Source: Candidatus Peribacteraceae bacterium
Lineage (GTDB): Bacteria > Patescibacteriota > Gracilibacteria > Peribacterales > Peribacteraceae
Assembly: GCA_028718905.1 (NCBI GenBank)
Contig: JAQUKV010000007.1
Location: forward strand, 588 to 64,587
Direction of reading: 5' to 3'
Length of the DNA stretch: 64,000 nt
Shown: positions 1 through 64,000 of the stretch, piece by piece
Numbering within the stretch: position 1 is the stretch's first letter
Layout of the letters: the number at the start of each line of letters is the position of its first letter
Translations under genes and position numbers: made by a program
Notes under the pieces: generated by a model
Database searches by the model: none
What the model saw: only the letters and a program-made list of their open reading frames with translations
Told to the model about the DNA's origin: nothing

Positions 1-802
1 CCTCTGCGTACCCTTCGGGTGTTCCCGTATCGATCCGTGAGCCGCTGCACTCAAGGGCGTAGACCGGCAGGGTCTTCAATTTCGCGATCAGGGCATCGAT
101 CAGGCGGATCTCACCGTCTTTTCCTGCCTGCACATCCGGCAGCGACGCGATGACGGAGCGCGGAATCAGGTAACGTCCCACGATGCCGAGTGTCGAAGGC
201 GCCTTCACGGGCTCCGGTTTCTCGACAAGACCTTTCACCTTCCGCAGGCGCGGGTGGCCGTGCACCTCATTCTCGATTTCTATGATGCCATAGCGGTTCG
301 TCTTCTCGCGGGGGATATTTTCGACAGCGATCAGTGCAAATTCCTTCTCGGGGATGAAATGACTCGCTTCGATCAGCTGCACGATGCCGGGTTTGTCGCC
401 GACGAAGAGATCGTCGCCGAAGAGTACGGCGACCATGTCGCTTTTCACGAACGTGCCGGCCTGCAGAATCGCGTGTCCGTCCCCGAGCATCTGTTCCTGA
501 TACGCCGTTTCAAAGTGTGCTTTTTCGTAGGTCTTCAGGACGGTAAGGAGCTTCTCTTTGCCGCGTCGCTTCATCTCCTTTGCGAGTGCGGGGTCCTCTT
601 CGAAGTATCGAAGAATCGCCTCTTTTCCGTGGCTGATCACGAAGCAGATGTCCGTAATGCCTGCCTCGAGACACTCATCGACGACGTACGCGATGATCGG
701 GCGGTTGCTCAGCGGCAGCATCTCTTTGGGTATGGCTTTCGTCCACGGGAGGAACCGCGTGCCGAGTCCGGCAACGGGGAGGATGGCTTGGGAGATTTTC
801 AT
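1..802 (-). CDS. galU: UTP--glucose-1-phosphate uridylyltransferase, C-terminus beyond window edge
   Basis: Reverse translation from ATG (rc of 800-802) reads [43 protein letters not shown]..., the GalU nucleotide-binding loop. It is missing from the ORF track because no stop lies in the window. Confidence 0.85.
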
Positions 803-1974
803 TGGAAAGGATGGGAGGGGGGAGATGACTTTGAGGAACGGAGAGTGATGACAAAGAGGGTAACCAGAACGATTGCGGCACCTCCCATGCCCACCCACGG
901 CAGCCACGGCAGGCGTTCGGTGACACGGCTCTCCTGCGTATCGCACACATCCCCAATCCCGTCGCCATCCGTGTCTTTCTGGTCCCTGTTGGGCAGATTT
1001 TCGCAGTTATCTTTGCTGTTGATGATGCCGTCCTGATCGAAATCGTCGCAGACATCTCCGCGGCCGTTGCTGTTGAGATCCTGCTGATCCGGGTTGGCGA
1101 TCGCGACGCAGTTATCCTGTACGTCGGGCATGCCGTCACCGTCGCTATCCGCGATGCGGTAGGCGGGATTCGGCTTCGAGCCGTCGGTGGCAATCGACAT
1201 CACGTCTTTCGCCGATGCCAGGTTTCCCGCTTCACCGACCTTGGCGGATACCTTGCGGTCCGGATTGAAGTAGATGCGGTACGTCTGGGAGGGCTGCGCC
1301 AGAAAACGGAGCGAGCGAAAGGAAGGCGAAGCGTTTTCTTGGTTCAACCGCAACTCGGTAATGCGAAGCATCTGGCCATACGTGAATGTGACCGTCCAGG
1401 TTTGCGAGATGGTGCGGGGGAAGAAGAGCGTGCAGCACGATGTCATTTTGCTGTTTGCCAGAATGATAGATTCCTTTCCTTCCACGATGGCACGCACTTC
1501 TGCGGTGAGCGGTTGGGCCACATGATCATCGAGCAGCAGGGTGAGCGAGGAAGAAGCGACCGGTACAGAACTTGAAAGGACCAGACGCACCTGCCCCTGA
1601 GTATTTTCAGGAAGGGGGAACTCGGCGAAGGTGTCATCGTTCGCGTCGACCATATTTTTCAAAGGGATATTCGCCTGCGCCGTGCTGGAGGTCACCGAAA
1701 GTGCGCGCACCGTTTCCTCCCGGAAAGAGGATGGCTCGAAGGCACTGGTGGTTTGGTTCCAGACCGCAAAATCCGTACGCTCCATCGCTTCGGTATTGAA
1801 CGGGACCTCAACCACTGTGGGTACGCTGATTCTGAGCGAGCCGACATCTTTGTAATTGCGGTAGGCACTGATGACCTGCTCCGGCGTCAGGGGAGCATTC
1901 TGCGCCTGTACCCGTACCGCAGTAGCGATCAGGCAGAGCGTGAGGGCGGAGAAAGCAATATGCTTCATGTGCAT
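799..1974 (-). CDS. Secreted, C-terminally anchored protein with thrombospondin type-3 (Ca-binding) repeats
   Basis: 391-aa ORF. Signal peptide [23 protein letters not shown]. Repeats [26 protein letters not shown] and [13 protein letters not shown]-terminal TM helix. The stop overlaps the galU start (ATGA). Confidence 0.8.
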
Positions 1975-1992
1975 TGGGGAACAGAAAAAGGT

Positions 1993-3720
1993 TTAGGAAG
2001 TACGTTTTTTTCTTCCTATGAAAGCCGTCGAGATGAGCAGTGCGCCCACGAGGAAGAAGGTGACGATCCGTCCCGAGAGCTCCATGCTCCAGACATCGAT
2101 CAGGAGCAGGCGCGCCACCACGCAGCCCAGTACCACTCCACCGTATACTTTCAATCCCTGCTGTCCCTTCGCTTTTCCCGCGAGATGGGTGATGAGCCCG
2201 ATGATCGTGTAGACAGCCAGAGCACTCATCACCGCGGTGGCATCCTGCAGCGTTGCCTGTAGTGAGAGCCAGAGCAGTGCGTAGAGGTATAGGGAGCCCA
2301 ATGCCGCCAGAAGCCCGCTGGGAAGTTCGAGGTCTGCCGGCTTCGCCATCCGCGCCTGCGACCAAAGAAAGGCGCCGAGGCCGAGCAAGACGACTCCCAG
2401 CGTGAGGAGCACAAAGAAGTCATCATGCCAGATGCCTATGGACCAGCCCATGGACCATTGGGGGGAGGTCAAGCTGTCTACAGAGAGCGCAATCGGTCCG
2501 ACAAAGAGCAGAGAGGTCCGTAGCGCAATCTTGAGATCCTTGAGCAGGCCATAGGCCAGTGCGGCGATGACTCCGGTTTCCAAGGTGTAGGCGATGGTTA
2601 ATGCGGCACCTTCAAATTTTGCGGCCGTCGCACCGGCAAGCAGGACAATACCCACTCCCACATACACATAGAGCGGTTCGCGCTTGTGAGTGATGGTGAA
2701 GATCGAGAACGCCCCGATGACGAAGAGGAGCATCCACCCGACGATGATCAGGCTTTTCCATTCATCCGGAGCCGCCATCATGATCCAGGCCAGCAGGAAC
2801 AAACCGGTGCCTGCGGCAGTGAGCAGATCCGGAAGCATTTCCTTCTTCTCCAACTTCAAGAGCCCTGCGGTATTGGTGACGAAGAAGGCAGCCGCGAACG
2901 CGTACGCGAGCAGCAGCAGAGTGGGGAGTTCCACCGGCTTCGATGCGAGTGTGGGGATGCTGTAGAGCGCGATGATGATAAGAGCCGCCGCGGTGAGCTC
3001 GTGTCTGCGGATGATGACAGCGATCCAGATGGCACCTAGTGTGACAATCAGCAGGTAGGTGAAGAGTCCCACGAGGTTCGGTTCTGGCGAGTGCGTGAGC
3101 AGCGGTGCGACGCTTGCAAGGATCAGACTGCCGAGCGCAAGGGCGCGATTGTTATAACGTACGCTGGCGAATCCCACGAAGGCTGTGCTCAGAAACATCA
3201 GGGCGAGAGCGCTCAAGGGCGTGAAGAAACCGTACACCGAGCGTGCCGCAAAGATCGTCACCAGAATCACTGTGGATCCCAGCACCAGAAAGACACCTCC
3301 CTGATGAATGAATTTCTGGATTCTCCAGAAGCCAAGCAGTAGAAAGAGAACGCCGGCAACGATGCCGAACGCGATGCGACCCATGGGACCGATCCAGTTG
3401 TTCATGAAGGCATAGGTCGTCAGCCAGCCGAATGCGATGATCAGGAGCAGTGCGCCCAACTTGAGCAGCCAGTCCTCTTTCGCCCAAAGTACAAAACGAT
3501 CAAGTGCCGTGGGGGCCGAGTGTTGTGGGTACAAAACGGGTTGTTGCCGTTCCTGAACGGACTCCTCACGTAGAGGGCGTGCAGGTAATCTGCCTTCATG
3601 GATGCATTCTTCCAGTGCGTCCACGCGCCTGCGCAGATTGGACACCGAGAAAAGCAGGATGATCGGGCTCACAATCAAACCGAGCACCACAAGGAGGAGG
3701 ATGAGAAAGATGGATTCCAT
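1993..3720 (-). CDS. Polytopic membrane protein (DUF2339-like architecture)
   Basis: 575 aa. One N-terminal TM, a short charged or coiled segment, then more than 12 hydrophobic helices. The family name is from memory of the architecture only. Confidence 0.65.
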   Translation of the reverse strand: MESIFLILLLVVLGLIVSPIILLFSVSNLRRRVDALEECIHEGRLPARPLREESVQERQQPVLYPQHSAPTALDRFVLWAKEDWLLKLGALLLIIAFGWLTTYAFMNNWIGPMGRIAFGIVAGVLFLLLGFWRIQKFIHQGGVFLVLGSTVILVTIFAARSVYGFFTPLSALALMFLSTAFVGFASVRYNNRALALGSLILASVAPLLTHSPEPNLVGLFTYLLIVTLGAIWIAVIIRRHELTAAALIIIALYSIPTLASKPVELPTLLLLAYAFAAAFFVTNTAGLLKLEKKEMLPDLLTAAGTGLFLLAWIMMAAPDEWKSLIIVGWMLLFVIGAFSIFTITHKREPLYVYVGVGIVLLAGATAAKFEGAALTIAYTLETGVIAALAYGLLKDLKIALRTSLLFVGPIALSVDSLTSPQWSMGWSIGIWHDDFFVLLTLGVVLLGLGAFLWSQARMAKPADLELPSGLLAALGSLYLYALLWLSLQATLQDATAVMSALAVYTIIGLITHLAGKAKGQQGLKVYGGVVLGCVVARLLLIDVWSMELSGRIVTFFLVGALLISTAFIGRKKRTS

Positions 3721-3895
3721 AGACTTGCATCATAGCAAACGATCTGTTCGTGCATAACAGAACGGAATTAAGGAAAGCGGCGCGTTTTGGCGGAGCGAAA
3801 CAAGAGTGAAAATATGCCCGGCTCGAATTGGTTGATTTTCGCTGACAGATGCCATTTTCCATGAACCGCATATGACAGTTCAGTGTGTTCCTGGT

Positions 3896-3924
3896 TTGAC
3901 CCTTCTGCCAAAAACCGCTACAAT
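3896..3924 (+). promoter_or_regulatory. Sigma-70-like promoter (TTGACC-17 nt-TACAAT)
   Basis: TTGACC at 3896-3901, a 17-nt spacer, TACAAT at 3919-3924. It lies 28 nt upstream of the ATG at 3952. Confidence 0.5.
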
Positions 3925-3951
3925 GTCTCGATTTCTTCCACATAAACTCCC

Positions 3952-4221
3952 ATGACCGTCTCACAGTCCGCACTCGCCAAGGTTCACGATCTCTACGTCA
4001 TGCAGATCGAGCTCTGGAAACATTTGCGCGAGGGAAATTTTCAGAAGGCCGATCAGCGGAAAGAAACACAGAGGTGCCTGAAGCAATTCTCCCGTCTGCT
4101 CGATCAGGTGGACTGGCATTACATGGGCGGCGAGGATGTTCTGGCAGAACTGAAGACGATGCGCGGTGAAGTGTCGGCACAACTGAGAAATATCCGCCGG
4201 AGGAAGACGAAGAAAAAGTAG
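3952..4221 (+). CDS. Small helical hypothetical protein with basic tail
   Basis: 89-aa ORF with a promoter-like element upstream. No recognisable family. Confidence 0.5.
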   Translation: MTVSQSALAKVHDLYVMQIELWKHLREGNFQKADQRKETQRCLKQFSRLLDQVDWHYMGGEDVLAELKTMRGEVSAQLRNIRRRKTKKK

Positions 4222-4311
4222 TACGCAGTAAGCAGAGAGCAGTAAGCAGAGTTTTCTTGTGCGCTTTTTTTCGATATGCGTTCTGCGTAATACTTACTGC
4301 ATACTGCTTAC
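4221..4311. repeat. GCAGTAN heptamer-word hairpin, copy i
   Basis: Left arm GTACGCAGTAAGCAGAGAGCAGTAAGCAG. Right arm CTGCGTAATACTTACTGCATACTGCTTAC. It fills the gap between two convergent stop codons. Confidence 0.8.
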
Positions 4312-4767
4312 CTAGCCTCCTTCGCTGATCCGGATCACTTTCACCTTCTCCTCTTTGGGGACAAGGATTTTCAGGATGCTGTCGCGATTGAACGTGGCCT
4401 TCACCCGCTTGGGGTCGATGACGCACGGCAGCGTGATGGAGCGAGAGAATTCCCCCCAGAAACATTCCTGCAGATAGTACTGATCGCGCGCCACCGCATC
4501 CGGAACACTCCTCCTGCCGCGGATGGTGAGCACTTTTTCATCCACTTCGATGTCGAGATCGCCCAATTTCACGCCCGCGAGCGGTGCACGCACGATGTAG
4601 TAGCTGTCCTGCTCGTAGATATCCACGGCGATCTGGCCGATACCCGACTGACGGGACGGAGCGGATTCTTCGGTCGTGAGTTTGACGGCCGTTGCCGCCG
4701 CCGCCTTCTGATCCCACTCGGGGGATCCCAGGGAACTGAAGATGCCGTGGAAAGGAGAAGACGCCAT
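4312..4767 (-). CDS. Hsp20/alpha-crystallin small heat-shock protein
   Basis: 151 aa. Alpha-crystallin core IYEQDSYYIVRAPLAGVKLGDLDIEVDEKVLTIRGRR...FSRSITLP...ATFNRDSILKILVPK. Confidence 0.85.
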   Translation of the reverse strand: MASSPFHGIFSSLGSPEWDQKAAAATAVKLTTEESAPSRQSGIGQIAVDIYEQDSYYIVRAPLAGVKLGDLDIEVDEKVLTIRGRRSVPDAVARDQYYLQECFWGEFSRSITLPCVIDPKRVKATFNRDSILKILVPKEEKVKVIRISEGG

Positions 4768-4960
4768 TTTCGGTAATGGTATCGAATTTTGCTGAGGGTT
4801 AGCAAAGAGGATCAGTAGCGCATTAAGAGAGATGTGATGAATTGACAGCCGTTCATGATTGGGGGTTCGCCGATTTTCGGATGCAAATCCGGGCGGACGT
4901 CCAAGCCGATCGGCACTGTTTCAATCGCCAAACATGCGCTTCTTCTGTAGCCTGTGACAG

Positions 4961-5584
4961 ATGCTGCAGACATTTGCACACTGGCTGGTCGACACCGTGG
5001 GGGCCGTGGGGTACCCCGGCATCATCCTGCTCATGGCGGTGGAGAGCTCCTTCATCCCTTTTCCCAGCGAAGTGGTGATGATCCCTGCGGGGTACCTCGC
5101 AAAACAGGGTCAGATGCATCTGGGGCTTGTGATTTTTTGCGGGGCATTCGGGTCCATGCTCGGCGCTCTGGCGAACTACATGATCGCCGCCACGCTCGGG
5201 CGCAGATTGCTGCTGAAATACAGTCACTGGTTTCTGATGTCTCCCGAAAAATTCCAGCGGGCGGAGCGTTTTCTGCTCGAACACGGCGAAATCGGCACTT
5301 TCGTCGGGCGCATCATCCCGGTCGTGCGGCAATACATTTCGTTTCCGGCGGGGTTGGCGGAAATGCCGCTGCTCCGCTTTTCGCTCTGGACGGGTTTAGG
5401 TGCGGGTTTCTGGGTGACGGTGCTCGCGCTCATCGGTTTCGCAGTCGGCGGCAACGAGCAGCTTGTCCGGCAATGGTCGCAGACCGCAACGCTCTGGGCC
5501 GTCGGCGGCTGCATCGTGCTGTTGTGGCTCTACGTCCAGTGGAAACGTTGGTGTCAGCGGCGTGTTCCCCCCGCACGCGGATGA
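4961..5584 (+). CDS. DedA/SNARE-associated family membrane protein
   Basis: 207 aa. Contains ESSFIPFPSEVVMIPAGY and GRIIPVVRQYISFPAG motifs, with 4-5 TM segments. Confidence 0.85.
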   Translation: MLQTFAHWLVDTVGAVGYPGIILLMAVESSFIPFPSEVVMIPAGYLAKQGQMHLGLVIFCGAFGSMLGALANYMIAATLGRRLLLKYSHWFLMSPEKFQRAERFLLEHGEIGTFVGRIIPVVRQYISFPAGLAEMPLLRFSLWTGLGAGFWVTVLALIGFAVGGNEQLVRQWSQTATLWAVGGCIVLLWLYVQWKRWCQRRVPPARG

Positions 5585-6360
5585 CCGCTCTCGATGCGTT
5601 GCTCCTCGGCCTTTTGCAGGGGATCACCGAGCTCCTGCCCGTTTCGAGCTCCGGGCATCTGGTGCTTGCCGAAACATTCCTCAACGTGGGTATTCCGGCG
5701 CACCTGCAGAGTTTCGATATTCTGCTGCACGCAGGTTCTTTGTTGGCACTGCTTCTTGCATATCCGATGCTGTGGTGGAACATGCTCTGTTCCCTCTCAA
5801 CAAAAGAGAGTCGTCACCGGCATCTGTTCTTCATGATTCTGCTCGCAACCGTTCCCGCCGCAATGACCGGTCTCTTCTTCGAAAATTTCATCGCACTGCA
5901 CCTGCGCTCTCTGACATTCGTGGGCGTGGGCTTTGCGATTACGGGTGTTCTGCTTGTTCTCGCAGAGCGTGTGCCGCAACACAGAGATGCCTCTCGTATC
6001 CCGTGGCTCCATGCACTGTTCATCGGTTTGGCACAGGCCTGTGCGTTGCCACCGGGCGTTTCACGATCGGGACTCACCATTGCCGCCGCACGTTCCCTTG
6101 GATGGCGACGTGAATCGGCGGTGGAATTTTCTTTTCTTCTCGCTGTTCCGGTGATTGCAGGGGCCACCTTGATCACGGCCACGGATCTTCTGCATGGCAT
6201 TACATTGCCTTCTCCTTCCGTTGTTTGGGTCGGTGTCTTGGCATCTTTCGGCTCCAGTGTGCTCGCCATTCTCTTTTTGCGTGCGATGGTGCGACGATTC
6301 AGTCTGTCGTGGTTTGCTCTCTATCTCATTCCACTCGCCGTTCTTTTACTTGCTTCATAA
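5581..6360 (+). CDS. uppP: Undecaprenyl-diphosphate phosphatase
   Basis: An internal ATG at 5581 (ATGA overlap with the dedA stop) gives MTALDALLLGLLQGITELLPVSSSGHL..., the BacA/UppP signature. The upstream part of the 468-aa ORF overlaps dedA in another frame. Confidence 0.85.
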   Translation: MTALDALLLGLLQGITELLPVSSSGHLVLAETFLNVGIPAHLQSFDILLHAGSLLALLLAYPMLWWNMLCSLSTKESRHRHLFFMILLATVPAAMTGLFFENFIALHLRSLTFVGVGFAITGVLLVLAERVPQHRDASRIPWLHALFIGLAQACALPPGVSRSGLTIAAARSLGWRRESAVEFSFLLAVPVIAGATLITATDLLHGITLPSPSVVWVGVLASFGSSVLAILFLRAMVRRFSLSWFALYLIPLAVLLLAS

Positions 6361-6471
6361 GTCGGACATCACTATGTTTTTTTGTGCAAGCGAAGTGCAC
6401 ACACCAAACCTTGATCTTGTGTGCGCCGTCAGTACAATGCGCCCCTACGTAACCCCTCCTCCTCCCCCCTC

Positions 6472-6696
6472 ATGTCCTCTGTCGCTCTGAAGAACTGCAT
6501 CCGCCGCCTCCGTTTCGAGAAGAACATGACGCAGGAGGAACTGGCGCTGCGTACGGGGGTGAGCCGGCAGACGATCATGTCGATCGAGCGCGGGCAGACG
6601 AATCCCTCGGTGCTCCTTGCTTATAAAATCGCAGCGGCGTTGAGCACACCCATTTCGAGCGTGTTCCAGATGGAGGGGGCGCTGGCACCGGTGTAA
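6472..6696 (+). CDS. XRE-family helix-turn-helix transcriptional regulator
   Basis: MSSVALKNCIRRLRFEKNMTQEELALRTGVSRQTIMSIERGQTNPSVLLAYKIAAAL is a typical HTH_3 sequence. Confidence 0.8.
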   Translation: MSSVALKNCIRRLRFEKNMTQEELALRTGVSRQTIMSIERGQTNPSVLLAYKIAAALSTPISSVFQMEGALAPV

Positions 6697-6848
6697 TTCA
6701 TGAGAGACAAACCTTCAGCCTTCGCCCTTCGGGCTACTGCCGACAGGGCGGTTTTTCTCTCATCCCTCAACTACCCGTCCGTGCCGGACAACGTCCGGGC
6801 GGGCGCTCGGGGTGACAGCGTAATACAACAAGAGTGTTGAGGTTATGG

Positions 6849-6934
6849 GTGACCCTGAGCGAAGCCGAACAGGTCACGAACTCTCTTTTCCCTTAAAGGT
6901 GTCGCTCTAGACGAGCGGAGCCCGTCTTCGCGAC
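6849..6934 (-). ncRNA. Structured-RNA-like element, copy D
   Basis: Read on the reverse strand: GTCGC-GAA-[GACGGGCTCCGCTCGTC]-TAGA-GCGAC-ACCTTTAAGGGAAAAG-AGAGTT-[GTGACCTG..CAGGGTCAC]. Same architecture as copies A, B and C. Confidence 0.6.
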
Positions 6935-7149
6935 AGACAAGTCACGAATCGGATCCTTTTCTTGGCACAGGGGATAACCGTCCTTTGTAGAATTCTAAAG
7001 GGTGGTGGGTGCGCATCCCGGCGGCGAAATTGAGGAGCGGACGAAATTTATTCACAATTTGCGCGACGGAAGAAGATTCCGCACCAACATGCTCATGCCC
7101 TTGATGGGCGTCAGGCGCCTTCGGTAGCCTCTCGGTTTCCGACATGACT

Positions 7150-8847
7150 TCAGTGTAGCACTCCTTCCGGCAGTTGCGTCTCTTCCTTGAGTGATGAGGA
7201 GGCTACTCGCAGATCTTCGATGACGATCTGCGGCGCCCTGTGTCCGTTCCACGTGTCGACGCCGATCTTGCAGAGGAGATCGAGTGACTGGCCGGTATGA
7301 TCGCTTAGGGGACCCAGCCGCCATCCGATTGTTTTCAATCCCGCGGTGCGTCCCTGCAGGTGCGCCCCCTCCTTCCCGACGCGCCGCGGTTGCTCCAGCG
7401 TAACATTCTTGAGGAGGAAGACCGGTTCGGGATTTCCCTGACCGAACGGTTCCAACTGTTTCAGTTGTGCACAGAAGGAGAGCGAGATGTCCCGCGCTTC
7501 GATCATCGCATCTGCGGCGAGTGCGGGAATGAGATGCTCTCGTGTGGTGCGCGCGGCCGCGTCCTGCGACAGGCGCCGCAACACTTCGGCAAGGTTCTGC
7601 TCCGGGAACGTGCATCCCGCCGCCTGCGCATGGCCGCCGAATGCACTGAGCAGATCGGCGACCCGCTCGAGACCCTCGGTGACGTGATAGGCGGGCGTGC
7701 TGCGCAGTGACGCCGTGCATTCCCGATCCCGGATGGTGACCACGACGCTGGGATGCCCTGTCGCTTCGGTGAGCCGGCCTGCGATGAGGCCGATGAGTCC
7801 GGACGGAAACTCCACATCCGTTCCCGTGACGGTGAGGAGTGCCGGGAGTGCGGCCATCTCTTCTGGTCGCGGTTGTGAAGAGAGATGCAGGAGCTGCCAT
7901 GCACGCGCGAACAGGCCGCCCGTGGCGTCCTGACGGTGCGTATTGAGCTGCCCGAGCCGGGTGAGAGCTTCTCCGCCCTCCAGCAGAGCCGTAAGCGCAA
8001 TGAGAGGGTCCTGCATGCGTCCGGCGGCGTTGATGCGTGGAGAGAGGCGGAACGCGACATCCGTGCTCGTCAGAGGTCCGCCCTGCGTGCGTACGGATGC
8101 CGCGAGAAGGGAGAGCGGTCCTTTGTCGAGCGCATTGAGGGCGGCGATGCCCTGTTGTACCAGAACGCGGTTCACGCCGCGTAACTCGACCAGATCCGCG
8201 ATCGTGCCGATGGCCGCGAGGGCGAGATCCGTCTGACGGTCATCCCACTCGTCCGCCCCTTCGAATGCGCGGATGAACTGCAGGGCGACCCCTGCGCCGG
8301 AGGGATGGGGCAACGGGTGGCGTGGAGCGAGAGCGGGATGGATCAGCGCCAGCGCTTTCGGCACTTCATCCTGTACATGGTGGTGATCCGTCACGATCAC
8401 GTCGATTCCCCGTGCGGACGCCAGAGCGATTTCTTTGATCGCAGTGATGCCCGTATCCACAGTGAGGAGCAGGGTGACGCCGCGCACGCCGCATTCCTCA
8501 ATGATCGTCCGGTTGAGTCCGTAGCCGTCGTGCACGCGGTGCGGCAGACGCACGACGGGTTCGTTGCCGTGTCTTTTCAATAATCGCACGAGGAGCGCAG
8601 TCGCCGTGATACCGTCGCAATCGTAATCGCCGAAAATCCCGATGGTTTCACCTGCCGCAATGGCGCGTCTTACGCGCTCCACGGCACGGGGCATATCCGG
8701 AAAAATCCACGGGTCTAAGAGCGCGTTACCGGAGGAGAGGGAACGCTCGGCCATGAGTCTGGCGGGGATTGCCGAAGGCACAGCATCTTTCCGCTCCGGA
8801 ATGATCCAGCGTTTACCCGTTAACGAGAGAGGATTCTGCACAGGCAA
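7150..8847 (-). CDS. recJ: Single-stranded-DNA-specific exonuclease RecJ
   Basis: 565 aa. DHH family motifs IFGDYDCDGITA, DTGI and VTDHH. Confidence 0.9.
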   Translation of the reverse strand: MPVQNPLSLTGKRWIIPERKDAVPSAIPARLMAERSLSSGNALLDPWIFPDMPRAVERVRRAIAAGETIGIFGDYDCDGITATALLVRLLKRHGNEPVVRLPHRVHDGYGLNRTIIEECGVRGVTLLLTVDTGITAIKEIALASARGIDVIVTDHHHVQDEVPKALALIHPALAPRHPLPHPSGAGVALQFIRAFEGADEWDDRQTDLALAAIGTIADLVELRGVNRVLVQQGIAALNALDKGPLSLLAASVRTQGGPLTSTDVAFRLSPRINAAGRMQDPLIALTALLEGGEALTRLGQLNTHRQDATGGLFARAWQLLHLSSQPRPEEMAALPALLTVTGTDVEFPSGLIGLIAGRLTEATGHPSVVVTIRDRECTASLRSTPAYHVTEGLERVADLLSAFGGHAQAAGCTFPEQNLAEVLRRLSQDAAARTTREHLIPALAADAMIEARDISLSFCAQLKQLEPFGQGNPEPVFLLKNVTLEQPRRVGKEGAHLQGRTAGLKTIGWRLGPLSDHTGQSLDLLCKIGVDTWNGHRAPQIVIEDLRVASSSLKEETQLPEGVLH

Positions 8848-8888
8848 GGGAGACTAGCAGGGGGCGGGGGATGCGGAAAGAGATCCTG

Positions 8889-9037
8889 GCCTCACCCCCT
8901 TGCCCCCTCTCCATCCCTGCCACGATTCCTTCATGGAGAGGGGGAGAACGGTCTCTTCAAAGTATGCTCATCTACAGGAAGAGCGTGCCCCTCTCCCGTT
9001 GGCGTTAAGTGGGTAGGGAGAGGGGTAGGGGGTGAGG
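8889..9037. repeat. Nested-palindrome ~150-nt element, copy 1
   Basis: GCCTCACCCCC..CCCCCTCTCC..GGAGAGGGGG..variable..CCCCTCTCCCGTTGGCGT..GGAGAGGGGTAGGGGGTGAGG. Confidence 0.85.
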
Positions 9038-9089
9038 AAAAAAACAGCACACAAAAACAGCTCCAATCCCTCATGTCCAATTCCAATCC

Positions 9090-9620
9090 CTATTTGGCGG
9101 CCATCACCTTCCCTTTCTTGGCGCGCCAGAGCGTCCAGCCGACCGCTCCGGCCATGGTGATGCCCGAGAGGATGCCGCCGGCGCCCGTGGGGGCCAGGGG
9201 GGCACCGCCGTGCAAAGAGTCCGCCTGCAGAGGGAGCATGCGATCGCCGTACAGCACCACCTGCTGGTTGCGCTGCACGCGGTCGAGCAGACGGATCGTC
9301 TGGAGCAGACGCAGATCCTCGGCGGAGTACGATCCTTCAGGAGCCGCACCGTTCCCTTCCGCGGGTGCCGGTACTGCAGCGACACTCGAAGCCTCTGAAG
9401 AATGTTGCGCATTGAAGATGATTTCCTGCTCGCGTTCCCTGCGGTCAGCGCTCTCGCGGGACTGCTGGGCGACGCGGTCCATCGTCTCGCGGGTGGTCGG
9501 AGGCAGGTAGAGTTCCTTGTTCAGCAACACGTCCTCCGGCGAGAGGTAGGCCAGTGCGGCAGGTGCCACGCAGAGGCTCAAAAGCAGAAGTGCGCCGCGG
9601 AGGAAATGTTTGTATGTCAT
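9090..9620 (-). CDS. Secreted protein with C-terminal membrane anchor, unknown function
   Basis: 176 aa. Signal peptide ...LSLCVAPAALA, a charged helical middle, and a C-terminal TM followed by a KKGK tail. Confidence 0.6.
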   Translation of the reverse strand: MTYKHFLRGALLLLSLCVAPAALAYLSPEDVLLNKELYLPPTTRETMDRVAQQSRESADRREREQEIIFNAQHSSEASSVAAVPAPAEGNGAAPEGSYSAEDLRLLQTIRLLDRVQRNQQVVLYGDRMLPLQADSLHGGAPLAPTGAGGILSGITMAGAVGWTLWRAKKGKVMAAK

Positions 9621-9648
9621 CGGATCATTATAGAGGATTTGAGGAGTT

Positions 9649-10662
9649 TTAGCAATCCGAGCCTCCGGTCATCAGACACTGGTAATAGCGCTCTCCGTCG
9701 GAGATATCGTTCTTCAGAGTGGACCACATGCGAGGGTCGGATTCCCCCTCATCCACGGTACCGTTCAGGTTTTTGTCTTCGCCCAGCACCTGCGTATTGC
9801 GTCCGGCTCCGATCTTCATCAGTCCGTCGGGCAATCCGTCGCGGTCGGTATCCCATTTGGTCGGATCAGTTTCCGTCGAATCGATGCGGCCGTTGTGATT
9901 GATATCTTCCAGGCCGTCGATCAGGCCGTCGCCGTCGGAATCCCGCCGCAGAGGGCTGGAATGAAGAAAGAAGACTTCGCGACCATCCGACACGCCGTCT
10001 CCGTCGCTGTCCGCAATTTCGGGATCGGTGTCGTACTCTTTCTCCACCTGATCGTTGGCTTCGTCATCGTCCGGATCGAGACCGATGGCGAGGGGCACCT
10101 GAGACATGATATAACAGATACTCCCCGGATCGAATGTTTCGATCTCATGCTCGATGCGGCCGGAAGGCCGCTGCCGCAGCTGATTGAGGTCCTCTTCCGT
10201 CAGGTTCTCCGGAACCGAAAAGCGCTCATTGAGCTGCCGTTTGTACTCGTCATCCCGTGCTTTGCGCTCCCCCTCCGAGAGAAATACTTTTCCGGGAAGA
10301 CGGTCGCTTGCCACGGATGCAGTCTGATCATAGTTCTCGGGCAGACAGTAGCCCCAGTAGCGTACGTCCGGATCGTACGAACCGAGAAGGATTCTGCGCA
10401 GGATCGGCTGCGTGTCTCCGGGCAGGGTGAAAATGACGTTTGTATCGGGGGGAATGGTCGCTCCGCTCTCCACCATGTTGGCGTCGATCACGCGCCATTG
10501 TACCTCCTTGCGGTAGGCGGCGGGCACCAGACGCCCTGCGAGAGGTGAGGAGTTTCCGTTGAATCCGAAGAATGCGTAACCCACAATCAGCAGACTCAGT
10601 CCGCCGAGCGAGAGGGTGCCAAATCCAAGGAATTTCCTCGAGAGTGATGCACTGAATGCCAT
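9649..10662 (-). CDS. N-terminally anchored protein with thrombospondin type-3-like Ca-binding repeats
   Basis: 337 aa. One N-terminal TM. Repeats DSDGDGVSDG, DSDGDGLIDGLEDINHNGRID and DTDRDGLPDG. Confidence 0.75.
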   Translation of the reverse strand: MAFSASLSRKFLGFGTLSLGGLSLLIVGYAFFGFNGNSSPLAGRLVPAAYRKEVQWRVIDANMVESGATIPPDTNVIFTLPGDTQPILRRILLGSYDPDVRYWGYCLPENYDQTASVASDRLPGKVFLSEGERKARDDEYKRQLNERFSVPENLTEEDLNQLRQRPSGRIEHEIETFDPGSICYIMSQVPLAIGLDPDDDEANDQVEKEYDTDPEIADSDGDGVSDGREVFFLHSSPLRRDSDGDGLIDGLEDINHNGRIDSTETDPTKWDTDRDGLPDGLMKIGAGRNTQVLGEDKNLNGTVDEGESDPRMWSTLKNDISDGERYYQCLMTGGSDC

Positions 10663-10883
10663 CGGACTATTCTATCACAAAAAGAGATGAGCTTCCACCC
10701 CGCACCAGGTGCCGACAGTAAGCCATATAAATGGATGATTTCAGCCATTCCCCCGTTTGCCGGATGCCACCGATGCGGGGTTCCGCAAAGCATCGTCGAA
10801 TGTGTAGCTACGAAATACTGCAGGTGTGATTAATGGAATCTTCACCCTTGCTTCCAAGCCTTTCCTTCGCGATCCTTGGGGGG

Positions 10884-11978
10884 ATGTCCAAGGATCTCTA
10901 TGCCGTTCTCGGCGTTCCGCGCAGTGCTTCGAAAGACGACATCAAGCGTGCATACCGGAAGTTGAGCAAAGAGCACCACCCCGACCGTCACAAGGGGGAC
11001 AAGGGGGCGGAACAAAAATTCAAGGAAGTGAATGAGGCCTATGAGGTGTTGAGTGACGAAAAGAAACGTGCGATGTATGACCAGTTCGGTTCCACGGGGG
11101 GGCCGGCCGGATCCGGCGGTGCCAGAGGAGGGGCCGGGCCGTTCGGCGGGTTCAATTTCTCGGGTTTCAACGCGGAGGATCTGGGAGGATTCGGTGACCT
11201 CTTCGAGTCCTTCTTCGGTGGGGGCGGGGCGCGGAGGGGAAAGCGTGAACAGAAGGGGCGTGATCTGCAGATCGAAATCGAAGTCGTATTCACAGACGTC
11301 GTGACGGGTGCCGACCGGACTCTCACCTTGGAGCGCCAGCGTGCCTGTACGAAGTGCGGAGGATCCGGGGCCGAGGGGGGGACGAAGCAGGTGACGTGCA
11401 GCGAGTGCAACGGGACGGGCGAGGTGACGCGTACCACGCAGTCGTTCTTCGGCACTTTCCGGCAGGCGGCGGTCTGCGAAAAATGCGGCGGGTCGGGCAA
11501 GACGAGCGAGCATCCGTGCAAGGCGTGCGGCGGTGACGGGCGGGTCCGTTCGCATGAGCCCGTCACGATCCACATTCCGGCAGGCATGCAGGACGGGCAG
11601 ACACTGCGCGTGCGCGGCGAGGGCGAAGCGGGGCTCAAAGGTGCCGCAGTCGGCGATCTGTATGTCACGGTGCGCGTGCGGCCCGATCCCGCGTTCGAGC
11701 GTGACGGCGATGACATCCGTTCCGCCGTTTCCATTCCCGTGACAGAGGCACTGCTCGGCGCCGAGATTTCCGTTGCGACCGTGCGCGAATCCGTGACGCT
11801 CAAGATTCCGGCAGGCACGCAGCCGGGGCAGATCTTCCGCCTCAAGGGCAAGGGTATGCCGGTGCTCAATACCAGCCGTTTCGGCGATCACTACGTGACG
11901 GTGCATGTCGAAATCCCCACACGCTTGAGCAGGGCGGAGCAGAAACTTTTGGAAGAGTGGAAGAAGATGCGGGGGTGA
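10884..11978 (+). CDS. dnaJ: Molecular chaperone DnaJ
   Basis: J domain DLYAVLGVPRSASKDDIKRAYRKLSKEHHPD, a G/F region, and four CxxCxGxG zinc motifs. The start is taken at the ATG at 10884. Confidence 0.9.
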   Translation: MSKDLYAVLGVPRSASKDDIKRAYRKLSKEHHPDRHKGDKGAEQKFKEVNEAYEVLSDEKKRAMYDQFGSTGGPAGSGGARGGAGPFGGFNFSGFNAEDLGGFGDLFESFFGGGGARRGKREQKGRDLQIEIEVVFTDVVTGADRTLTLERQRACTKCGGSGAEGGTKQVTCSECNGTGEVTRTTQSFFGTFRQAAVCEKCGGSGKTSEHPCKACGGDGRVRSHEPVTIHIPAGMQDGQTLRVRGEGEAGLKGAAVGDLYVTVRVRPDPAFERDGDDIRSAVSIPVTEALLGAEISVATVRESVTLKIPAGTQPGQIFRLKGKGMPVLNTSRFGDHYVTVHVEIPTRLSRAEQKLLEEWKKMRG

Positions 11979-12040
11979 GGCCGCGAATGAAGAATGGATA
12001 ATTGAAAATAGAAAGAGAGAAATGATGATAACCTGACAGT

Positions 12041-12544
12041 ATGGCCGTTCGCATCGTTCCCTACTCCTCCGAAGATCGTGCAGAACTTGAACGTCTGATC
12101 ACCGAATTGCAAGGGTACATTGCGGAGATTGATCCTGAGAAACAGACGCGGCCCAAAGAGGAATTCAATGCGAAGCGGTATGTGGCGTTGTTGCTGGAAA
12201 AAGTAAAAGAAGGCCGCGGGTATGTGTTGTTGGCGGCAGACGGCGAAAAAAGAATCGGGTGCATTGCGGGGATTGTGCGCGCGCAACCATCTGAACAAGA
12301 TTTCATTGAAGGGTACCCGGTAAAGATCGGGGACATTCTGGAATTGGTTGTGGAGGAAAAGCATAGAGGAAAAAAGGTCGGAGAACTTTTGGTGGCAGAA
12401 TTGGAACAGATCTTTCAGAAGGCAGGATGCCAGATCATTCATGTGTCCTGCTTTGCTCCAAATATTCCCGCGCATCGATTTTATCTTCAGCAGGGATATT
12501 TCGATCGAAACATCGATCTATGGAAGAATGTGTTTGATCAGTGA
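12041..12544 (+). CDS. GNAT-family N-acetyltransferase
   Basis: 167 aa. The acetyl-CoA motif LVVEEKHRGKKVGELLVAELE is R/Q-x-x-G-x-G/A-like. Confidence 0.75.
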   Translation: MAVRIVPYSSEDRAELERLITELQGYIAEIDPEKQTRPKEEFNAKRYVALLLEKVKEGRGYVLLAADGEKRIGCIAGIVRAQPSEQDFIEGYPVKIGDILELVVEEKHRGKKVGELLVAELEQIFQKAGCQIIHVSCFAPNIPAHRFYLQQGYFDRNIDLWKNVFDQ

Positions 12545-12570
12545 TTGTCGCGGAGCGATATAAATAATTT

Positions 12571-12659
12571 GTGGCGAAGGCGGGCTTTGCCTGCCTGGAG
12601 CCACACCTTTTAGGGAAAAGGTGGATCGTGGAGGAAAAACCGCAGGTTTGTCCTCCACG
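12571..12659 (+). ncRNA. Structured-RNA-like element, copy A
   Basis: GTGGC-GAA-[GGCGGGCTTTGCCTGCC]-TGGA-GCCAC-ACCTTTTAGGGAAAAGG-TGGAT-[CGTGGAGGA AAAACCGCAGGTTTG TCCTCCACG]. Confidence 0.6.
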
Positions 12660-13217
12660 CTAAACATCCAGATTCTCAAACCCCTTTTCCTCGGATGTTG
12701 CTTCCGCCATCACCGGATTCAGCTCTTCGCCGACCGCCGGACCTTTCTTGCCCTTCGATCTCAGTACGACTTGCCGGTAGTCCCCCTCGCCGATCGATTC
12801 GGTCGTGAGATCCTGGAACTGCGGATTACTCGCAATGTGCAGATGCACGATGCGGCGGAAGTACGGACTCATGGGCGCCAGCGCCACGCGGGTCCCCGTC
12901 CGGCGCACGAAATCGGCCTTGTTCTCGGCCATCTTCTTTACCTTGTCCTCCTGCTCGCGGCGGTAGCCGTCGACATCGAGGACGAGGAACGGACTCTTCT
13001 CCAGATTCTCTTTGCTTCGCAGGATCGATTTCAGAAGGTGCTGAACGGAGTTCAGTGTTTCGCCGTGCCAGCCGATCAGGCGGCTTGCTGCCGAAGAGGT
13101 AATGTCCACGCGCGTAAATCCCTCTCCCTCCGTTTCGTTCACCGTGATCGTGTCGAACGGCAGATCGAGGAGCTTTAAGAGGTTGCCGAGGATGTCCTGA
13201 ATCAATGCAGCGTTCAT
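12660..13217 (-). CDS. jag: Jag/KhpB-type RNA-binding protein (KH + R3H domains)
   Basis: 185 aa. The R3H region is PMSPYFRRIVHLHIASNPQFQDLTTESIGEGDYRQVVL. Confidence 0.8.
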   Translation of the reverse strand: MNAALIQDILGNLLKLLDLPFDTITVNETEGEGFTRVDITSSAASRLIGWHGETLNSVQHLLKSILRSKENLEKSPFLVLDVDGYRREQEDKVKKMAENKADFVRRTGTRVALAPMSPYFRRIVHLHIASNPQFQDLTTESIGEGDYRQVVLRSKGKKGPAVGEELNPVMAEATSEEKGFENLDV

Positions 13218-13254
13218 CGGGAACGAAGAATAGCGATGCGCAAAGAGTTTGGGA

Positions 13255-13343
13255 AGCAGTAAGCAGTTCGTATTACGCAGAACGCATTCTCTGCGAGTGC
13301 CCTATTGATGCAATGCTCGCTGCGTACTGCTTTCTGCTTACTA
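13255..13343. repeat. GCAGTAN heptamer-word hairpin, copy ii
   Basis: AGCAGTAAGCAGTTCGTATTACGCAG ... CTGCGTACTGCTTTCTGCTTACT, between jag and the HU gene. Confidence 0.8.
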
Positions 13344-13397
13344 CGAAAAGAACCTCCGTTTTCACGGAGGCTCTCTTCTTAAGAACCAAATTCGAAT

Positions 13398-13673
13398 TTA
13401 CCGGACGGCGTCCTTGAGGGTCTTGCCGGCCTTGAAGGACGGCACCTTCATCGCGGGGATGGAGATCCTCTGCGTGGGGTTCCTCGGGTTCACACCCATG
13501 CGGGCGGCACGCTTACTGACCTTGAAGGTTCCGAAGCCCGTGATCGTCACGGTGTTGCCACGCTTGAGCTCCTTGGTGACGAGCGTGATCAGGGAATCGA
13601 GCGACGAAGCAGCGGCGCGCTTGGTGATGCCGGCTGCATCCGCGATCGCGTTGATGAGATCCTGCTTGGACAT
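13398..13673 (-). CDS. HU-family nucleoid DNA-binding protein
   Basis: 91 aa. MSKQDLINAIADAAGITKRAA...GFGTFKVSKRAARMGVNPRNPTQRISIPA. Confidence 0.9.
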   Translation of the reverse strand: MSKQDLINAIADAAGITKRAAASSLDSLITLVTKELKRGNTVTITGFGTFKVSKRAARMGVNPRNPTQRISIPAMKVPSFKAGKTLKDAVR

Positions 13674-14055
13674 AACGGATGGGGGAAGGAGAAGTAAATC
13701 GCCCTCAGTGTACGAGCGGGGAGGGCTTAGGCAAGCCCTTCGACAAGCTCAGGGCAGGCCACGCAGTGTTGTGACGCTGTGTTTTTCGCTTAACGTCGTC
13801 AGTTTGGCTCAAGGAAGCCAAATCCTTTTGAGCACTAAAGGTAGTCAGTCCGGAGTGATTTCTTCGGTGATTGAGTCACATTTTTTCGTATGAAGCAACT
13901 TTTCCTCTTTCGTGACGAAGAGTGGTGGATGTGTCTTTCTCTTTGACACCCGCTCACTTCACCCACTAGTCTCTCGCCCTGAACCACTCGCGCTCGGGTT
14001 CAGGGCAAGCCCTGATCTCTTCCGATTTCCTCGCCCCTCAATTCCAAAAATCTTC

Positions 14056-16419
14056 ATGCCTTCTCATCTCGTCATCGTCGAGAGTCCCACGAAGGCCAAA
14101 ACCATCAAGCGTTTTCTTGGAAAAGATTTTGATGTCGAAGCCAGTATGGGGCACGTGCGCGACCTGCCCGAAGGGTCACTCGGCGTGGATACGGAAGATT
14201 TTTCCGCCAAGTACGTGATTCCGAAAGAGAAGGCGACCGTGGTGAAAAAGCTCCAAAAATCCCTCGATTCGGCTTCCGATCTCTGGATCGCGACTGACGA
14301 AGATCGCGAGGGGGAAGCCATCGGCTGGCATCTGGTTGAGATTCTCAAACGCAAGAAAAAACAGCCGGTGAAGCGCATCGTCTTCCATGAAATCACCAAA
14401 GAGGCGATTGATGCCGCGGTCGCGCATCCGCGTCAGATCGACGAGAAGCTGGTGGATGCGCAGCACGCCCGCCGGATTTTGGACCGCCTTGTCGGCTACA
14501 CGCTCTCCCCTTTTCTGTGGAAGAAGGTGTACCGCGGGCTCTCGGCCGGACGCGTGCAGTCAGTGGCGGTGCGGATCATCGTCGACCGCGAGCGGGCCAT
14601 CAAGGCATTCAAAGCGGAGGAGTACTGGACGGTCAAAGCTGATCTCATCGGTGACGCGAAGCAGCCGTTCTCCGCTGATTTGAAACAGAAAGACGGCAAG
14701 AAGTTTGTGCCGGTGAGTGAAGCAGAGGCCGCGCAGGTGCTTGCCGATCTGAAGGGCGTTCCCTTCTCCGTTCAGACTCTGGAAGAGAAGGAAGTGAAGA
14801 AGACGCCTCCCCCTCCCTTCACCACGTCGACGCTGCAGCAGGAGGCCGGACGCAAACTGGGTTTCAGTGTGAAGCAGACCATGATGGTCGCGCAGCAACT
14901 CTATGAAGGCGTGGATCTGGGCAAGGGCGAAGGACATGTGGGTCTGATCACCTACATGCGTACCGACTCGGTGAACCTGAGTGACAAGGCGTTGAGTGAT
15001 GCCCGCGAGACGATCCAGAAGCACTACGGTCGCGAGTACATCCTCTCTTCTCCGCGCAAGTACAAGACGAAGAGCAAGGGCGCACAAGAGGCGCACGAGG
15101 CCATCCGTCCCAGCGAGATGTCGCGTGTACCCGAATCACTCAAAGATGTCCTCGATCAGCAGCAACTGAAGCTCTATACCCTCATCTGGGAGCGTGCGAT
15201 CGCATCGCAGATGGCCGAGGCGCAGCTCAAGCGCGTGGGTGCCGATATCGTGGCTGCCGCGTACACATTCCGCGCGACGGGGCAGACGATTGCCTTTGAC
15301 GGTTACCTGCGCGTGTACCTTGAGGGACGCGACGAACCGGAATCGCATCAGGCTGCCGCCGAAGAGGAAGAAGGCTCGAGCGTGCTCCCGCCGATGAAAG
15401 AAGGCGAAGCGCTCGACTGCAAAGCCCTGCTGCCCGAGCAACACTTCACCAAGCCGCCGCCACGCTTTACCGAGGCGAGCCTCGTCAAAAAGCTCGAGGA
15501 GGAGGGCATCGGCCGTCCCTCGACGTACGCCCCGACGATCTCGGTGATCCAGCAGCGCGGCTACATCAAGAAGGAGGGGAAACAGCTGATTCCCGAAGAC
15601 ATCGCCTTCACGGTGACGGATCTGCTCACGGAACACTTTCCGGATATCGTGGATCTCACGTTCACCGCCAAAATGGAGCAGTCACTCGATGATATCGCGG
15701 AGGCCGATCTCAAATCCGTCACCTTCCTCAAGGGCTTCTACAAACCATTCGCAAAGCTCATCAAGTCCAAGACCGATGAAGTGCAGAAGGGCGATGTGCT
15801 CAAGGACCGCGTGATCGGCATCGATCCCGAAACGGGGCTCGAAGTGCTGGCGCGCACCGGTCGCTTCGGTCCATACATCCAGCTGGGACACATCGAGCTC
15901 AAGAAAGGCGAGAAACTCAAAAATATCCCCAAGCCCAAGAGTGCCTCCATCCCAAAAAATATCGGAAAAGACGCCATCACGTTGGAGCAGGCGCTCTCGC
16001 TCCTCGCATTTCCGCGTACGCTCGGCGAGAAAGACGGCAAGACGATCGAGGTGCATCTGGGGCGCTTCGGCCCGTATATCAAGTGGGGCGAAGCCACATC
16101 GTCGCTCGGCAAGGAACTCGATCCGGCCAAGGTGACGAAAGAGGAGGCGATTGCCTATCTGGCTTCCGCCAAAGAGCGCAAGACGCAGGCAGCCGAACCC
16201 CTGCGAACCCTCGGCTCTGATCCGGTGACGGGCGCGGAAATCCAAGTGAAGACCGGCCGGTACGGTCCCTATGTGACCGATGGCAAAACCAATTGTTCCC
16301 TGCCCAAACGTTTCACGCCCGAGGCGGTGACACTGGAAGAAGCGAGCGATCTTCTCGCCAAGAAGCGTGCACGCGGGCCGGGCAAGCGGTGGGGTGGGTG
16401 GAAGAAGAAGGGCGCATAG
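14056..16419 (+). CDS. topA: DNA topoisomerase I
   Basis: Toprim start MPSHLVIVESPTKAKTIKRFLG at the ATG at 14056, plus IATDEDREGEAI, an active-site YMRTDS region, and a basic C-terminal tail. Confidence 0.9.
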   Translation: MPSHLVIVESPTKAKTIKRFLGKDFDVEASMGHVRDLPEGSLGVDTEDFSAKYVIPKEKATVVKKLQKSLDSASDLWIATDEDREGEAIGWHLVEILKRKKKQPVKRIVFHEITKEAIDAAVAHPRQIDEKLVDAQHARRILDRLVGYTLSPFLWKKVYRGLSAGRVQSVAVRIIVDRERAIKAFKAEEYWTVKADLIGDAKQPFSADLKQKDGKKFVPVSEAEAAQVLADLKGVPFSVQTLEEKEVKKTPPPPFTTSTLQQEAGRKLGFSVKQTMMVAQQLYEGVDLGKGEGHVGLITYMRTDSVNLSDKALSDARETIQKHYGREYILSSPRKYKTKSKGAQEAHEAIRPSEMSRVPESLKDVLDQQQLKLYTLIWERAIASQMAEAQLKRVGADIVAAAYTFRATGQTIAFDGYLRVYLEGRDEPESHQAAAEEEEGSSVLPPMKEGEALDCKALLPEQHFTKPPPRFTEASLVKKLEEEGIGRPSTYAPTISVIQQRGYIKKEGKQLIPEDIAFTVTDLLTEHFPDIVDLTFTAKMEQSLDDIAEADLKSVTFLKGFYKPFAKLIKSKTDEVQKGDVLKDRVIGIDPETGLEVLARTGRFGPYIQLGHIELKKGEKLKNIPKPKSASIPKNIGKDAITLEQALSLLAFPRTLGEKDGKTIEVHLGRFGPYIKWGEATSSLGKELDPAKVTKEEAIAYLASAKERKTQAAEPLRTLGSDPVTGAEIQVKTGRYGPYVTDGKTNCSLPKRFTPEAVTLEEASDLLAKKRARGPGKRWGGWKKKGA

Positions 16420-16486
16420 GCACAAATGCCTATGGTTCTTCTTATCTACCCTCCCTTTCAATAAACCGATAAGATGTTAATGACTT

Positions 16487-16562
16487 AGGCGCGTAGCTCA
16501 GCTGGTAGAGCACAGGTCTCCAAAACCTGGGGTCGTAGGTTCGAGCCCTACCGCGCCTGCCA
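16487..16562 (+). tRNA. tRNA-Trp (anticodon CCA)
   Basis: Hand-folded cloverleaf. Acceptor AGGCGCG/CGCGCCT, anticodon stem CAGGT/ACCTG with loop CTCCAAA, T arm GTAGG-TTCGAGC-CCTAC, and an encoded CCA. Confidence 0.9.
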
Positions 16563-16656
16563 TATCAGGTCCATCTGATTCGGTGTCGAGAAAAATAATC
16601 ATCGCCGATTTCACGGAGATGCGCTACACTTTCGCACTGTTCCTTCCCCCTGTTGC

Positions 16657-16944
16657 ATGGACATCACCACGTTGCTCCAGGCGCTGCCGCAGGCAGTCTT
16701 CACGCCGGAGTTTTTTATGGTTTGCGTACTCGTCTTCTTCATCTGCGAAGCGCTGTTCAAGATTCCGCAGCTCGCAGCGATGGAGTGGGGCAAGCCCGTG
16801 ACGGCGCTGGTCATCGGTGCGCTCTTGAGCGTTCTGGAAGTCGGCCTCACGCCGGATGCCGTGCTCGTCGGCCTTGTGGCGGGCGGCATGACCACGCTCT
16901 CGGTGGACCGTCTGGATCGCTGGCTTATCAAAAAGAAGAAGTAG
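16657..16944 (+). CDS. Small three-TM membrane protein with basic C-tail (holin-like)
   Basis: 95 aa with three hydrophobic segments, ending DRLDRWLIKKKK. The holin call rests on size, topology and charge pattern only. Confidence 0.55.
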   Translation: MDITTLLQALPQAVFTPEFFMVCVLVFFICEALFKIPQLAAMEWGKPVTALVIGALLSVLEVGLTPDAVLVGLVAGGMTTLSVDRLDRWLIKKKK

Positions 16945-16980
16945 TAGTGTTTCAGAAAGATCATTGATTGCCTTCGTGCA

Positions 16981-18297
16981 TTACTGAACGCGCTCCGCGG
17001 ACAGAAAGCTGTTTGTACGAAGAATGCTTTCTGCCGATCCGGAGCTATTCTGTGCCCACTGAAGCTGCACTGTGCCGGGGGTCGAACCCGTTGAAACCAG
17101 GCCATGTACGATGTATGGCGTATCTTCACCGGTGCCCGCGATTTTGGTGATCTCGGCTCCGCAGGATATGACGGAGCCCCCAGTTGAGCCGTTCGCATCA
17201 CTTACGGATGTGAGACAGGTGGAATCTTCGGGAGCGACCACCGCAAAGCGGAAATCCCGCGATGTGCTGCTATTCCCCACCAGATGCATTTCGAAAATCC
17301 ATGTCTGGTTTGCTCCGACAGCGAAGAAGAGGTGATTGTCATTTTGCAGTGCAGTGGAGTTCGTCACGGTTTCGTCATTTGTCTTTCGCGCAAAGGTGAA
17401 CGGCTGTGTCCAGGTGAGCTGCCCCGCCCCGTTCGTTGCGAGAAAACGTCCCGAAGCTGTTCCATCCGCTGTGGGGAATGTATAGGCGACACCATTGAGT
17501 TTTACCGTGCCCCCAAGGGTTGCCGCTCCGTTCACCTTCAGTGTTCCCGATCCGCTGATATTACCAGTGGTGCCGATATTGCCTGAGACCAGAAGATCCT
17601 TGGAGAGCTCGAACCGCTTTGCCGTGTTATTGAATTTCAGCGTTTCCGGTCCCGCTTGGTTCCCGAAGGTGAGAACGGTATCTGTTTCTGCCTGGTCCGC
17701 GTTGATAGTGAAATTTGGCAGATTCGTTCCGCTTCCCATCCGTGCAATCTCCACTTTCCCGTCACTTCCCAGTAGCAGAATGCTCCCTGATTTCGTTCCC
17801 GGGCTGCGGTTTTGGAGGGTTTCTGCATTCAGCGCATATGCGACGGATCCGATGGATGTCCGGTCCACGGTATCCGTTCCGGCATCGCCGGTGGGATCGA
17901 GCAGCTGGAAAGCAGCATCCGGCTGTGCGGCGGATTTTATTTCCACTTGCAGGTACTTGTGCTGATTGAAATCGATCTGAGGCAGTGCAGTGGTGCTCCC
18001 CAATTGCACATTCACGATGCCGTTCGTTGTGGGGGTGGCGGCCTGTACCTCAGACCATCCCCCGTACATAGGCGATGCGATATTGATGGAACCGCTTGCA
18101 GTATCTCCCGCCGTCCAGTCCGCATCTTTCCAGAGCGAGAAGCGCAATATCAGAGACGTCGTGATCGGCCGACGTGAGGCATCCAGAATTCTTCCTTCAT
18201 AGAGCAGAGAATGTGGAACGGTTGACGCGTGCGCCGTTGCTGTACCGCCGAGTAACGAGAGAAACAAGGCCGCTGTAAGGATATGTTTGCATTTCAT
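16981..18297 (-). CDS. Secreted beta-rich protein, tail-fibre-like
   Basis: The start is taken at MKCKHILTAALFLSLLGGTATAHA (signal peptide). Gly/Thr/Asn-rich repeats include LNGVAYTFPTADGTASGRFLATNGAGQLTW. ATGA overlap with the upstream gene. Confidence 0.7.
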   Translation of the reverse strand: MKCKHILTAALFLSLLGGTATAHASTVPHSLLYEGRILDASRRPITTSLILRFSLWKDADWTAGDTASGSINIASPMYGGWSEVQAATPTTNGIVNVQLGSTTALPQIDFNQHKYLQVEIKSAAQPDAAFQLLDPTGDAGTDTVDRTSIGSVAYALNAETLQNRSPGTKSGSILLLGSDGKVEIARMGSGTNLPNFTINADQAETDTVLTFGNQAGPETLKFNNTAKRFELSKDLLVSGNIGTTGNISGSGTLKVNGAATLGGTVKLNGVAYTFPTADGTASGRFLATNGAGQLTWTQPFTFARKTNDETVTNSTALQNDNHLFFAVGANQTWIFEMHLVGNSSTSRDFRFAVVAPEDSTCLTSVSDANGSTGGSVISCGAEITKIAGTGEDTPYIVHGLVSTGSTPGTVQLQWAQNSSGSAESILRTNSFLSAERVQ

Positions 18298-19214
18298 ATT
18301 CGTTTCTTTGAATGGTTGGCTTGGTGTCGTTGGCGTGAAGAAACACGAGAAGACCGTCTGTGCGTGGAGAGGGCTGCAGATCCTTGTCTGCATCCTCCCT
18401 GCAGCCATTGCATCAGTATAATCGCAAGGCCGAGCATTGCGACGCCGAGGAAGCCGACATTATTTGGTACTCTGGGCGACAGAATCGATGCGAGGAGGCT
18501 CCATGAAGTTTCCGGTGGTTCCATACCGGGGTCAGAGGCTGTTTCCGTCAGGGTGGCAGATGCAGAGGCGGAAAGCATGGACGGAATCGGTCGCGCAACA
18601 TAGCGTGGCAGGCTTCTTTCTTTTTGTTTCGGCAGTGTGGATTTCGGTTTCAATATCAGCGTCGTATTCTCGGTTGGCAGAGGCAGGTCATCAGATACGA
18701 CGATGAGCCGGAGAGCTTCTGCAACGGACGGGATAGCCGCTGATTCCTGTCCTTTATGTTCGGCAGAGGCCGTGGTCGTTGTCACGGCATTGATGTTGGC
18801 TCCCCTGCGGCCTCCCGTACTTTCGTTCTGTATTTCTTCTGCGGCAGCAGTTTCCTTTATACAATCAATACTCTCTATTGTGCAGGTCTCGGTGCATTGC
18901 AGGTTTCCGGCGGAAAACCCCATGCTCTGGCAGCTGATGGAACCGAATTCATTACCGTCGCAGTCCTCATCTCCTTCCCGAATGCCGTCGCCACACTGGG
19001 GAACGATTGCCGGAACATCCACCTGCATTGTCGTTCCGTTGCCTGCTCCCGGCAGCGAAACCACTCCTCCCTCGACGAAAAATTGATTCGTACTCAGTGT
19101 GCTCGTTTCGCCTTGCACGCTCTGATAGTCCAAGACGAAATCATGGGCACAAACCTGCCGGCTGCAGGCCAGCATCCCTACTGCGCAGGCTATGAACATA
19201 TGGGAGCAATGCAT
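18294..19214 (-). CDS. Secreted protein with Cys-rich repeat and C-terminal TM anchor
   Basis: 306 aa. Signal peptide. CGDGIREGDEDCDGNEFGSISCQSMGFSAGNLQCTETCTIESIDC resembles the myxococcal-type cysteine-rich repeat. TM segment VGFLGVAMLGLAIILMQWL. Confidence 0.65.
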   Translation of the reverse strand: MHCSHMFIACAVGMLACSRQVCAHDFVLDYQSVQGETSTLSTNQFFVEGGVVSLPGAGNGTTMQVDVPAIVPQCGDGIREGDEDCDGNEFGSISCQSMGFSAGNLQCTETCTIESIDCIKETAAAEEIQNESTGGRRGANINAVTTTTASAEHKGQESAAIPSVAEALRLIVVSDDLPLPTENTTLILKPKSTLPKQKERSLPRYVARPIPSMLSASASATLTETASDPGMEPPETSWSLLASILSPRVPNNVGFLGVAMLGLAIILMQWLQGGCRQGSAALSTHRRSSRVSSRQRHQANHSKKRI

Positions 19215-19266
19215 TGTTGGATTGCGGGTTATGTATTTTCAACACTATTATATAATAAATCAAATT

Positions 19267-19458
19267 ATGGCACAAGTTGGATTAGTTGCCCAGAGATGGA
19301 ACGGAATAGTCCATGACGGCGCTCATCATCGGCGCTCTCTTGAGTATGTGGGAGGTCGGCCCAACGCAGGATGCCATTCTCATCGGTATCGTGACGGGTG
19401 GTATGACGACACTCTCGGTAAATTATCTGGATCGCTGGTTCAAGAAGAAAAAAAAGTA
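19267..19458 (+). pseudogene. Decayed, frameshifted paralog of the holin-like gene at 16657
   Basis: The frame from ATG 19312 gives MTALIIGALLSMWEVGPTQDAILIGIVTGGMTTLSVNYLDRWFKKKKK, which matches the C-terminal half of the 95-aa protein. Upstream similarity (AQRWNGIV versus AMEWGKPV) lies in another frame, and the first TM is missing. Confidence 0.45.
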
Positions 19459-19492
19459 GAGCGCGCCGGAGCTCCGCTATGATGGGCGCCCC

Positions 19493-20665
19493 ATGAAACC
19501 TCGTGTGTTCCCATGTTCGGGTGATGCGTCCTGTTCAAGGAAGTTTATATTTGCTCTTCTGACAGCTCTTTTTTCTATTCTTTTCCCATATGCCCTTATG
19601 GGTGCAGAAAGTGCATGGTATGCCGGAACTCTAAGCGCCTTCGTGGAGGCCGGCTATATTCAACCACAGGATTTTAGCCCTGCAGCGACTGCGACCCGCG
19701 GAAACTTTCTCGATCTCCTGCTCCGCCTGAAGGGCGGGGTGGTGCACGGCCCCTTCTCCGCCACGACGTTCGATGATATTTCCGCGGATGATCCGCGATT
19801 CTTCGTATTCGAGGAGGCGGCGGCGCAAGGATGGGTGCGCGGAGCGGGAGATTGTTGCGGATCGCATCCCTGCTCTGCTTTTCCACGTCGAACGATCAAT
19901 CGTGCCGAGGCAGCGGCTCTCCTCGTTCGTGCTTTCGGTCTGACTGCACAGACATCCGCTCCGACCTTTCGGGATATGGAATCCGAAGCGTGGTATGTTG
20001 AGCCGCTTCGCATCGCGTCCAGTCACTGTATTTTCCAGGGAGATGATGGTGGAGGGACCGTCCGTCCTGCGGATACTCTGAACCAAGCCGAGATGCTGGC
20101 TGTCCTGTATCGAACTCTGCAGGGGCTTTCGTATCCGGAATGCAGTGGAGAAGGTCAGCCTCTCCCTCTTGCCCCAGCGTCTCTGCAGATGCAACTTCCC
20201 TTGCCCACTTTGCCGAATAATATGGCATCCTCGGCAGCGGCAAGCACTTCCCTTTCCTCGGCTGATTCGGCCTTCTCAAGATCGTCTTCCCTCACCTCTG
20301 CGGCATTTTCCTCTTTCTCTTCCAGTGCTTCGTTTATATCCAGTTCTGTTTTCTCTTTATCATCAAACGTTCTCTCTGCAATTCCGGACCCCGACTATGC
20401 AGTATTCCTCTCGAAGTATGATCAGTACATCACACTGTTCGGTTCTTCTTTAGAAGAGACGAAGTCCGTAGAGAACAGCGCGACTGTCCAGGTATTGAAT
20501 CTCCTCAAGGCTCAGATGGATATCATCACAGCTTTCTATCAATATGTGGCGATTGCCCGCCAACGCACGCTCACGGATGGGGAGCGACAAGTTACCCTCT
20601 CTCTCATGGTGACAATCGAGAAAGGATTCGCCAACATCCAGAGTATTCAATCCGTTGGCGCTTAA
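19493..20665 (+). CDS. SLH-domain surface protein with Ser-rich linker
   Basis: 390 aa with three SLH-like modules (WYAGTLSAFVEAGYI..., FDDISADDPRFFVFEEAAAQGWVRG..., FRDMESEAWYVEPLRIASSHCIFQGD...). These are paralogous to the N-terminus of the 1427-aa protein at 51394. Confidence 0.75.
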   Translation: MKPRVFPCSGDASCSRKFIFALLTALFSILFPYALMGAESAWYAGTLSAFVEAGYIQPQDFSPAATATRGNFLDLLLRLKGGVVHGPFSATTFDDISADDPRFFVFEEAAAQGWVRGAGDCCGSHPCSAFPRRTINRAEAAALLVRAFGLTAQTSAPTFRDMESEAWYVEPLRIASSHCIFQGDDGGGTVRPADTLNQAEMLAVLYRTLQGLSYPECSGEGQPLPLAPASLQMQLPLPTLPNNMASSAAASTSLSSADSAFSRSSSLTSAAFSSFSSSASFISSSVFSLSSNVLSAIPDPDYAVFLSKYDQYITLFGSSLEETKSVENSATVQVLNLLKAQMDIITAFYQYVAIARQRTLTDGERQVTLSLMVTIEKGFANIQSIQSVGA

Positions 20666-20854
20666 ATACTCACTTGCATCACCGACCGCACGCCAGACTG
20701 CATGGAGCACCTTCCAGAAGGTCGCAAAGCAGTGCAAAGAGCCGATGTCTGACGAACAGTACATGGCCAACGAAGATCTGTAAGCCGTTCTCAATGCGAA
20801 CAACGTGGGGGGCTTGCCCGGTGGCAGTCCTCCATTTTTCTGTTCTGGAAGTGC

Positions 20855-21790
20855 ATGGCTGAGTGGAGCGTTTTTTGCTACAATACTTTGATGCTCCACG
20901 TTGAAATAGAAATCCCCCATCCGGTCGAGACACTCTTCCTCTTGTTTGCAGCGGGAGGGGTAGTCGTATGGATGACGTGGAAGGTTCCCGGTCAGCAGGT
21001 GCAGGCATCGGTTACTCCCCGTCCGACATCCGCCGCACCGGCGGAGGGTGAAGGCGGACCGGACCGTCAGGCGCGTATGCTCGCGCTTCGGAGCGCCGAG
21101 GATGATGCCCGCCGTATCCGCACCGAGCAGACGGTGCTGTCACAGCGCGAAGAAATCCTGCGCTACGAATTGAAGATCGTGGAGGATGCGGCGTCCCGCT
21201 CCGGCGATGGCGTCTCCATCCGTATCGCGAAAGAGAAACTGCTGTCGCTTCTGGCCGACGAACGCGCGGCCGAAGAGCAGTTCCGGCAGACGTTGCAGGA
21301 AATGTGGGAGGCCGAGGGCCTCTCGGCTACGGTGGCCGTAGGCAGCCCCGGTGACGTGCGCGTGCTCTGGCCCGTGGAGCCCGAGGAGGGCCTTTCCGCC
21401 CTGTTCCTTGATGCGGAGTATGAGAAACGGTTCGGCATTCCTCACCATGCCATCGACATTCCCGTAGCGCAGGGATCCGCGATCCGCAGTGCGGCGGACG
21501 GTGTGGTCGATAAGATCGTCGATAACGGCCTTGGCTACAGCTATATCTTGGTCAAGCACGACGGCTTTGCCACGCTCTACGGCCATGCGAGCGCCTTCTT
21601 CGTCGCGGAGGGTGATCACGTGCGTCAGGGTGACGTGCTGGCGGCTTCGGGCGGTATGCCCGGCACGCCGGGCGCGGGATCACTCACGACGGGACCGCAC
21701 CTGCACTTCGAAGTGATCGTCAATGCAGAGCGCATCGATCCGCTTACGGTTCTTCCGGCGCGTCCGGAGGTGCACCAAGGCCGGTCATGA
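20855..21790 (+). CDS. M23-family peptidoglycan endopeptidase with N-terminal TM and coiled coil
   Basis: HHAIDIPVAQGSAIRSAADGVV...ATLYGHAS...GPHLHFEV. The start could instead be the ATG at 20891. Confidence 0.8.
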   Translation: MAEWSVFCYNTLMLHVEIEIPHPVETLFLLFAAGGVVVWMTWKVPGQQVQASVTPRPTSAAPAEGEGGPDRQARMLALRSAEDDARRIRTEQTVLSQREEILRYELKIVEDAASRSGDGVSIRIAKEKLLSLLADERAAEEQFRQTLQEMWEAEGLSATVAVGSPGDVRVLWPVEPEEGLSALFLDAEYEKRFGIPHHAIDIPVAQGSAIRSAADGVVDKIVDNGLGYSYILVKHDGFATLYGHASAFFVAEGDHVRQGDVLAASGGMPGTPGAGSLTTGPHLHFEVIVNAERIDPLTVLPARPEVHQGRS

Positions 21791-22907
21791 GATGGAATTC
21801 CTGCGCCTGACGGAGGGCATACGCATCCGTCATCCCCGCCACATAGTCCTTGATCGCTTCGGGTAACGTTCCCTGTGTTTTCTGCCGCAGCTCCTTCACC
21901 TTGGGCGGAGGATCTTTTTCGAAGGCGGCGCAGAGCTGCGTGACCGTGTTCCTGCCCTTTTCATTGCATGCCTGTACAGGGGAGCTCATGTAGAGATGAT
22001 CCCAGAGAAAACTGCGAAGCTGCGCGAGCTTCTGCTCCATTGCAGCGGAGAAGTGCGCGAGAGGGCGCGACGTATGCACGACGTCCTGCACTGTCCGGAT
22101 TGCTTGTGACGCGAGAAAGTTTTCTGTCGTGGCATAGAGATCCGTGACGAGCAGGTGAATGAGAGAGCCTCGCAGAGATGTTCCGCGAGCTTTCGATCGC
22201 TCTGCCGCCTCGCGCGCCAAGGGGATCCGTTGAATTGCCTTGAACGAAAAGAGTTTGGCGCCGAGGCCGTCGTCGCAATCGTGTGCGGTATAGGCGATCT
22301 CGTCGGCCAGATTGACCACGTGCGCCTCCAACGACGTTCCCGGCGGCAGCAGGACATCGGCGGGCGCGTCATGCGGTGTCTGATGCTTCTTGAGGCCTTC
22401 CAACACCTCACGGTTCAGGTTGAGTCCCGCAAAGAGCGACGAGTGCTCCTCCAGTACCGTGACGATCCTGAGTGATTGCTCGTTGTGCTCGAAATGCGCA
22501 CCGTGTTTCGTCATGAACACATTCAATGCTTCCTCGCCGGTGTGGCCGAAGGGCGGATGCCCCAGGTCGTGCGCGAGGGCGATGCATTCCGCAAGATCTT
22601 CATTGAGGCCGAGGGTTCGCGCGATATCACGGCTGATCTGCGCCACTTCCATGGTGTGCGTGAGGCGCGTACGGACGTGGTCCGAACCTCCGGCGACGAA
22701 GACCTGCGTCTTCCCCTTGAGCCGGCGAAACGACTGCGTGTGGATGATGCGGTCGCGGTCGCGCTGAAAGGGGAATCGGGTTTCATCTTCCGGCTCCTTG
22801 ACGCTTCGTCCCAGCATTCCCTCGTGCGGCACCGCGTAGGGGGCGAGGAGGGCATCGGCCTGCTTCATTCGTTCGGCGAGTGGGAGCATGAGAGAATCAG
22901 TGTACAT
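21744..22907 (-). CDS. dGTPase-like HD-domain triphosphohydrolase
   Basis: FQRDRDRIIHTQSFRRLKGKTQVF and RLTHTMEVAQISRDIA...AHDLGHPPFGH. The start is ambiguous (22907, 22890, or the ORF-track start at 22997). The 3' end overlaps the convergent M23 gene by 47 nt. Confidence 0.85.
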   Translation of the reverse strand: MYTDSLMLPLAERMKQADALLAPYAVPHEGMLGRSVKEPEDETRFPFQRDRDRIIHTQSFRRLKGKTQVFVAGGSDHVRTRLTHTMEVAQISRDIARTLGLNEDLAECIALAHDLGHPPFGHTGEEALNVFMTKHGAHFEHNEQSLRIVTVLEEHSSLFAGLNLNREVLEGLKKHQTPHDAPADVLLPPGTSLEAHVVNLADEIAYTAHDCDDGLGAKLFSFKAIQRIPLAREAAERSKARGTSLRGSLIHLLVTDLYATTENFLASQAIRTVQDVVHTSRPLAHFSAAMEQKLAQLRSFLWDHLYMSSPVQACNEKGRNTVTQLCAAFEKDPPPKVKELRQKTQGTLPEAIKDYVAGMTDAYALRQAQEFHLMTGLGAPPDAPEEP

Positions 22908-23267
22908 CTTTCTGGGTTTCTTCTGCTGGAGGACCGGATTTTCCACCCTTTTCCGGCGAAAAGGGTGGAGCCCAAACGCCGGCGCGCCAATCCCCACTCC
23001 GCCCGGCCATGTGCCTCCTCACCGATGCCTCCAAGGATTCGGCATCGTCTCGTCGGCGCGTACCGCTCTTGAGCGGTGCAGGGCCTTCCCCTTCACCCCC
23101 GATGGCGCGCCCCCGCCCACAAAGTTGAGAATGCATTGAGGTATGCATCGCGAAGTTATTTGTGCCTCTGGTCATGGATCGAACACACATACAACTAACA
23201 AAACAGTCCGCCGTCGGTATGAAATAATCCGTGCCGAAGCGCTGGTTTCGCAAAATTAAAATAATCC

Positions 23268-23361
23268 ATCGCGAACCCCGCACGTGGCTATCGGGGTGGA
23301 GCGATACCTCTAAAGGGAAAGGATGGTTCATGGAAGGAAAACCGTAGGTTTGCCTTCCATG
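23268..23361 (+). ncRNA. Structured-RNA-like element, copy B
   Basis: ATCGC-GAA-[CCCCGCACGTGGCTATCGGGG]-TGGA-GCGAT-ACCTCTAAAGGGAAAGG-ATGGTT-[CATGGAAGG AAAACCGTAGGTTTG CCTTCCATG]. Confidence 0.6.
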
Positions 23362-23550
23362 CCGAACAGCCGTTGAGCAGGGACGCTATGCTCCTGGGTA
23401 ACCAGGTGGGTGGCCGCATCCTCCGACCACGGTCGGGGGAGAGTAGGCCTCCCCTAGAGCACTTGAGGAGAAACGTACCGGCTCTGACGTGCCGTCCAGA
23501 CGATGGGATTCTAGCGACGAGGATGGAGGATTGCCATGCAGCTCTTCATA

Positions 23551-23650
23551 GAGGAAAGAGAAGAAGGAAAAGAAGAAAAGGAAATAAAGGAGAATGGTCG
23601 TGACCTCCCTCTTTTCTTTCTTTCCTTTCCTCTATTTCCTTTCATTCTTC
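23551..23650. repeat. Purine-word / pyrimidine-word imperfect hairpin
   Basis: GAGGAAAGAGAAGAAGGAAAAGAAGAAAAGGAAATAAAGGAG followed by CTCCCTCTTTTCTTTCTTTCCTTTCCTCTATTTCCTTTC. It abuts the pgeF stop codon. Confidence 0.6.
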
Positions 23651-24336
23651 TATTTCTTTTCATTCCTGTTCAAGAGGACACATGCCAGCACATTCGTCCC
23701 TCCATTTCTCACCGCTTCCCGGTCGCCTCCCCTGTACGTCCAGTACTTTCCGGGGTTGCAGCACGTGCAGTCCGGCGAGCGTTCAAAATGATCCGGAGGA
23801 AGCCCGAGTTTCAACAGTTGCGCGTCCGCCGCGCCGCGCAGATCGACATTTTTTCCTGCAATGAACTCCGGCGGGATCGTCGGGAGCTCGCGCTCAGAAT
23901 CGCTGAATCCCGCGCACTTTTGGCAGAGCGACGGTCCGGCAGCTACATAAGTTTCTTCCGGATCGATATCCCATTCGTTTTTCAGTGCTGCGAAGAACGC
24001 GGGGATCGCTCCGGCATTCAGTCCGCGCCAGCCGGCATGCAGCGCGCCGAGAACATTTTTTTTGGGCGCGTAGAGAACGAATGCCTGACAGTCGGCCCAC
24101 CGCACCGAGAGCGCGAGACCGGTGTGATCCGTCACAAGTCCGTCAGCATCGGGTGCGTATTCCACGGCGCCGCGTGCGATGACAGTCTTCGCTCCATGTA
24201 CCTGTTCGGCGGATGCCGCACTCTTCACTCCGAGTGTCCCGCAGATATCGTGCGGCTGGTGATCCTTTTTCTTCCACATCCCCACGATCAGGCGGTCGCG
24301 AAACGGCTCGAAGAGGGAGAAGGGAGAACGGTTCAT
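23650..24336 (-). CDS. pgeF: Peptidoglycan editing factor PgeF (YfiH/DUF152, laccase-domain protein)
   Basis: 228 aa. WADCQAFVLYAPKKNVLGALHAGWRG and a C-terminal CTCCNPGKYWTYRG. Confidence 0.8.
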   Translation of the reverse strand: MNRSPFSLFEPFRDRLIVGMWKKKDHQPHDICGTLGVKSAASAEQVHGAKTVIARGAVEYAPDADGLVTDHTGLALSVRWADCQAFVLYAPKKNVLGALHAGWRGLNAGAIPAFFAALKNEWDIDPEETYVAAGPSLCQKCAGFSDSERELPTIPPEFIAGKNVDLRGAADAQLLKLGLPPDHFERSPDCTCCNPGKYWTYRGGDREAVRNGGTNVLACVLLNRNEKK

Positions 24337-24377
24337 ACGACGAGGATTGTAGCGTTATTTGGTTTCTTTTCTTTTTC

Positions 24378-24466
24378 TCCCCCACCCCCGGCCCCTCCCC
24401 CGGTGGGAGAGGGGAAACACGTGAAGTACGCCCTTCCCCCTCCGGGGGAAGGGTTGGGAATGGGGG
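24378..24466. repeat. Short relative of the nested-palindrome element
   Basis: CCCCACCCCC..[CCCCTCCCCCGGTGGGAGAGGGG]..[CCCTTCCCCCTCCGGGGGAAGGG]..GGGAATGGGGG. Two internal hairpins sit inside an outer C-run/G-run stem. Confidence 0.6.
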
Positions 24467-24530
24467 ATTTCGAAAGGTTTTCGTGAGGATTTCCTTTGCT
24501 CTGCCGCGTGGGTGGCGATAGTTTGAGGGT

Positions 24531-25055
24531 ATGTCTTCTGAAAGAGAACCATCGTGGTCTTCGCTCCCTCCTCACCTGCAAACATCGAAACTGGCCCATG
24601 CCATTTGCCCCGAAGGGGCGGCGGAGGCCGCTCATAATTTTGATGAAACATTGTTCTGGGGAAGATATGGTTTCCAGAATCTTTCTCGTGCAGAGCTTGG
24701 CGCGTGCATCTGGAGCAAGTGGGGATCGCAGTTGGCCGATTGGCCAGATGAACAAGTGCTCGCCTGGATGAAGCACATGGGTTTTCGCGATCATGATGCA
24801 CTTGAGGGCATGCGGGATGATGAGGTCATTCGGCTCATCCGGCGCAATGAAGCCATTGTTACTCACATGATCGAGCGTTACCCGCGGTCCGATGATTTCC
24901 ATGCAAATATTGGAAAACCAAGTACTGATCCGGAGGCGCTCCGTCAGCAGGTTCGGCAAGTTTTTGCCGAAGATCCGGAACTCAGGTTTGCTCTGGTGGC
25001 TGCGCTGGAACATCCGGAAGATGTACCGGGTCTTACACTCCCTTCAGAAGCGTAG
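24531..25055 (+). CDS. Hypothetical protein
   Basis: 174-aa ORF with ordinary amino-acid composition and GAGGG upstream of the ATG. No family recognised. Confidence 0.5.
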   Translation: MSSEREPSWSSLPPHLQTSKLAHAICPEGAAEAAHNFDETLFWGRYGFQNLSRAELGACIWSKWGSQLADWPDEQVLAWMKHMGFRDHDALEGMRDDEVIRLIRRNEAIVTHMIERYPRSDDFHANIGKPSTDPEALRQQVRQVFAEDPELRFALVAALEHPEDVPGLTLPSEA

Positions 25056-25812
25056 GAATTTCTTTGATCACCCGGCGTGTGCCGAAGGCATAACCGTACG
25101 CGTCGAAGAGCTTCTCCGCCGCGCGCTTCATCACATGCCCGGCGGTTTTCGCCGCATCGAGAGGCTCCATGCCCTGCGCGATCAATCCCGCGATGAGCCC
25201 TGCCAGCGCGTCCCCCGTGCCGCCGACGGTCAAGCCCGCATTGCCTCCTTTGAGCTCCGTCATGGAGCCATCGGGGCATGCGATGATGTCGATGGGTCCT
25301 TTGAGAAAAATCACCGCGCCGGCATTGCCTGCCTGCAGAGCAAGATCGGCAGGAACCAGATTCATGCGTTCCAGTTCCGCGAGATGCGGAGTCAGAACGG
25401 CGGCCTTGCCGCGCACAAGTTCCAGTGTCTCGGGCTGCAGAGCGGTCGCGTCCAGAATCAGGCGGCAGGGGGATTCCGCGATGATGTCCTGCAATGTCTT
25501 GAGACTCTTGGCATTGCCGTGCGCGATACCGGGTCCCACCACTGCGCAATCCATCGTTGCGAGCAGTTCCAAGATCGCCGTTTTGTCTCCGGCTGACAGA
25601 TCATCGCCGCCGAACGGGTGCACCTGGAAGTTGGGCGAGGTTGCTTTGGCGGCCTCGGCATGGCACTTGGGCAGGCTGACGAAGATCAGATCGGCTCCGC
25701 TGGCTTCTGCGGCGAGTGCCGCAAAGATCGGTGCGCCGTGCATGAACGCGGAGCCGCCGATCACCGCTACTTTTCCATTCTCGCCTTTGTGGGAATCTTT
25801 CGACCGGTCCAC
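25033..25812 (-). CDS. nnrD: ADP/ATP-dependent NAD(P)H-hydrate dehydratase (YjeF C-terminal domain)
   Basis: KGENGKVAVIGGS..., LTPHLAELERM and GNAGLTVGGTGDALAGLIAGLIAQG. Confidence 0.85.
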   Translation of the reverse strand: MDRSKDSHKGENGKVAVIGGSAFMHGAPIFAALAAEASGADLIFVSLPKCHAEAAKATSPNFQVHPFGGDDLSAGDKTAILELLATMDCAVVGPGIAHGNAKSLKTLQDIIAESPCRLILDATALQPETLELVRGKAAVLTPHLAELERMNLVPADLALQAGNAGAVIFLKGPIDIIACPDGSMTELKGGNAGLTVGGTGDALAGLIAGLIAQGMEPLDAAKTAGHVMKRAAEKLFDAYGYAFGTRRVIKEIPTLLKGV

Positions 25813-25858
25813 GGATGGGAGTATAGCAAATCCGTAGCCTTTGCTCTTCCAGCGCGGA

Positions 25859-26128
25859 TCAACCCCACGGAGTGGAGCGGCATGGCTCTGGCTTCACTCG
25901 CATGGTATCCCAGTTTCTTGCGGTATGTGCTATTCTTCGATGTTCTGCTTCCGCATGCAGAATCGCCCACGCTTTTCTTCGCAATTCTTGCGTTGCGACA
26001 GTGCCGCTCATTAGCCATTCTCCGTCGACATTCTGGTCCACTTGTACATGCTCAAGTCCGGGTTCTCGCTGCAGTTGCTGTTGGATTTCTGCCGCATGTT
26101 GCCGTTGCTGTGTATCCAGTGTCGCCAT
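25859..26128 (-). CDS. Small hypothetical protein (possibly BON-like)
   Basis: 89-aa ORF between two same-strand genes. The segment VQVDQNVDGEWLMSGTVATQELRRKAWAIL is weakly BON-like. No clear RBS. Confidence 0.35.
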   Translation of the reverse strand: MATLDTQQRQHAAEIQQQLQREPGLEHVQVDQNVDGEWLMSGTVATQELRRKAWAILHAEAEHRRIAHTARNWDTMRVKPEPCRSTPWG

Positions 26129-26200
26129 GGTGCCATGGTAGATATTCCGGATGGGATTTCAAGAGCTCCGGATTACGGGCATTGAGGCGCGCTATTGCTG

Positions 26201-27301
26201 TTATTTTTTCATTTCAATGACCCTCATCACCATTTGTTCTATCCGTTCCCGAAAGCGGTCGCTCGAGAACTGACGCGCATGTTCCCGGATTGCTGCGTGA
26301 TCGAACGGTGTGTGCCCGAATCGTTCCAGTGCGCCTTGCAAAGCATCGACGGTCTGTTCCCCGAAAAACATTCCCGTGACGCCATCCTGCACCGTATCGA
26401 GCACTCCCCCGCGTCTGAGGGCGATTACAGGTGTGCCGCACGCCTGCGCCTCGAGCGGTACGACCCCTGCATCTTCAACCTGCGGGAGCAGCAGGGCGCG
26501 GGCATGCCCGTACAGGTCCGGCAGGTCGGCATCGGGTACGAAGCCGAGCATGTGCACGGTGGGTCCGGCGAGAGCCTTGAGTCGTGCGAAATCACTGCCG
26601 TTCCCTGCGATGGTCAGGGGGATGTGTAATTGGTTGGCGGCGGCGATGAGCAAATCAAAACGCTTGTAGGGCACCAGACGGCCGATGGCGAGAAATCCTT
26701 TCCGATCCGTTGCCGCTGAGAGCGGAGCCTTCAGAAATTTCTCCTGCACCGGCGGGGGGATCACCGTGCTCTCGCGTCCGTACACGCGGGAGATGCGTTC
26801 CTGCGTGGTTCTGGAGTTGGCGAGGAACCGGTCCACTCGCCTGGCCGTAGTCATGTCCCAGCGGCGCAGATGCTTGAGTGTGCGCCTGACTGTCCGGCGT
26901 AGCATCTTCGGCACGCGGAAGTCGCGCAGGTATTCCTCCTCCATTTCCCACGCGTAGCGCATGGGGGTGTGGCAGTAACACACGTGTACCGCGGAAGAGG
27001 ACGGAATGATTCCTTTTGCCACGGCATGCGACGAGCTCATCACGGTGTCGAATGCACGCAGATCCACCGCCTCGATGGCACGCGGCATCCACGGCAGCAG
27101 CACTTCATGGCGGCCGAGGAGGCGGTACCATTTCTGCAGTGTGCTCGTGCGGATATCCGCATGATCCAGCGGTCCCAGATGTCCGTGCCGCGCCACGGTG
27201 GTGAAGATCGGCGCCTCGGGCCACAGGGCATGCAGCTCGGCGATCACGTGTTCCGCGCCCCCGAAGGTCGGCAGCCAGTCGGCGATAATGGCGAGTCGCA
27301 T
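26201..27301 (-). CDS. Family-4 (GT-B) glycosyltransferase
   Basis: The start is taken at MRLAIIADWLPTFGGAEHV. The C-terminal part carries an E-x7-E-like region (LLLPQVEDAGVVPLEAQACGTPVIA). Confidence 0.8.
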   Translation of the reverse strand: MRLAIIADWLPTFGGAEHVIAELHALWPEAPIFTTVARHGHLGPLDHADIRTSTLQKWYRLLGRHEVLLPWMPRAIEAVDLRAFDTVMSSSHAVAKGIIPSSSAVHVCYCHTPMRYAWEMEEEYLRDFRVPKMLRRTVRRTLKHLRRWDMTTARRVDRFLANSRTTQERISRVYGRESTVIPPPVQEKFLKAPLSAATDRKGFLAIGRLVPYKRFDLLIAAANQLHIPLTIAGNGSDFARLKALAGPTVHMLGFVPDADLPDLYGHARALLLPQVEDAGVVPLEAQACGTPVIALRRGGVLDTVQDGVTGMFFGEQTVDALQGALERFGHTPFDHAAIREHARQFSSDRFRERIEQMVMRVIEMKK

Positions 27302-27302
27302 T

Positions 27303-27376
27303 GCAGTACGCAGTATGCAGTACGCAGTGAGTAAGTGGTAGAAAGTTTCTTTGCATACCTGCATACTGCTTACTGC
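27303..27376. repeat. GCAGTAN heptamer-word hairpin, copy iii
   Basis: GCAGTACGCAGTATGCAGTACGCAGTGAGTAAG ... CTGCATACTGCTTACTGC. It lies between the divergent GT4 and ftsQ-like starts. Confidence 0.8.
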
Positions 27377-27380
27377 TTTC

Positions 27381-28301
27381 ATGTCCCTCCGTCCCGCCTC
27401 CCGCCTCCCCCAACGGTTCAATCGTCCCGTCAGTCGCAGGACGCAACGCCTTGTGGCCCGCAGGCACGCGGTGCCGCTCCGCAACCGTCTCGCTGTGCGC
27501 TGGCGGCGTTGGGTGCATGCAACACGCAGAGGGGCGGTGAATTGGCGAACGTCCATCATCCGGTGGTCCGCCATCACGCTCGCGGCGCTCATTCTGCTCG
27601 CAGTGGGCATCGTCGCATTCTCCCCGATCGGGCAGGTCGAAGAGATCCGCGTGTCGCGTTCGGATCCGCGGCTGGATATCGAGGAGGTGCAGCAGGAGCT
27701 TGCTCCCGTCTTCGGCCGTTCTCTCGTCACTGTTTCCGGACGCGAAATCCGGTCACTGCTGGAGCAGCGCATCATGGATATCCGCAGTGTGACGGTGACC
27801 AAACACTATCCGTCGCAACTTTTCGTGCGGGTGGATCTGACGCCGCTCGTGGCCCGGGCGCGCGTTCTCGCACCCGGCGAAGAAAATCTGCCCCCTCAGG
27901 GATCGGGTGCGACACTGACCTTCGTCACCGGACGCGGGACATTTGCGATGGTACCGCCCGGATATTCCGGCGGGGCATCTCTGCCGCTTATCGATCTTGT
28001 GGACTGGGGCATCCGGCCGGAACCCGGCTCGCCGATTCTCTCGCAGGATTTACTGGAGAGGATGCAACAGGCGGTGGATACGTTGCAGACGCAATTCGGA
28101 CAGCCGGTGAAACGGCGGGTCGCGTTCATCCGTGCACAGGAATTCCATCTGTCGGTGGAGAAGGTGAGTCTCTGGTTCGATGTGCGCAGTCCTCTGGAGG
28201 AGCAGTTGCTCCGGTATCGCATGTTCCTACGATCCGTCGGCTTGTCGGAAGTGAAAGAATATGTGGATCTGCGGCTGGCGGATCGCGTGATCTACCGTTA
28301 A
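27381..28301 (+). CDS. ftsQ: FtsQ/DivIB-like cell-division protein (TM + POTRA)
   Basis: A basic N-terminus, TM SAITLAALILLAVGIVAF, then IEEIRVSRSDPRLDIEEVQQEL... (POTRA-like). The ATG at 27381 is preferred because 27351 lies inside the repeat. Confidence 0.65.
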   Translation: MSLRPASRLPQRFNRPVSRRTQRLVARRHAVPLRNRLAVRWRRWVHATRRGAVNWRTSIIRWSAITLAALILLAVGIVAFSPIGQVEEIRVSRSDPRLDIEEVQQELAPVFGRSLVTVSGREIRSLLEQRIMDIRSVTVTKHYPSQLFVRVDLTPLVARARVLAPGEENLPPQGSGATLTFVTGRGTFAMVPPGYSGGASLPLIDLVDWGIRPEPGSPILSQDLLERMQQAVDTLQTQFGQPVKRRVAFIRAQEFHLSVEKVSLWFDVRSPLEEQLLRYRMFLRSVGLSEVKEYVDLRLADRVIYR

Positions 28302-28434
28302 TGGACGGTACGGGGAGCGGCGGGATTGTCCATCGTTTCTTCGGGGTGGCGGCCTTGATTTTCCCTCATGCATTTCTCCGTGAAATTCCCCCTCTTCCTT
28401 TCGGGAACCGCCTGTTTCCGCTAGGCTGTAGCCG

Positions 28435-29388
28435 ATGTTCATGAGCTCGGTATTGTCTGTACTCCTGCTGGGGCTGTTCCCCGTGGCGGCAGATATTCCG
28501 CCCCCTTCACCGCCTCTCGCCTCCCTCGTGGGTGTGCCCATTGCGCCGCCTGCGGAGCGCGTTTCCATTGACCGGCGTTTATCGGCGTCCGGCATCATCG
28601 TCATGGATCTTGCTTCGGGGCAGACGGTGTACGGAATGCAGGCTGACATCGAGCGTCCCATGGCGAGCCTGACTAAGCTCATGACGGCGCTCCTCATCGT
28701 CGAGAAACACGGTCTTGAGGAATGGGTGACCGTTCCCAAAGATATCGCCGAGACCCCTGGGAGCGTGGTGTACCTGCCGGCAGGAGAACGGTTCACGGTC
28801 GGCGATCTGCTTTCGGCGCTCCTGATCGCGTCCGCAAACGATGCGGCGGTCACGCTTGCGCGGTTTCACAGCGGCTCGACCGAGGTTTTCGTGCAAGAGA
28901 TGAATGCACGGGCACAAGCGCTGGGGCTCTCGGGGACGCAGTATGCCAATGCCTCGGGCATGGATGATCCGCGCCAGTGGTCCACCCCGCGCGACATCGC
29001 CCGTCTGGTTTCTTTCATCCAGAACGAACCGGCGATCCGGAAGCGGATGTCGATCAAGGGAACGGTAATCCAAAGCCGGAGTGGACAGGCAATTTCCCTG
29101 GCGCATACCCATGCGCTCCTGCGGGCGAACAATCCGCTTGTGGAGGAGGGCAAGACCGGCACGACGAATGCCGCAGGACAGTGTCTGGTTTCGGTGGTCG
29201 GCAAAGAAGGGCACGAGTACGTTGTGGTTCTGCTGAAGTCCCAGAAGCGTTACGACGATATGCAGGCCATTCTCTTCAGTCTCTTCGGATCAACGGGTGC
29301 CACCGAAACACCTGTGCAGGACACGGAGTGCGCGCAGGGCGGCGGGTGTCCCGCCGGGGCATCCAATCATTCGCAGATCACGCCATAA
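28435..29388 (+). CDS. Serine-type D-Ala-D-Ala carboxypeptidase (S11, PBP5-like)
   Basis: Active-site motifs MASLTKLMTA (SxxK), SANDAA (SxN) and KTGTT (KTG), plus a signal peptide. Confidence 0.85.
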   Translation: MFMSSVLSVLLLGLFPVAADIPPPSPPLASLVGVPIAPPAERVSIDRRLSASGIIVMDLASGQTVYGMQADIERPMASLTKLMTALLIVEKHGLEEWVTVPKDIAETPGSVVYLPAGERFTVGDLLSALLIASANDAAVTLARFHSGSTEVFVQEMNARAQALGLSGTQYANASGMDDPRQWSTPRDIARLVSFIQNEPAIRKRMSIKGTVIQSRSGQAISLAHTHALLRANNPLVEEGKTGTTNAAGQCLVSVVGKEGHEYVVVLLKSQKRYDDMQAILFSLFGSTGATETPVQDTECAQGGGCPAGASNHSQITP

Positions 29389-29397
29389 TGCCGTCAC

Positions 29398-30426
29398 ATG
29401 TCGCAGGAATCCGTCATGCACTGGCTTTCTCTCCGGGTGCGTCTCGCATGCGGTCTTGCCTTGGCTGTTTCCCTGATCGTCCCGCCCTACGCACCGAAGC
29501 CGGCGATGGCGTTCGAGGATTCCGGATCCGTCGATCAGCAATTTCTGCTCGTCGAGGATGGTTTTCTGATGAAGTCCTCTTCTCTCACGCAGCAGGGCGG
29601 CCGTCGGGCATACTCCGAGGCGGTCGCGTACACCGTGAAGGAGGGAGACAGTCTTGAGCGGCTGTCACAACGGTTCAAAATTTCGAAAGAGACGATTGCG
29701 TGGACCAATAATCTCCGCGAAGGCGGGACCATCCATCCCGGAGACGAGCTTGTGATCCTGCCGGTGGATGGTGTGCTCCATACCGTCAAGGCCGGTCAGA
29801 CGCTCCTCGGCATCGCGGAGCTCTACGATGTTCCGCTCGAGACCATTTCGCAGCAGAACAAGCTCAAGGGGAGTTTTCTTCTGGCCGGACAGGAGCTCAT
29901 TATTCCGGGTGGCAAGCCGATTGTGAACAGGCCGGTGCAGGTGGCTGCCGCCGCATCTTCCAAATCTTCGGCGAAGCAGGGCAACGGCAGGACGCCGCCT
30001 CCCACCAAAACGGAAGAGATGGCTGCGCTCACGACCGCGCCCACCTCCGGCGTGCTGCAGAAGCCATGCAGCGTGAATTGCTTCATCACGCAGTATTTCA
30101 ATTCCAGCCATTATGCACTCGATCTGCAGGAGAAGGGCGGCGGCCCCGTGTACGCCGCGGAAGCCGGTACGGTGATCCGTGCGGATAACGGATGGAACGG
30201 CGGCTACGGCAACGTGATCGAGATCGATCACGGCAATGATCTCGTCACGCTCTATGGACACAACAAAGAGCTTCTCGTAAAGCTGGGCGATCAGGTGCAA
30301 CGCGGCCAGCTCATCGCGGCGATGGGCAACACGGGTCTCGTCTATGGAGCCACCGGTATCCACGTTCACTTTGAGGTCCGCGTGAAAGGAGTCAAAAAGA
30401 ACCCGCTCTTGTATATTGAAGAGTAG
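29398..30426 (+). CDS. LysM-domain M23 peptidoglycan endopeptidase
   Basis: Two LysM modules (YTVKEGDSLERLSQRF..., HTVKAGQTLLGIAELY...) plus HYALDL...LYGHN...IHVHFEV. Confidence 0.85.
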   Translation: MSQESVMHWLSLRVRLACGLALAVSLIVPPYAPKPAMAFEDSGSVDQQFLLVEDGFLMKSSSLTQQGGRRAYSEAVAYTVKEGDSLERLSQRFKISKETIAWTNNLREGGTIHPGDELVILPVDGVLHTVKAGQTLLGIAELYDVPLETISQQNKLKGSFLLAGQELIIPGGKPIVNRPVQVAAAASSKSSAKQGNGRTPPPTKTEEMAALTTAPTSGVLQKPCSVNCFITQYFNSSHYALDLQEKGGGPVYAAEAGTVIRADNGWNGGYGNVIEIDHGNDLVTLYGHNKELLVKLGDQVQRGQLIAAMGNTGLVYGATGIHVHFEVRVKGVKKNPLLYIEE

Positions 30427-30429
30427 ACA

Positions 30430-31575
30430 TCAACTCGTTTTCTCCTGCACCAGATGCACCGTCTGCGTCGGGAATGCCATGTGGATACCTTCCTGCTCGA
30501 AGGATTCGGCAATCGCCAGATTGATCTGCTCACGCAGGTCCATGTGCACGTTGTAGTCACCGGACTGGACAAAGTACACCACCTCGAAGAGCAGGGCCGA
30601 ATCGCCGAATTCCCTGAAGTGCACCCGGTCCAGCTCCGCACCCCCCGTTTTGCCGATGATGCCCGTAACAAGCTCTTTCGCCCGTTTGAGTTTGGCGGTA
30701 GGGGTGGCGTACTCCACTCCAAATGAAAAGAGCACGCGCCGTTTCGTCATCTTCTTGAAATTCTGGATGCGCGTGCTTGTGAGTTCGCTGTTCGAAATCA
30801 CCAGTTCCTCTCCGCTCAGGGCGAGGATACGCGTCGTTTTGAGCCCGATGCGTTGCACGGTTCCCATGTGCGGCCCCACGACGATAAAATCCCCCGTTTC
30901 GAAGGGGCGGTCCACGTAGAGTGAAATGGAATTGAAGAGATCGCCGAGAATATTCTGTACGGCCAATGCCACGGCGATGCCTCCCACACCGAGGCTGGCC
31001 ACGAGCGCCGTCACTTCGATACCGAGATTGGAGAGCATCACCAACAGCGCCAGTGTCCAGAGTACGGTCTTCGTTCCGATCTTGAGCAGACTTACAATAC
31101 CTTCGTGCGGCTGCTTTCCCAGAGGGAACAATCGCCGCTCGAGCAGAAACAGAACAATGCGCTGCGTGATCCGGGTGGCTTCAACAACCAGAGCCACGAG
31201 AATGACAGAGTGCAGCGTTGTTGCGGCTCCGGGAGGCAAAGAAACGAAAGTGACGGTGATGGCTGCCGCAACCACGGCGTAGAAGAGCAAGCCGATCTTT
31301 CCGATGGTATGTACGACTGTGTCACCAATACTGCCTCCGATGCTGTGTGCAATTTTTTGAAAGCGGGAGAGCACGATATGCTTGATCGCCCAGAGAACGG
31401 CGAATGCCATCACAAAGACGGCCAGTGCGGTGAGAGTCTCCGGAGAAAATACTACAAGGAGCCGGTCAGAGATGTATTGCCATGTCATAGAGTGCGGCAG
31501 GAAAAATGTGAAAGAAATTTCGTGAAGCAGTACTACAAATGCCTGTTTCATCATCTGCGCACAAGAAAATTTCAT
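30430..31575 (-). CDS. MscS-family mechanosensitive channel
   Basis: TM helices followed by FNSISLYVDRPFETGDFIVVGPHMGTVQRIGLKTTRI (MscS beta domain). An alternative start is the ATG at 31488. Confidence 0.8.
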   Translation of the reverse strand: MKFSCAQMMKQAFVVLLHEISFTFFLPHSMTWQYISDRLLVVFSPETLTALAVFVMAFAVLWAIKHIVLSRFQKIAHSIGGSIGDTVVHTIGKIGLLFYAVVAAAITVTFVSLPPGAATTLHSVILVALVVEATRITQRIVLFLLERRLFPLGKQPHEGIVSLLKIGTKTVLWTLALLVMLSNLGIEVTALVASLGVGGIAVALAVQNILGDLFNSISLYVDRPFETGDFIVVGPHMGTVQRIGLKTTRILALSGEELVISNSELTSTRIQNFKKMTKRRVLFSFGVEYATPTAKLKRAKELVTGIIGKTGGAELDRVHFREFGDSALLFEVVYFVQSGDYNVHMDLREQINLAIAESFEQEGIHMAFPTQTVHLVQEKTS

Positions 31576-31876
31576 AAAAAAACCCTTGCTTCAATGTCGT
31601 GATGTTCTATAGGGTCAGGACACGTACTTCTTTCCCCCGCATCACTATGTTTATCAGTGATGGTGAGAACGGCGGTACCCCGGTCCCGGCAACGCCGGCT
31701 CCGACGCCAGCGGAACCTTCTGTCCCGACGCCTGAAACGCCAGCGTCCTGATGGAAGATCCGCGAGGGGAGGGCAGACTCTTCTGAGACTGTTCTCCTCT
31801 CACACCTCATTTGAGGGGATAGGGCGTAGGGTTCGGAGAAAAAACCTCCTGGCGTTTCTTTTCCGTTACTCGTTAT

Positions 31877-31899
31877 TCGTAGCGCAGCGCCTCGATCGG
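31877..31899. repeat. 23-nt direct repeat, left copy (orphan copy of the macB 3' end)
   Basis: TCGTAGCGCAGCGCCTCGATCGG is identical to 32723-32745. Its reverse complement reads ...PIEALRYE-stop. Confidence 0.85.
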
Positions 31900-31959
31900 A
31901 GTGTGTGACACAAAGATCATGAGGGGTGATACACTGCTGCGCGTAAGTTCCCTTCTCTC

Positions 31960-32700
31960 GTGCCATTCCTTTTCCTTATCATTGCGGGATTTGTTGCAGG
32001 TTTCTACGGCTCAAGTGTGGGGAGCGGTGGACTAGTCAGTTTGCCCGCGCTTCTCCTCATCGGCCTCCCTACGCCCGTCGCGATCGCCACCAATCGTTTT
32101 GCCGTCGTGTTCGGCGAAGGCATGAGTGTTTTGCGGTATCGGCGTACACAAAAACTGCCGTGGGGGTTGGTAGTGGCAGTCGGCATCGCTGCATCGTTGG
32201 GTTCCTACCTCGGAGCGCATCTGGTTCTGCGCATTCCCTCAAGTGTTCTGAACGTGATTGTGGCAGTCCTTCTCGTCGCTCTGTTCATTTTTCTGCTCGC
32301 CAAGCCCAAGCTCGGTGCAGAGGAGAAGATTCTTCTTCACCGCCACAAGATACTTCTGGGTATCGGCGCATTTTTCCTTGGGATCTACGGGGGATTTCTT
32401 GGGACCGGATTCGGCACGTTCATCATGCTCCTGCTGGCTTGGGGCGGTCTTTCTTTCCTGCAAAGTGCCGCGACTGCGCGGGCAGTGGGGTTTCTCATGT
32501 CGCTCGTTGCGACGCTCTCGTTTGCCTCCACGAATACCATCCGCTATCTGGAAGGAGCGGCGCTTGCGTTGGGCTTTGTCATTGGCTGTTTTTTTGGTGT
32601 GCGGATGGGAGTGAAGCATGGCAATGCGTACATCCGCACCCTCCTCATCATCGTGATCATCATCACAGCGGGGCAATTGCTGTGGAAGACGTTTCGATAG
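31960..32700 (+). CDS. TauE/SafE (TSUP, DUF81) family anion exporter
   Basis: 246 aa with a GTG start. FLIIAGFVAGFYGSSVGSGGLVSLPALLLIGLP and about 7 TM segments. Confidence 0.8.
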   Translation: MPFLFLIIAGFVAGFYGSSVGSGGLVSLPALLLIGLPTPVAIATNRFAVVFGEGMSVLRYRRTQKLPWGLVVAVGIAASLGSYLGAHLVLRIPSSVLNVIVAVLLVALFIFLLAKPKLGAEEKILLHRHKILLGIGAFFLGIYGGFLGTGFGTFIMLLLAWGGLSFLQSAATARAVGFLMSLVATLSFASTNTIRYLEGAALALGFVIGCFFGVRMGVKHGNAYIRTLLIIVIIITAGQLLWKTFR

Positions 32701-32718
32701 CTCAGAGGAGCACGGCGG

Positions 32719-33939
32719 CTACTCGTAGCGCAGCGCCTCGATCGGTCGCAGTTTGGCCGCTTTCCATGCGGGGAGCATGCCGAAGAAAATGCCCACGCAC
32801 ACCGAGAAGCCGAAGGCGAGGAATACCGAGTAGAGCGCAATGGTCGCTTCAAGGCTGGAATATATCGTGACGATCCAGGAGCCGATGACGCTGATCAGAA
32901 TGCCGATTGCTCCCCCCAATATACTGAGGACAGTCGATTCCACGAGGAACTGCGTCATGATGTCACGTTTCTTGGCGCCGATGGCTTTGCGGATGCCGAT
33001 CTCGCGCGTCCGTTCCGTGACGGAAACAAGCATGATGTTCATCACGCCGATGCCGCCGACGATGAGTGAGATGGCCGCGATGCCGCCGAGCAGGTAGGTG
33101 AGCGTGCTCGTCACGGCGTTGAGTGTCTCCACGGCATCCGCCTGGCTCAAGACGGTGAAATCCTGCTTGCTCGTATCGGTGATGCCATGAGCGTTCAGTA
33201 GGATGGCCGTGAGTACTTGTTTCGCGTAATCCATTTCACTTTCGTTTTTCACGGAAACGCTGATGGAGCTCAGGGAGGTTTTCCCTGCGATGCGTCGCTG
33301 CATGGTCGTCAGAGGAATGAGCACGGTATCGTCGCGATTGGTCATCCCCGTGCTTCCTTTTGATTCCAGTATGCCGATAACCGTGAAGATATTATTGCCG
33401 ATGCGAAACGTATTTCCGAGGGGATCGGCATCATCCGGAAAGAGCGTCGAGGCGGTGCTGGGGCCGAGAACGGCCACTTTATCCACATTAGTGAGGTGTT
33501 CCTCCGTGATGAAACTGCCGTATTCCACGGCTGAATTGCGAACGGTCAGGTAAGAAGGAACCGTGCCGACGACGCTCGAATTTGTATTGATATTTCCTGC
33601 AACCAACTGTTGGCGACTGCTGAGTTCCGGCTCAATGCCGTTGAGCAATTCGGCTGCATATTGTGTGATATAGTCGGTATCCGTGGATTTGAGCGAGCTC
33701 GTCGAGCCCATGCTGAAACGCACATTTGTCTGATTCGGGCTGCCCGGCGAGATGCTCAGAAGGTTCGTCCCAAGGCCCTGTACCTGCGATTTGATCCCGC
33801 TTGCCGCCCCCTGCCCGATGGCGACGAGCAGCACGACCGAGGCGACACCGATGACGATACCGAGCATGGTGAGCGCGGAGCGCATCTTGTTACTGCCGAT
33901 CGCGCCGAGCGCATTGAGGATGTTCTCAAAAAAGTTCAT
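32719..33939 (-). CDS. MacB-like ABC transporter permease (MacB periplasmic core + FtsX domain)
   Basis: 406 aa. N-terminal TM, a large periplasmic domain, and a C-terminal FtsX 3-TM bundle ending LRPIEALRYE. Confidence 0.85.
   Translation of the reverse strand: MNFFENILNALGAIGSNKMRSALTMLGIVIGVASVVLLVAIGQGAASGIKSQVQGLGTNLLSISPGSPNQTNVRFSMGSTSSLKSTDTDYITQYAAELLNGIEPELSSRQQLVAGNINTNSSVVGTVPSYLTVRNSAVEYGSFITEEHLTNVDKVAVLGPSTASTLFPDDADPLGNTFRIGNNIFTVIGILESKGSTGMTNRDDTVLIPLTTMQRRIAGKTSLSSISVSVKNESEMDYAKQVLTAILLNAHGITDTSKQDFTVLSQADAVETLNAVTSTLTYLLGGIAAISLIVGGIGVMNIMLVSVTERTREIGIRKAIGAKKRDIMTQFLVESTVLSILGGAIGILISVIGSWIVTIYSSLEATIALYSVFLAFGFSVCVGIFFGMLPAWKAAKLRPIEALRYE
32723..32745. repeat. 23-nt direct repeat, right copy (inside the macB-like 3' end)
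   Basis: Identical to 31877-31899. Confidence 0.85.
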
Positions 33940-34643
33940 TTGTATGCAGATGGAATGTTGCGCAGTCCGTCAGGGAGTGTCCCCGATTGAATGAGTCCGT
34001 CTTCGATGCGAATGGTCCGGTGGGCAAAGGCCGCCACTCTCGGCTCGTGCGTGACCATGACGATCGTTTTTCCATGCTTGCTCAGGGTGGTGAGGATATC
34101 CATCACTTCATGGCCCGTCTGCGTATCCAGTGCCCCCGTCGGTTCATCGGCGAGGATAATCGCGGGGTCGGTGACCAGTGCGCGGGCGATGGCCACACGC
34201 TGCTGCTGTCCGCCCGAGAGTTCATTCGGGTTATGAGAGATTCTCTCCGAGAGGCCCACGATATGGAGTGATTCCCGCGCTTTCGTTTCCGCCTGCGTCC
34301 GATGTACTCCCTGATACAGCAGCGGCTGCATCACCTGACGCAGCGCGTCCATGCGGGGGAGCAGATTGAACTGCTGAAACACGAAGCCGATGCGCTTGCT
34401 GCGCACATCCGCCTGCTCATTTTCACTCAAATTCGACACTTCTTTTTTCTCCAACAGATAGGATCCCTTTGTGGGCGTATCCAGAAGTCCGATGATATTC
34501 ATGAGCGTGGATTTACCGGAGCCGGAAGGACCCATGATGGCGACGAATTCGCCGGCATTGATTGTCAGGGAGACTCCTTTCAGAACAACAAGTTGCTCTT
34601 TCCCAAGGGGATAGGCCTTGATGATGTCCTTGAGTTGGATCAT
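33936..34643 (-). CDS. ABC transporter ATP-binding protein (MacB/LolD type)
   Basis: Walker A GPSGSGKST, signature LSGGQQQR, Walker B ILADEPTGALD. 4-nt overlap with the permease gene. Confidence 0.9.
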   Translation of the reverse strand: MIQLKDIIKAYPLGKEQLVVLKGVSLTINAGEFVAIMGPSGSGKSTLMNIIGLLDTPTKGSYLLEKKEVSNLSENEQADVRSKRIGFVFQQFNLLPRMDALRQVMQPLLYQGVHRTQAETKARESLHIVGLSERISHNPNELSGGQQQRVAIARALVTDPAIILADEPTGALDTQTGHEVMDILTTLSKHGKTIVMVTHEPRVAAFAHRTIRIEDGLIQSGTLPDGLRNIPSAYK

Positions 34644-34668
34644 AGAGGCTTGTATTAAGACCGATTAT

Positions 34669-36528
34669 CTATCGGGGAGGGCCTCCTCCCCCTCCTCCCC
34701 CATCAAGTGTGCGCATCAATTGCATGGAGTTATTGCCGGTGGCGCTGGTTGAAGCGGAGGCAGTGCTGGTACCAAGGTTCACAGAGAGCACACTGTCGCC
34801 TTCTTTCAGGCCGGAGACGATCTCCGTGTACTGACCGTTGGTGACGCCCGTTGTCACGATCACGGAGCCGCTCAATGTGGTCTGAACGGTTGTGTCGCCT
34901 CCTTCCGTATGCAACGCGAGGGTGGGCACCATGAGCACATTCTCCTTTCTCGAGGTTTCAATGGTTACCGTGGTCGTCATGCCCGAGAGAATGGTGACTC
35001 CCGATGGAGTGGGGAGCTTCACATCGACATTGTACGAGACGACGCCGGAAGTCGTAACGGCCGTTGAGTCGATGCTGTCGACGACACCTTTGAATGTTTG
35101 CCCGGGGATGGCGTCGAAGACGATGCTGCCGGTCATGCCTTTCTGCACGCGCACAACATCCACCTGGTCGAGGGGAATGGTGATGAGAATGTAACTCGGA
35201 TTCTGCAGAGTCAGGGATTCCGTGTCGCCCGTCTCCAGCAGGTTGTCTCCGACTTTGTAGTCCAGGTGCGTGATGACGCCGTCAAACGGAGCCACGAGAC
35301 GATAGTCCTCCAGTGTTTTGTAGAGCTTTGAGAGGGAAACAGCCTTTTGCGTGAGGTCGTTCCTCTTGATTTCGATAGTGGTATCCAGACTCTTGAGAGT
35401 GCTCTTCAGGGAGACTTCTTTCACCAATTGGGATTCCTGATACGTTGTGAGAGTGTCTTCTTTCGTTTGGAGCGTGGTGCTGGGGATGCTCTCTTTTGTC
35501 GTCAGGGCGACGAGGCTGGACTGTGCTGTCCGTGCGTCGTCCACGAGACCGGCCGCGGTGGAGCGGTTCGTATTGACCGTGGAACGCAGGGTGGTCAGCT
35601 CATCCACGGTGAATGTAATGGAATCCGTACTCGCTCCCTGCATCAGGCTATACGTCTGCTCGCCGAGCTTTTGGAGAGTCTCTGCCAGAGACTGGCCATC
35701 CTCCAGCGCCTGCAAGATCACCGCAGCATCCTGCTCGCTGTTTAAGCCTGTGCCGTACTTCTGGCGCATGGCAGTGGCCTGATTCACTCCCTCCCGGTAA
35801 TTGATTTCCACAGCATTCTTGAGCGTCCAATCGCGGTAGAGGTGACGATCGATGTCGAGTGTCGTGATATCCGCAGGCGGACGTGCCACGGTAGCGTTCG
35901 TCAGTACTCCATAGAAGGAGTCCAGCAATTTCTCCGAACCGATGATGATATCCTGTGCCGTGGATGCCAGGCTCTGTAATTCCGTCTCACGGGTTTTGGC
36001 CAGATCCGACTCGGCCTGCGACACGGATCGTTCTGCGGAATTCACGGCATTTTGTGCTGTCAGCGCAGATGCTTCACGGTCCGCAATCAGTTGTTCCAAT
36101 TGCAGTTTGCCTGCGGCGATGGCCAGTTGTGACAGCTGAATATCCGCCAGTGCGGATACCTTGTCGAGTTCCGCGATCACCTGATCTTTCTTCACCGTAT
36201 CCCCTTCTTCGAAGTTCACTTTCGCTATGGTTCCCTTCGAGTTGAATTTGAGTTCCTGTTCGCTGCCGAAGGCAACCGTGCCGGTGGCCTTCACGCTCGA
36301 AGAGAGTGTCTGGCGTTCCACATTGACATAGCTCCCCGTGGTTGCGGTCGTCGTCTGGCTCGTATTCTGGGCAAAGGCGAAATAGCTCACGCCCAGAATC
36401 GCCATGACGCCCAATCCCGTCAGGTAGCTTCGAATATGAATCTGTCGGACGAATCTGCGCATCCATTGTATGACCCGAATGGATGGCTTCGGCTGTTGTG
36501 CCTGTGACGGCAGGACGATTTGCTCCAT
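34669..36528 (-). CDS. HlyD/MacA-type periplasmic adaptor with long coiled coil
   Basis: 619 aa. N-terminal TM, biotinyl-lipoyl-like halves (GTIAKVNFEEGDTVKKDQVIAELD ... APFDGVITHLDYKVGD), a long helical insert, and a poly-Gly C-terminus. Confidence 0.8.
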   Translation of the reverse strand: MEQIVLPSQAQQPKPSIRVIQWMRRFVRQIHIRSYLTGLGVMAILGVSYFAFAQNTSQTTTATTGSYVNVERQTLSSSVKATGTVAFGSEQELKFNSKGTIAKVNFEEGDTVKKDQVIAELDKVSALADIQLSQLAIAAGKLQLEQLIADREASALTAQNAVNSAERSVSQAESDLAKTRETELQSLASTAQDIIIGSEKLLDSFYGVLTNATVARPPADITTLDIDRHLYRDWTLKNAVEINYREGVNQATAMRQKYGTGLNSEQDAAVILQALEDGQSLAETLQKLGEQTYSLMQGASTDSITFTVDELTTLRSTVNTNRSTAAGLVDDARTAQSSLVALTTKESIPSTTLQTKEDTLTTYQESQLVKEVSLKSTLKSLDTTIEIKRNDLTQKAVSLSKLYKTLEDYRLVAPFDGVITHLDYKVGDNLLETGDTESLTLQNPSYILITIPLDQVDVVRVQKGMTGSIVFDAIPGQTFKGVVDSIDSTAVTTSGVVSYNVDVKLPTPSGVTILSGMTTTVTIETSRKENVLMVPTLALHTEGGDTTVQTTLSGSVIVTTGVTNGQYTEIVSGLKEGDSVLSVNLGTSTASASTSATGNNSMQLMRTLDGGGGGGGPPR

Positions 36529-36773
36529 TATTGCTGGGGGGAGGGAGATGCTCCGAAATGAGAGGGAGGCGTTTGCGTGCTGCTGCCTGTGGGGGCAAAG
36601 TTCTGTGGCGATCCGGATGGGCGGCGCTGTCCTGTAGTGTGGGTACGTGCGGGGTTTCCGCCACCTGGTCTCGCGGGCAGGATAAACCGCATGACCCCGG
36701 CGAGGAGGAACAGGGCGACAAGCCCAGATACGATGCCCAATACGAACGAGGAAGGATGGAACTTATTCAGCAT
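36528..36773 (-). CDS. Small single-TM protein with Pro/Gly/Ser-rich tail
   Basis: 81 aa. It is the first ORF of the efflux operon and overlaps the adaptor gene by 1 nt at 36528. Confidence 0.45.
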   Translation of the reverse strand: MLNKFHPSSFVLGIVSGLVALFLLAGVMRFILPARPGGGNPARTHTTGQRRPSGSPQNFAPTGSSTQTPPSHFGASPSPQQ

Positions 36774-36830
36774 AATGTGATTGTTAAATCAGCAAATCAT
36801 TGTACCACAAGCGATTATACTGTTCCATGG

Positions 36831-36847
36831 TTAAGGGGGCATTAAGG
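36831..36847. promoter_or_regulatory. Direct-repeat pair TTAAGG-N5-TTAAGG (11-bp phasing)
   Basis: TTAAGG at 36831 and at 36842, on the efflux-operon side of the divergent intergenic region. Confidence 0.4.
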
Positions 36848-36883
36848 CCCGGCACAATGGCTGTATACGGTCTTTCGCAGACT

Positions 36884-36902
36884 CTTAATCTCTCCTTAAT
36901 CT
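36884..36902. promoter_or_regulatory. Direct-repeat pair CTTAATCT-N3-CTTAATCT (11-bp phasing)
   Basis: Exact 8-mers at 36884 and 36895, about 50 nt upstream of the response-regulator ATG. The core is the inverse of the TTAAGG pair. Confidence 0.45.
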
Positions 36903-36947
36903 TACGTCTCTACCCTTATTCACGTAACTGATTCCCAATTCAGCTTC

Positions 36948-37610
36948 ATGCACATCCTCCTTATCGAAGACCAGGAGAAGCTGGCGGAGAACATCCGGCA
37001 ATTTTTGCAGTTGGAGCACTACGCCGTGACGGTCGCCCATGACGGCAAAGAGGGCTTCGAGAAGGCGATGACGCAGGAGGTGGATCTGCTGATCCTCGAC
37101 GTGAATTTGCCGGGGATGGACGGCTATCTGATCTGTTCCATGTTGCGGCAGCAGAAGAAAGACATGCCGATTCTCATGCTCACGGCGCGTACCAAGCAGC
37201 AGGAGATCATTCACGGGCTCGATCTGGGGGCGGATGATTATCTCGGCAAGCCGTTTGATCTGGATGAGCTCCTCGCGCGGGTGCGCGCGCTGCTCCGTCG
37301 AAAGACACCGGAAAAGCAGCCGCGTCTGACAGCGGGATCCATCGTGCTCGACACGAATACGCACGAGGTGTTCCGCGATGAGAAGAAAATCGGTCTTTCC
37401 CCCAAGGAATACGGCCTCTTCGAATTCCTGCTGCGCAACAAAGGCATCGTGCAGGAGCGCCCGCGCATCATCGAACACGTGTGGGGCGGGCGGGATGATC
37501 TGATGTTCTCGCAGACGGTGGATGTGCATGTGGCGTATCTGCGGCGTAAGCTGGGCAAGGACGTGATCGAGACCGTACCGGGCAAGGGGTATCTCATTCC
37601 CGCAGTCTGA
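36948..37610 (+). CDS. OmpR-family response regulator
   Basis: Receiver domain (ILLIEDQ..., DLLILDVNLPGMDG) plus a winged-helix domain (LSPKEYGLFEFLLRN...VDVHVAYLRRKL). Confidence 0.9.
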   Translation: MHILLIEDQEKLAENIRQFLQLEHYAVTVAHDGKEGFEKAMTQEVDLLILDVNLPGMDGYLICSMLRQQKKDMPILMLTARTKQQEIIHGLDLGADDYLGKPFDLDELLARVRALLRRKTPEKQPRLTAGSIVLDTNTHEVFRDEKKIGLSPKEYGLFEFLLRNKGIVQERPRIIEHVWGGRDDLMFSQTVDVHVAYLRRKLGKDVIETVPGKGYLIPAV

Positions 37611-37612
37611 CC

Positions 37613-38815
37613 ATGACGCACCACGCGGCAAATTTCCGGCGCATCTCGGTACGCATTGCGCTGCAGTTCATGGGCTTCGTCTTTCTGTTGTTCCTCATCA
37701 ACGGATCCCTTTTTCTTGTGGTGGATTTCGGCAACGCCCAGCGCATGGCCCGCGGCCGGCTGTTGCGGGATGCGCAGATCGTTCTGAACGGCGCTGCGAA
37801 CATGGCACAGGGCAAAGCGCTGGCGCTTCCGCCTCCGGTGTCGGAGCGCGTCAGGATTCTGGATGATGAAGGCAATGCTCTCTTTTCCGGAGCGCTCTTC
37901 ACAAACATTCCTTCGTTCACGACGGAAGGTTACTCCACGATCGAGGTGCGCGAAGAGCCCTATACCGTCCTGACCATTCCCCTTTCAGAGAATGACCGCG
38001 TGTATGGTTTCGCACAAGTGGCCGGCATGGAGCGGCTGCCCATGCGGGATCTTCCGCTCCGGGCAGAACTGTATCTCATCATCAGTGTTCTGGTTTCGGC
38101 ACTCACGTTCTTCGTCGGTCTCTTTTTCGCCCGCAGGAGCCTGAAGCCTGCAGAGCAGATGATGGAGCGGCTGGAGCAGTTCACGCAGGACGCCAGTCAC
38201 GAGCTCAAGACGCCTCTCGCCGCTCTCAATTCCTCACTGGATCTCGCCATGAAGAACGGCAAATACCGCGAGGGCATCCAGTCGGCCAAGGCGGATTTAA
38301 AACAGGTGACGGTGCTGGTGGAGCGGTTACTGGAGCTGGCGCGGCTGGACACCTTTGTCCGCGAGGATGAGCCGGTCGATCTTACTGCACTCGTCGAGGC
38401 AACCGTGAAGCGCTACCAGTCACTGGCGAAAGAGAAACACGTCGTAATGGAGTGCGAGCTCCATCAGGATGTATCCGTGAACGGTGATGCGATTTTGCTA
38501 CAGCAGGTGCTGGGCAACCTGCTCTCGAATGCCATCAAGTTCAGCAAGCCCGGCAGCGGTCGCATCCATGTCCGTCTCACGTCCAAATTGCTCGCTGTCG
38601 AAGATACCGGCGTAGGAATCGAAACGTCGGCGCTGCCGCACATTTTCAACCGCTTCTATCAGGTGGAGCAGTCGCGCGCGATGGGAGGATTCGGTTTGGG
38701 GCTGGCTCTCGTCAAACGCATCGTGGAGTTGCACGGCTGGACAGTTTCGGTACGCAGCACCGTGGGCGAAGGAACCACGTTTACGGTGCATTTCGATACG
38801 CGTGCACGCTCTTAA
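37613..38815 (+). CDS. Sensor histidine kinase (2 TM, HisKA, HATPase_c)
   Basis: H-box FTQDASHELKTPLAAL, N-box LLSNAIKFS, G-boxes EDTGVGI and GGFGLGLALV. Confidence 0.9.
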   Translation: MTHHAANFRRISVRIALQFMGFVFLLFLINGSLFLVVDFGNAQRMARGRLLRDAQIVLNGAANMAQGKALALPPPVSERVRILDDEGNALFSGALFTNIPSFTTEGYSTIEVREEPYTVLTIPLSENDRVYGFAQVAGMERLPMRDLPLRAELYLIISVLVSALTFFVGLFFARRSLKPAEQMMERLEQFTQDASHELKTPLAALNSSLDLAMKNGKYREGIQSAKADLKQVTVLVERLLELARLDTFVREDEPVDLTALVEATVKRYQSLAKEKHVVMECELHQDVSVNGDAILLQQVLGNLLSNAIKFSKPGSGRIHVRLTSKLLAVEDTGVGIETSALPHIFNRFYQVEQSRAMGGFGLGLALVKRIVELHGWTVSVRSTVGEGTTFTVHFDTRARS

Positions 38816-38829
38816 TTCTCTCTTAACAT
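38811..38829. promoter_or_regulatory. Direct-repeat pair CTTAATTC-N3-CTTAACAT (11-bp phasing)
   Basis: The same CTTAA core and spacing as 36884-36902. It straddles the kinase stop codon (the repeat starts inside the last kinase codons), about 60 nt upstream of the ATG at 38888. Confidence 0.4.
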
Positions 38830-38887
38830 CCTTCCCCTACGATGGGCGTTGTTTCAGAGATATTTATTTCTATTTCCCACTATCCGT

Positions 38888-39421
38888 ATGAAGAAATACA
38901 TGTTCGGGACGATCGTCGGCATTTCGTCGCTCATCCTGATACCGATCCTCGCCACGGCGGCCTCGTCGGCCTCCGGCGAGTCAAAGACCCCCCGCCAGCG
39001 TCCGGTCCCCTCACAGGCGTGTCTGCAGGCGCAGGTTGCGGAGCAGGATCTCATGCTGAGCACGTTCGACGCCACGTTCGACGCCCGCAAGGTCGCGATG
39101 CAGGCTCACCGTGACGCGCTCGCCGCTGCCGCCTCCATCTCTGATGAGACGCAGCGTCAGGCGGCCCTGCAACAAGCCAATGAGGATTTCCGCACGGCCA
39201 TGAAGGCCATGATGCCGGAAGATTCAACACAGATGCAGACTGCGCGCGAAGCAGTGCGTGATGCCTGCGGAGGCCCCAATGGCCTCAAGGGCGAGATGGG
39301 ATTCGGTATCGGCGGCGGATTCGGCGGAGGCCGCATGATGGGCGGGTTTCGCGGAGAGGGCATGCATCGCGGACAGGGCAAGGGTCCCCCCTCCCAAGAA
39401 AGCTCAACGGATGAGGAATGA
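38888..39421 (+). CDS. Secreted helical protein with Gly/Met-rich tail (Spy/CpxP-like guess)
   Basis: Signal peptide MKKYMFGTIVGISSLILIPILATAASS, a Gln/Ala-rich helical region, and a GGGFGGGRMMGGFRGEGMHRGQG tail. Confidence 0.6.
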   Translation: MKKYMFGTIVGISSLILIPILATAASSASGESKTPRQRPVPSQACLQAQVAEQDLMLSTFDATFDARKVAMQAHRDALAAAASISDETQRQAALQQANEDFRTAMKAMMPEDSTQMQTAREAVRDACGGPNGLKGEMGFGIGGGFGGGRMMGGFRGEGMHRGQGKGPPSQESSTDEE

Positions 39422-39436
39422 GGTGTCGGACACCAG

Positions 39437-39470
39437 AGAAGAAGCCGTGGGAGAGCGGCTTCTTTTTTTT
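39437..39470 (+). terminator. Rho-independent terminator
   Basis: AGAAGAAGCCG-tgggagag-CGGCTTCTT followed by a T-run. Confidence 0.75.
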
Positions 39471-39512
39471 GAATGATTTCGATGGTGTGCCACGGAAGAA
39501 TGAAAAAAAGAG

Positions 39513-39549
39513 GTGGCGGGCCACGCCTCGCATGCGAGGCGTGGCGGGA
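39513..39549. repeat. 37-nt palindromic direct repeat, left copy
   Basis: GTGGCGGGCCACGCCTCGCATGCGAGGCGTGGCGGGA. It differs at 2 positions from 40814-40850. It is flanked by a T-run (minus-strand sense) and by a degenerate tRNA-3'-like stretch. Confidence 0.8.
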
Positions 39550-39653
39550 CCTCCTGAACGTGGTTCGAACGTCGATAACCAGAGAGACGATTATGTATAC
39601 GAAACACCCCCTGACCACATTGATCAGGGGGTATTCCTTTGCATTTCAGGCAC

Positions 39654-40190
39654 TCAGGCCACGGGTTTCTCTGCTGCTGCCTCGATGAGGGCATCGACAA
39701 CGTGATCGACGCTCTTTCCGCATGCGGTTCCAGGAGCGGAGGAATGGCCGTCCTCGTAGTGGAGAGCACCGAACCACGTGTGGCCCAGGCCCCGGGCTGC
39801 CTCGTGGGCGAACTGACGCACCCGCTCGGGATCCTTCGCACTGACGTTGAGGTGCATTCCTTCGCCGGGCAGACCCCTTCCCGTGTTGTCTGCATACCAC
39901 AGGACGATCTTCAGTCCCCACTGTTCGCGGATGAGTCGAAAGTTGTGTGGTGCTGACGTTTCGAATGTGGGTCTCCCGTACTGGGTCCCGAAACGCGGGT
40001 TCCAGCAGGCATCCAGGAACGCGAGCATTTCTGCACGGTGATTGTGCAAAATCTGCGCCGAATGCGAGGCGACCTGAATGGCTTTGATCGCCTCTTCATC
40101 AAGCTTCCTGGGAACATTGGCGAACGCATGAAGCATGGTTTGCCAATTGTTTGGGGTGGCCTCAAGCGTTGCCGATAGATGGTACTTCAT
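39654..40190 (-). CDS. Hypothetical protein
   Basis: The start is taken at the ATG at 40190 (MKYHLSATLE...) with GGAGGG 8 nt upstream. A hairpin CCCCCTGA..TCAGGGGG follows the stop. No family recognised. Confidence 0.55.
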   Translation of the reverse strand: MKYHLSATLEATPNNWQTMLHAFANVPRKLDEEAIKAIQVASHSAQILHNHRAEMLAFLDACWNPRFGTQYGRPTFETSAPHNFRLIREQWGLKIVLWYADNTGRGLPGEGMHLNVSAKDPERVRQFAHEAARGLGHTWFGALHYEDGHSSAPGTACGKSVDHVVDALIEAAAEKPVA

Positions 40191-40452
40191 CGAACGAACC
40201 CTCCGATAAGAGTTGCGCGGTGTCTCTGCCACAAAAATTGTGGACGGTAGTTTCCGCGCCGCATATTCGTTTCAAAAAATACGCAACGCGAAAACCACCG
40301 GTCTTTCCCTCAGTGCCTATGGTGCAAAGGAACTGCCAGAACGAATGTTCTGGAATAGATATTTTATTATTAAAGAAAAATATGTCAATTTCTAGAGAAA
40401 ATGGCTTACGGAAGGTAATGGCTGGGCTGAATCTTCGGCTCATTTTATTCGC

Positions 40453-40710
40453 TCAGTCAAGGCTCTTCTTAATTCTTGTCATGAGCGCACCCCACGATGA
40501 CCCGCTTTCTTTCACGCAAGATTCCCTTTCTCTCGCAGCTTTTTCATTCATGTACGCCTCGTAGTACACCAATCGAAGAGGGTGGTACGGATGCGTGGCA
40601 ATCACTTGTCGTTGTTGGTGTTCTCTGAATCTTCTGCGGAGGTCGTTCGTTGAACCTTTGTAGAACCAATTTTGCTTCTTAAGGCTCTGGAGAACATAGA
40701 AATACCACAT
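40453..40710 (-). CDS. GIY-YIG domain protein
   Basis: MWYFYVLQSLKKQNWFYKGSTNDLRRRFREHQ...LVYYEAYMNEKAARERE. The longer ORF would need a TTG start at 40749. Confidence 0.7.
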   Translation of the reverse strand: MWYFYVLQSLKKQNWFYKGSTNDLRRRFREHQQRQVIATHPYHPLRLVYYEAYMNEKAARERESCVKESGSSWGALMTRIKKSLD

Positions 40711-40813
40711 AGGAAAATGGATGGTGATCTTCACTTTCTTAGGCGTCAATGCAATGGGTGGCGGGTATTTTCCTATACAGAGAGTGGCGGGCCACGCCTC
40801 GCATGAAAAAATC

Positions 40814-40850
40814 GTGGCGTGCCACGCCTCGCATGCGAGGCGTGGCGGGG
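40814..40850. repeat. 37-nt palindromic direct repeat, right copy (abuts the tRNA-Asp 3' end); extra half-copy at 40784-40805
   Basis: GTGGCGTGCCACGCCTCGCATGCGAGGCGTGGCGGGG. In minus-strand sense it forms a hairpin plus GTGGCACGCCAC-GATTTTTT directly after the tRNA CCA. Confidence 0.8.
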
Positions 40851-40919
40851 CTGACGGGACTCGAACCCGCGACCTTCCGCGTGACAGGCGGACGCTCTAA
40901 CCAGCTGAGCTACAACCCC
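40843..40919 (-). tRNA. tRNA-Asp (anticodon GTC)
   Basis: The reverse complement folds as GGGGTTG-TA-GCTC-AGCTGGTTA-GAGC-G-TCCGC-CTGTCAC-GCGGA-AGGTC-GCGGG-TTCGAGT-CCCGT-CAGCCCC-G-CCA. Confidence 0.9.
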
Positions 40920-41049
40920 GTATGGAGCAGAGAAAAGGTAACGGAGAAGGATAAGAAAGACAACGAAAAGAGAAGAGAGATGGAGCGTATCACTGATTGG
41001 CCGGCCCGGTTTCCGGTCATGGCCTACAGGGCCCGGCATCAGGTACAGT

Positions 41050-41457
41050 ATGCGTATGGATGTTCTCACTCCAAAACAGGAGGCGACACTGGCCGAGATG
41101 CAGAAGAAAGGCGTCTTCCGTCTGGCGGTGCAGAATGCCTACAACCACATCATCATCACCGATATTGACGGGGTCATCCTGTATGCCAATCAGGCGACAC
41201 AGCGCATCACGGGTTATGGGCAGCAGGAATTGATCGGGAACACGCCTAGCGTCTGGGGCGGGCGGATGCCGCAGGAGTTCTACGCCAAGCTCTGGAAGAC
41301 CATCAAGGAAGACCGCTATCCCTTCATCAACGAGTGCACCAACCGTCGCAAGAGTGGCGAGACGTACCGGGCGCGCATCACCGTGTCGCCGATGATCGAA
41401 GAGGACGGCACGTTGCTGGGATTCGTCGGCATCGAAGAGCAGATTTGGGCTTTCTGA
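41050..41457 (+). CDS. Stand-alone PAS-domain protein
   Basis: 135 aa. NHIIITDIDGVILYANQATQRITGYGQQELIGNTPS...RRKSGETYRARITVSPMIEEDGTLLGFVGIEE. Confidence 0.8.
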   Translation: MRMDVLTPKQEATLAEMQKKGVFRLAVQNAYNHIIITDIDGVILYANQATQRITGYGQQELIGNTPSVWGGRMPQEFYAKLWKTIKEDRYPFINECTNRRKSGETYRARITVSPMIEEDGTLLGFVGIEEQIWAF

Positions 41458-41517
41458 AATCATCTTCCCTCTGTCCCCAGAAGAAAACGAACACTATCTC
41501 TTGTCATTGCCGTTGAC

Positions 41518-41964
41518 ATGGGTAGCCTCTTTCCGCATATTTTCATCCCTATGGATCATCATCTTTCCAGACATGTTCTCTCACAGGAATCCGTCCATCC
41601 CGCTCCGGATGTCACCACGCTCACGCCGCGTGCGCAGGGTGTCAACTGGCCCATTGTGGCGCGGGGAAAGGTGGCGCAGCTGCTCTCGAGTATCAATGAC
41701 TCGGATGGAAAAGTCATACCGAATTTTGTGCACAGAATTGCGGATGAGCAGATGGAGCGCGTACTCGGCAAAGTGGATCTGGATAATATCGATCAGCATG
41801 TGCAGTGGATTTGTACCGCGGCGATGCGAGGATACCGCCAGTCGGCCGATGCCGTTGTGTCAGCCGATACGGAGAGGGCAACGTATGCATCAGCCTTCTC
41901 AGCAGCAGAAGAAATTCTGCACGAAAGCGTATGTTGGCCATTCAGGCTGCCTGAGGGCTCTTAG
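41518..41964 (+). CDS. Hypothetical protein
   Basis: 148-aa ORF. It overlaps the gatA stop by 4 nt (convergent). No family recognised. Confidence 0.45.
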   Translation: MGSLFPHIFIPMDHHLSRHVLSQESVHPAPDVTTLTPRAQGVNWPIVARGKVAQLLSSINDSDGKVIPNFVHRIADEQMERVLGKVDLDNIDQHVQWICTAAMRGYRQSADAVVSADTERATYASAFSAAEEILHESVCWPFRLPEGS

Positions 41965-43439
41965 GAGAGGGTTGGCCTCTTGTTGTGCCACTCCGTCGCC
42001 TGTTCGTATGCGTATCCCGCCCGCAGAATGACCTCTTCCCCCCACTGGGGGCCCAGCAGTTGCATGCCGACAGGCAGCTCCCCGACTCCGCTCGGAGTGA
42101 CAGTTTTTGAGAAGCCGCACGGGATCGAGAGCCCCGGAATACCGGCCAGATTCACGGGAGCCGTAAAGATATCCTCCAGATACATCTGCACGGGATCGCC
42201 TGTGTGAGCGCCGATTTTGAAGGCTGGTGTGGGGGCAACGGGAGCGAGCAGACAATCCACGTTCTCGAATGCCTGTTCGAAATCGTGCTTGATGAGCGTG
42301 CGTACTTTCTGTGCCTGACGATAGTACGCGTCGTAGTACCCTGCCGAGAGCGCATAGGTGCCGATCATGATGCGGCGCTTCACTTCATCCCCAAATCCGG
42401 AGCTGCGCACGCGCTCGTAGTACTCAATCAGACTGTCGCGCTCCGGTACCGTGTGCCCGAAGCGCACGCCGTCGTAGCGGGCCATGTTCGAGCTTACTTC
42501 TGACGGAACAATCACGTAGTACGTCGCAATGGCGTAGGGCGAGTGGGGCAGGCTGACATCCACGATCGTCGCCCCCAATGAGACATACACCTTGGCTGCC
42601 GCGCGCACGGCCGTTTCCACCTGCGGATCCATCCCCTTGATGAAGTATTCTTTTGGCAGCCCGATCTTCATACCCTTCACGCCTTTTCTGAGCGTCTGTG
42701 TGTAATCGGGCACGGGCATCCCGCCCGTCGTGGCATCCAGAGGATCTTTGCCTGCGATGGCTCCCAACACGATTGCTGCATCCTCCACCGTCTTCGTGAG
42801 CACTCCGATGGAATCGAGCGAGCTGGCCATGCTCAAAACCCCGTAGCGGCTGGTGCGGCCGTAGGTGACCTTGAGCCCTGTACAACCGCAAAAACCCGCA
42901 GGCTGGCGGATACTTCCGCCCGTATCGGTTCCGAGGGCAAACAAACACTCATCCGCTGCCACTGCAGCCGCCGATCCACCGGATGATCCTCCGGCCACGC
43001 GCGTCCGGTCCCACGGATTTTTTGTGACACCGTAGCAGCTCGTCTCGGTCGAGGCGCCCATGGTGAATTCGTCGGTGTTCGTCTTGCCCAGACTGACGGC
43101 GCTCTTCTCCTTGAGGCGCTTGGTGGTTGTGGAATCGAAGGGCGGAATGAAGTCTTTATCCTTCAGGATATTGGAGCAGGCGGTGGTCGGTACGCCCTCT
43201 TCACAGAAGACATCTTTGGCCAGATATGGAATGCCCGCGAGCGGATGATCAAACGTTCCCTTCTTGTCCGCTTTTTTGGCTTCCTCCAGGGCTCGGTCGA
43301 AATTGCGGTGCACCACGGCATTGAGGGAGGTATCCACCGATTCGATCCGCTCGATGCACGAGCGCGCAAGCTCAACGGCCGAGAGCGATTTATTCTTCAG
43401 TCGCTCGTGCGCCTGTGCAATGGTCAGGGAGGAAAGCAT
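41961..43439 (-). CDS. gatA: Glu/Asp-tRNA amidotransferase subunit A
   Basis: 492 aa. Amidase signature GGSSGGSAAAVAA...GTDTGGSIRQPA. Confidence 0.9.
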   Translation of the reverse strand: MLSSLTIAQAHERLKNKSLSAVELARSCIERIESVDTSLNAVVHRNFDRALEEAKKADKKGTFDHPLAGIPYLAKDVFCEEGVPTTACSNILKDKDFIPPFDSTTTKRLKEKSAVSLGKTNTDEFTMGASTETSCYGVTKNPWDRTRVAGGSSGGSAAAVAADECLFALGTDTGGSIRQPAGFCGCTGLKVTYGRTSRYGVLSMASSLDSIGVLTKTVEDAAIVLGAIAGKDPLDATTGGMPVPDYTQTLRKGVKGMKIGLPKEYFIKGMDPQVETAVRAAAKVYVSLGATIVDVSLPHSPYAIATYYVIVPSEVSSNMARYDGVRFGHTVPERDSLIEYYERVRSSGFGDEVKRRIMIGTYALSAGYYDAYYRQAQKVRTLIKHDFEQAFENVDCLLAPVAPTPAFKIGAHTGDPVQMYLEDIFTAPVNLAGIPGLSIPCGFSKTVTPSGVGELPVGMQLLGPQWGEEVILRAGYAYEQATEWHNKRPTLS

Positions 43440-43466
43440 GAGAAATTGATCATTGAGAATTGAAAA

Positions 43467-43760
43467 TCAGCCGAGTGCCGAAGGAGTTTCGATCTGCTGA
43501 TCCACGATGGGCAGGGGACTCACCGCGAGCAATGCCTCCGTCGTCGCGGGGCACTCGGCGATACCATCCGCACGGGTGACGTTGCCAAGACCCGTGATCT
43601 GACTCATCGGTTCCACGCCCTCCGTTTTCACTTCTTTCAGCTTCTCGATGTAATCGAGGATCTGCGTAAGCTCGCGGCTGAATTTCTCTACCTCGCTGTC
43701 GGAGAGGGTGAGGCGTGCGAGCTTGGCGATGTGCCGGACCTGGGTGGGAGTGAGAGACAC
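43467..43760 (-). CDS. gatC: Glu/Asp-tRNA amidotransferase subunit C
   Basis: 97 aa. VRHIAKLARLTLSDSEVEKFSRELTQILDYIEKL. It lies directly upstream of gatA. Confidence 0.85.
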   Translation of the reverse strand: MSLTPTQVRHIAKLARLTLSDSEVEKFSRELTQILDYIEKLKEVKTEGVEPMSQITGLGNVTRADGIAECPATTEALLAVSPLPIVDQQIETPSALG

Positions 43761-43819
43761 GGGGCGGATGGTATCGGAGGAAGTGCCCAGAGCAAAGGAA
43801 GCGGGAGTAAGAGGAGTAT

Positions 43820-43848
43820 TTGTATTAATACAGTAATTGTGTTATAAT
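43820..43848 (+). promoter_or_regulatory. Sigma-70-like promoter (TTGTAT-17 nt-TATAAT)
   Basis: An AT-rich island. The -10 element ends 9 nt before the ATG at 43858, which would give a near-leaderless transcript. Confidence 0.4.
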
Positions 43849-43857
43849 AATAATTGT

Positions 43858-44373
43858 ATGAAAACAAAGACCAATCGTGAATCATCCTCCTCTTCGAAGC
43901 CGCTGCGCCCGAATGAGGAGCAGGTTCAGGCAAAAATATCCGCAAAGTTGCTGGAAGCCAGAATCCCAGGTAGGGAGTACTGGGAAGAGAGCCTGCTCTC
44001 ACTCTGGCAGGATGCCATTGATATGGATTGTGGACAGGAACTGGCCCGGGAGAAGATGGAAGAGGCATTGCGCGGAGTGATTTCGTCGCATCATTTGCAG
44101 TTGGGTGCAGTTGAACTGCGGAAAAGAATGAACGCGCTCTTCAGCCAACTGAGTATGGAAATCAATACCCATGCACAGAACATCCAGGGTGAGCCGCAAC
44201 TGCCGTTGACGCAGGAGGAACAGAGGGAGGCGGAACGTCAGCGGCGTCGTGATGATGACCCCAAGATCCAGTGGCGCCAGACGAGTGCGCAGGGCGGCAA
44301 AGACCGACGGATGCGTCAGCATCGCGTCAATAGCGCCGGGCACACGTCTCCCGGTGTTCAGCAGACGTTCTAG
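43858..44373 (+). CDS. Hypothetical charged helical protein
   Basis: 171 aa from MKTKTNRE.... No family recognised. Confidence 0.5.
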   Translation: MKTKTNRESSSSSKPLRPNEEQVQAKISAKLLEARIPGREYWEESLLSLWQDAIDMDCGQELAREKMEEALRGVISSHHLQLGAVELRKRMNALFSQLSMEINTHAQNIQGEPQLPLTQEEQREAERQRRRDDDPKIQWRQTSAQGGKDRRMRQHRVNSAGHTSPGVQQTF

Positions 44374-44409
44374 CTTTTGTCCTTTCGTCCGGGAGGCTAG
44401 GCTTCTTTT

Positions 44410-44898
44410 ATGCAGCTCCTCCATCTCCGTGGGCGCAAAACCAATGAGCGGGTACTCCGCCACGGTACGCTCTGGCGCGGCAAAACCATGAATATCCGGT
44501 GGATGCGCGGTATTCCTGCAAGTGAGTACAAGCGGCTCGGCGACCGGGCTTCGCAAGGTCTGTACATCGGCACATTCGCCTCGCTCGCCTTAAGCAAGCG
44601 TGCCGTCGACAGAAACCGCATGCGCCGCCGCTGCCGTGAGGCACTGCGGATTACCATGCAAGATTGTAGTTTGGCCAACAAGGACCATCGCTCGGGGCGC
44701 CCCGAGCTTGTCGAGGAGCGGGAGGGAAACCAGGGGTTTCCCTTTTGCGAAAGCTTTCAATTGTTAGTGTCGCCGCGTTCCTCTAGTCTCTCCTGCGACT
44801 TTCGAGCGATCTTGAACGACGTTCGCTCCTTCTTCATTCTCCTTCACGCATGCCCGAAACACCCCGCAAACGGAGCGCCCTTCTCGAATTCGCGCTGA
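44410..44898 (+). CDS. rnpA: RNase P protein component, with internal repeat-derived insertion
   Basis: The RNR motif region LSKRAVDRNRMRRRCREALR and its position immediately upstream of yidC. About 30 extra residues at 44665-44757 are encoded by palindromes. Confidence 0.7.
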   Translation: MQLLHLRGRKTNERVLRHGTLWRGKTMNIRWMRGIPASEYKRLGDRASQGLYIGTFASLALSKRAVDRNRMRRRCREALRITMQDCSLANKDHRSGRPELVEEREGNQGFPFCESFQLLVSPRSSSLSCDFRAILNDVRSFFILLHACPKHPANGAPFSNSR

Positions 44899-46115
44899 TC
44901 TTCGCCATCGTCTACCTGGGAACGCAGCTCGTGTTCCGGCTGTTCTTTCCGCAGCAGGCCGCGGGGCCCAACAGTCTTGCGGATGTCGTGCTCAAACCCG
45001 ATGCAGCGCATGTGAAAGGCGATCACAGTATCACGCTCTCTCTGCGCAATAACACGGAGGGCACGCTCCTGCTTATGAATCGCTGTCCAATGCCGCCCGT
45101 TTCAGTATTTTCCGTGACAGGAGAGGGATCGGGCGCCCAGCTGGCTCCGCTCTTCACCACAGAGACGGCGGTGCCCTGTACGCCGCTGACCGAAGTCGCC
45201 CCGAAATCCACGGCGCGCATCGATCTGGGTCCGTGGAAGTACTCGCTTTTCTCGCAGTACGGTACCTATGAAGTGCGACTGCCTTCTGAAGCCACATTCC
45301 GCACGGCGAGCGGTGCCATTGTCCCGGCGGAATACGGCACGCTCAGCGGACGGGTCACGCTCAGCGAAGCAGGCCCCTTCACCAGGCTCTTCCGTGCGTT
45401 CATCACGAAGCCCTTTCTGAATTTTCTCATCTTCATTGCCTCCGTGTCTCCCGGGCACAGTCTGGGCGTGGCGATCATCATTCTCACGCTGGTTGTGAAG
45501 TTTTTGCTCTTCATTCCCACACAGCACTCGCTGGAAGGTCAGAAGAAGATGCAGAAAGCGCAGCCGATCCTCGATGAAATCCGCCGCAAGTACAAAGACG
45601 ATCCCAAGCGCATGCAGGAGGAAACGATGAAAGTCTGGAAAGAGCACGGCATCAATCCGTTCCAGTCGTGCCTGCCGCTCCTGATCCAGATGCCGGTGCT
45701 GATCGGGGTCTTCTACGTTGTGCGCGACGGATCGGTGCTCGAGCTCTCGCGGCACCTCATTTATCCTTTCTACCAGCATCTCGACTGGACGTTCGGCACC
45801 ACGTTTTTGGGGCTCGACCTGCTGCAGTCGAATTTCCTCCTTTTCTCGCCACTGTTGGTCATTCTGCAATTCATCCAGATGAAGCTCACATTCGCCGCGG
45901 CGAAGAAGAAGAAGGCGCAGCAGGGAGACAAATCGAAAGCCGAAGGGGACAAGAGCCAGCAGCTCCAGCAGCAGATGATGCTCTACGGCCTGCCGCTCAT
46001 GATCGGTGTCTTTGCCTATCAGTTTCCGTCGGCTGTGTCGCTCTACTGGGGCGTGTCGACTCTCTTTGCTATCGGTCAGCAGATCGTGGTGAACCGCGAG
46101 AAGATCACGCTGTGA
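44850..46115 (+). CDS. yidC: Membrane protein insertase YidC
   Basis: 421 aa. GVAIIILTLVVKFLLFIPTQHSLEGQKKMQKAQPILDEIRRKYKDDPKRMQEETMKVWKEHGINPFQSCLPLLIQMPVLIG. Confidence 0.9.
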   Translation: MPETPRKRSALLEFALIFAIVYLGTQLVFRLFFPQQAAGPNSLADVVLKPDAAHVKGDHSITLSLRNNTEGTLLLMNRCPMPPVSVFSVTGEGSGAQLAPLFTTETAVPCTPLTEVAPKSTARIDLGPWKYSLFSQYGTYEVRLPSEATFRTASGAIVPAEYGTLSGRVTLSEAGPFTRLFRAFITKPFLNFLIFIASVSPGHSLGVAIIILTLVVKFLLFIPTQHSLEGQKKMQKAQPILDEIRRKYKDDPKRMQEETMKVWKEHGINPFQSCLPLLIQMPVLIGVFYVVRDGSVLELSRHLIYPFYQHLDWTFGTTFLGLDLLQSNFLLFSPLLVILQFIQMKLTFAAAKKKKAQQGDKSKAEGDKSQQLQQQMMLYGLPLMIGVFAYQFPSAVSLYWGVSTLFAIGQQIVVNREKITL

Positions 46116-46120
46116 GATTT

Positions 46121-46271
46121 GCCTCACCCCCCTGACCCCCTCTCCACCCCTACAACGATTCCTGCATGGAGAGGGGGAGATGCTTATATGTTCATTACAG
46201 CATGTCATATCTGATTGCTCGCCCCTCTCCGGTTGGCGTCGGGCGGTGCGGAGAGGGGTCGGGGGTGAGGC
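46121..46271. repeat. Nested-palindrome ~150-nt element, copy 2
   Basis: GCCTCACCCCCCTGACCCCCTCTCC...GGAGAGGGGG...CCCCTCTCCGGTTGGCGT...GGAGAGGGGTCGGGGGTGAGGC, between the convergent yidC and fbaB genes. Confidence 0.9.
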
Positions 46272-46284
46272 AGGAAACTGCCTC

Positions 46285-47355
46285 TCACGCCACCGTCACT
46301 TCCTTGCACAGGTACACGTCCTGAATCGCATTGAGGAGCTCGACACCCTCGTCCATGGGCTTCTGGAATGCTTTGCGGCCCGAGATGAGTCCCGTTCCGC
46401 CGGCGCGCTTGTTGATGACGGCGGTCTTCACGGCCTGCGCCAGATCATCCTTGCCGCTGGCGCCGCCGCTGTTGATGAGGCCGATGCGACCCATATAACA
46501 ATTGGCCACCTGCCAGCGCGCAAGATCGATGGGATGATCGGTGCAGAGTGTCGTGTACATGCGCTCGTCGAACTTGCCGTACTTGCCCTCCGGGCTCATC
46601 GCTTTGTACCCGCCGTTACACTCCGGCAACTTCTGTTTGATGATGTCGGCCTCAAGCGTCACGCCCAGATGATTGGCCTGCCCCGTGAGATCCGCGGCCG
46701 TGTGATAGTCCTTGCCGTCCTTCTTGAAGTCCTTGTTCCTGAGGTAGCACCAGAGCACCGTGAACATGCCGAGGTCGTGCGCGCGCGAGAAGGCCTGCCC
46801 CACCTCCACGATCTGCCGGCGCGATTCCGCCGAGCCGAAGTAGATGGTGGCTCCCACGCCGAGCGCTCCCATATTGTGCGCCTCCTCAATGGTGCCGAAC
46901 ATCACCTGATCGAATGCATTGGGATAGGTGAGGAGCTCGTTATGATTGATCTTCACGATGAAGGGGATCTTGTCGGCATACTTCTTGGCGACGCTGCCCA
47001 GCACGCCAAAGGTGGAAGCCACGGCATTGCAGCCGCCGTCCATTGCCAGTTTTACGATGTTCTCGGGGTCGAAGTAATCGGGATTCTTGGCAAAGCTCGC
47101 TCCCGCCGAGTGCTCGATGCCCTGATCCACCGGCAGGATGCTCAGGTAGCCGGTTCCTCCCAATCGTCCGTGATCGTACAACTCCTGCAGGTGTTTCACG
47201 GCTTCTTTGGGCCGGTCCGAAATGCCAAATATATCCTTCACGTGCGAGGGGCAGGGGATGTGCAGGCGATCTTTCGTGATCCCTTTGCAGGTGTGATTGA
47301 GGAGCGTTTCGGCATCGGAACCGAGGAGTTTTTTAATATCGGCAGTGGCGAGCAT
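46285..47355 (-). CDS. fbaB: Class I fructose-bisphosphate aldolase (FbaB/DhnA type)
   Basis: Near-colinear with E. coli FbaB as I remember it: [32 protein letters not shown]...[13 protein letters not shown]...NSGGASG...[18 protein letters not shown]. The start is taken at [12 protein letters not shown]. Confidence 0.9.
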
Positions 47356-47568
47356 GGAAACAGTGGGGAAAGTGATGCGTTGAGCGCAGGCTAGCATGGG
47401 GAGGGGATACGGGGTATTTGACTAAAAATAAAAAATAGTACTTGATAATACTTATACTTCTTGGCATACTCTCTGCACGAATTTTGGACGAAGCGGGGTT
47501 TCCACATGGATTGTAGCCCTGCAGGCCCAGCCAAGTTCGGGTGCCATTCTCTATGGAAAGGAGTGGCA

Positions 47569-47895
47569 ATGCTCGTTAGAACCGTAGGCAGTGGTGGCGC
47601 AATGGTGTTCGGTGGAGACCGTCCGGGAATGGTCGTGATCCTCAGTATCAAGGGGACAAAGGTGAAGATGGGCTTTCAGGCGCATCCTGATCTGCCCATC
47701 GTCAACTTGAAACTCCTCAAGAAGATGATCCTCCGTGAGCTCAAGAACGATTTGCTCGACGAGGAAAAGCTGACGCTGAGATCCATGCTCGTCCTGCTGG
47801 AGGACCCCCAATCCAACTACGCCGCCATCATGGAACTGCTGGCCGAGCCCGCACTGGTCGAATTGACCAGCGGTCTCACGACGGCCCGGCAGTAA
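47569..47895 (+). CDS. Divergent CsrA-like protein with ~55-aa helical C-terminal extension
   Basis: MLVRTVGSGGAMVFGGDRPGMVVILSIKGTKVKMGFQAHPDLPI follows the CsrA beta-strand pattern but lacks the HREE/R44-equivalent motif. AAAGGAG lies 5 nt before the ATG. Confidence 0.6.
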   Translation: MLVRTVGSGGAMVFGGDRPGMVVILSIKGTKVKMGFQAHPDLPIVNLKLLKKMILRELKNDLLDEEKLTLRSMLVLLEDPQSNYAAIMELLAEPALVELTSGLTTARQ

Positions 47896-48083
47896 CGGGC
47901 GACAGCGCGATGGATCGCATGATCCTCGCACACAAGAGGCCCAGCGGACGTACGTTCGTCTGGGTCTCTTTTTTTGTGCCCATCATCATTTGCACGCTCC
48001 CGTTTTTTGCTACGCTTATTGCGAGACCGGATTCGTCTGGTTTCACTGGCCCGTCGTTCAGTCGGCTCGTCGTCGGCTGGACA

Positions 48084-48124
48084 CCGGCAGGCAGAGGTTT
48101 TACCCCCTCTCCTGCCGGCTTTTT
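48084..48124 (+). terminator. Rho-independent terminator
   Basis: CCGGCAGG-(19-nt loop)-CCTGCCGG followed by CTTTTT. Confidence 0.6.
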
Positions 48125-48308
48125 CGTGACTGTTTTCTTCACTTCTCCGGCCCGTGCGCGTACCGTTCCGGCTCTCTTAAAGGTTTCCTTTAAGAGATCG
48201 CTCTGTGACAGATTCGGTTCCGTTGTTTTCGGAACGCTCGACAGATAGGAGCGTGCTCTTATGTCTCGAGCGTTCCGTTTCCGTGTTTTTGTGCAGGAGG
48301 ATGTTCCC

Positions 48309-48560
48309 ATGCTCGTGCTCTCGCGTAAGAAGAACGAGAGCATCGTCATCAACGACGACATTACGATCGTCGTGGTAGAGATCCGCGGGGACAAGGTTCG
48401 TCTGGGGGTGGAAGCCCCCAAAGAGGTTCCTGTCCATCGTCGGGAGGTCTTCGATGCCATTCGTCGCAATGAAGCGGCGGCTGGCGACAAAAAGGCCTCC
48501 GACGGATCCACGCAGGGTCAAACCGATGGCGATGCCACCAGTTCTTCGACCGGCTCGTAA
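48309..48560 (+). CDS. csrA: Carbon storage regulator CsrA
   Basis: MLVLSRKKNESIVINDDITIVVVEIRGDKVRLGVEAPKEVPVHRREVF. AGGAGG lies 8 nt upstream of the ATG. Confidence 0.9.
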   Translation: MLVLSRKKNESIVINDDITIVVVEIRGDKVRLGVEAPKEVPVHRREVFDAIRRNEAAAGDKKASDGSTQGQTDGDATSSSTGS

Positions 48561-48662
48561 CCCAACGGGTTACCGATTGTCACAGTGTAAGGCCCAATGC
48601 ATCCGTGCACTGGGCCTTCTCATTATGTCGTCACTCTTGGCTCGCTCCGCTATGCTGTGCCT

Positions 48663-50255
48663 ATGGCCGACAAGACCGCATCGTCGCTGCGCCTCTACAA
48701 CACGCTCACTAAGCGTGAGGAGGAGTTCGTGTCGATTGAAGAAGAGAAGAAGAAGACCCTTCGACCCGCCCCTCACGCACGTTCGGGACTCGCTCAGGGT
48801 AAAAACGGTTCCCGCGGAACCGTTTTCATGTACACCTGCGGTCCCACAGTCTACGGTCGGCCGCACATCGGCAACTATGCATCGTTCCTCATGGCAGACC
48901 TGCTGCGGCGCTGGTTGGAGGTGATGGGGTACGAAGTGATCCATGCCAAGAACATCACGGATGTCGGGCACCTTCTTCATGATGCCGAGCAGGGCGACGA
49001 CAAGATTGAGAAGCAGGCGAAGAAAGAGAAGCTCGATCCGCTCGAGATCGCCCGCAAGTACGAAGCACAATATCTTTCGGACGAGAAGGCGCTGAATATG
49101 CTCGAACCCTTTGCGCGGCCCCGCGCCACCGAGACAGTCAAAGAGATGCTCGAGATGGTCCGTGTTCTTCTCGACAAAGGTTTCGCGTACGAGATTTCGG
49201 ACGGCATCTACTTTTCGGTTGAGAAATTCCCGCAGTACGGAGCGCTTTCGGGCAATACGATTGAGAACCTGTGCGCCGGCATGCGCATCGAGGAGCGCGA
49301 GGGTAAGCACTGCAGCGCGGATTTCGCGCTCTGGAAGAAGTGTGTGGGTGAGAACGCGCCGCATCTTCTGCGGTGGAGCTTCAAAACGGGTGAGCGTGTC
49401 TTCACCGAAGGCGACGATGCATCGGCCGGATTCCCCGGCTGGCACATCGAGTGCTCCGCGATGAGCCGCAAGTTCCTGGCCGATCAAATTGATATCCACA
49501 CGGGCGGTGAGGACAACATCTTTCCGCACCACGAGTGTGAAATCGCCCAGAGTGAGGCCAGTAGTGGCCGAAAACCCTTCGTCCGCACGTGGGTGCACCG
49601 CCGCCGCATCAAGATGGGGGAAGAGAAAATGAGTAAGAGTCTTGGCAACGTGTTAAGTTTGCCTGACGTGATTGCAAAGGGTTTCAGCCCCTTGGACCTG
49701 CGGTACTACCTTCTCTCCGTCCACTACCGCACCAATTTGAAGTTCACCATGAAGGGACTGGAGGATGCAAAGAAGGCGCGGCGGAAGATTGTGGAGTGGA
49801 TGGAAGAAATTCATACTGCCCATCAGCAAACACTGGGCATGTCCAAGAGTGCGTTGCAAGAACACATTGCGCAGTTGCCAAAGGAAACGGTTGGGAATAG
49901 AGAGCAGATCAAAAAATGGACTCCTCTTTTTACAAAAATGATGAACGAAGATCTCAATACACCAGCTGCACTTTCTTGTGTCTTTAATGCGATGACAACA
50001 TCACGATTGGGCAAAGGAGATTTCTATGTGAAATCAGTACTTATAGATTTCGTGAAACTGGTTCGCCACACCTTTGGCTGTTTCGAACCAGAGGCACTGG
50101 ATGTTCCCGCCAAGGTCTTGCAGCTACTGAACAAGAGGAAAGAAGCACGTAAGGCAAAGGACTACCATTTGTCCGATCAACTGCGAGAAGAGATTCACAA
50201 AGAAGGATATGAGGTACGTGACAACGGTGATGAACAGGAATTAAAAAAGTTATAA
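48663..50255 (+). CDS. cysS: Cysteine--tRNA ligase, with N-terminal repeat-derived insertion
   Basis: LYNTLTKREEEF ... MYTCGPTVYGRPHIGN (HIGH motif) ... KMSKSLGN (KMSKS motif). About 28 extra residues sit between the first strand and the HIGH region. Confidence 0.9.
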   Translation: MADKTASSLRLYNTLTKREEEFVSIEEEKKKTLRPAPHARSGLAQGKNGSRGTVFMYTCGPTVYGRPHIGNYASFLMADLLRRWLEVMGYEVIHAKNITDVGHLLHDAEQGDDKIEKQAKKEKLDPLEIARKYEAQYLSDEKALNMLEPFARPRATETVKEMLEMVRVLLDKGFAYEISDGIYFSVEKFPQYGALSGNTIENLCAGMRIEEREGKHCSADFALWKKCVGENAPHLLRWSFKTGERVFTEGDDASAGFPGWHIECSAMSRKFLADQIDIHTGGEDNIFPHHECEIAQSEASSGRKPFVRTWVHRRRIKMGEEKMSKSLGNVLSLPDVIAKGFSPLDLRYYLLSVHYRTNLKFTMKGLEDAKKARRKIVEWMEEIHTAHQQTLGMSKSALQEHIAQLPKETVGNREQIKKWTPLFTKMMNEDLNTPAALSCVFNAMTTSRLGKGDFYVKSVLIDFVKLVRHTFGCFEPEALDVPAKVLQLLNKRKEARKAKDYHLSDQLREEIHKEGYEVRDNGDEQELKKL

Positions 50256-50265
50256 GAAACAATTT

Positions 50266-50363
50266 ATCGCGAAGCGCGGGTCTCGCGGGTTCCCGCGCTG
50301 GAGCGATTCCTCTAAAGGGAAAGGAGAGTCCATGAGGGGAAAACCGTAGGTTGTCCCCTCATG
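50266..50363 (+). ncRNA. Structured-RNA-like element, copy C
   Basis: ATCGC-GAA-[GCGCGGGTCTCGCGGGTTCCCGCGC]-TGGA-GCGAT-TCCTCTAAAGGGAAAGG-AGAGTC-[CATGAGGGG AAAACCGTAGGTTGT CCCCTCATG]. Confidence 0.6.
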
Positions 50364-51393
50364 CATAAAAGGCTATGAAGTGAAAGATACGGCGGAGGGA
50401 CAGAAGGTACGAAAACTATAGTTATTCTTTTTGATGCATCGGGAATCGTTGTCTCGTTGAGTGGAGAACTGATTGGTTTCCTCTGTCCTTTCTTTGCCAA
50501 GCGCGGCAAAGAAAGGACGAAAGAAAGCGCTGCGCCTATGAACCCCTCCGCTATCGCCGCCACATAGGCGCGTTTCCGGAAATTTTGTTGGCTGTTTTGT
50601 TTCCGCATCCGATTTTGTTTTTGTGGGCGTTCTTCTTCTTCACCTTTGTTCATTCAGCGCAGCCATTGAAAACAGGTACCTTCATTAAGGAAATTTAAAG
50701 GGAAATGTCAGGTCAATAAAACGTCGTGTTAAGGCGGCCGAACGGAAAAAGAGCTTTACCAACACATATTTCCTATACATCAAGGTGGTTTTTTACCCAC
50801 TTTCCGGAGTGAGTAAGCCTATTTTCTCTTCAATTCTCTTAAGAGAAATTGGCAATAAGTGCCTTTTGAGCCATCAATTCCGGAACGTTCCGGCAGAAAT
50901 GACCCTGTAACACTCCCTATTCCTCCCCGTTTGACCCAATGCACGGATCCGTGCGAGATCTTGCAGCTTCCTGCAGATTTCCATAGGATCTCCGCGATCC
51001 GCCTTCCTCGAGGAAAGGAAAGCGAGATCCGTGTATACGCCCTTTGACAAATCGGCGCCTTGCCTTTGTCCCGCGTATGCGGGACGAGACAAGCTTCACA
51101 CCTTGCTTTCCTTTTTATAGGGAAGGACAGGTCGTGTTCCTTCAGTGGCCGTCGAACCCTGGAAAGGATCTCCTTGGCCTCGTGACACCTCTTTATATAT
51201 AAGGAGAAGCCCCGCACTTTTGCGGGTTCATGTGGATGAATGTAAAAGCATCCGCAAGAGCGCGGGGCGTTCTCGCACACAAGAGCGCAGGGGGACAGGT
51301 AACGAGTCACTACCCACAATCACTTTCATACCATCATCGCATTTCCTCATTTCCTCATTTTTCGGTCTTTATTTCCTCTCTACTCCATACCTT

Positions 51394-54300
51394 ATGGATA
51401 TTTCCCGCTTTAAGAGAGCCTGTGCGGGTCTGTCCGTCGCAGCGATCATGCTGACCCAGGTCGGCACGGCGTTTGCAGCGTACAGCGATGTCCCGTCAGG
51501 CGTGTGGTACGGGGATGCCGTTTCGGCTTTTACCGATGCCGGCTACCTCGATGCTACGCAACCGCGCTTCCGTGGTGGTGACACTGCCACGCGTGCGGAA
51601 TTCACCAAGCTGATCGTCATGCTGAATGGCGGTCTGCTCTCCACTCCTCCGGCTGTGCCGAGCTTCAACGACGTGCCGACCGGCGCGTGGTTCTACGCTT
51701 ACATGGAAGAGGCAGCCAAGGAGGGCTGGGTGCGTGGTGACAATAACTGCTACGGCACCAAGCCGTGCAACGCTCGCCCGAACGCGAACATCAATCGCGC
51801 GGAGGCAGCTTCCCTCATCGTCCGTGCCTTCGGCCTGGACTCGACCGGCGCAGCTGCGCAATTCGTCGATAATCCTTCCGGCCAGTGGTACACAGAGGGC
51901 ATCCAGACTGCTGCGGATCACTGTGTCCTGCAGGGTGACGATTCCACGGGTCGTGTTCGCCCCTCTGACAACATGAACCGCGCGGAAATGGTGGTCATGC
52001 TCCACCGCGTCGACCAAGGTTTGACCTTCGGTGTCGACTGCGGCAAGGGCCAGGTCACTGTTCCGGCTGTCAAGTCCGTCATGGCCACGTCCGCGTTGAC
52101 CGTTGAAATCGAATTCACGGTTGCCATGGACAAGACCTCCGCCGAGAACAAGGCCAACTACACGATGTCCGGCTCCCCGACTGTACCGATCAATGCCGCC
52201 AAACTCATCGCCAAGGACACGGTCGAGCTCACGCTCGGCGAAGAGATGGTTGCCGATCATGAGTACACGATGCAGGTGAAGGACGTCGAATCCGAGGCCG
52301 GAGACACGGTCTCGGGCACCAAGACCTTCGCTGGCTATGCAGCCATCGTGAAGGGCGACGGTGAACTCGAGGTCTCTCTCTCGTCCAAGAACCCCCGCGG
52401 TGACACCCTGCCGAAGGGTGCCGTGGGTGTCGTCCTGCTCTCCGCCGACTTCACTGCGTCCTGCAAGGACACGGTGCAGGTGGAGAACCTCACCGTCCTC
52501 CATGAGGGTTTCGGTGAGTCCACCGATATTGATGGCGTGTACGCCGCCGTGAATGGCGCGCGCGTATCGCGCAAGCGGACGATCGATGCGCAGGATCAGA
52601 CCGCGGATCTGCGGTTTTCCTCCGCGCTCGTGATCGATCCGTGCGAGACCGTGACGGTCGACCTCGTCGCGGATTTCAGCTCCACGGCCGTTACGGCTTC
52701 GGAGCATGACTTCGTGGTCGAACTGCCGTCCGATGTCACCAGCAACGCTGCTGCCGTTACCGGGAATTTCCCGCTCCGCGGCGAGACCTTCAGAATAGCG
52801 GCTGTGACGAGCGGCATTCTGACCATCACGTACCGCTCGGTGAACCCGAGTCAGGTGCAGGTGGGTGACAAAGGCAAGGTGATCGGCAAGTTCGAAGTCG
52901 ACGCCGACTCCACCGAGGATCAGACGCTCTATTCGATGACCTTCGAGCAGAACAGTTCCGCTTCCGACGGCGACTTCGTGAATATCGCAGTCCGCCGCAC
53001 GGATGGAACGATCCTCACGAACACCGTTGCGCAGACAGTCGGTGATTTCATCACGATGGTCTTTGATCCTCCCTTCACGATTCTGGAGGGCGACAAGATC
53101 ACGCTCGAGATCGTCGCAGACATTCTGAATGGTGCAGATAAGTCCATTCAGATGCACTTCGAAGAGAGCTCCGATCTCTTCGCAGTCGGTTCTCTGTACG
53201 GCTACGGCGTGAACGGCCAGCTCTACGGTTCGCAGGTGAGCATCCCCACGGATAACGCCTCGACCGTCAGCATCGATGCAGGTGAATTCACCATCGGCAT
53301 CAATGGTCCGGCCACCACGCAGTACACGAGCGACAGCAATGATGCCGTACTCGCCAACGTCGAGTTCTCGACGGGCGGTGAGGATATCGACATCAAGAAC
53401 CTCTACATCCTCGTGCATGGTCAGACCTCCACGGGAGGCTACATGTGTGTCAATGGCGGATCGGCAGCCACTGCGGCAGCCTGCGATGCCTCGACGACAG
53501 ACACCGTAGCCATCAATTCCCAGATGGAAGGAGTGGAACTCCGCAACAAGACCACGGGCCGCACGGTCACAGGTGTGCGCCTGACGACCAGCGCCGGCAG
53601 TGGAGATGCTGCGGCTGCCAATCCGGGCGAATTCCAGATCTACCGCTTCGACGACTTCGTCGTGAAAGGCAAGCAGACCTGGCAGTTCCGCGTGGATTTC
53701 AGCTCTAACTCCGGTTCGCACCCGCGCAACGGAGACAAGTTCCGCATCTATATCTGCGGCGAGCCCACGCACGTGCTCGACACGAGCAACAACCTGACGA
53801 CGAACTCTTCCACGTGTTCGTTCGGCAGCGTGATCACGGGTGTGACGACCTACCAGATGGTTGTGGAAGGTCTCACGACCGGTGACAAAGTCGGAGATGT
53901 CCGCCCGCGCGGCGACATTGCCGGTAACGTCATGGAAGTGATCGACGCCACCCTCACGGTGGAGGTGAAGGCCCTCGCGACGTCGGAATCAGCCGTCGAA
54001 AATGCGAAGGATATCAACCTCTTCCGCTTCGAGGCCAAGGCCAGCTCCGCCGAAGACCTGCTCTTTACCAAGGCGGTCTTTGAGGCAGATTCCGGATCAC
54101 TCGTGAACGTGAACAACTACGCCCTCTGGGTGGACACGGATGGCGACCGCGTGGTCGACACGGTCCTCGAGAACGGTGTGGCGACCCAGTCGAGTCAGGT
54201 GACCTTCTCCGAGATGGCTGGAGGCGGCTATGTGCTCCCGAAGGAGCAGACGGTCGTCTTCGAAGTCCACGGTGATGTGGCCTCCTCGCTCACGGGGAAT

Positions 54301-55677
54301 GACCTTCAGCTCTCCTTCGATACTGGGTCCACGGTGACCTATGTCGAGGCCGAGAAACTTGCCGACGGCACCAGCCTCTCCGGCATCAAGACGAATGGTG
54401 TTTGCTCCACGACCTGTGACATCACGGTGACGACTGCCAAGTCCACCAACTACACGCTCCGGGCACAGGGAGACCTGTTCGTTTCGCTTGATTCCCAGAC
54501 AATCGGCGCACGCCAGCTCCTCGGTGGAACCCTTGGCGAGCCCGTCCTGCGCATCAAGATGCATGCCGAGTACGAAGATATCGACGTGACGGACCTTGTC
54601 CTGAACTCTTCAGGAAGCACGGCCGCGTCCGTTGACTCTCTCGAACTCTGGCTGGATGGCGCCACCCAGGCCACCGCGGTAAGCGGCGGCTGCGGCAGCG
54701 CTGATGTGCTGAACCGCATGACCTCCGGCTCCGCCAATACCGAGGCCTCCGGTTCCGGAACAACCGCCTTCTGCTTCACGATGGATAACAAGCAACTCGT
54801 GGTAGCGAAGGGTACGGATGTGAAGGTGACGGTCCGGCCCAGAATCAAGACCGACGTGAACGGTGCGACGAGCAACAACCTGTTCGCTCTCTTCATCGAT
54901 CACACGGCCGCGTCCAACGATTCCACCGGTACGGGATCCGTGCGCGCGCGCGGTGTTGCCTCGAGCAACAACCTGATCGCGAACAACGGAAACTCGACCG
55001 CGAATGGTGAGGTCTTCATCGGCCGCACCGCCGCCAACGCGGCCAATGCCCGCGTTGTCGGTAACGTCAACATGACAGTCCTCTCGAAGCTCGCTTCGAT
55101 CACGAACGGCGGAGCCGCCACGGGCACAGTCCCGAGCGGAGCTGACCGCGAGATCGGCGCCTTCACCCTCACTGCTGCCACAAACAGCAACTCGAAGGAT
55201 GGCGCGAACCAGTGGGTACTTTCGGGAGCGATCTTCACGGTGAACGCTACGAACGTGAACATGGCGACCACCGGATTCAAGATCTACAACAAGTCCGCTT
55301 CGATGTCGCAGAACGTTGCCTGCACGTCGGAGACGACGGCTGGTACCACGATTGTCGGAACAGCTTCCGGCGTCTTCTTGGTCGACTGTCGCGGCTTGGT
55401 GGGATCCGTCGTGAATACGGCGGTTGACTCCGGTCAGTCCATCACGCTCACGCTGCTCGCGAACGTGACGAACACGAACACGGCTGCTTCGAGCGGAGGC
55501 TCCAGCATCCTGCAAGTGTCTCTGAACGACTTTACGAACATCACGAAGTCGGTCTTCGGACAGGCCTCGGGTGAAAGCCGCCTCCAGTGGAGGGATACAG
55601 ACAACGCTGCGAACCAGAAGTTCCAGTGGGTTGAGTATCCTGACACAGCGGTCAACTCGACGACCTACCGTGGCTAA
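51394..55677 (+). CDS. Giant SLH-anchored surface (S-layer-type) protein
   Basis: The start is taken at MDISRFKRACAGLSVAAIMLTQVGTAFA (signal peptide). Three SLH modules are followed by ~1200 aa of Thr/Val/Gly/Ser-rich beta-type sequence. A strong terminator lies downstream. Confidence 0.85.
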   Translation: MDISRFKRACAGLSVAAIMLTQVGTAFAAYSDVPSGVWYGDAVSAFTDAGYLDATQPRFRGGDTATRAEFTKLIVMLNGGLLSTPPAVPSFNDVPTGAWFYAYMEEAAKEGWVRGDNNCYGTKPCNARPNANINRAEAASLIVRAFGLDSTGAAAQFVDNPSGQWYTEGIQTAADHCVLQGDDSTGRVRPSDNMNRAEMVVMLHRVDQGLTFGVDCGKGQVTVPAVKSVMATSALTVEIEFTVAMDKTSAENKANYTMSGSPTVPINAAKLIAKDTVELTLGEEMVADHEYTMQVKDVESEAGDTVSGTKTFAGYAAIVKGDGELEVSLSSKNPRGDTLPKGAVGVVLLSADFTASCKDTVQVENLTVLHEGFGESTDIDGVYAAVNGARVSRKRTIDAQDQTADLRFSSALVIDPCETVTVDLVADFSSTAVTASEHDFVVELPSDVTSNAAAVTGNFPLRGETFRIAAVTSGILTITYRSVNPSQVQVGDKGKVIGKFEVDADSTEDQTLYSMTFEQNSSASDGDFVNIAVRRTDGTILTNTVAQTVGDFITMVFDPPFTILEGDKITLEIVADILNGADKSIQMHFEESSDLFAVGSLYGYGVNGQLYGSQVSIPTDNASTVSIDAGEFTIGINGPATTQYTSDSNDAVLANVEFSTGGEDIDIKNLYILVHGQTSTGGYMCVNGGSAATAAACDASTTDTVAINSQMEGVELRNKTTGRTVTGVRLTTSAGSGDAAAANPGEFQIYRFDDFVVKGKQTWQFRVDFSSNSGSHPRNGDKFRIYICGEPTHVLDTSNNLTTNSSTCSFGSVITGVTTYQMVVEGLTTGDKVGDVRPRGDIAGNVMEVIDATLTVEVKALATSESAVENAKDINLFRFEAKASSAEDLLFTKAVFEADSGSLVNVNNYALWVDTDGDRVVDTVLENGVATQSSQVTFSEMAGGGYVLPKEQTVVFEVHGDVASSLTGNDLQLSFDTGSTVTYVEAEKLADGTSLSGIKTNGVCSTTCDITVTTAKSTNYTLRAQGDLFVSLDSQTIGARQLLGGTLGEPVLRIKMHAEYEDIDVTDLVLNSSGSTAASVDSLELWLDGATQATAVSGGCGSADVLNRMTSGSANTEASGSGTTAFCFTMDNKQLVVAKGTDVKVTVRPRIKTDVNGATSNNLFALFIDHTAASNDSTGTGSVRARGVASSNNLIANNGNSTANGEVFIGRTAANAANARVVGNVNMTVLSKLASITNGGAATGTVPSGADREIGAFTLTAATNSNSKDGANQWVLSGAIFTVNATNVNMATTGFKIYNKSASMSQNVACTSETTAGTTIVGTASGVFLVDCRGLVGSVVNTAVDSGQSITLTLLANVTNTNTAASSGGSSILQVSLNDFTNITKSVFGQASGESRLQWRDTDNAANQKFQWVEYPDTAVNSTTYRG

Positions 55678-55723
55678 TTGCATTTCGGTGATTCGTAGTA
55701 TTTGACGCGTGCAACCAAACTAA

Positions 55724-55752
55724 GCCCTCCCGCGAAAGCGGGGGGGCTTTTT
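55724..55752 (+). terminator. Rho-independent terminator
   Basis: GCCCTCCCGC-GAAA-GCGGGGGGGC followed by TTTTT. Confidence 0.8.
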
Positions 55753-55770
55753 GGAATAGGCATGGGAATT

Positions 55771-55923
55771 GCCTCACCCCCTATCCCCCTCTCCCTACCT
55801 ACAACGATTCCCACAGGGAGAGGGGGCACACACTGTCATTTCAAAAAAGGCAAGAAATACCAGAAAGAGCGCGCCCCTCTCCGGTTGGCGTTGGGGGGTA
55901 CGGAGAGGGGTCGGGGGTGAGGC
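55771..55923. repeat. Nested-palindrome ~150-nt element, copy 3
   Basis: GCCTCACCCCCTATCCCCCTCTCC...GGAGAGGGGG...CCCCTCTCCGGTTGGCGT...GGAGAGGGGTCGGGGGTGAGGC. Confidence 0.9.
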
Positions 55924-55928
55924 AGGGA

Positions 55929-57068
55929 TCACCCAAGCAAGCTCCGTTTCCATTGCAGCAGTGTTTTTGTCACTGGCCGCAGCACAATCTCCTGTTCCGG
56001 CGGATAGATCTCCACGCTGCCGCCAAACTTCTCTTTAAAGACACTGACTCCCTGCCAGAGATGGTTCGCCGGTGCGTCAGGAGGCGAGACACCCAGCAGG
56101 TCGTAGGTGGTGCAGCCGGCAGCTCTGGCATGGCGCATGGCGGCCCACTGCAGGGCGTACGGCGCCATGAGGGCCCTGTGAGCGTAGTCGGATGCCCCAT
56201 AGTAGTAATAGGCCTTCGAGCCCCAGATAACGCCCAGAAGACCCGCAACGGGTTTTGCCTCACCCCCCCAACCCCCCCTCTCCTTTACCACTCCACTTGC
56301 CTCAGGAGAGGGGGGAGCGCCTTGTCTTTCTGAAACATGTATGGAAGCAGAGAAAGTGCGCCCCCTCTCCGGTTGGTGTTGGGTGGGATCGGAGAGGGGG
56401 TTGGGGGGTGAGGCAGCAAACGCCAGAAAGAGGAAACTCCCCGTTAATTCCCTCAAAAAAGCCTCGTAGTGTCGTGCGGAGTGAAAAGAAAAGTTGTCGC
56501 GAAGTCCGGTTTGCTTTAGTAGACCCATGAAAGCGGGAATATCCTGCGATTCCACCACACGAACGCCATTCTTCTCCGCCACGGAGATGTTGTATCGGCC
56601 TTTGGGTTTCATTTGCCGGAGAATGTCTTCCTCCGTCAGCGTGAGATCGATGATGCGCGTGGCGGCGGGTTGTTCGTGACGGGATGAGGGACGCAGTACG
56701 CAGTACGCAGCGCGCAGTACGCAGGGTGTTTCGGGCGAGAGGTAAATGCTCAAGCATTTCTCTTGCCGTGCCTCCCGAACAATAGTTTCAAGCAGATCAC
56801 TTGCGGCGTACTGCTGACTGCTTACTGCCAGTGGGCCGCGCGGGATATCCCACGTCGAAAATCCGAAAGCCGTCCGATCGATGGTCACAAGAGCGGAGGC
56901 AAGGATCTGCGTTTCTTCCATAAGAGCATAGATCCGTGCTTCGCGTCCGAGTGCCTCCTGAAAGCGCTTCCACTCCAGCGACTGCCACAGGGAGCCCAGC
57001 GGGTGATTTCGAATAAACCGGTCGTACACGGCGAGATCCTCCGTTGTAGACAGGAGGTGGTTATGCAT
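55929..57068 (-). CDS. FemAB-family peptidoglycan interpeptide-bridge aminoacyltransferase, carrying in-frame repeat insertions
   Basis: LWQSLEWKRFQEALG, KPKGRYNISVAEKNGVRV, GSKAYYYYGASDYAHRALMAPYALQWAAMRHARAAGCTTYDLLGV and GVSVFKEKFGG are FemAB/FemX-like. The ORF is uninterrupted across two repeat families. Confidence 0.75.
   Translation of the reverse strand: MHNHLLSTTEDLAVYDRFIRNHPLGSLWQSLEWKRFQEALGREARIYALMEETQILASALVTIDRTAFGFSTWDIPRGPLAVSSQQYAASDLLETIVREARQEKCLSIYLSPETPCVLRAAYCVLRPSSRHEQPAATRIIDLTLTEEDILRQMKPKGRYNISVAEKNGVRVVESQDIPAFMGLLKQTGLRDNFSFHSARHYEAFLRELTGSFLFLAFAASPPNPLSDPTQHQPERGRTFSASIHVSERQGAPPSPEASGVVKERGGWGGEAKPVAGLLGVIWGSKAYYYYGASDYAHRALMAPYALQWAAMRHARAAGCTTYDLLGVSPPDAPANHLWQGVSVFKEKFGGSVEIYPPEQEIVLRPVTKTLLQWKRSLLG
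56257..56414. repeat. Nested-palindrome ~150-nt element, copy 4 (intragenic)
   Basis: GCCTCACCCCCCCAACCCCCCCTCTCC...GGAGAGGGGGG...CCCCCTCTCCGGTTGGTGT...GGAGAGGGGGTTGGGGGGTGAGGC, inside the FemAB-like ORF. Confidence 0.9.
56691..56828. repeat. GCAGTAN heptamer-word arms, copy iv (intragenic)
   Basis: ACGCAGTACGCAGTACGCAGCGCGCAGTACGCAG at 56691-56724 and GCGGCGTACTGCTGACTGCTTACTGC at 56803-56828. Both arms lie inside the FemAB-like ORF. Confidence 0.8.
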
Positions 57069-57200
57069 GGGGTCATTATAGCTTTCAGTGGAGGGATTGT
57101 TGTATGATGATCCGCCGTTCTTTTGAGTCAGCGTAGGTATGCTTCGTCCCTCATTATGAAGAGGCAGGGGGTGTGCCTATTCCAGTATAAGGAGTGAACC

Positions 57201-57347
57201 ATGGAACCCTTGGGCTTTTGGGACTATGTGCGAGAGCCTCGTAGGCTTCTCAGGCTTCCGTTAGCTTTCCTGGCAGTCCTCCTTCTCGCCGCAATCGGCC
57301 TGGCTATCCTGCTCGTTGCTGAGTGGCTGGGAGGAATGCTGCGATGA
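57201..57347 (+). CDS. 48-aa single-TM mini-protein (below the ORF-track size cut-off)
   Basis: AAGGAG lies 6 nt before the ATG. MEPLGFWDYVREPRRLLRLPLAFLAVLLLAAIGLAILLVAEWLGGMLR. Confidence 0.45.
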   Translation: MEPLGFWDYVREPRRLLRLPLAFLAVLLLAAIGLAILLVAEWLGGMLR

Positions 57348-57497
57348 GGAAGAACAGGCACGGCACGTCGGTCATTGACCGACGGTGCCACGGGCGGCAC
57401 GCGCGTGCCGCCCTCTCTTTGTACAGGAGAACAATCAACGAACAATGGAACTGGACATCGGTCCGACGGCGCATAAAATGACGTTTCCCCTCTCCTT

Positions 57498-58097
57498 ATG
57501 CCCTACACCCTTCCCAAATTACCCTTCTCGTTCGACGCCCTGGAGCCGCACATCGATGCCCGAACGATGGAGATTCATTACGGCAAGCATCATCAGGCGT
57601 ACTGCGATAATACGAACAAGGCACTCGCCGGCACGCCACTTGCAGAAAAGCCGATCGAGGAAGTTCTGAGGAACCTCGAAGCCGTTCCCGACGACAAGCA
57701 AATGGCCGTGCGGAATCACGGCGGAGGATTCGCCAATCACAACATGTTCTGGTCGGTCATGGGTCCGAAGAGCGCAGGACCCGCAGGTGCTCTTGCCGAT
57801 GCACTCAAGAAATCTTTCGGCTCTATCGACACTTTTCGTGAAAAGTTCGAGGCGGCGGCACTCGGCCAGTTCGGGTCCGGATGGGCGTGGCTCGTCAGGA
57901 ACGGGGACAAGCTCGAAGTGATGAATCTGCCGAATCAGGATTCGCCCCTTTCCATTGGTACGGTGCCGCTTCTCTGCCTCGATGTGTGGGAGCATGCGTA
58001 CTACCTCAAGTATCAGAATAGGCGCGCGGAGTATGTGAAGGCTTTTTGGAATATGGTGAATTGGGAGGAGGTGGCAAGACGGTTTGAGGGCAGGTAA
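57498..58097 (+). CDS. Fe/Mn superoxide dismutase
   Basis: [35 protein letters not shown]...[15 protein letters not shown]. Confidence 0.95.
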
Positions 58098-58218
58098 AGA
58101 AGGTCATTGAGGTAAGGGAAGTAAGGAAGGTGGGAGGCACTGAAGATAGTGAGGGATATGTATAAGCCACATTCTTTACCTTCAATTCCTTCCTGACCTT
58201 CTTTACCTTTCCCTGCCC
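58088..58218. repeat. Purine-word / pyrimidine-word long hairpin (terminator position)
   Basis: GGTAAAGAAGGTCA (58093-58106) pairs perfectly with TGACCTTCTTTACC (58194-58207). The inner arms are made of GGTAAGGGAAGTAAGGAAGG-type words. Confidence 0.7.
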
Positions 58219-58224
58219 TTTGCG

Positions 58225-58252
58225 TTGACAGCCTCTTCCATCCCTTTAGAAT
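58225..58252 (+). promoter_or_regulatory. Sigma-70-like promoter (TTGACA-16 nt-TAGAAT) upstream of rpoB
   Basis: A consensus -35 element and a near-consensus -10 element. It implies a ~165-nt leader before the ATG at 58424. Confidence 0.5.
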
Positions 58253-58423
58253 GGGCACGATTCGCAGCAGTGACGATTGTGTTGTGAGTGCTGCCGGTTC
58301 TGGGAGAGCAGTGCGAAGCCGAAGCGTATGCGAGGTGAGCAATGCTGAACCGGAACAGATCCTGAGCGACCCCGCGCATGCGGGGGAGTCGAAGGACATT
58401 CCTATTCCTTTCTCCTCTCTGCT

Positions 58424-61400
58424 ATGGCGAAGAAAGTTGCGAAAAAAGTTCACAAGAAACCCGCATCCAAATCCGCACCCCAGTCTTCGCCAAGGCTTCG
58501 GCCGGCAGGCAAGAAAGTGGCACATCGCACGGTGGCTCATGCCGTGAAGAAGGCGCCTTCTTCAGCCAAGAAACCTGTGGCGGCTGCCAAGAAACCTGTG
58601 GCGGTTTTGCCCGTAAAGAAGCCCGCACTGCCCCCCAAGCGCTCGTACCGCGTGCATGTGGAGGAGAAGATCCTGCCGCAGATTGAACCGCCGATTGTTC
58701 CTCCTGCCGGACGCGCATCCCTTGCCGTACGCAATCTTCCCGCGCACCTCACGCCCACACGCATTGCCGAAGGCCGCGTGTACCTGACTGAGGAGGAGAA
58801 TATTTCCGAGATTCTGCCGTCCCTGATCGAGATGCAGATCTTGAGCTACCGGTGGTTCCTCACCGAGGGCATCAAGGAGCTTCTGGAAGAGATCAGCCCG
58901 ATCACGGACTTCTCGGGTCGCAAGATGGAGCTGCGAATCCTCGGGCATACGTTCGATCCTTCCAAGTACGATCCCGAGACGTGCCGCCGCCGCAACCTGA
59001 CCTACGAAGCGGCCATGAAGGGCCATGTACAGCTCATCAACAAAGAAACCGGCGAAATCAAAGAGCAGGATGTGTTCCTCGGGTCGATTCCGCTCATGAC
59101 GAACACGGGTACGTTCATCGTCGGGGGGATCGAGCGCGTGGTGGTGCACCAGCTCGTCCGTTCGCCGGGCGTGTTCTTCAGTAAGATGCCCGATTATCCC
59201 AAATACCATGCCGCCAAGATCATCCCCAAACGGGGCGTGTGGCTGGAGATCGAAACGGATCGCCGCGGCATCATCACCTGTAAAATCGATCGCAAGCGCA
59301 AGATCCCCATCACGCAGCTTCTGCGCGTGTTCGGCTATGCGACGGATCAGAAAATCCTCGACCTCTTTGCTTCGGTGAAGGGCAAGGACGCCGACTACAT
59401 TCTCACCACGCTCGAGAAGGATTCCGTGCGCACCGTGGAGGAGGCCTACCAGAGCATCTATAGAAAGATCCGCCCGGGGGATCTGGCTACGCCCGAGAAC
59501 GCCAAACAGCTCATCGACTCGCTCTTCTTCGATTTCAAGAAATACGACATGGGCCAGATCGCCCGCTACAAGCTCAATCGTCGCTTCGGCTTCAAGACGG
59601 ACAATGACGAGTCGCACCGCGTGTTTCAGGTATCCGACTTCGTGGCGATTCTCAAAGAGCTCATCAATCTGAATAACGGGCTCGGGGTTCCCGACGACAT
59701 CGATCATCTCGCCAACCGCCGCATCCGTTCCGTGGGCGAGCTCGTCCAGAATAAATACCGCGTGGGTCTGGTGCGCACGGAGCGCATCATCAAAGACCGC
59801 ATGACCGTGCTCGATATGGAGACCGTTACGCCCACCCAGCTGATCAACTGCCGTCCGATCACCGCGGCCATGCGCGAATTTTTCGCAAGCTCGCAGCTTT
59901 CGCAGTTCATGGATCAGACGAACCCCCTCGCGGAGCTCTCGCACAAGCGTCGCCTCTCCGCCATGGGTCCGGGAGGACTCTCGCGCGAGCGCGCCAGTTT
60001 CGACGTGCGTGACGTGCATCCCAGCCATTACGGCCGCATCTGCCCGATTGCCACACCCGAAGGTCCGAACATCGGTCTGGTGGTGCATCTGGCGGCGCTG
60101 GCCCGCGTGAATCCCTACGGGTTCCTCGAAACGCCGTATCGTGAAGTGAAGAACGAAATTCCGTTGGACCCCGATAAACTCGTCGGTCGCATGATCGGCG
60201 ATACGATCCGCGAGGACCGCAAGGTCCTGCTCAAAGAGGGCGAGCTGGTTGCCACCAAGGAGATGGCCCGAAAAATCGTTTCCATCTGTCGTCAGGAGGG
60301 CAAATCCGCCGTGCCGGTGCGCCCCTACGTCACCAGCAAGTTCATCTATATTGACGCGGAACAGGAGCGTCACCTCACGATCGCGCAGGCACAGACCAAG
60401 TATTCGGAGCTCGGAGAGTTCCTGTCGACGACCATCTCCGCCCGCCGCAGCGGCGAACCGGTGCTTGTGGACGGACGCGATGTCACGCACGTGGATATGA
60501 CCCCCAAGCAGATTCTGTCGGAATCCACGTCGCTCATTCCGTTTCTGGAGCACGACGACAACACGCGTGCCTCGATGGGAACGAACATGCAACGTCAGGC
60601 TGTGCCGCTGATCTGTCCATCCGCCCCGCTCGTGGGTACGGGCATCGAAGGTCTGACGGCACGCGCCTCCGGTCAGGCGGTTCTGGCGGACGAAGACGGC
60701 GAGGTGGTGAGCGTCGACGCCGCGCACATCGCCGTGGTGTACCGTTCCGGCCGCAAACAGCAATTGTCCCTCACCACGTTCGTCCGCAGTAACCAGGGGA
60801 CATGCGTCCTCATGCGGCCGCGCGTGCACGTGGGTGAAAAAGTCCATCGCGGATCGGTGCTGGCGGACGGGTCGGCCGTCGAGAACGGGGAGCTCGCGCT
60901 GGGGCAGAACCTGCTCGTGGCGTACCTGTCGTGGGAGGGCGCGAACTTCGAAGACGCCGTCATCATCTCGAGCCGCGTTGTGCGCGACGGCTGGTTCGAC
61001 TCCATTCACATCGAGTCGTACGTGACGGATGTGCGCGACACGAAGCTCGGTTCCGAGACGGTCACGCGCGATATCCCGAACGTGGGCGAGGCCAAGCTCA
61101 AGGATCTCGATGCAGACGGCATCGTACGCATCGGCGCCACGGTGCATGAAGGTGACATTCTCGTGGGCAAAATCACACCCAAGGGCGAGACGGAGCTCAC
61201 ACCGGAAGAACGGCTTTTGCAGGCGATCTTCGGTGACAAGGCGAAAGACGTGAAGGATTCGTCGCTCCGGTTGCCGGGGGGCGCGGGCGGCAAGGTGGTG
61301 GATGTGCACATTTTCGACCGGGCCGAGGGTGACGAGTTGCCGACCGGTGTGATCAAGCAGATCAAAGTTTTCGTCGCGCAGACGCGCAAAGTGCAGGTCG

Positions 61401-62347
61401 GCGACAAGATGGCGGGCCGCCACGGAAACAAAGGCGTGGTCTCGCGCATCGTGCCGGCCGAGGATATGCCGTATCTGGAGGACGGCACGCCGGTGGATAT
61501 CATTTTAAATCCTCTCGGCGTCACTTCCCGTATGAACATCGGACAGATTCTCGAAACCCACTTGGGCTGGGCCTGTGAAAAGCTGGGGATCAAGGTTGCG
61601 ACTCCGGCCCTGAATGGAATTTCCGTCGATCAGATCGAGGAGTTCCTCAAGGCGGCCGGCCTGCCGACCGATGGCAAGGTGCAGCTCTTCGACGGGCGCA
61701 CCGGCGAGCCGTTTGCGCACAAGACCACCGTGGGCATCGTGTACATGCTCAAACTCCTCCACCTCGTGGAGGACAAGATCCATGCACGCAGCGTCGGACC
61801 GTACTCGCTCGTCACGCAGCAGCCGCTCGGCGGCAAGGCGCAGCACGGAGGCCAGCGTTTCGGAGAAATGGAAGTCTGGGCGCTGGAAGCCTACGGCGCG
61901 GCCTACACGCTGCAGGAGATGCTCACGATCAAGTCCGACGACGTGATCGGGCGCTCCAAGGCCTACGAGGCCATCGTGAAGGGTGAGCCCATCCGCCGCC
62001 CGTCGATCCCCGAATCCTTCAATGTTCTCGTGAAGGAACTGCAGGCACTGGGACTCAAAGTCGAGCTGCTCAAGTTCAAGGACGAGGTTGAGCCCGAGGA
62101 GCGGACGACTCTGGAAGCGGGCGAAGTGGAGCAGGTGGAACTGCGGTCGCGCGTTGAGGCGGAGGCCGAAGCCGAAGAAATCCTCAATGCCACAGAGAAG
62201 ATCTCGGAGCTGGATGCGCCGGGCAGCGAAACCGCCGAGGAGGTGGTGGGAGGCATCGAAGAGGGGGAACCGGTGGAGGCATCGGGAGTCACCGCCAAGG
62301 AAGAAATGAAAGAGGCAGTCAGCGAAGAGTCGATGGAGGACGCATAA
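58424..62347 (+). CDS. rpoB: DNA-directed RNA polymerase beta subunit with Lys/Ala/Pro-rich N-extension and acidic C-tail
   Basis: 1307 aa. The conserved core runs from LIEMQILSYRWFL through SFNVLVKELQALGLKVEL. No in-frame ATG lies between 58424 and the conserved N-terminus. Confidence 0.9.
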   Translation: MAKKVAKKVHKKPASKSAPQSSPRLRPAGKKVAHRTVAHAVKKAPSSAKKPVAAAKKPVAVLPVKKPALPPKRSYRVHVEEKILPQIEPPIVPPAGRASLAVRNLPAHLTPTRIAEGRVYLTEEENISEILPSLIEMQILSYRWFLTEGIKELLEEISPITDFSGRKMELRILGHTFDPSKYDPETCRRRNLTYEAAMKGHVQLINKETGEIKEQDVFLGSIPLMTNTGTFIVGGIERVVVHQLVRSPGVFFSKMPDYPKYHAAKIIPKRGVWLEIETDRRGIITCKIDRKRKIPITQLLRVFGYATDQKILDLFASVKGKDADYILTTLEKDSVRTVEEAYQSIYRKIRPGDLATPENAKQLIDSLFFDFKKYDMGQIARYKLNRRFGFKTDNDESHRVFQVSDFVAILKELINLNNGLGVPDDIDHLANRRIRSVGELVQNKYRVGLVRTERIIKDRMTVLDMETVTPTQLINCRPITAAMREFFASSQLSQFMDQTNPLAELSHKRRLSAMGPGGLSRERASFDVRDVHPSHYGRICPIATPEGPNIGLVVHLAALARVNPYGFLETPYREVKNEIPLDPDKLVGRMIGDTIREDRKVLLKEGELVATKEMARKIVSICRQEGKSAVPVRPYVTSKFIYIDAEQERHLTIAQAQTKYSELGEFLSTTISARRSGEPVLVDGRDVTHVDMTPKQILSESTSLIPFLEHDDNTRASMGTNMQRQAVPLICPSAPLVGTGIEGLTARASGQAVLADEDGEVVSVDAAHIAVVYRSGRKQQLSLTTFVRSNQGTCVLMRPRVHVGEKVHRGSVLADGSAVENGELALGQNLLVAYLSWEGANFEDAVIISSRVVRDGWFDSIHIESYVTDVRDTKLGSETVTRDIPNVGEAKLKDLDADGIVRIGATVHEGDILVGKITPKGETELTPEERLLQAIFGDKAKDVKDSSLRLPGGAGGKVVDVHIFDRAEGDELPTGVIKQIKVFVAQTRKVQVGDKMAGRHGNKGVVSRIVPAEDMPYLEDGTPVDIILNPLGVTSRMNIGQILETHLGWACEKLGIKVATPALNGISVDQIEEFLKAAGLPTDGKVQLFDGRTGEPFAHKTTVGIVYMLKLLHLVEDKIHARSVGPYSLVTQQPLGGKAQHGGQRFGEMEVWALEAYGAAYTLQEMLTIKSDDVIGRSKAYEAIVKGEPIRRPSIPESFNVLVKELQALGLKVELLKFKDEVEPEERTTLEAGEVEQVELRSRVEAEAEAEEILNATEKISELDAPGSETAEEVVGGIEEGEPVEASGVTAKEEMKEAVSEESMEDA
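58565..58606 (+). repeat. Tandem 21-nt repeat inside the rpoB 5' extension
   Basis: GCCAAGAAACCTGTGGCGGCT followed by GCCAAGAAACCTGTGGCGGTT, encoding AKKPVAA and AKKPVAV. Confidence 0.9.
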
Positions 62348-62349
62348 CG

Positions 62350-62398
62350 AGGGCGTAGGAATAGGGCGTAGGGTGGAGAAAATCTGGTCCTACGCCCT
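62350..62398. repeat. GGGCGTAGG word hairpin after the rpoB stop
   Basis: AGGGCGTAGG appears twice, followed by CCTACGCCCT. The 14-mer ATAGGGCGTAGGGT recurs at about 31818-31831. Confidence 0.65.
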
Positions 62399-62591
62399 GT
62401 TCCCGACGCTCTATCCACTCATGGAGCAATTGCCACGCGGGACGAGGAGTCGAACGGGCAAGACCTGCTCTTCGGCACGGATTATTGCGAAATTGCTTCG
62501 CGATGGATTGTTTATTCCTGCTTCGCGCGAAAGGAAAATGGAATGTGCGCCCCGAAGTCCGTTGTCCGAATCCCGCTGTCCGAAACGGGGC

Positions 62592-62629
62592 GGTTGCCGG
62601 AGAAGCGCCGTTCTTTTTTGTGAGTTGTA
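62592..62629 (+). terminator. Rho-independent terminator
   Basis: AACGGGGCG-(loop)-CGCCGTT followed by CTTTTTT, about 250 nt after the rpoB stop. Confidence 0.5.
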
Positions 62630-62946
62630 TTTGTCTTCGCCTCGTATCCCCTTCGCCGATCCTTCCCACACGCCAACTCGCCTTCGTTCCTTTCTTCCGT
62701 TTCGTGGATTACAAGTAACAATGTATTAATACGTTGATTCACTATGCAGTGAAGCTGCTTTCCATGCAGTCAATCCCCCTTCTGCACGCCACTTTCCCGG
62801 GGCGTTCCACCATCGTATGGAACTCCTTTTTGCTCTCTGTGAAGCCAAAAAACAGGACTCATCCCGATTTGTTTTCCGTGAGGTCATTCCATTCGTCTTT
62901 TACTATCCGTAGCCTTGGGGGTCCGTATTTCTTTCCCCTATTTTCT

Positions 62947-63318
62947 ATGTTTAATGTGAACCGTGTCACGCTCCTCGGGAACGTCACCCGCGATCCCGAG
63001 ATGCGCGCCACCAAGGCCGGCCGGCCGGTCTTAAACCTCGGTTTCGCCACTAACCGTGCGTGGCGTGACAACGAAGGCACGCTCCAGCGCGAGCCGGAAT
63101 ATCATTCTCTCGTGTGCTTCGGACCGCTGGCCGAATTTGCCGACAAGCGCGTGAAGAAGGGTGCGCCCCTGTACGTCGAAGGCAGGTTGCATACCAGCCA
63201 CTTCGAAACCAAGAAGGGCACGCCTGCCAGCCGCACCGAGATCATGGTGGATCGCTTCGTTCTGCTTTCTTCCAAAAAGAAGGGAGCCGTGGAGGCGGCA
63301 GAAAATGACGAAGGGTAG
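62947..63318 (+). CDS. ssb: Single-stranded DNA-binding protein
   Basis: MFNVNRVTLLGNVTRDPEMRATKAGRPVLNLGFATNRAWRD...HSLVCFGPLAEFADKRVKKGAPLYVEGRL (OB fold). The start is taken at the ATG at 62947. Confidence 0.85.
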   Translation: MFNVNRVTLLGNVTRDPEMRATKAGRPVLNLGFATNRAWRDNEGTLQREPEYHSLVCFGPLAEFADKRVKKGAPLYVEGRLHTSHFETKKGTPASRTEIMVDRFVLLSSKKKGAVEAAENDEG

Positions 63319-63339
63319 GACTTAGGACATAGGGATGAA

Positions 63340-63372
63340 GCCCCGTGCGTGCGGGGCAACGTCCCTTTTTCC
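63340..63372 (+). terminator. Possible terminator after ssb
   Basis: GCCCCG-TGCGTG-CGGGGC, then a T-run 10 nt downstream. Confidence 0.35.
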
Positions 63373-63438
63373 AAGGTAGGGGAAAGCGATTCATGAGAGG
63401 TTGACGAACCATCATTAGCGTACTAATTTAGTGAACCA

Positions 63439-63705
63439 ATGCCATTTCTTACACCGGAAGATCAGCAACGGCTTCGAACCACCTATGGGATAATGAGACT
63501 CGCGGGAATTCAGGAGCAGTATGAAGTGGAGCAAATGGGCATTCTACCCACTCAGTCTCCCGAAGATCTCTATAGGGCCATTACTTCCGCTGTAAACCGT
63601 ATTAATACCAAGGCAAATCAGTCTCCACGACCGGGAGGCTTTCGAGGCATGCTTCTCCGATTGCTTCCTTGTTTGGCCTCACCGGTTCATATTGACATGA
63701 CCTAG
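63439..63705 (+). CDS. Hypothetical protein
   Basis: 88-aa ORF. No family recognised. Confidence 0.4.
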   Translation: MPFLTPEDQQRLRTTYGIMRLAGIQEQYEVEQMGILPTQSPEDLYRAITSAVNRINTKANQSPRPGGFRGMLLRLLPCLASPVHIDMT

Positions 63706-63754
63706 CCCCAGAGAAGAGGATGCCCTTCCTCGGTTTCCTTTCCCCTTTGTTACC

Positions 63755-63991
63755 ATGCTGAATGATCTCGAAAGAAATATCGCGCAACTTGGAGTCGACT
63801 CCCTGAGGCAGATTACAGCGCTTTTATGTATCAAGTATATTGTTGAAGAGTACGGGAAAAAGTTGCGGGCAGCCACCGAAAGCAATGACATGACGAAAGT
63901 GCGTGAGTGCATCAATGAATTCACAGGGAAGCTCCAAGCGCAACTGAGTCAGTCAGGAATTCCCATGGATCCTGCCGGGGCAGAGGAATAG
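63755..63991 (+). CDS. Hypothetical protein
   Basis: 78-aa ORF. No family recognised. Confidence 0.4.
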   Translation: MLNDLERNIAQLGVDSLRQITALLCIKYIVEEYGKKLRAATESNDMTKVRECINEFTGKLQAQLSQSGIPMDPAGAEE

Positions 63992-64000
63992 ATAAAAGTG

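Follow-up and report, generated by a model that had tools for sequence, protein, structure and literature searches.

Interspersed extragenic repeats able to form intrastrand triplexes have been described in E. coli and other bacteria as BoxC/PIT/TM(ECO) (Hoyne et al. 2000; Holder et al. 2015, PMC4666352). The element described here is likewise an extragenic repeat with three consecutive blocks on one strand that are able to form a purine-motif triplex. Its block order is that of class I in the BoxC/PIT scheme and neither repeat is tied to gene orientation or function. BoxC copies are near-identical whereas the triplex blocks of the element are variable and covary, and the two are probably dissimilar in sequence. 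The purine and pyrimidine blocks of the element are 15 nt apart, with a conserved upper stem-loop between them, compared to 1-6 nt in BoxC/PIT. Unlike BoxC/PIT the element includes an extra P1-GAA/UGGA-P2 hairpin domain and an A-rich box, and it is found only in the Peribacteria of the candidate phyla radiation (CPR).

REP sequences are short imperfect palindromes (20-40 nt) of simple form, have a GTAG-type head, are homogeneous in each genome and occur with RAYT transposases. Their documented roles include protection of mRNA 3' ends. The element resembles REP, BIME and REPIN sequences as a small structured extragenic repeat placed at gene 3' ends and in convergent gaps in either orientation. 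Compensatory changes are common to the element and REP/BIME, as is transcription into UTRs, which for the element is presumed. The element differs from REP in its two domains and third strand, no GTAG-type head was seen in it, and no stem sequence is common to the four copies analysed here. The ENE of PAN and MALAT1 belongs to the pyrimidine motif, with parallel U·A-U and C+·G-C triples and an A-rich 3' tail as the central strand. Both ENE and element would have an intramolecular major-groove triplex stacked on a hairpin at a transcript end and a proposed block to exonuclease decay, predicted in the case of the element. The third strand of the element is purine-rich, 5' of the hairpin and antiparallel, unlike that of the ENE. 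An antiparallel purine-rich third strand has no established natural RNA example (PMC7583470, PMC13541005).

Orphan Rfam-type motifs share with the element a lineage-restricted distribution, an intergenic location, conserved loops and covarying stems. The element is set apart by its many copies per genome, its lack of consistent gene association or orientation, its nested insertions and its truncated copies. MITEs and PATEs (IS200/IS605-derived) are also small, non-coding and multi-copy, and PATEs share subterminal hairpins on one strand and the absence of target-site duplications (TSDs) and terminal inverted repeats (TIRs). The element differs from both in having two dissimilar hairpins and stems that vary freely within one genome. 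Such free variation between copies is difficult to square with a single transposase recognising them all.

Copies in the window and the wider family

The window, the whole 64,000-nt stretch of DNA that was analysed, was searched with a covariance model built from 19 copies with filters off. Exactly four full copies were found, scoring 106, 86, 79, and 60 bits, and the next match scored 16 bits. The linker pattern CCTYTWAAGGGAAA, with up to two mismatches, matched eight times in the window compared to 0.76 expected and none of 100 shuffles reached eight. All four copies (A, B, C, and D) folded as the first-pass annotation stated (z-scores -6.6, -2.9, -3.7, and -1.8) with no stem sequence in common. 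That annotation gave the sequences of A (12571-12659, +), B (23268-23361, +), and C (50266-50363, +) correctly, and the P3 loop said to be common to three copies, AAAACCGYAGGTT, was exact in A, B, and C.

Copy B as a whole spans 23260-23361 on the + strand (78.6 bits) and is composed of an A-rich box, a P1-P2 hairpin, a connector, a third strand, and P3. It is antisense between two genes. The box AATAAT (23260-23265) lies 2 nt 5' of P1. The P1-P2 domain (23268-23305) includes P1 (23268-23272 with 23301-23305), an internal loop of GAA (23273-23275) and UGGA (23297-23300), and P2 (23276-23280 with 23292-23296). It is followed by the connector ACCUCUAA (23306-23313; N-CC-N-Y-U-N) and the third strand AGGGAAAGGAUGG (23314-23326), with mirror covariation at layers 0-8. 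In this strand GGAUGG mirrors GGAAGG in the 5' arm of P3, and the A run of the upper stem has its mirror in AAA. A 5-nt turn (UU + CAU) and P3 occupy 23327-23361. The lower stem of P3 pairs 23329-23337 with 23353-23361, the upper stem AAACC/GGUUU pairs 23339-23343 with 23347-23351, and the apical triloop GUA is at 23344-23346.

Copy A (12563-12659, +; 106 bits) has the box AATAAT at 12563-12568, P1 at 12571-12575/12600-12604, P2 at 12579-12585/12589-12595, the third strand at 12612-12624, and P3 at 12627-12635/12651-12659. It lies between a GNAT gene (+) ending at 12544 and jag/khpB (-) with its stop at 12660. Copy C (50258-50363, +; 86 bits) has the box AACAAT at 50258-50263, P1 at 50266-50270/50303-50307, a long P2 at 50274-50298, the third strand at 50316-50328, and P3 at 50331-50339/50355-50363. 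The stop of cysS is at 50255 and P1 begins 10 nt downstream.

For copy D on the minus strand the 5' half, read from 6934 downwards, was as quoted in the first-pass annotation but the 3' half was misassigned. The supposed P3, GTGACC/GGTCAC, is the stem of another small repeat inserted between the linker and P3. This second repeat and about 115 nt of DNA separate the third strand from the true P3, which runs from 6763 to 6699 and has a second insert of 35 nt (6749-6715) in its apical loop. Based on the sequence and covariance model sub-hits at 6700-6763, the true extent of D is 6934-6699. It includes the P1-P2 domain at 6934-6901, the connector and third strand at 6900-6881, and inserted DNA at 6877-6764. 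The P3 end is 2 nt from an XRE-type HTH gene (+) with its stop at 6694-6696.

Pattern scanning and the covariance model gave approximately 150 further copies, all confined to Candidatus Peribacteria/Peregrinibacteria genomes or metagenomes. Copy density between genomes ranged from about 1 per Mb up to 1 per 16 kb. Six genome-scan matches outside the Peribacteria (L007, L025, L039, L043, L048, and L049) were rejected as chance, and the covariance model recovered none of them. A covariance model search had been proposed as a check in the first-pass annotation. The claim made there of a true multi-copy family, in which the helices are compensated and certain unpaired bases conserved, is supported. 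The element had also been proposed to belong to no known family and it had no match in Rfam 15 at either the gathering threshold or an E-value threshold. The whole window gave two tRNAs only at the gathering threshold. Copy B gave only weak opposite-strand matches at E values up to 10. Eighteen further loci matched rRNA genes, tRNAs, and a group I intron only, with no family matched by the elements. Two copies fell inside 23S rRNA matches, in intron insertions. No account of such an element was found in the literature on structured RNAs or repeats of Peregrinibacteria/Peribacteria, and none is described in the keyword-matched passages of the Ca. Peribacter riflensis genome paper. The element is an undescribed, Peribacteria-specific interspersed repeat of approximately 95 nt, longer where its hairpin loops bear inserts.

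Paired stems and a covarying third strand

The covariation claimed for P1, P2, and P3 was strong and far above shuffled and slid controls. In the first set 96.0% of cells were paired and 16 of 26 pairs had changed on both sides, with none of 500 shuffles as high and 30-45% pairing in slid controls. In an independent metagenome set 96.5% of cells were paired and 24 of 26 pairs had changed on both sides. In P2 and P3 there were 45 G·U wobbles compared to 7 A·C, so the annotated strand is the folding strand. Orthologous loci of different species keep the fold with different stems, as in A and L021 and the four nrdR copies. Insertions were restricted to three loops, namely the P2 apex, the P3 apex, and the turn.

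P1 is 5 bp in length. The loop described as an invariant GAA/TGGA held up well, with GAA in 131/133 copies and UGGA in 117 of approximately 125. Tandem sheared G·A pairs could form in it, along with an A-U pair and a single bulged G. A kink-turn did not fit, as GAA/UGGA bulges at most one nt though tandem G·A next to P1 is possible. By-eye comparison with kink-turn, loop E, hammerhead, and hairpin ribozyme cores gave no fit. In the connector CC and U are conserved and the other positions are variable. The 5' arm of P3 is all purine and its top is the conserved AAACC-GNA-GGUUU. The apices are C-GNA-G triloops in approximately 77% of P3 hairpins and C-UNN-G triloops in P2, with C(UUCG)G at the P2 apex of L058/L062. 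C-GNA-G and C-UNN-G triloops are textbook DNA structures, typical of stable DNA mini-hairpins rather than RNA.

The linker had been read as a near-invariant unpaired junction. This does not stand: the linker covaries with P3 as a third strand. Its sequence, AGGGAAA(A)RRWRRG, mirrors the purine 5' arm of P3 through nine layers, in which G faces G and each A of the arm faces A or U. When linkers were swapped among 52 unique copies at a fixed register, 4.09±0.13 of 6 layers obeyed the mirror rule compared to 5.73 for the true linkers (0/5000 permutations as high). Other registers gave 1.3-3.3 and the direct-repeat alternative at most 3.5. All of layers 0-8 complied, four of them alternating between G·G and either A·A or U·A. 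Mutual information with APC correction, which makes no prior assumption, recovered the same column pairs. On 52 new distinct copies the values were 5.71 compared to 4.34±0.13. Since the third strand shifts with the duplex at four layers and this was replicated, the triplex is under selection and not a coincidence. At layers where P3 has G·U the third strand is G in 24/24 and 24/25 cases, therefore it reads the purine arm.

After the 5-nt turn the third strand is antiparallel to the purine arm. The covariation points firmly to the third strand and P3 forming an intramolecular antiparallel purine-motif triple helix of at least nine layers (G·G-C, A·A-U, U·A-U). An intrastrand purine-motif triplex calls for at least 6-7 triplets in the order reverse-Hoogsteen, purine, pyrimidine, and the element has nine layers in this order. 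Its block loops are a turn of 5 nt and the 15 nt (5-bp stem plus triloop) joining the arms, compared to 1-6 or 0-10 nt in the PIT/BoxC definitions. Purine-motif triplexes have been reported not to form in RNA or with RNA strands (PMC4666352, PMC7583470), so reading the element as RNA needs something unprecedented.

Two other pairings were tried and rejected. A switch in which the linker pairs with the 3' arm of P3 would make the linker a direct repeat (at most 3.5/6 compared to 5.7/6 for the mirror), and only the mirror rule fits the copies with asymmetric arms (L002b, L011, and L035). Were the triplex instead of the RNA-compatible pyrimidine motif and formed by the opposite strand, 35 U·A layers would become A·A-U and 45 G·U pairs would become A·C. 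The third strand also tracks the 5' arm and not the 3' arm at G·U layers, which argues against the opposite-strand triplex.

Genomic setting and flanking signals

Copies were located at gene 3' ends, in tRNA spacers, directly 5' of nrdR or tRNAs, and in a 23S group I intron. In the two sets 22 and 18 copies were in convergent regions, 35 and 35 in tandem regions, and 3 and 5 in divergent regions. In roughly half of cases a gap of 0-3 nt separated P3 from the end of a convergent gene. Downstream neighbours were on the opposite strand in 65-72%, and the 3' end of an opposite-strand gene was within a few nt of P3 in 33/47 and 31/40 such cases. In tandem regions 14 and 16 copies were sense to the genes and 21 and 19 antisense. 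In many copies a same-strand gene has its stop codon 2-30 nt before the start of P1. In four species 4-5 nt lie between the end of P3 and the nrdR AUG, and P3 ends 1-8 nt ahead of same-strand tRNAs. Two species have sense copies in a group I intron at a single 23S site. L019/L060 and L018 (-) are antisense between co-oriented tRNA genes. Orthologous sites were kept with fold and third-strand match intact at nrdR (four species), jag (two), and a tRNA spacer (two). Only nrdR in four species and a few tRNAs were found directly downstream of a copy, where a riboswitch or 5' cis-regulator would have its gene. In its genomic ecology the element is closer to interspersed repeats of the REP/BoxC type than to a riboswitch or classical sRNA gene. 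A replication-oriented element was also considered and rejected, as no correlation with skew was found (31 co-oriented compared to 41 anti-oriented by local GC skew).

The AT-rich block reported upstream of A, B, and C is present in all three but does not behave like a -10 promoter element. It is an A-rich box, AAWAAW, at -8 to -3 from P1 in most of 72 copies and is absent from D. Among the 72 copies there was no conserved T at the box ends, no -35, and no information at -30 to -35. P1 begins just 2-3 nt after the box, and copies within the 23S intron have the box as well. A promoter in the box was rejected as it lacked sigma-70 features, and no + strand promoter-like site was found near B. 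There was no terminator-like site at B and no U-tract after P3, where positions +1 to +5 are mixed A/U/C (M-W-W-W-A). Canonical bidirectional terminators lie downstream of L034, L015b, and L040, thus the element is not simply the terminator. It is not an efficient forward terminator either, since sense copies directly precede tRNAs or nrdR and lie in 23S. A leader peptide or translation start was considered because of ATG/GTG at the base of P3 behind the Shine-Dalgarno-like AGGGAAAGG, and was rejected. The mini-ORFs vary in frame and length (MEGKP-stop, MRGKP-stop, and an 11-aa ORF), and the supposed start is elsewhere GCG, UUG, GCA, or CCA, covarying with its partner (covarying pair CRYG).

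Proposed function and alternatives

The best guess, held at a probability of about 0.4, is that the element is a REP-like RNA module making nuclease-resistant transcript ends. The anatomy is far better supported than the mechanism. The element would be transcribed with any transcript crossing it, including mRNA 3' UTRs, tRNA spacers, nrdR or tRNA leaders, and the 23S intron. At the nrdR and tRNA leaders, 3' UTRs, and 23S intron the transcribed strand is probably the annotated one. The element would then fold autonomously, with the triplex-clamped P3 acting as a hard 3' boundary. P3 and the P1-P2 hairpin behind an A-rich single-stranded box may together form a compact obstacle to exonucleases and helicases, one that could define and stabilise transcript ends at gene boundaries. 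The GAA/UGGA loop would be a likely protein-binding site. The family probably spread as a repeat and was then retained, or at the least not removed, at gene 3' ends. Insertions limited to loops and orthologous folds are the behaviour of a stable folded molecule and favour the RNA module. Against it are the lack of a conserved promoter and of a U-tract after P3, and the antisense loci (L019/L060, L018, and B) that keep the fold where the opposite strand is obviously transcribed. The varying density and the truncated and mosaic copies also count against it, as they fit a selfish repeat with a fold serving its own spread. If the folded molecule is RNA, a tentative assignment, it would be the first natural RNA with a long (nine or more layers) antiparallel purine-motif triplex.

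A role as single-stranded DNA is a serious rival, though on balance somewhat unlikely. The single-stranded or extruded annotated strand would form the hairpins and a class I intrastrand purine-motif triplex, as in the BoxC/PIT (TM) repeats of E. coli, acting through polymerase pausing, REP/BIME-like supercoil or protein binding, or recombination or genome instability. Antiparallel G·G-C, A·A-T, and T·A-T are exactly the DNA purine motif, the order of reverse-Hoogsteen, purine, and pyrimidine blocks is class I of Holder et al. (PMC4666352), and the motif cannot form in RNA according to the same source. The dominance of C-GNA-G and C-TNN-G triloops, the independence of orientation from flanking genes in tandem regions, and the antisense copies in tRNA operons also favour DNA. 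A strand-specific fold requires a single-strand source, however, and orientation is unlinked to replication. Extrusion as a cruciform or H-DNA would constrain both strands, yet G·T far exceeds A·C. The turn and loops tolerate inserts of 35-115 nt, something a stable RNA can accommodate more readily than DNA that folds transiently. Convergent enrichment and divergent depletion are the opposite of negative-supercoil accumulation, and the invariant GAA/UGGA loop and the single C(UUCG)G apex (L058/L062) look RNA-like. A selfish, non-autonomous mobile repeat that does nothing for its host is an improbable reading; its fold would be needed only for mobilisation through an ssDNA or RNA intermediate, and its copies would persist where harmless. 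Gene 3' ends, tRNA spacers, and intron periphery would be safe havens for such a repeat, copies are nearly absent from divergent promoter regions, and copy number is strongly lineage-dependent. The truncated copy by B, the duplication in L009, the mosaic L024/L052, the second repeat nested in either orientation, and uncompensated changes such as those in L015 are of the same kind. No transposase is known or was seen, TSDs and TIRs are absent, and the completely different stems within a genome mark the copies as old. Retention of orthologous positions across species with fold and third-strand match intact, in streamlined host genomes of approximately 1.1-1.25 Mb, also speaks against a purely selfish repeat.

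Three further explanations carry lower probabilities. Independently transcribed trans-acting sRNAs with their own promoters, for example a scaffold or sponge for a protein binding the GAA/UGGA loop, are quite improbable. Orientation independent of neighbours, a 3' side abutting the neighbour with a 5' side usually keeping at least 10-60 nt, and good -10-like hexamers at the box in some copies (TGTTACAAT in L061, TATAAT in L003) would suit them. The box has no conserved T and no conserved -35, is too near P1 (2-3 nt) for a normal start site, and is retained by intron copies with no need of a promoter. L060 and L018 are just 17 nt from a tRNA or another copy, and P3 has no terminator after it though bidirectional terminators follow L034, L015b, and L040. 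A self-cleaving ribozyme or RNase-processing signal cutting at the borders and freeing tRNAs or a leaderless nrdR mRNA is very unlikely, despite the small size, multiple copies, and invariant junction nucleotides. The closeness of P3 to tRNA 5' ends (1-8 nt) and to the nrdR AUG (4-5 nt, with no other Shine-Dalgarno there) would fit processing, as would the A-rich leader with a pyrimidine at -1 before P1 and N-CC after. There is no likeness to any Rfam ribozyme class, the triplex explains most conserved nucleotides, and most copies have nothing downstream to release. The P1+P2 stack, N-CC tail, and A-rich leader are suggestive of a tRNA-like minihelix or RNase P substrate, a minor rival. The chances are slimmest for a cis-regulatory device, either a riboswitch or translational switch or an intrinsic or unidirectional terminator. 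Its third strand is Shine-Dalgarno-like (AAGGAG) and, with P3 skipped, would fall 6-9 nt from the AUG in the nrdR copies, and there is an enrichment of copies in convergent gaps. The majority of copies precede no gene, the supposed start codon at the P3 base is a covarying pair, and the mini-ORFs are not conserved. The missing U-tract and the sense copies before tRNAs and nrdR and in 23S argue against a terminator, and a reverse-complement terminator for the opposite gene would turn 45 G·U pairs into A·C mismatches.

RNA or DNA alike, this is to our knowledge the first purine-motif triple helix backed by natural covariation. If it is RNA, the accepted exclusion of RNA from the purine motif would be contradicted by covariation in more than 100 distinct copies, and a new tertiary building block would be gained. 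The RNA module would then be a new end-cap or protein-binding module, one that streamlined CPR genomes have in abundance. As DNA, the element would give the first evidence of structural constraint for the long-debated BoxC/PIT intrastrand triplex repeats. Occurring up to once per 16 kb and at the same gene borders across species, the element points to unknown transcript or genome-boundary biology in the CPR. It is small and modular and therefore directly testable in vitro.

The flanks of the copies gave no sign of TSDs or TIRs above permutation controls, a check that had been proposed from the outset. The longest shared words, direct or inverted, averaged 3.77 compared to 3.71±0.11 and 3.54 compared to 3.53±0.11. 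A MITE was ruled out on the absence of both. The relevant passages of the Peribacteria genome paper note no mobile DNA. Stem sequences of copies within a genome are wholly different, so the copies are old. The insertion in D (6764-6877, -) opens with the second repeat family, a hairpin GTGACC/GGTCAC with a loop containing TTCGGCTTCGCTCAGG, and this small repeat nests inside element copies in either orientation. L024 and L052 have P2 and a nested insert in common but differ in P1. The 5' part of L009 is duplicated and L015 has uncompensated changes. A truncated older copy, read from the sequence, lies just 5' of B (23222-23251, +) as AAATAATCC-GTGCC-GAA-GCGCTGG and comprises the box, the 5' arm of P1, GAA, and the start of P2. 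A possible collapsed remnant 5' of A (12547-12559, +) reads GTCGC-GGA-GCGAT, which would be the two arms of P1 after loss of everything between them. The copy in L064 has this motif 5' of it as well.

An element family of the Peribacteria

The four loci singled out in the first-pass annotation were recovered in the window sequence as copies A (12563-12659, plus strand), B (23260-23361, plus), C (50258-50363, plus) and D (6699-6934, minus). Each contained the P1-P2 and P3 fold, with z-scores from -6.6 to -1.8. The linker pattern recurred in the window, with 8 matches at ≤2 mismatches against 0.76 expected, and the P3 loop motif was identical in A, B and C. At gathering thresholds Rfam 15 returned only two tRNAs in the window, and around copy B it gave no relevant match up to E = 10, in agreement with the proposal of a novel family.

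One genome per species was scanned with the pattern GCGAA-N12-40-KRGAGC-NNN-WCCTYT-N1-3-AGGGAAA. Of the 64 loci obtained, 58 came from MAGs of Candidatus Peribacteria, Peribacteraceae or Peregrinibacteria; the other six had no match to the covariance model and were rejected. The covariance model R1 was built from a gap-free alignment of 19 copies. Run with filters off, R1 found exactly the four copies A-D in the window. Together, the window and the fetched loci (numbered with the prefix L; set 1) held 72 full-length copies, 11 of which lay outside the scan pattern. The same pattern matched 101 metagenome stretches, and among the 80 stretches listed R1 found 80 copies (set 2), several on one contig of 1,248,112 bp. 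Strict-pattern copy number ranged from 1 on a 1.07-Mb contig to 4 in the 64-kb window. Identity between the window and the fetched loci was at best about 84-90%, its organism being different but related. The family was confined to one lineage, Peribacteria. Literature searches on structured RNAs or repeats of Peribacteria and Peregrinibacteria gave no description of the element, and the passages on repeats, introns or insertions matched by keyword in the Ca. Peribacter riflensis genome paper (PMC4736985) do not mention it.

In the 19-copy alignment 96.0% of cells were paired and 16 of 26 pairs had changed on both sides. No shuffle matched these values, and slid partners were 30-45% paired. The metagenome set gave 96.5% and 24 of 26 in an alignment fitted to the model. 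The internal loop was nearly invariant (GAA in 131/133, UGGA in 117 of about 125). P2 and P3 contained 45 G·U against 7 A·C, so the annotated strand is the strand selected to fold. Target-site duplications and terminal inverted repeats, named earlier as part of a possible refutation, were absent from the copy flanks, and covariation exceeded that of the shuffles. The claim of a novel structured family with compensated helices survives, with a corrected anatomy, as a real and not ordinary finding.

The linker as a putative third strand

Compensation was upheld for P1, P2 and P3, but the linker, previously read as an unpaired conserved junction, had to be reinterpreted. The 6-8 nt 5' of P3 covaried with P3 as the mirror image of its 5' arm, being neither its complement nor a direct repeat. 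Examples are GGAUGG-uucau-GGAAGG in copy B, GGUGG-aucgu-GGAGG in copy A, AGGGUUUU...AAAAGGGA in L002b and GAAGGG...GGGAAG in L011. Under the mirror rule G faces G, and A or U faces A, across a fixed 5-nt turn with six layers scored. The rule was obeyed in 5.73/6 layers, compared to 4.09±0.13 with linkers permuted (52 unique copies; 0/5000). Other registers scored 1.3-3.3/6, and a direct repeat of the P3 arm at most 3.5/6. A further 52 distinct copies replicated the result independently (5.71 vs 4.34±0.13).

Compliance extended over nine consecutive layers, and at four of them G*G is exchanged for A*A or U*A. Within AGGGAAA, the conserved AAA sits over the conserved A-U pairs of the upper stem AAACC/GGUUU. 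A mutual-information scan without prior assumption returned the same third-strand/P3 column pairs; at three of the four variable layers the third strand was coupled more strongly with the 5' arm, whereas the fourth showed about equal coupling with either arm. At layers with a G·U pair in P3, the third-strand base was G in 24/24 cases in set 1 and in 24/25 of the new copies. As judged from this triple-helix covariation, the linker is a putative third strand on P3, and this covarying strand hidden in the linker is the most interesting feature of the element.

Triplets G*G-C, A*A-U(T) and U(T)*A-U(T) with an antiparallel third strand form the purine (R) motif. The block order of the element, third strand, purine, pyrimidine, is identical to that of the 'class I intrastrand triplex' of Holder et al. 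(PMC4666352). A pyrimidine-motif triplex on the opposite strand fitted worse: it would put A*A-U at 35 layers, turn G·U into A·C and set the third strand against mismatches.

Gene ends, introns and nested repeats

Neighbours were called with a codon-usage gene caller and ARAGORN, with a Pfam check in the window, and the analysis was repeated on set 2. Copies lay in convergent regions (22 in set 1, 18 in set 2), tandem regions in sense (14, 16) or antisense (21, 19), and divergent regions (3, 5). The downstream neighbour was on the opposite strand in 47/65 and 40/62 cases, and in 33/47 and 31/40 of such cases the last P3 pair lay within a few nt of the neighbour's stop codon or, for a tRNA, of its 3' end. 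Copy A is flanked by the stop codons of GNAT and jag. Copy D follows recJ, with its end 2 nt away from an XRE stop codon, copy C starts 10 nt past the cysS stop, and copy B sits antisense in the gap that separates a pgeF-like gene from an HD dGTPase gene. Orientation bore no relation to local GC skew (31 vs 41). The AT-rich block noted earlier upstream of the copies proved to be an A-rich box at -8 to -3 with no -35-like signal upstream; downstream of P3 there was a weak A/U preference alone.

Sense copies of L006, L011 and L018 end 1-8 nt 5' of tRNAs, and copies of L019, L060 and L018 (minus strand) are antisense between tandem tRNAs. At L018:7289-7659 two head-to-head copies 17 nt apart exactly fill the spacer of two co-oriented tRNA genes, with 5 nt between the first tRNA and the reverse copy and 8 nt between the forward copy and the second tRNA. 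In four species sense copies end 4-5 nt ahead of the nrdR AUG. These nrdR genes (L003, L042, L061, L063) start 4-5 nt after P3 and have no Shine-Dalgarno sequence of their own, the sole Shine-Dalgarno-like sequence being the third strand, beyond the P3 hairpin. The arrangement might represent a split ribosome-binding site or a start of the leaderless type.

In two species a group I intron at the 23S rRNA site GTCGGGU|AAGUUCC, presumably around E. coli position 1951 in our own numbering, carries a sense copy close to its 3' end; the L036 copy ends 8 nt 5' of the 3' splice site. The Peribacteria 23S rRNA genes concerned carry large insertions (L022:1759-5539, L036:3306-7998). Rfam Intron_gpI did not detect the intron at ~1951, which ends in G and follows an exon ending in U. 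A further insertion of ~1.1 kb in L036, a few nt upstream (~1926-1932), contains an Rfam group I intron match. The intronic element of L022 has a direct repeat of ~118 nt on its flanks, which may reflect a duplication or an error of assembly.

Inserts were confined to the P2 apex, P3 apex and turn (D, L020, L024, L027, L052, L057). Copy B is preceded by a truncated copy, and L024 and L052 differ in P1 but have P2 and a nested insert in common. At orthologous loci (A/L021, C/L015, four nrdR copies) the element is retained, and its stems and third strands differ between copies yet match one another; the L015 copy has uncompensated changes. Hairpins of a second small repeat family, with variable stems of 5-8 bp and a conserved loop (CC)YTTCGRCTNCGCTCAGG, occur alone, as inverted pairs and nested either way in main-element loops. 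They were found at 6854-6877 (minus strand) in the window and at L004:6277, L014:7657, L027:1078, L038:6186, L047:195, L050:2125, L055:2874 and L058:4618.

Nature of the element and other window features

The fold and its strand, the triple-helix covariation, the restriction to one lineage and the location at gene ends are established; the chemistry of the folded molecule (RNA or DNA) and its function we infer. The reading ranked first is a REP-like RNA end or boundary module (probability about 0.4). A DNA-level PIT/BoxC-like element, ranked second, is rather unlikely. In favour of DNA, the motif is the classical DNA triplex motif and is reported to be excluded from RNA (PMC4666352, PMC7583470), both hairpins have triloop apices of a type typical of DNA mini-hairpins, and some copies are antisense to the sole obvious transcription. 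In favour of RNA are the transcription of the annotated strand at many loci, as judged from position, the tolerance of long loop inserts, the invariant internal loop and the lack of replication bias; strand asymmetry also disfavours cruciform-type DNA structures. A purely selfish repeat, ranked third, is improbable, and an independent sRNA, a ribozyme or processing signal, or a switch or terminator ranks lower still. Efficient forward termination by the element is excluded, since the tRNAs, nrdR and the 3' part of 23S rRNA need read-through.

P3 of copy B meets the 3' end of a sub-threshold 6S/SsrS RNA match on the other strand (23355-23504, minus; full model, 32.4 bits, E = 5e-5; gathering score 46.4). 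The match sits in the 650-nt gap from the pgeF-like gene to the HD dGTPase gene, a region ~90% identical in metagenome locus L121, and is probably a divergent CPR 6S RNA. Adjoining the pgeF-like stop codon, a long imperfect low-complexity hairpin at 23540-23666 pairs a purine-rich arm (GAAAGGAAAUAGAGGAAAGGAAAGAAAG...) with a pyrimidine-rich arm. It gave many spurious miRNA-precursor matches in Rfam and may be another R·Y structure-forming tract. A 113-aa ORF (50312-50653, minus) reads across P3 of copy C, with its stop codon in the connector of that copy; the ORF had no Pfam match and may be a small membrane protein or a chance ORF. Two very large ORFs were present, 51145-55677 (plus, 1510 aa), which carries an S-layer homology domain, and 58424-62347 (plus, 1307 aa). 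Both are like the giant extracellular proteins reported for Ca. Peribacter riflensis.

Follow-up and report, generated by a model that had tools for sequence, protein, structure and literature searches.

A Probable, Divergent 6S RNA Gene of a Peribacteria Bacterium in the Gap between pgeF and an HD Phosphohydrolase Gene, Adjoining a Structured Interspersed Repeat

The Locus and Its Neighbors

The window, i.e., the entire 64,000-nucleotide stretch of DNA analyzed here, derives from the 1.42-Mb genome of a Peribacteria (CPR/Patescibacteria) bacterium, and its source stretch was found only in DNA metagenomes, from landfill and wetland, and in no RNA run. An earlier note on this DNA had drawn attention to an ORF-free gap between a pgeF gene and a dGTPase-like gene, both assigned to the minus strand, and had proposed that the gap holds an independent structured RNA gene. 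Pfam confirms both neighbors and their orientation, the gap is real, and the proposal of an RNA gene holds in that a 6S RNA gene very probably lies there. The features of the region, in ascending order of coordinates, are as follows:

21744-22907 (ORF extending to 22997), minus strand: HD/HD_assoc (dGTPase-like) phosphohydrolase gene, the downstream neighbor (Pfam PF01966, PF13286)
22950-23125, no strand assigned: family-2 structured interspersed repeat (16 copies, covarying stems), followed by an 11-bp hairpin
23223-23251, no strand assigned: truncated second copy of family 1, comprising its A/T-box and P1 end (inverted match to 62458-62486; alignment by eye)
23255-23361, no strand assigned: copy B, a family-1 interspersed structured repeat of about 110 nt, whose long hairpin (23329-23361) adjoins the 3' end of the 6S RNA
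23362-23501, minus strand: probable 6S RNA gene (ssrS), conserved core of about 140 nt (RF00013 match, covariance model R1, BLAST conservation, covariation)
23388-23407, minus strand: central bubble of the 6S RNA, 3' strand, 20 nt, with the small hairpin CCUGG-UUAC-CCAGG at 23393-23406 (consensus structure)
23408-23453, minus strand: terminal (apical) stem-loop, including the CCGACC/GGTCGG hairpin (consensus structure, covariation)
23454-23471, minus strand: central bubble, 5' strand, UCUCCUCAAGUGCUCUAG, 18 nt (unpaired in the consensus and aligned to the central-bubble columns of RF00013)
23472-23497, minus strand: closing stem, 5' strand, pairing with 23364-23387 (consensus structure mapped onto the window)
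23508-23537, minus strand: promoter-like site with a -35 box ATGGCA (23537-23532), an 18-nt spacer and a -10 box TAGAAT (23513-23508) (promoter scan)
23548-23635, no strand assigned: purine-rich/pyrimidine-rich inverted repeat, its arms 26 nt long, lying after the pgeF stop codon and before the 6S promoter
23650-24336, minus strand: pgeF-type gene (Cu-oxidase_4), the upstream neighbor (Pfam PF02578, E 3.6e-35; syntenic in relatives)

At the downstream boundary, the ORF of the HD gene encodes 417 residues from a GTG at 22997, and the alignments of its orthologues begin at residues 31-42; the gene probably starts at Met31 or Met37, i.e., at the ATG at 22907 or 22889. Hence, the gap is probably longer than had been stated. 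The first 30-36 codons of the ORF (22889-22997) share sequence with the family-2 repeat and its hairpin, and the orthologues do not conserve them.

At the upstream boundary, the inverted repeat at 23548-23635 folds on the minus strand with -37 kcal/mol (z -1.68) and is possibly the terminator or 3' hairpin of pgeF. Intergenic hairpins with similar purine- and pyrimidine-rich arms of 26-42 nt are seen at this position and at 58092-58208, and such long hairpins may be a lineage-specific kind of terminator. The matches of microRNA, snoRNA and similar Rfam models to 23540-23666 fall on this purine/pyrimidine hairpin; they are low-complexity, lie far under the cut-offs and were set aside.

A Single-Copy RNA Gene Related to 6S RNA

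At gathering thresholds, Rfam recognizes only two tRNAs in the whole window. The cmscan for 6S RNA suggested in the earlier note identifies the gene: in a permissive Rfam scan of the gap, RF00013 (6S/SsrS) aligns over its full length to 23355-23504 on the minus strand with 32.4 bits, which is below its gathering threshold of 46.4 bits (E-value 1.1e-4 in the gap search and 4.3e-5 in the genome search). By that note's own account, a match to the model of a known housekeeping RNA, whichever the strand, would refute its reading of the gap, and the 6S match is of this kind.

The Rfam score alone would not carry the 6S call, since a match that we judge to be due to chance scores slightly higher elsewhere in the same genome (34.9 bits at G000:C15:10181-10351, corresponding to L029:1501-1671). 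This second match lies inside long uncharacterized ORFs without a Pfam match and does not adopt the rod fold (z -0.14). It is not seen by the lineage-specific model described below, and has no counterpart among the 6S matches of five genomes of the same genus. It is also unconserved: among 30 genomes from the family's other genera, three gave matches, all of them short fragments.

The identification is instead carried by comparison across genomes. BLAST against relatives delimits a single-copy core of exactly 23362-23501, kept in 19 of 24 genomes of the same family down to about 70% identity. Of the relatives' 39 loci, taken as one set of 19 and another of 20, RF00013 matches 32 (16 in each set) at the orthologous site, with 28.7-52.8 bits and always on the strand equivalent to the minus strand of the window. 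Four of these orthologues exceed the Rfam cut-off (L018 with 52.8, L047 with 50.9, L036 with 48.9 and L037 with 46.8 bits), and the window copy is homologous to these orthologous loci by both BLAST and the lineage-specific model. Further, in each of the five same-genus genomes the orthologue is the sole RF00013 match.

The lineage-specific covariance model, R1, combines the copy in the window with those of 16 relatives, 17 sequences in all. On the window it matches 23360-23503 (144 nt) with 159 bits. It finds exactly one copy per genome and matches all eight further genomes of the same family; beyond the family, it extends to four other families of the class (8/8 genomes of f10, 2/2 of f15, 1/1 of f14 and 1/4 of f4). 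With ends taken from sequence only, the length of the RNA is thus put at 140 nt by the conserved core and at 144 nt by the R1 match, for a test range of about 150-200 nt. RF00013 has 187 positions, and the window RNA of about 140 nt is shorter, with part of the terminal stem absent. In two relatives the homologue is about 200 nt long (L025, 1363-1562; L039, 1501-1704) by virtue of an insertion of about 55 nt, which in the model alignment seems to fall within the terminal stem or the loop region.

Taken together, we are confident that positions 23362-23501 on the minus strand are very probably the ssrS gene for the 6S RNA of this Peribacteria bacterium. The gap is full of structured repeats, and one might accordingly see in this stretch another member of an interspersed repeat or a structured but non-functional sequence. 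Given its single-copy state in every genome, its synteny, and a conservation across families that is accompanied by compensatory changes, this reading is hardly credible.

The Predicted 6S Fold and Its Covariation

The single sequence folds no better than shuffled sequences, whether read on the minus strand (z -1.28) or on the plus strand (z -0.72). Hence, the sequence by itself decides neither whether the domain is real nor on which strand it lies, and the reality of the domain is established by the comparative evidence. When 40 homologues are aligned with the model, 94.6% of the cells at paired positions are indeed paired, as against 39-46% with slid partners. Compensatory changes on both sides are found in 35 of the 42 pairs, and none of 500 shuffles reaches the observed values. 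This 40-homologue alignment is fitted to the model, which favors the structure; RNAalifold on an independent MAFFT alignment of 17 sequences recovers the same architecture, with 13 compensatory pairs.

As modeled from these alignments, the fold is the 6S rod: the closing stem opens into a large central bubble, whose 3' half bears a small hairpin, and beyond the bubble lies a terminal stem-loop. The helices of the closing stem (1-5) comprise 21 pairs, 20 of them with compensatory changes. At the tip of the terminal stem, all nine pairs of helix 7 (CCGACC/GGTCGG) are changed on both sides. The CCUGG/CCAGG helix of the small hairpin is paired in 98.5% of instances across the 40 sequences, and next to it, in the 3' strand of the bubble, CACCCACCUGG agrees letter for letter with the Rfam 6S consensus. 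By analogy with studied 6S RNAs, the opposite strand of the bubble (23454-23471) is the presumed template region for the product RNA.

The hairpins that the earlier note had read from the plus strand can now be placed in this architecture. Its GNRA-capped CCTGG-GTAA-CCAGG (23393-23406) is present in the sequence as described and corresponds to the small hairpin borne by the 3' strand of the bubble; likewise, CCGACC-AC-GGTCGG (23423-23436) is present and forms the tip of the terminal stem. The arms of GGGGAG-N7-CTCCCC (23436-23454) also exist in the sequence, but in the covarying structure they pair with other partners. Similarly, the complementarity between CATCCTC (23417-23423) and GAGGATG (23519-23525) is there, but as a long-range pair it falls outside the conserved fold.

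Strand and Promoter

Three indications fix the RNA on the minus strand, namely the strand of the Rfam matches, a conserved -10 box, and a large excess of G·U over A·C cells when the 40-sequence alignment is read on that strand (204 as against 20). Correspondingly, the share of cells that pair is 94.6% in the minus-strand reading and 83.4% in the plus-strand reading. The promoter scan returned one site in the region, the minus-strand site listed above. Of the 40 homologues, 38 have a TANNNT box whose end lies 2-7 nt before the model start, relative to a background of 6.4% at arbitrary positions, and many homologues also have a TTG-type -35. We therefore propose from these sequence patterns that the 6S gene probably has its own sigma-70-type promoter, with transcription starting just downstream of the -10 box TAGAAT. 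Several low-GC relatives carry a T-run on the 6S strand immediately after the closing stem.

These observations bear on the reading advanced in the earlier note, in which a plus-strand RNA of about 250-300 nt, antisense to both neighbors, runs from copy B through 23362-23540. The palindromic hairpins can form on the plus strand too, and the minimum free energy there is similar (-74.6 kcal/mol); moreover, G·U pairs in the long hairpin of the copy-B family are commoner on the plus-type strand (12 vs 4), and an A/T-rich -10-like stretch precedes the copy-B element on that strand. Nevertheless, every Rfam and R1 match is of the minus type, with antisense R1 matches at three loci reaching only 21-23 bits, and both the G·U to A·C ratio and the conserved -10 box point the same way. 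Further, conservation breaks off precisely at 23362, the point at which copy B begins, and at least 24 further sites carry copy B but lack the domain: copy B is a separate repeat that adjoins the 3' end of the 6S RNA and is not continued by it. The GAGGATG arm (23519-23525), for its part, falls in the spacer that separates the -35 box from the -10 box, outside the RNA and its conserved core, and this spacer is unconserved in relatives. The antisense reading is thus very improbable; the RNA is co-oriented with its neighbors and about 140 nt long. Hence, what we describe is a divergent and short but ordinary housekeeping gene that standard annotation misses, and not a new antisense RNA.

Gene Order and the Relationship to the HD Gene

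The order pgeF, 6S and HD gene, all co-oriented, is kept in most genomes of the same family, and in many relatives the HD gene begins only 14-50 nt after the RNA. One relative (G006) has a motif, TTCTCTCATG, at the HD start codon that pairs with CATGAGAGA directly after the 6S RNA.

Such a conserved position directly upstream on the same strand, with an ORF following at 14-50 nt in many relatives, is what one might look for in a cis-acting 5' leader of the HD gene, attenuator- or riboswitch-like, that resembles 6S RNA without being a trans-acting regulator of the polymerase. In this genome, however, repeats totaling about 470 nt lie between the RNA and the HD start codon. Homologues found by the model also persist in genomes in which the HD gene is not adjacent, as in G023 and in G009, where the next gene is an M23 peptidase gene of opposite orientation; at the 6S loci of the other families, a search for the HD gene gave no match. 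Thus, the RNA is probably not a mere leader of the HD gene. Four of the homologues, as noted above, even exceed the Rfam cut-off for 6S RNA. We accordingly regard the leader reading as improbable. The linkage itself is no argument against 6S RNA, since the E. coli 6S RNA is likewise co-transcribed with a downstream gene, being processed from an ssrS-ygfA transcript. On the favored reading of a 6S RNA gene, the length of the gap is explained by the inserted repeats and not by an RNA of 250-300 nt.

Interspersed Repeats at the 3' Side of the 6S Gene

Copy B belongs to family 1, a repeat whose stems covary and whose loops are conserved and which numbers at least 24 full copies in this genome; those in the window include 23255-23361, 50294-50378 and 12571-12659. 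Its hairpin of about 15 bp has the loop CCU-R-CGG. A linker rich in purines (AAGGGAAARG) follows in its sequence the 5' arm of the hairpin, and a two-helix P1/P2 unit with covarying stems completes the element. In some copies, the loop of the hairpin is interrupted by nested insertions. In family 2, the repeats are about 150-170 nt long, and seven of the 16 copies in the genome lie on contig 4 in one orientation. They have a covarying outer stem (GGCGCGCC...GGCGCGCC) followed by a T-run, a conserved loop CCGAAKCCUUGGAGG on a covarying hairpin, and one variable hairpin.

The long hairpin of copy B begins where the closing stem of the 6S RNA ends. This 6S-then-repeat arrangement recurs in six of eight other same-genus genomes sampled and, beyond the genus, in two genera (G075, and partially in G023); G018 shows a partial match that is weaker and lies farther downstream. 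In 12 of the 24 family-1 copies, a frame of 129-677 codons on the 6S-equivalent strand ends just before the hairpin, the distance from its stop codon to the hairpin being 1-4 nt in eleven copies and 11 nt in one. This is the position expected of a terminator or a 3'-end stabilizer. The clues to the strand of family 1 are in conflict: placement after stop codons points to the minus strand, whereas the G·U bias of the long hairpin (12 vs 4) favors the plus strand of the window.

One may envisage from these arrangements a lineage-specific 3'-end system, in which the copy-B family serves as a terminator or 3'-protection module. The 6S RNA would then be matured from a 6S-repeat-HD transcript; alternatively, the repeat would encode a convergent small RNA and share its hairpin with the 6S RNA as a two-way terminator. 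We put this forward tentatively, as a possibility that we think is rather less than even.

A Plausible Mode of Action

Briefly, we advance the following scheme, the steps of which are drawn from the established 6S RNAs of E. coli and B. subtilis. As growth slows, the RNA would mimic an open promoter and fill the active-site cleft of the holoenzyme formed by RNA polymerase with the housekeeping sigma factor. The RNA would be released as the polymerase used the 5' strand of the central bubble to template a short product RNA. Six sigma-70-family proteins are encoded in the genome, and hence the presumed target of the 6S RNA exists. By the same analogy, the 6S gene would be expressed and its RNA would bind the polymerase. 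The hairpin of copy B probably terminates the primary 6S transcript or protects its 3' end; alternatively, the 3' end might be generated by processing the 6S RNA out of a longer transcript that also includes the HD gene.

Implications

An apparent new antisense RNA thus becomes a known housekeeping gene, and its distribution suggests that the Peribacteria and several sister families of these ultra-small CPR bacteria keep a 6S RNA. Across the 101 sampled genomes of the class, RF00013 reaches its cut-off in four and gives sub-threshold matches in 24. Routine annotation therefore misses the gene, with the cut-off being passed in so few genomes. Our literature search returned no substantive link of 6S RNA with CPR/Patescibacteria; the one co-occurrence was in an unrelated SRP paper. 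The lineage-specific model and its alignment can be used to annotate the 6S gene in these genomes. Further, the pgeF-6S-HD arrangement and the repeat at the 3' end offer concrete handles on transcript ends in them.

Comparison with Known Systems

The window RNA resembles the 6S/SsrS family (RF00013), typified by E. coli SsrS and by 6S-1 and 6S-2 of B. subtilis, in aligning with the full length of the model and in its three-part rod. It also shares the model consensus CACCCACCUGG on the 3' side of the bubble, the presence of one copy per genome and a sigma-70-type promoter. The gene context is comparable too: E. coli ssrS lies just upstream of the co-oriented ygfA, and the window 6S gene likewise precedes a co-oriented protein gene. 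The downstream partner is nevertheless different, being an HD phosphohydrolase and not a 5-formyl-THF cyclo-ligase.

In contrast to the 184-nt E. coli 6S RNA, the window RNA is only about 140 nt long, with a shortened terminal stem. It further departs from the family in its sub-cut-off Rfam score, both in this genome and in most relatives, and in that its 3' end adjoins a lineage-specific interspersed repeat. A short 6S RNA has a parallel in another phylum, where that of Aquifex aeolicus, at about 158 nt, is compact and has the same three-part architecture.

As for the repeat, the REP/BIME elements of enterobacteria occur in many intergenic copies, each with a stable hairpin that closely follows the stop codon of the gene before it, on that gene's strand. 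The copy-B family is comparable in its intergenic copies and post-stop hairpin, and a role as a 3'-end stabilizer or terminator is plausible for it. It differs from REP/BIME in being about 110 nt long and in having three helices, conserved loops and covarying stems.

Follow-up and report, generated by a model that had tools for sequence, protein, structure and literature searches.

How does a protein-coding gene accommodate a long palindromic repeat in the middle of its reading frame? The question arises at a FemAB-family gene in the 64-kb stretch of Peribacteria DNA analysed here (the window), which carries four copies of a nested palindrome, the fourth of them within codons. We conclude that copy 4 is probably a non-autonomous palindromic repeat, composed of two inverted BoxC/TMECO-type modules and a spacer, which inserted into a hairpin turn of a FemX-like enzyme and persists there as a tolerated passenger rather than as a selected domain.

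The identity of the host gene is clear. Its product matches PF02388 (FemAB) with an E-value of 4e-44 (151.5 bits, cut-off 24), carries the FemAB/Acetyltransf_6 domains as its only Pfam domains, and has the two-subdomain GNAT-like fold of FemX according to Foldseek searches with a structural model (see below). Its relatives are FemA/FemB-family proteins of Candidatus Peribacteria and Peregrinibacteria, typically 325-335 aa long, and the nearest ortholog shares 62% identity over the whole protein and 69% within the alignment. The preliminary description had reported a 379-aa FemAB-family open reading frame without stop or frameshift, with the palindrome read on the minus strand between FLFLAF and KPVAGLLGVIWGSKAYYYYGASD. 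The ORF listing and the Pfam match bear this out, the translation of 56256-56417 on the minus strand reproduces the quoted peptide exactly (AASPPNPLSDPTQHQPERGRTFSASIHVSERQGAPPSPEASGVVKERGGWGGEA), and both flanks are found in the translation, with the downstream strand reading KPVAGLLG. Copy 3 had been placed 6 nt beyond the stop codon of this gene; the adjacency stands, and the distance is 4-5 nt (stop codon 55929-55931), a trivial difference that depends on how the boundary is defined.

Table 1. Positions of the FemAB gene, of copy 4 with its parts, and of the sister copies, counted from the first letter of the window.
Feature	Position	Strand	Description
FemAB-family gene (FemX-like aminoacyl-tRNA-dependent peptidoglycan bridge transferase)	55929..57068	-	379 aa, intact; from ORF listing, Pfam, orthologs, AF2 model and synteny
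Copy 4, nested palindrome TGCCTCAC...GTGAGGCA	56257..56414		158 nt; inside FemAB, read on the minus strand
Copy 4, left triplex-type module	56258..56315	-	C block CCCCCTCTCC, 21-23-nt loop, G block GGAGAGGGGG, 4-6-nt loop, mirror G block GGGGGGGTGAGG; from module scan
Copy 4, central spacer	56316..56360		AT-richer; small inner inverted repeat CTTTCTG...CAGAGAAAG; codes for the middle of the insert peptide; from sequence and copy alignment
Copy 4, right triplex-type module	56361..56413	+	CCCCCTCTCC, 20-nt loop, GGAGAGGGGG, TT(G), GGGGGGTGAGG; from module scan
Copy 3	55770..55926		Intergenic, between convergent genes, 4-5 nt past the FemAB stop
Copy 2	46118..46274		Intergenic, between convergent ORFs ending at 46115 (+) and 46285 (-)
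Copy 1	8889..9041		Intergenic, about 40 nt upstream of the start of the minus-strand ORF 7150-8847

The four copies clearly belong to one family (Table 1). All share the termini TGCCTCACCCCC and GGGGGTGAGGCA and the inner arms CCCCCTCTCC and GGAGAGGGG, and the terminal pattern matches five times in the 64-kb window compared with no match in 100 shuffles. Measured from CCTCACC to GGTGAGG, copies 1 to 4 are 148, 149, 151 and 156 nt long. Copy 4 is predicted to fold with -95 kcal/mol on the minus strand and -102.5 kcal/mol on the plus strand (z -6.3 to -6.6; 0 of 200 shuffles as good). It is also the most diverged copy, with 58-67% identity to nine other aligned family copies, and its left loop is of the type usual in one subfamily, while its spacer is as long as those of the other; as far as its sequence goes, it is not a recent duplicate of the neighbouring copy 3. 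No Rfam family covers the element, for which the search returned a sub-threshold match to a plant miRNA hairpin only (33.9 bits versus a threshold of 90), and the two tRNAs are the sole above-threshold Rfam matches in the window. A promoter and terminator scan returned nothing specific to copy 4. Flanking the ten aligned copies there is no consistent direct repeat that would indicate a target-site duplication, and the only filled/empty pair has diverged flanks.

The internal organization of the copies points to a known repeat type. Holder et al. (2015) described TMECO, earlier called BoxC and PIT, as a G/C-rich intrastrand triplex motif with the consensus CCCTCNCCC N3-6 GGGNGAGGG N3 GGGNGAGGG, or in words CCCTCTCCC, a loop, GGGAGAGGG, a 3-nt loop and GGGGTGAGGG (PMC4666352). 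They counted 3610 copies in 262 proteobacterial genomes, some of them in inverted pairs, and found the motif widespread, highly conserved, linked with local sequence instability, devoid of promoter or terminator activity and, in E. coli MG1655, "always located intergenically"; its single strand forms a triplex in vitro, which was not shown in vivo (PMC4666352). The defining grammar is a C-rich block of 8-10 nt, its reverse-complementary G-rich block and a mirror-repeat G-rich block in which A and T are interchangeable, and the ITxF search of that study used a first loop of 1-6 nt (PMC4666352). In our own scan, this block grammar was found in all eight modules of the four window copies, two per copy, and in no further module in the 64 kb. 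The window blocks CCCCTCTCC, GGAGAGGGG and GGGGGTGAGG are the TMECO consensus words with the register shifted by one base. The second loop, 3 nt in TMECO, measures 3-4 nt in the window modules and 6 nt in one alternative register of copy 4. The first loop, 3-6 nt in the TMECO consensus, measures 19-23 nt in every window module; it is 3 nt in a 63-nt insert of a related FemAB gene (P0005) and in copies from other phyla. Given the fit to the block grammar together with the longer first loop, the window family is, by its sequence, a variant of BoxC/TMECO with a long loop, in which two inverted modules flank a spacer in a REPIN- or MITE-like manner.

Copy 4 encodes residues 218-271 of the FemAB protein, in frame and stop-free on the minus strand, adding a peptide of 54 aa. 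An AlphaFold2 model built on the ortholog alignment (mean pLDDT 90, pTM 0.86) matches S. aureus FemX (6snr, E=1e-22) and Weissella FemX (1ne9, TM 0.76) in Foldseek. Residues 218-272 are modelled as coil, with pLDDT below 50 at 236-266, between flanking strands at 211-217 and 273-282. The preliminary description had located the insert at a short turn between two strands of an unbroken gene and had proposed, among other checks, a structural model and a comparison with orthologs lacking the insert; both agree with it: the model predicts a disordered surface loop on a retained FemX fold, and such orthologs exist. Between the ...FLLLA strand and the PIAGLLG strand, the loop has the modal length of 5-7 aa in 63 of 118 orthologs and at least 10 aa in 42, and that of the window protein is the longest of all at 56 aa.

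The same hairpin is already known to carry a large insertion in staphylococcal proteins. HMMER aligned residues 15-204 of the query with FemX residues 11-216 and residues 274-353 with FemX residues 304-382, and the coiled-coil domain of S. aureus FemX spans residues 235-297 (PMC8280954). Since this domain falls between the two aligned blocks, the insert lies at the same hairpin as the staphylococcal arm of about 60 residues, which provides independent evidence that the site tolerates large insertions. The coiled-coil arm of S. aureus FemA and FemX and of MurM resembles the present insert as a large insertion at the same beta-hairpin of subdomain 1B (PMC8280954). However, the Fem/MurM arm forms a conserved, antiparallel helical fold for which a role has been proposed, and it is not repeat DNA. 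In contrast, an exhaustive phmmer search with the 54-aa insert peptide gave no match at E<=1e-3 among 1.84 billion representative proteins, and this lack of relatives argues against a conserved protein module. Because reading frames differ between copies, a peptide search cannot serve to count host proteins.

The FemAB insertion is not isolated: it recurs at this loop, in other genes and in several phyla. Six related FemAB proteins (P0002, P0004, P0005, P0008, P0010 and P0017) share a 27-residue loop with an inserted segment of about 21 residues, which in P0005 is encoded by a 63-nt palindrome containing a canonical triplex module (CCCCTCCCCC ACC GGGGGAGGGG AC GGGGGTGGGGG, loops of 3 and 3 nt). 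Two others carry a 111-nt double module (P0030) and a palindrome of about 147 nt (P0040) in the same loop, with folding energies of -73 and -105 kcal/mol, respectively. The genes of P0005 (369 aa) and P0006 (328 aa), both in the order rpoB, SOD, FemAB and SLH protein, are distinguished by two in-frame indels, the 63-nt one and a palindromic one of 60 nt that follows LLGIAP. Their 33 mismatches are concentrated near these sites, with 23 within 50 nt of the first indel, six within 50 nt of the second and just four in the other 787 nt. A diverged lineage may have supplied the insert-bearing patch through recombination, or else insertion or excision is locally mutagenic, which would echo the flank instability of TMECO.

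A metagenome scan with the family-specific core CCCCTCTCCSGTTGGYGT returned 65 matches at 64 loci, six of which are full elements; the remainder look like chance matches. One full copy, on a 194-kb metagenome contig (L150), lies in frame within a gene for an HhH-GPD DNA glycosylase, where 223 codons precede it and 146 follow. Its ends are read in the same frame as those of the FemAB copy (AASPP...GGEA), and elsewhere the frames partly differ. Four other loci (L126, L139, L153 and L169) were considered as intragenic and rejected, their copies lying near contig ends or gene starts, where either the ORF across the element is an artefact of stop-to-stop reading or the likely start lies downstream of the element.

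A broader scan of GTDB representatives with the pattern GGAGAGGGG N1-5 GGGGTGAGGC yielded at least 120 loci. The matches listed come from Bacteroidota, Chloroflexota, Acidobacteriota, Gemmatimonadota, Proteobacteria, Patescibacteria and other phyla, and many of them are inverted pairs 80-300 nt apart. Among these listed matches (120 loci), 51 of 149 modules lie within an ORF that extends for 60 codons or more in both directions. We checked five spanning ORFs against Pfam and found host domains on both sides of the insert in four, namely a LeuRS, an NRPS, a ResB/CcsA fusion and an ABC-2 permease, all from Bacteroidota. The insert lies between the PCP and the reductase in the NRPS and splits a single membrane-domain match in the permease; the fifth ORF, transglutaminase-like, has Pfam domains upstream of the insert only. 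The left module is read as LTPxPSPxGEG in all five.

How such elements could be read through is suggested by their composition. The element would have entered the codons of a short beta-hairpin turn in a FemX-like enzyme. Its arms consist of C/T or G/A runs, in which the only stop is TGA in one of the three frames of GGGTGAGG, so the risk to the reading frame would be confined to the short, AT-richer spacer. One of six frames is stop-free in copy 1, two in copy 2, two in copy 3 and three in copy 4, that is, a sixth to a half. With nearly stop-free arms and a net length change that is a multiple of three, the ribosome would read straight through, and the protein would gain a disordered surface loop of about 53 residues rich in Pro, Gly and Ser. 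Its position at the hairpin of the 60-residue staphylococcal coiled-coil arm indicates that the site is sterically permissive. For a single event, an intact frame is not very improbable, given the three open frames of copy 4, and would arise by chance about once in 6-10 tries; selection would have purged insertions that broke the frame or struck the structural core. Movement may have depended on an endonuclease acting in trans, possibly DUF559, or an insert-bearing patch may have spread between lineages by homologous recombination. We infer that the insert is translated and that the enzyme still works. The -95 kcal/mol hairpin in the mRNA could impede translation or attract RNase III.

An alternative is that the insert is adaptive and selected, for example as a flexible arm replacing the tRNA-binding coiled-coil of staphylococcal Fem proteins or as a surface tether. 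Its position is exactly that of the FemA/FemX/MurM arm (PMC8280954), and enlarged loops occur there in the 42 orthologs mentioned above. However, sequence relatedness is lacking between the inserts of different lineages, whose lengths vary from 10 to 56 aa and which all bear a palindrome signature in their DNA. Together with the absence of relatives and the predicted disorder of the insert peptide, and with near-identical alleles that differ in carrying an insert, this argues against a selected function of the peptide, and we regard an adaptive origin as unlikely.

It is likewise quite unlikely that the FemAB gene has lost its function, as a pseudogene of recent origin or as a non-functional paralog, and kept its frame by luck. 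In favour of this reading, with three of six frames open the probability of chance preservation is roughly 0.1-0.17. Nevertheless, the window protein keeps all 38 columns that are invariant among the 118 orthologs and most near-invariant ones, and the model has high confidence both before and after the insert. The gene also keeps the rpoB-SOD-FemAB-SLH protein order common to the window and related contigs, with one FemAB copy at the locus. Moreover, as the most diverged copy, copy 4 probably represents an old insertion, yet no other lesion has accumulated in the gene.

Removal of the segment before the finished protein, whether by DNA excision in part of the population, RNA processing, ribosomal bypass or protein splicing, is very improbable. 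The strong hairpin would suit such a process, and the related lineage of P0005 and P0006 does have presence and absence alleles. However, the stop codon or take-off/landing pair that bypass needs is absent, no Rfam match to the element exceeds the threshold, and the three assemblies contain the filled allele only. Protein splicing is unlikely because the insert is a low-complexity coil of 54 aa without intein motifs, compared with a splicing domain of at least 130 aa with conserved N- and C-terminal blocks.

That an assembler wrongly joined a repeat into the FemAB gene is hardly credible, for although the element is repeated and one Logan contig terminates within the neighbouring copy 3, the 1140-nt gene has 0 mismatches to the NCBI MAG GCA_028711605.1 and to the Logan assemblies of SRR22315507 and SRR22315508 (the same sequence from three assemblies and two read sets, which makes an artefact unlikely), the FemAB frame continues across both junctions, and copy 4 is different from all the other copies, so that none of them can have been its source.

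If copy 4 is a passenger, the question of what moves it follows, and the scan of GTDB representatives offers a lead. At five loci among the matches listed, which were retrieved for the triplex pattern only, an ORF for a DUF559 protein (PF04480, E=1e-34 to 1e-36) lies directly between inverted modules. We take DUF559 to be a Vsr-like PD-(D/E)XK endonuclease family that includes E. coli YcjD. These units measure 434-526 nt where measured, and two lie whole and in frame within a LeuRS gene (L124) and a 1319-codon ORF (L101). Another of the five, on a Peribacteria-type metagenome contig (L139), carries the element family of the window as well. In a reverse test, we selected nine DUF559 homologs from a plasmid collection by tblastn regardless of repeats. 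A triplex-type module occurs within about 170 nt of eight of them, and five are flanked on both sides. A Sphingomonas unit with modules on both sides is inserted between sufB and sufC. At E. coli ycjD, TMECO no. 9 lies 168 nt past the 3' end, and the triplex motif is on one side only. No DUF559 ORF lies within either of two long triplex pairs, of 528 and 550 nt, in Prevotella veroralis (L097), and the 64-kb window contains no DUF559 gene. Our literature search found no paper connecting DUF559 with BoxC/TMECO.

A possible, though somewhat doubtful, unifying reading is that a pan-bacterial selfish element, which in its autonomous form encodes DUF559, has BoxC/TMECO-type modules as its terminal repeats or homing sites, and that pairs without an ORF are its miniature derivatives. 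Both forms would be capable of read-through and would colonise surface loops of essential proteins (FemX, LeuRS, NRPS, ResB/CcsA, ABC-2 permeases and DNA glycosylase) in Patescibacteria, Bacteroidota and probably other phyla. If the association with DUF559 holds, it would provide a candidate enzyme for BoxC and a testable role for DUF559, including E. coli YcjD.

To our knowledge, palindromic passengers that are read through within proteins were initially described as unique to Rickettsia, and the origin and function of BoxC/TMECO have been open since the 1990s. Our findings extend the phenomenon to ultra-small CPR bacteria and bring into it the BoxC/TMECO repeat type, which was reported as always intergenic in MG1655 and lies here within a CPR coding sequence. 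The single insertion event is well explained and would not surprise specialists in bacterial repeats. We had not expected such insertions to recur at one hairpin, to extend across phyla or to be associated with DUF559, and all three points are directly testable. In addition, one FemX-type hairpin emerges as a natural permissive site that may be useful for protein engineering, and annotators should be aware that repeat DNA can underlie Pro/Gly-rich "insert domains" in proteins from metagenome-assembled genomes.

Several known repeat systems share features with the window element. BoxC/TMECO is alike in block grammar, in nearly the same words and in inverted pairing; it differs in its 3-6-nt first loop and its occurrence in Proteobacteria, intergenic in MG1655, whereas the window family lies in a CPR bacterium and inside a coding sequence. 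REPINs are inverted REP doublets mobilised by RAYT transposases and are extragenic by definition. They resemble the window element in having two inverted, hairpin-forming units around a spacer that form one long hairpin, and the window copies are likewise inverted doublets of a short palindromic unit. REPINs leave no target duplication, and none is evident at the aligned copies of the window family. A REP or REPIN unit bears a GTAG or CGTC tag at one end (PMC3733652), whereas such a head is absent from the window units, which begin with TGCCTCAC. The element also has the terminal inverted repeats, the small size (150-158 nt) and the lack of an ORF of its own that characterise MITEs, and intragenic MITEs such as ERIC and QMITE1 of Coxiella are similarly short, non-autonomous and capable of in-frame ORF fusions (PMC10969869, PMC5896051). 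For the window element we found no parent insertion sequence or known transposase; the candidate partner is instead a DUF559 endonuclease.

The closest likeness is to the Rickettsia palindromic elements (RPE), an analogy that had been drawn from the outset and that is apt for a palindrome of roughly 100-150 bp lying in frame in an undisrupted host gene. According to PMC10969869, these elements (Ogata et al. 2000, 2002) are palindromic sequences of about 100-150 bp found between genes and in frame in unrelated housekeeping genes, where they are translated as extra peptide segments at sites compatible with the fold. In-frame palindromes are known outside Rickettsia as well, namely ERIC in enterobacteria and MITEs in Coxiella (PMC10969869). 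The window element is like the RPE in size, in its in-frame and intergenic sites and in its presumed read-through, and differs in its phylum (CPR/Peribacteria), its very G/C-rich composition and its triplex-type modules. RPE families each have a conserved peptide, whereas the window insert peptide has no relatives and is predicted to be disordered. The element thus probably does not belong to the RPE, ERIC or Coxiella MITE families, from which host, composition and the lack of a conserved peptide set it apart, and our literature search returned no report of such elements in Peregrinibacteria or CPR. If the tentative link with DUF559 proves true, BoxC/TMECO-type elements would represent a cross-phylum counterpart of the Rickettsia palindromic elements.

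Inverted BoxC/TMECO-type modules directly enclose ORFs for DUF559 (PF04480) endonucleases in Bacteroidota and on one Peribacteria-type contig (see the table). The complete unit of DUF559 ORF and modules lies in frame within a LeuRS gene and within a second long ORF. Among nine plasmid DUF559 genes chosen independently, eight have a module nearby and five are flanked by modules on both sides, and ycjD, the E. coli DUF559 gene, has one module 168 nt downstream.

Five Bacteroidota genes from genome contigs carry triplex-module pairs in frame, and the left module is read in one common frame in all five, giving LTPxPSPxGEG. Among the matches listed, which cover 120 loci, 51 of 149 modules lie within long ORFs. 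The element family of the window also occurs in frame in an HhH-GPD glycosylase gene on the metagenome contig Ga0265297_10000213 (L150). A second repeat-like segment of this gene, SYESRVMSHGKQRNSKLKTH, is of a type found too in the FemAB loops of other lineages (SHESRVMSHE...).

Features and their positions
Feature	Locus	Position	Strand	Gene or ORF
Locus with DUF559 unit between modules; in-frame pair	L124	984-4496	-	LeuRS
DUF559 unit between modules	L101			1319-codon ORF
DUF559 unit between modules	L010	3763-4288
DUF559 unit between modules	L118	1626-2142
DUF559 unit between modules	L139	8442-8900
DUF559 association, further loci	L194, L195-L203
In-frame module pair	L032			transglutaminase-like
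In-frame module pair	L039			ResB/CcsA
In-frame module pair	L099			NRPS
In-frame module pair	L056			ABC-2 permease
In-frame element	L150	2525-3772 (ORF)		HhH-GPD glycosylase
FemAB alleles	L002; L003	3001-4110; 3001-3987		FemAB
85-nt direct repeat	window	23292-23376; 50294-50378
26-nt palindrome	window	39520-39545; 40821-40846
tRNA gene	window	40846-40919
Hairpin and T run	window	55720-55750
21-nt tandem repeat	window	58565-58604		rpoB (58424-62347)
Heptamer array	window	56691-56724		FemAB
Similar arrays	window	4216-4251; 13256-13281; 27302-27328

Two FemAB alleles, from the loci of the 369-aa (L002) and 328-aa (L003) orthologs, differ at 4 of 787 positions outside the surroundings of two palindromic indels, with 29 further differences within 50 nt of these indels (23 and 6). 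The flanking mismatches are due either to a patch brought in by recombination or to mutagenesis that accompanies insertion.

Several other repeats were observed in the window. The two copies of an 85-nt direct repeat are 76% identical, and each is terminated by the hairpin GGAAGGAAAACCGTAGGTTTGCCTTCC; no matching Rfam family was found for this repeat, which could represent a common leader or a further family of repeats. The palindrome GCCACGCCTCGCATGCGAGGCGTGGC, 26 nt long and perfect, occurs twice, 1.3 kb apart, its second copy immediately adjoining a tRNA gene. At its N terminus rpoB is extended by about 100 residues, in which Lys, Ala and Pro are abundant, and a 21-nt tandem repeat lies within this extension. 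Just past the gene for a 1510-aa SLH-type protein, a T run comes directly after a G/C-rich hairpin (AAGCCCTCCCGCGAAAGCGGGGGGGCTTTTTGG); together they are likely an intrinsic terminator common to the convergent genes and distinct from palindrome copy 3.

In alignments of FemAB orthologs (A2/A4), palindrome-like inserts occupy two loops beyond the hairpin at residues 218-272, at about residues 113-124 and 327-336 of the window protein, one following LLGIAP and the other preceding WQGVS, as in PPAVAEASPSAEATGDKLASR and, for the ortholog P0040, LSPNPSPAAAGEGG. The window gene further contains an in-frame heptanucleotide tandem repeat, (ACGCAGT)n / GCAGTAC, of about five copies, encoding PCVLRAAYCVLRP, a second loop that varies between orthologs. 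Similar arrays occupy three more window sites, and the coding sequence of the ortholog P0005 contains CTACAAG and GGGATTA, four times each. This pattern resembles the STRR heptamer repeats of cyanobacteria.
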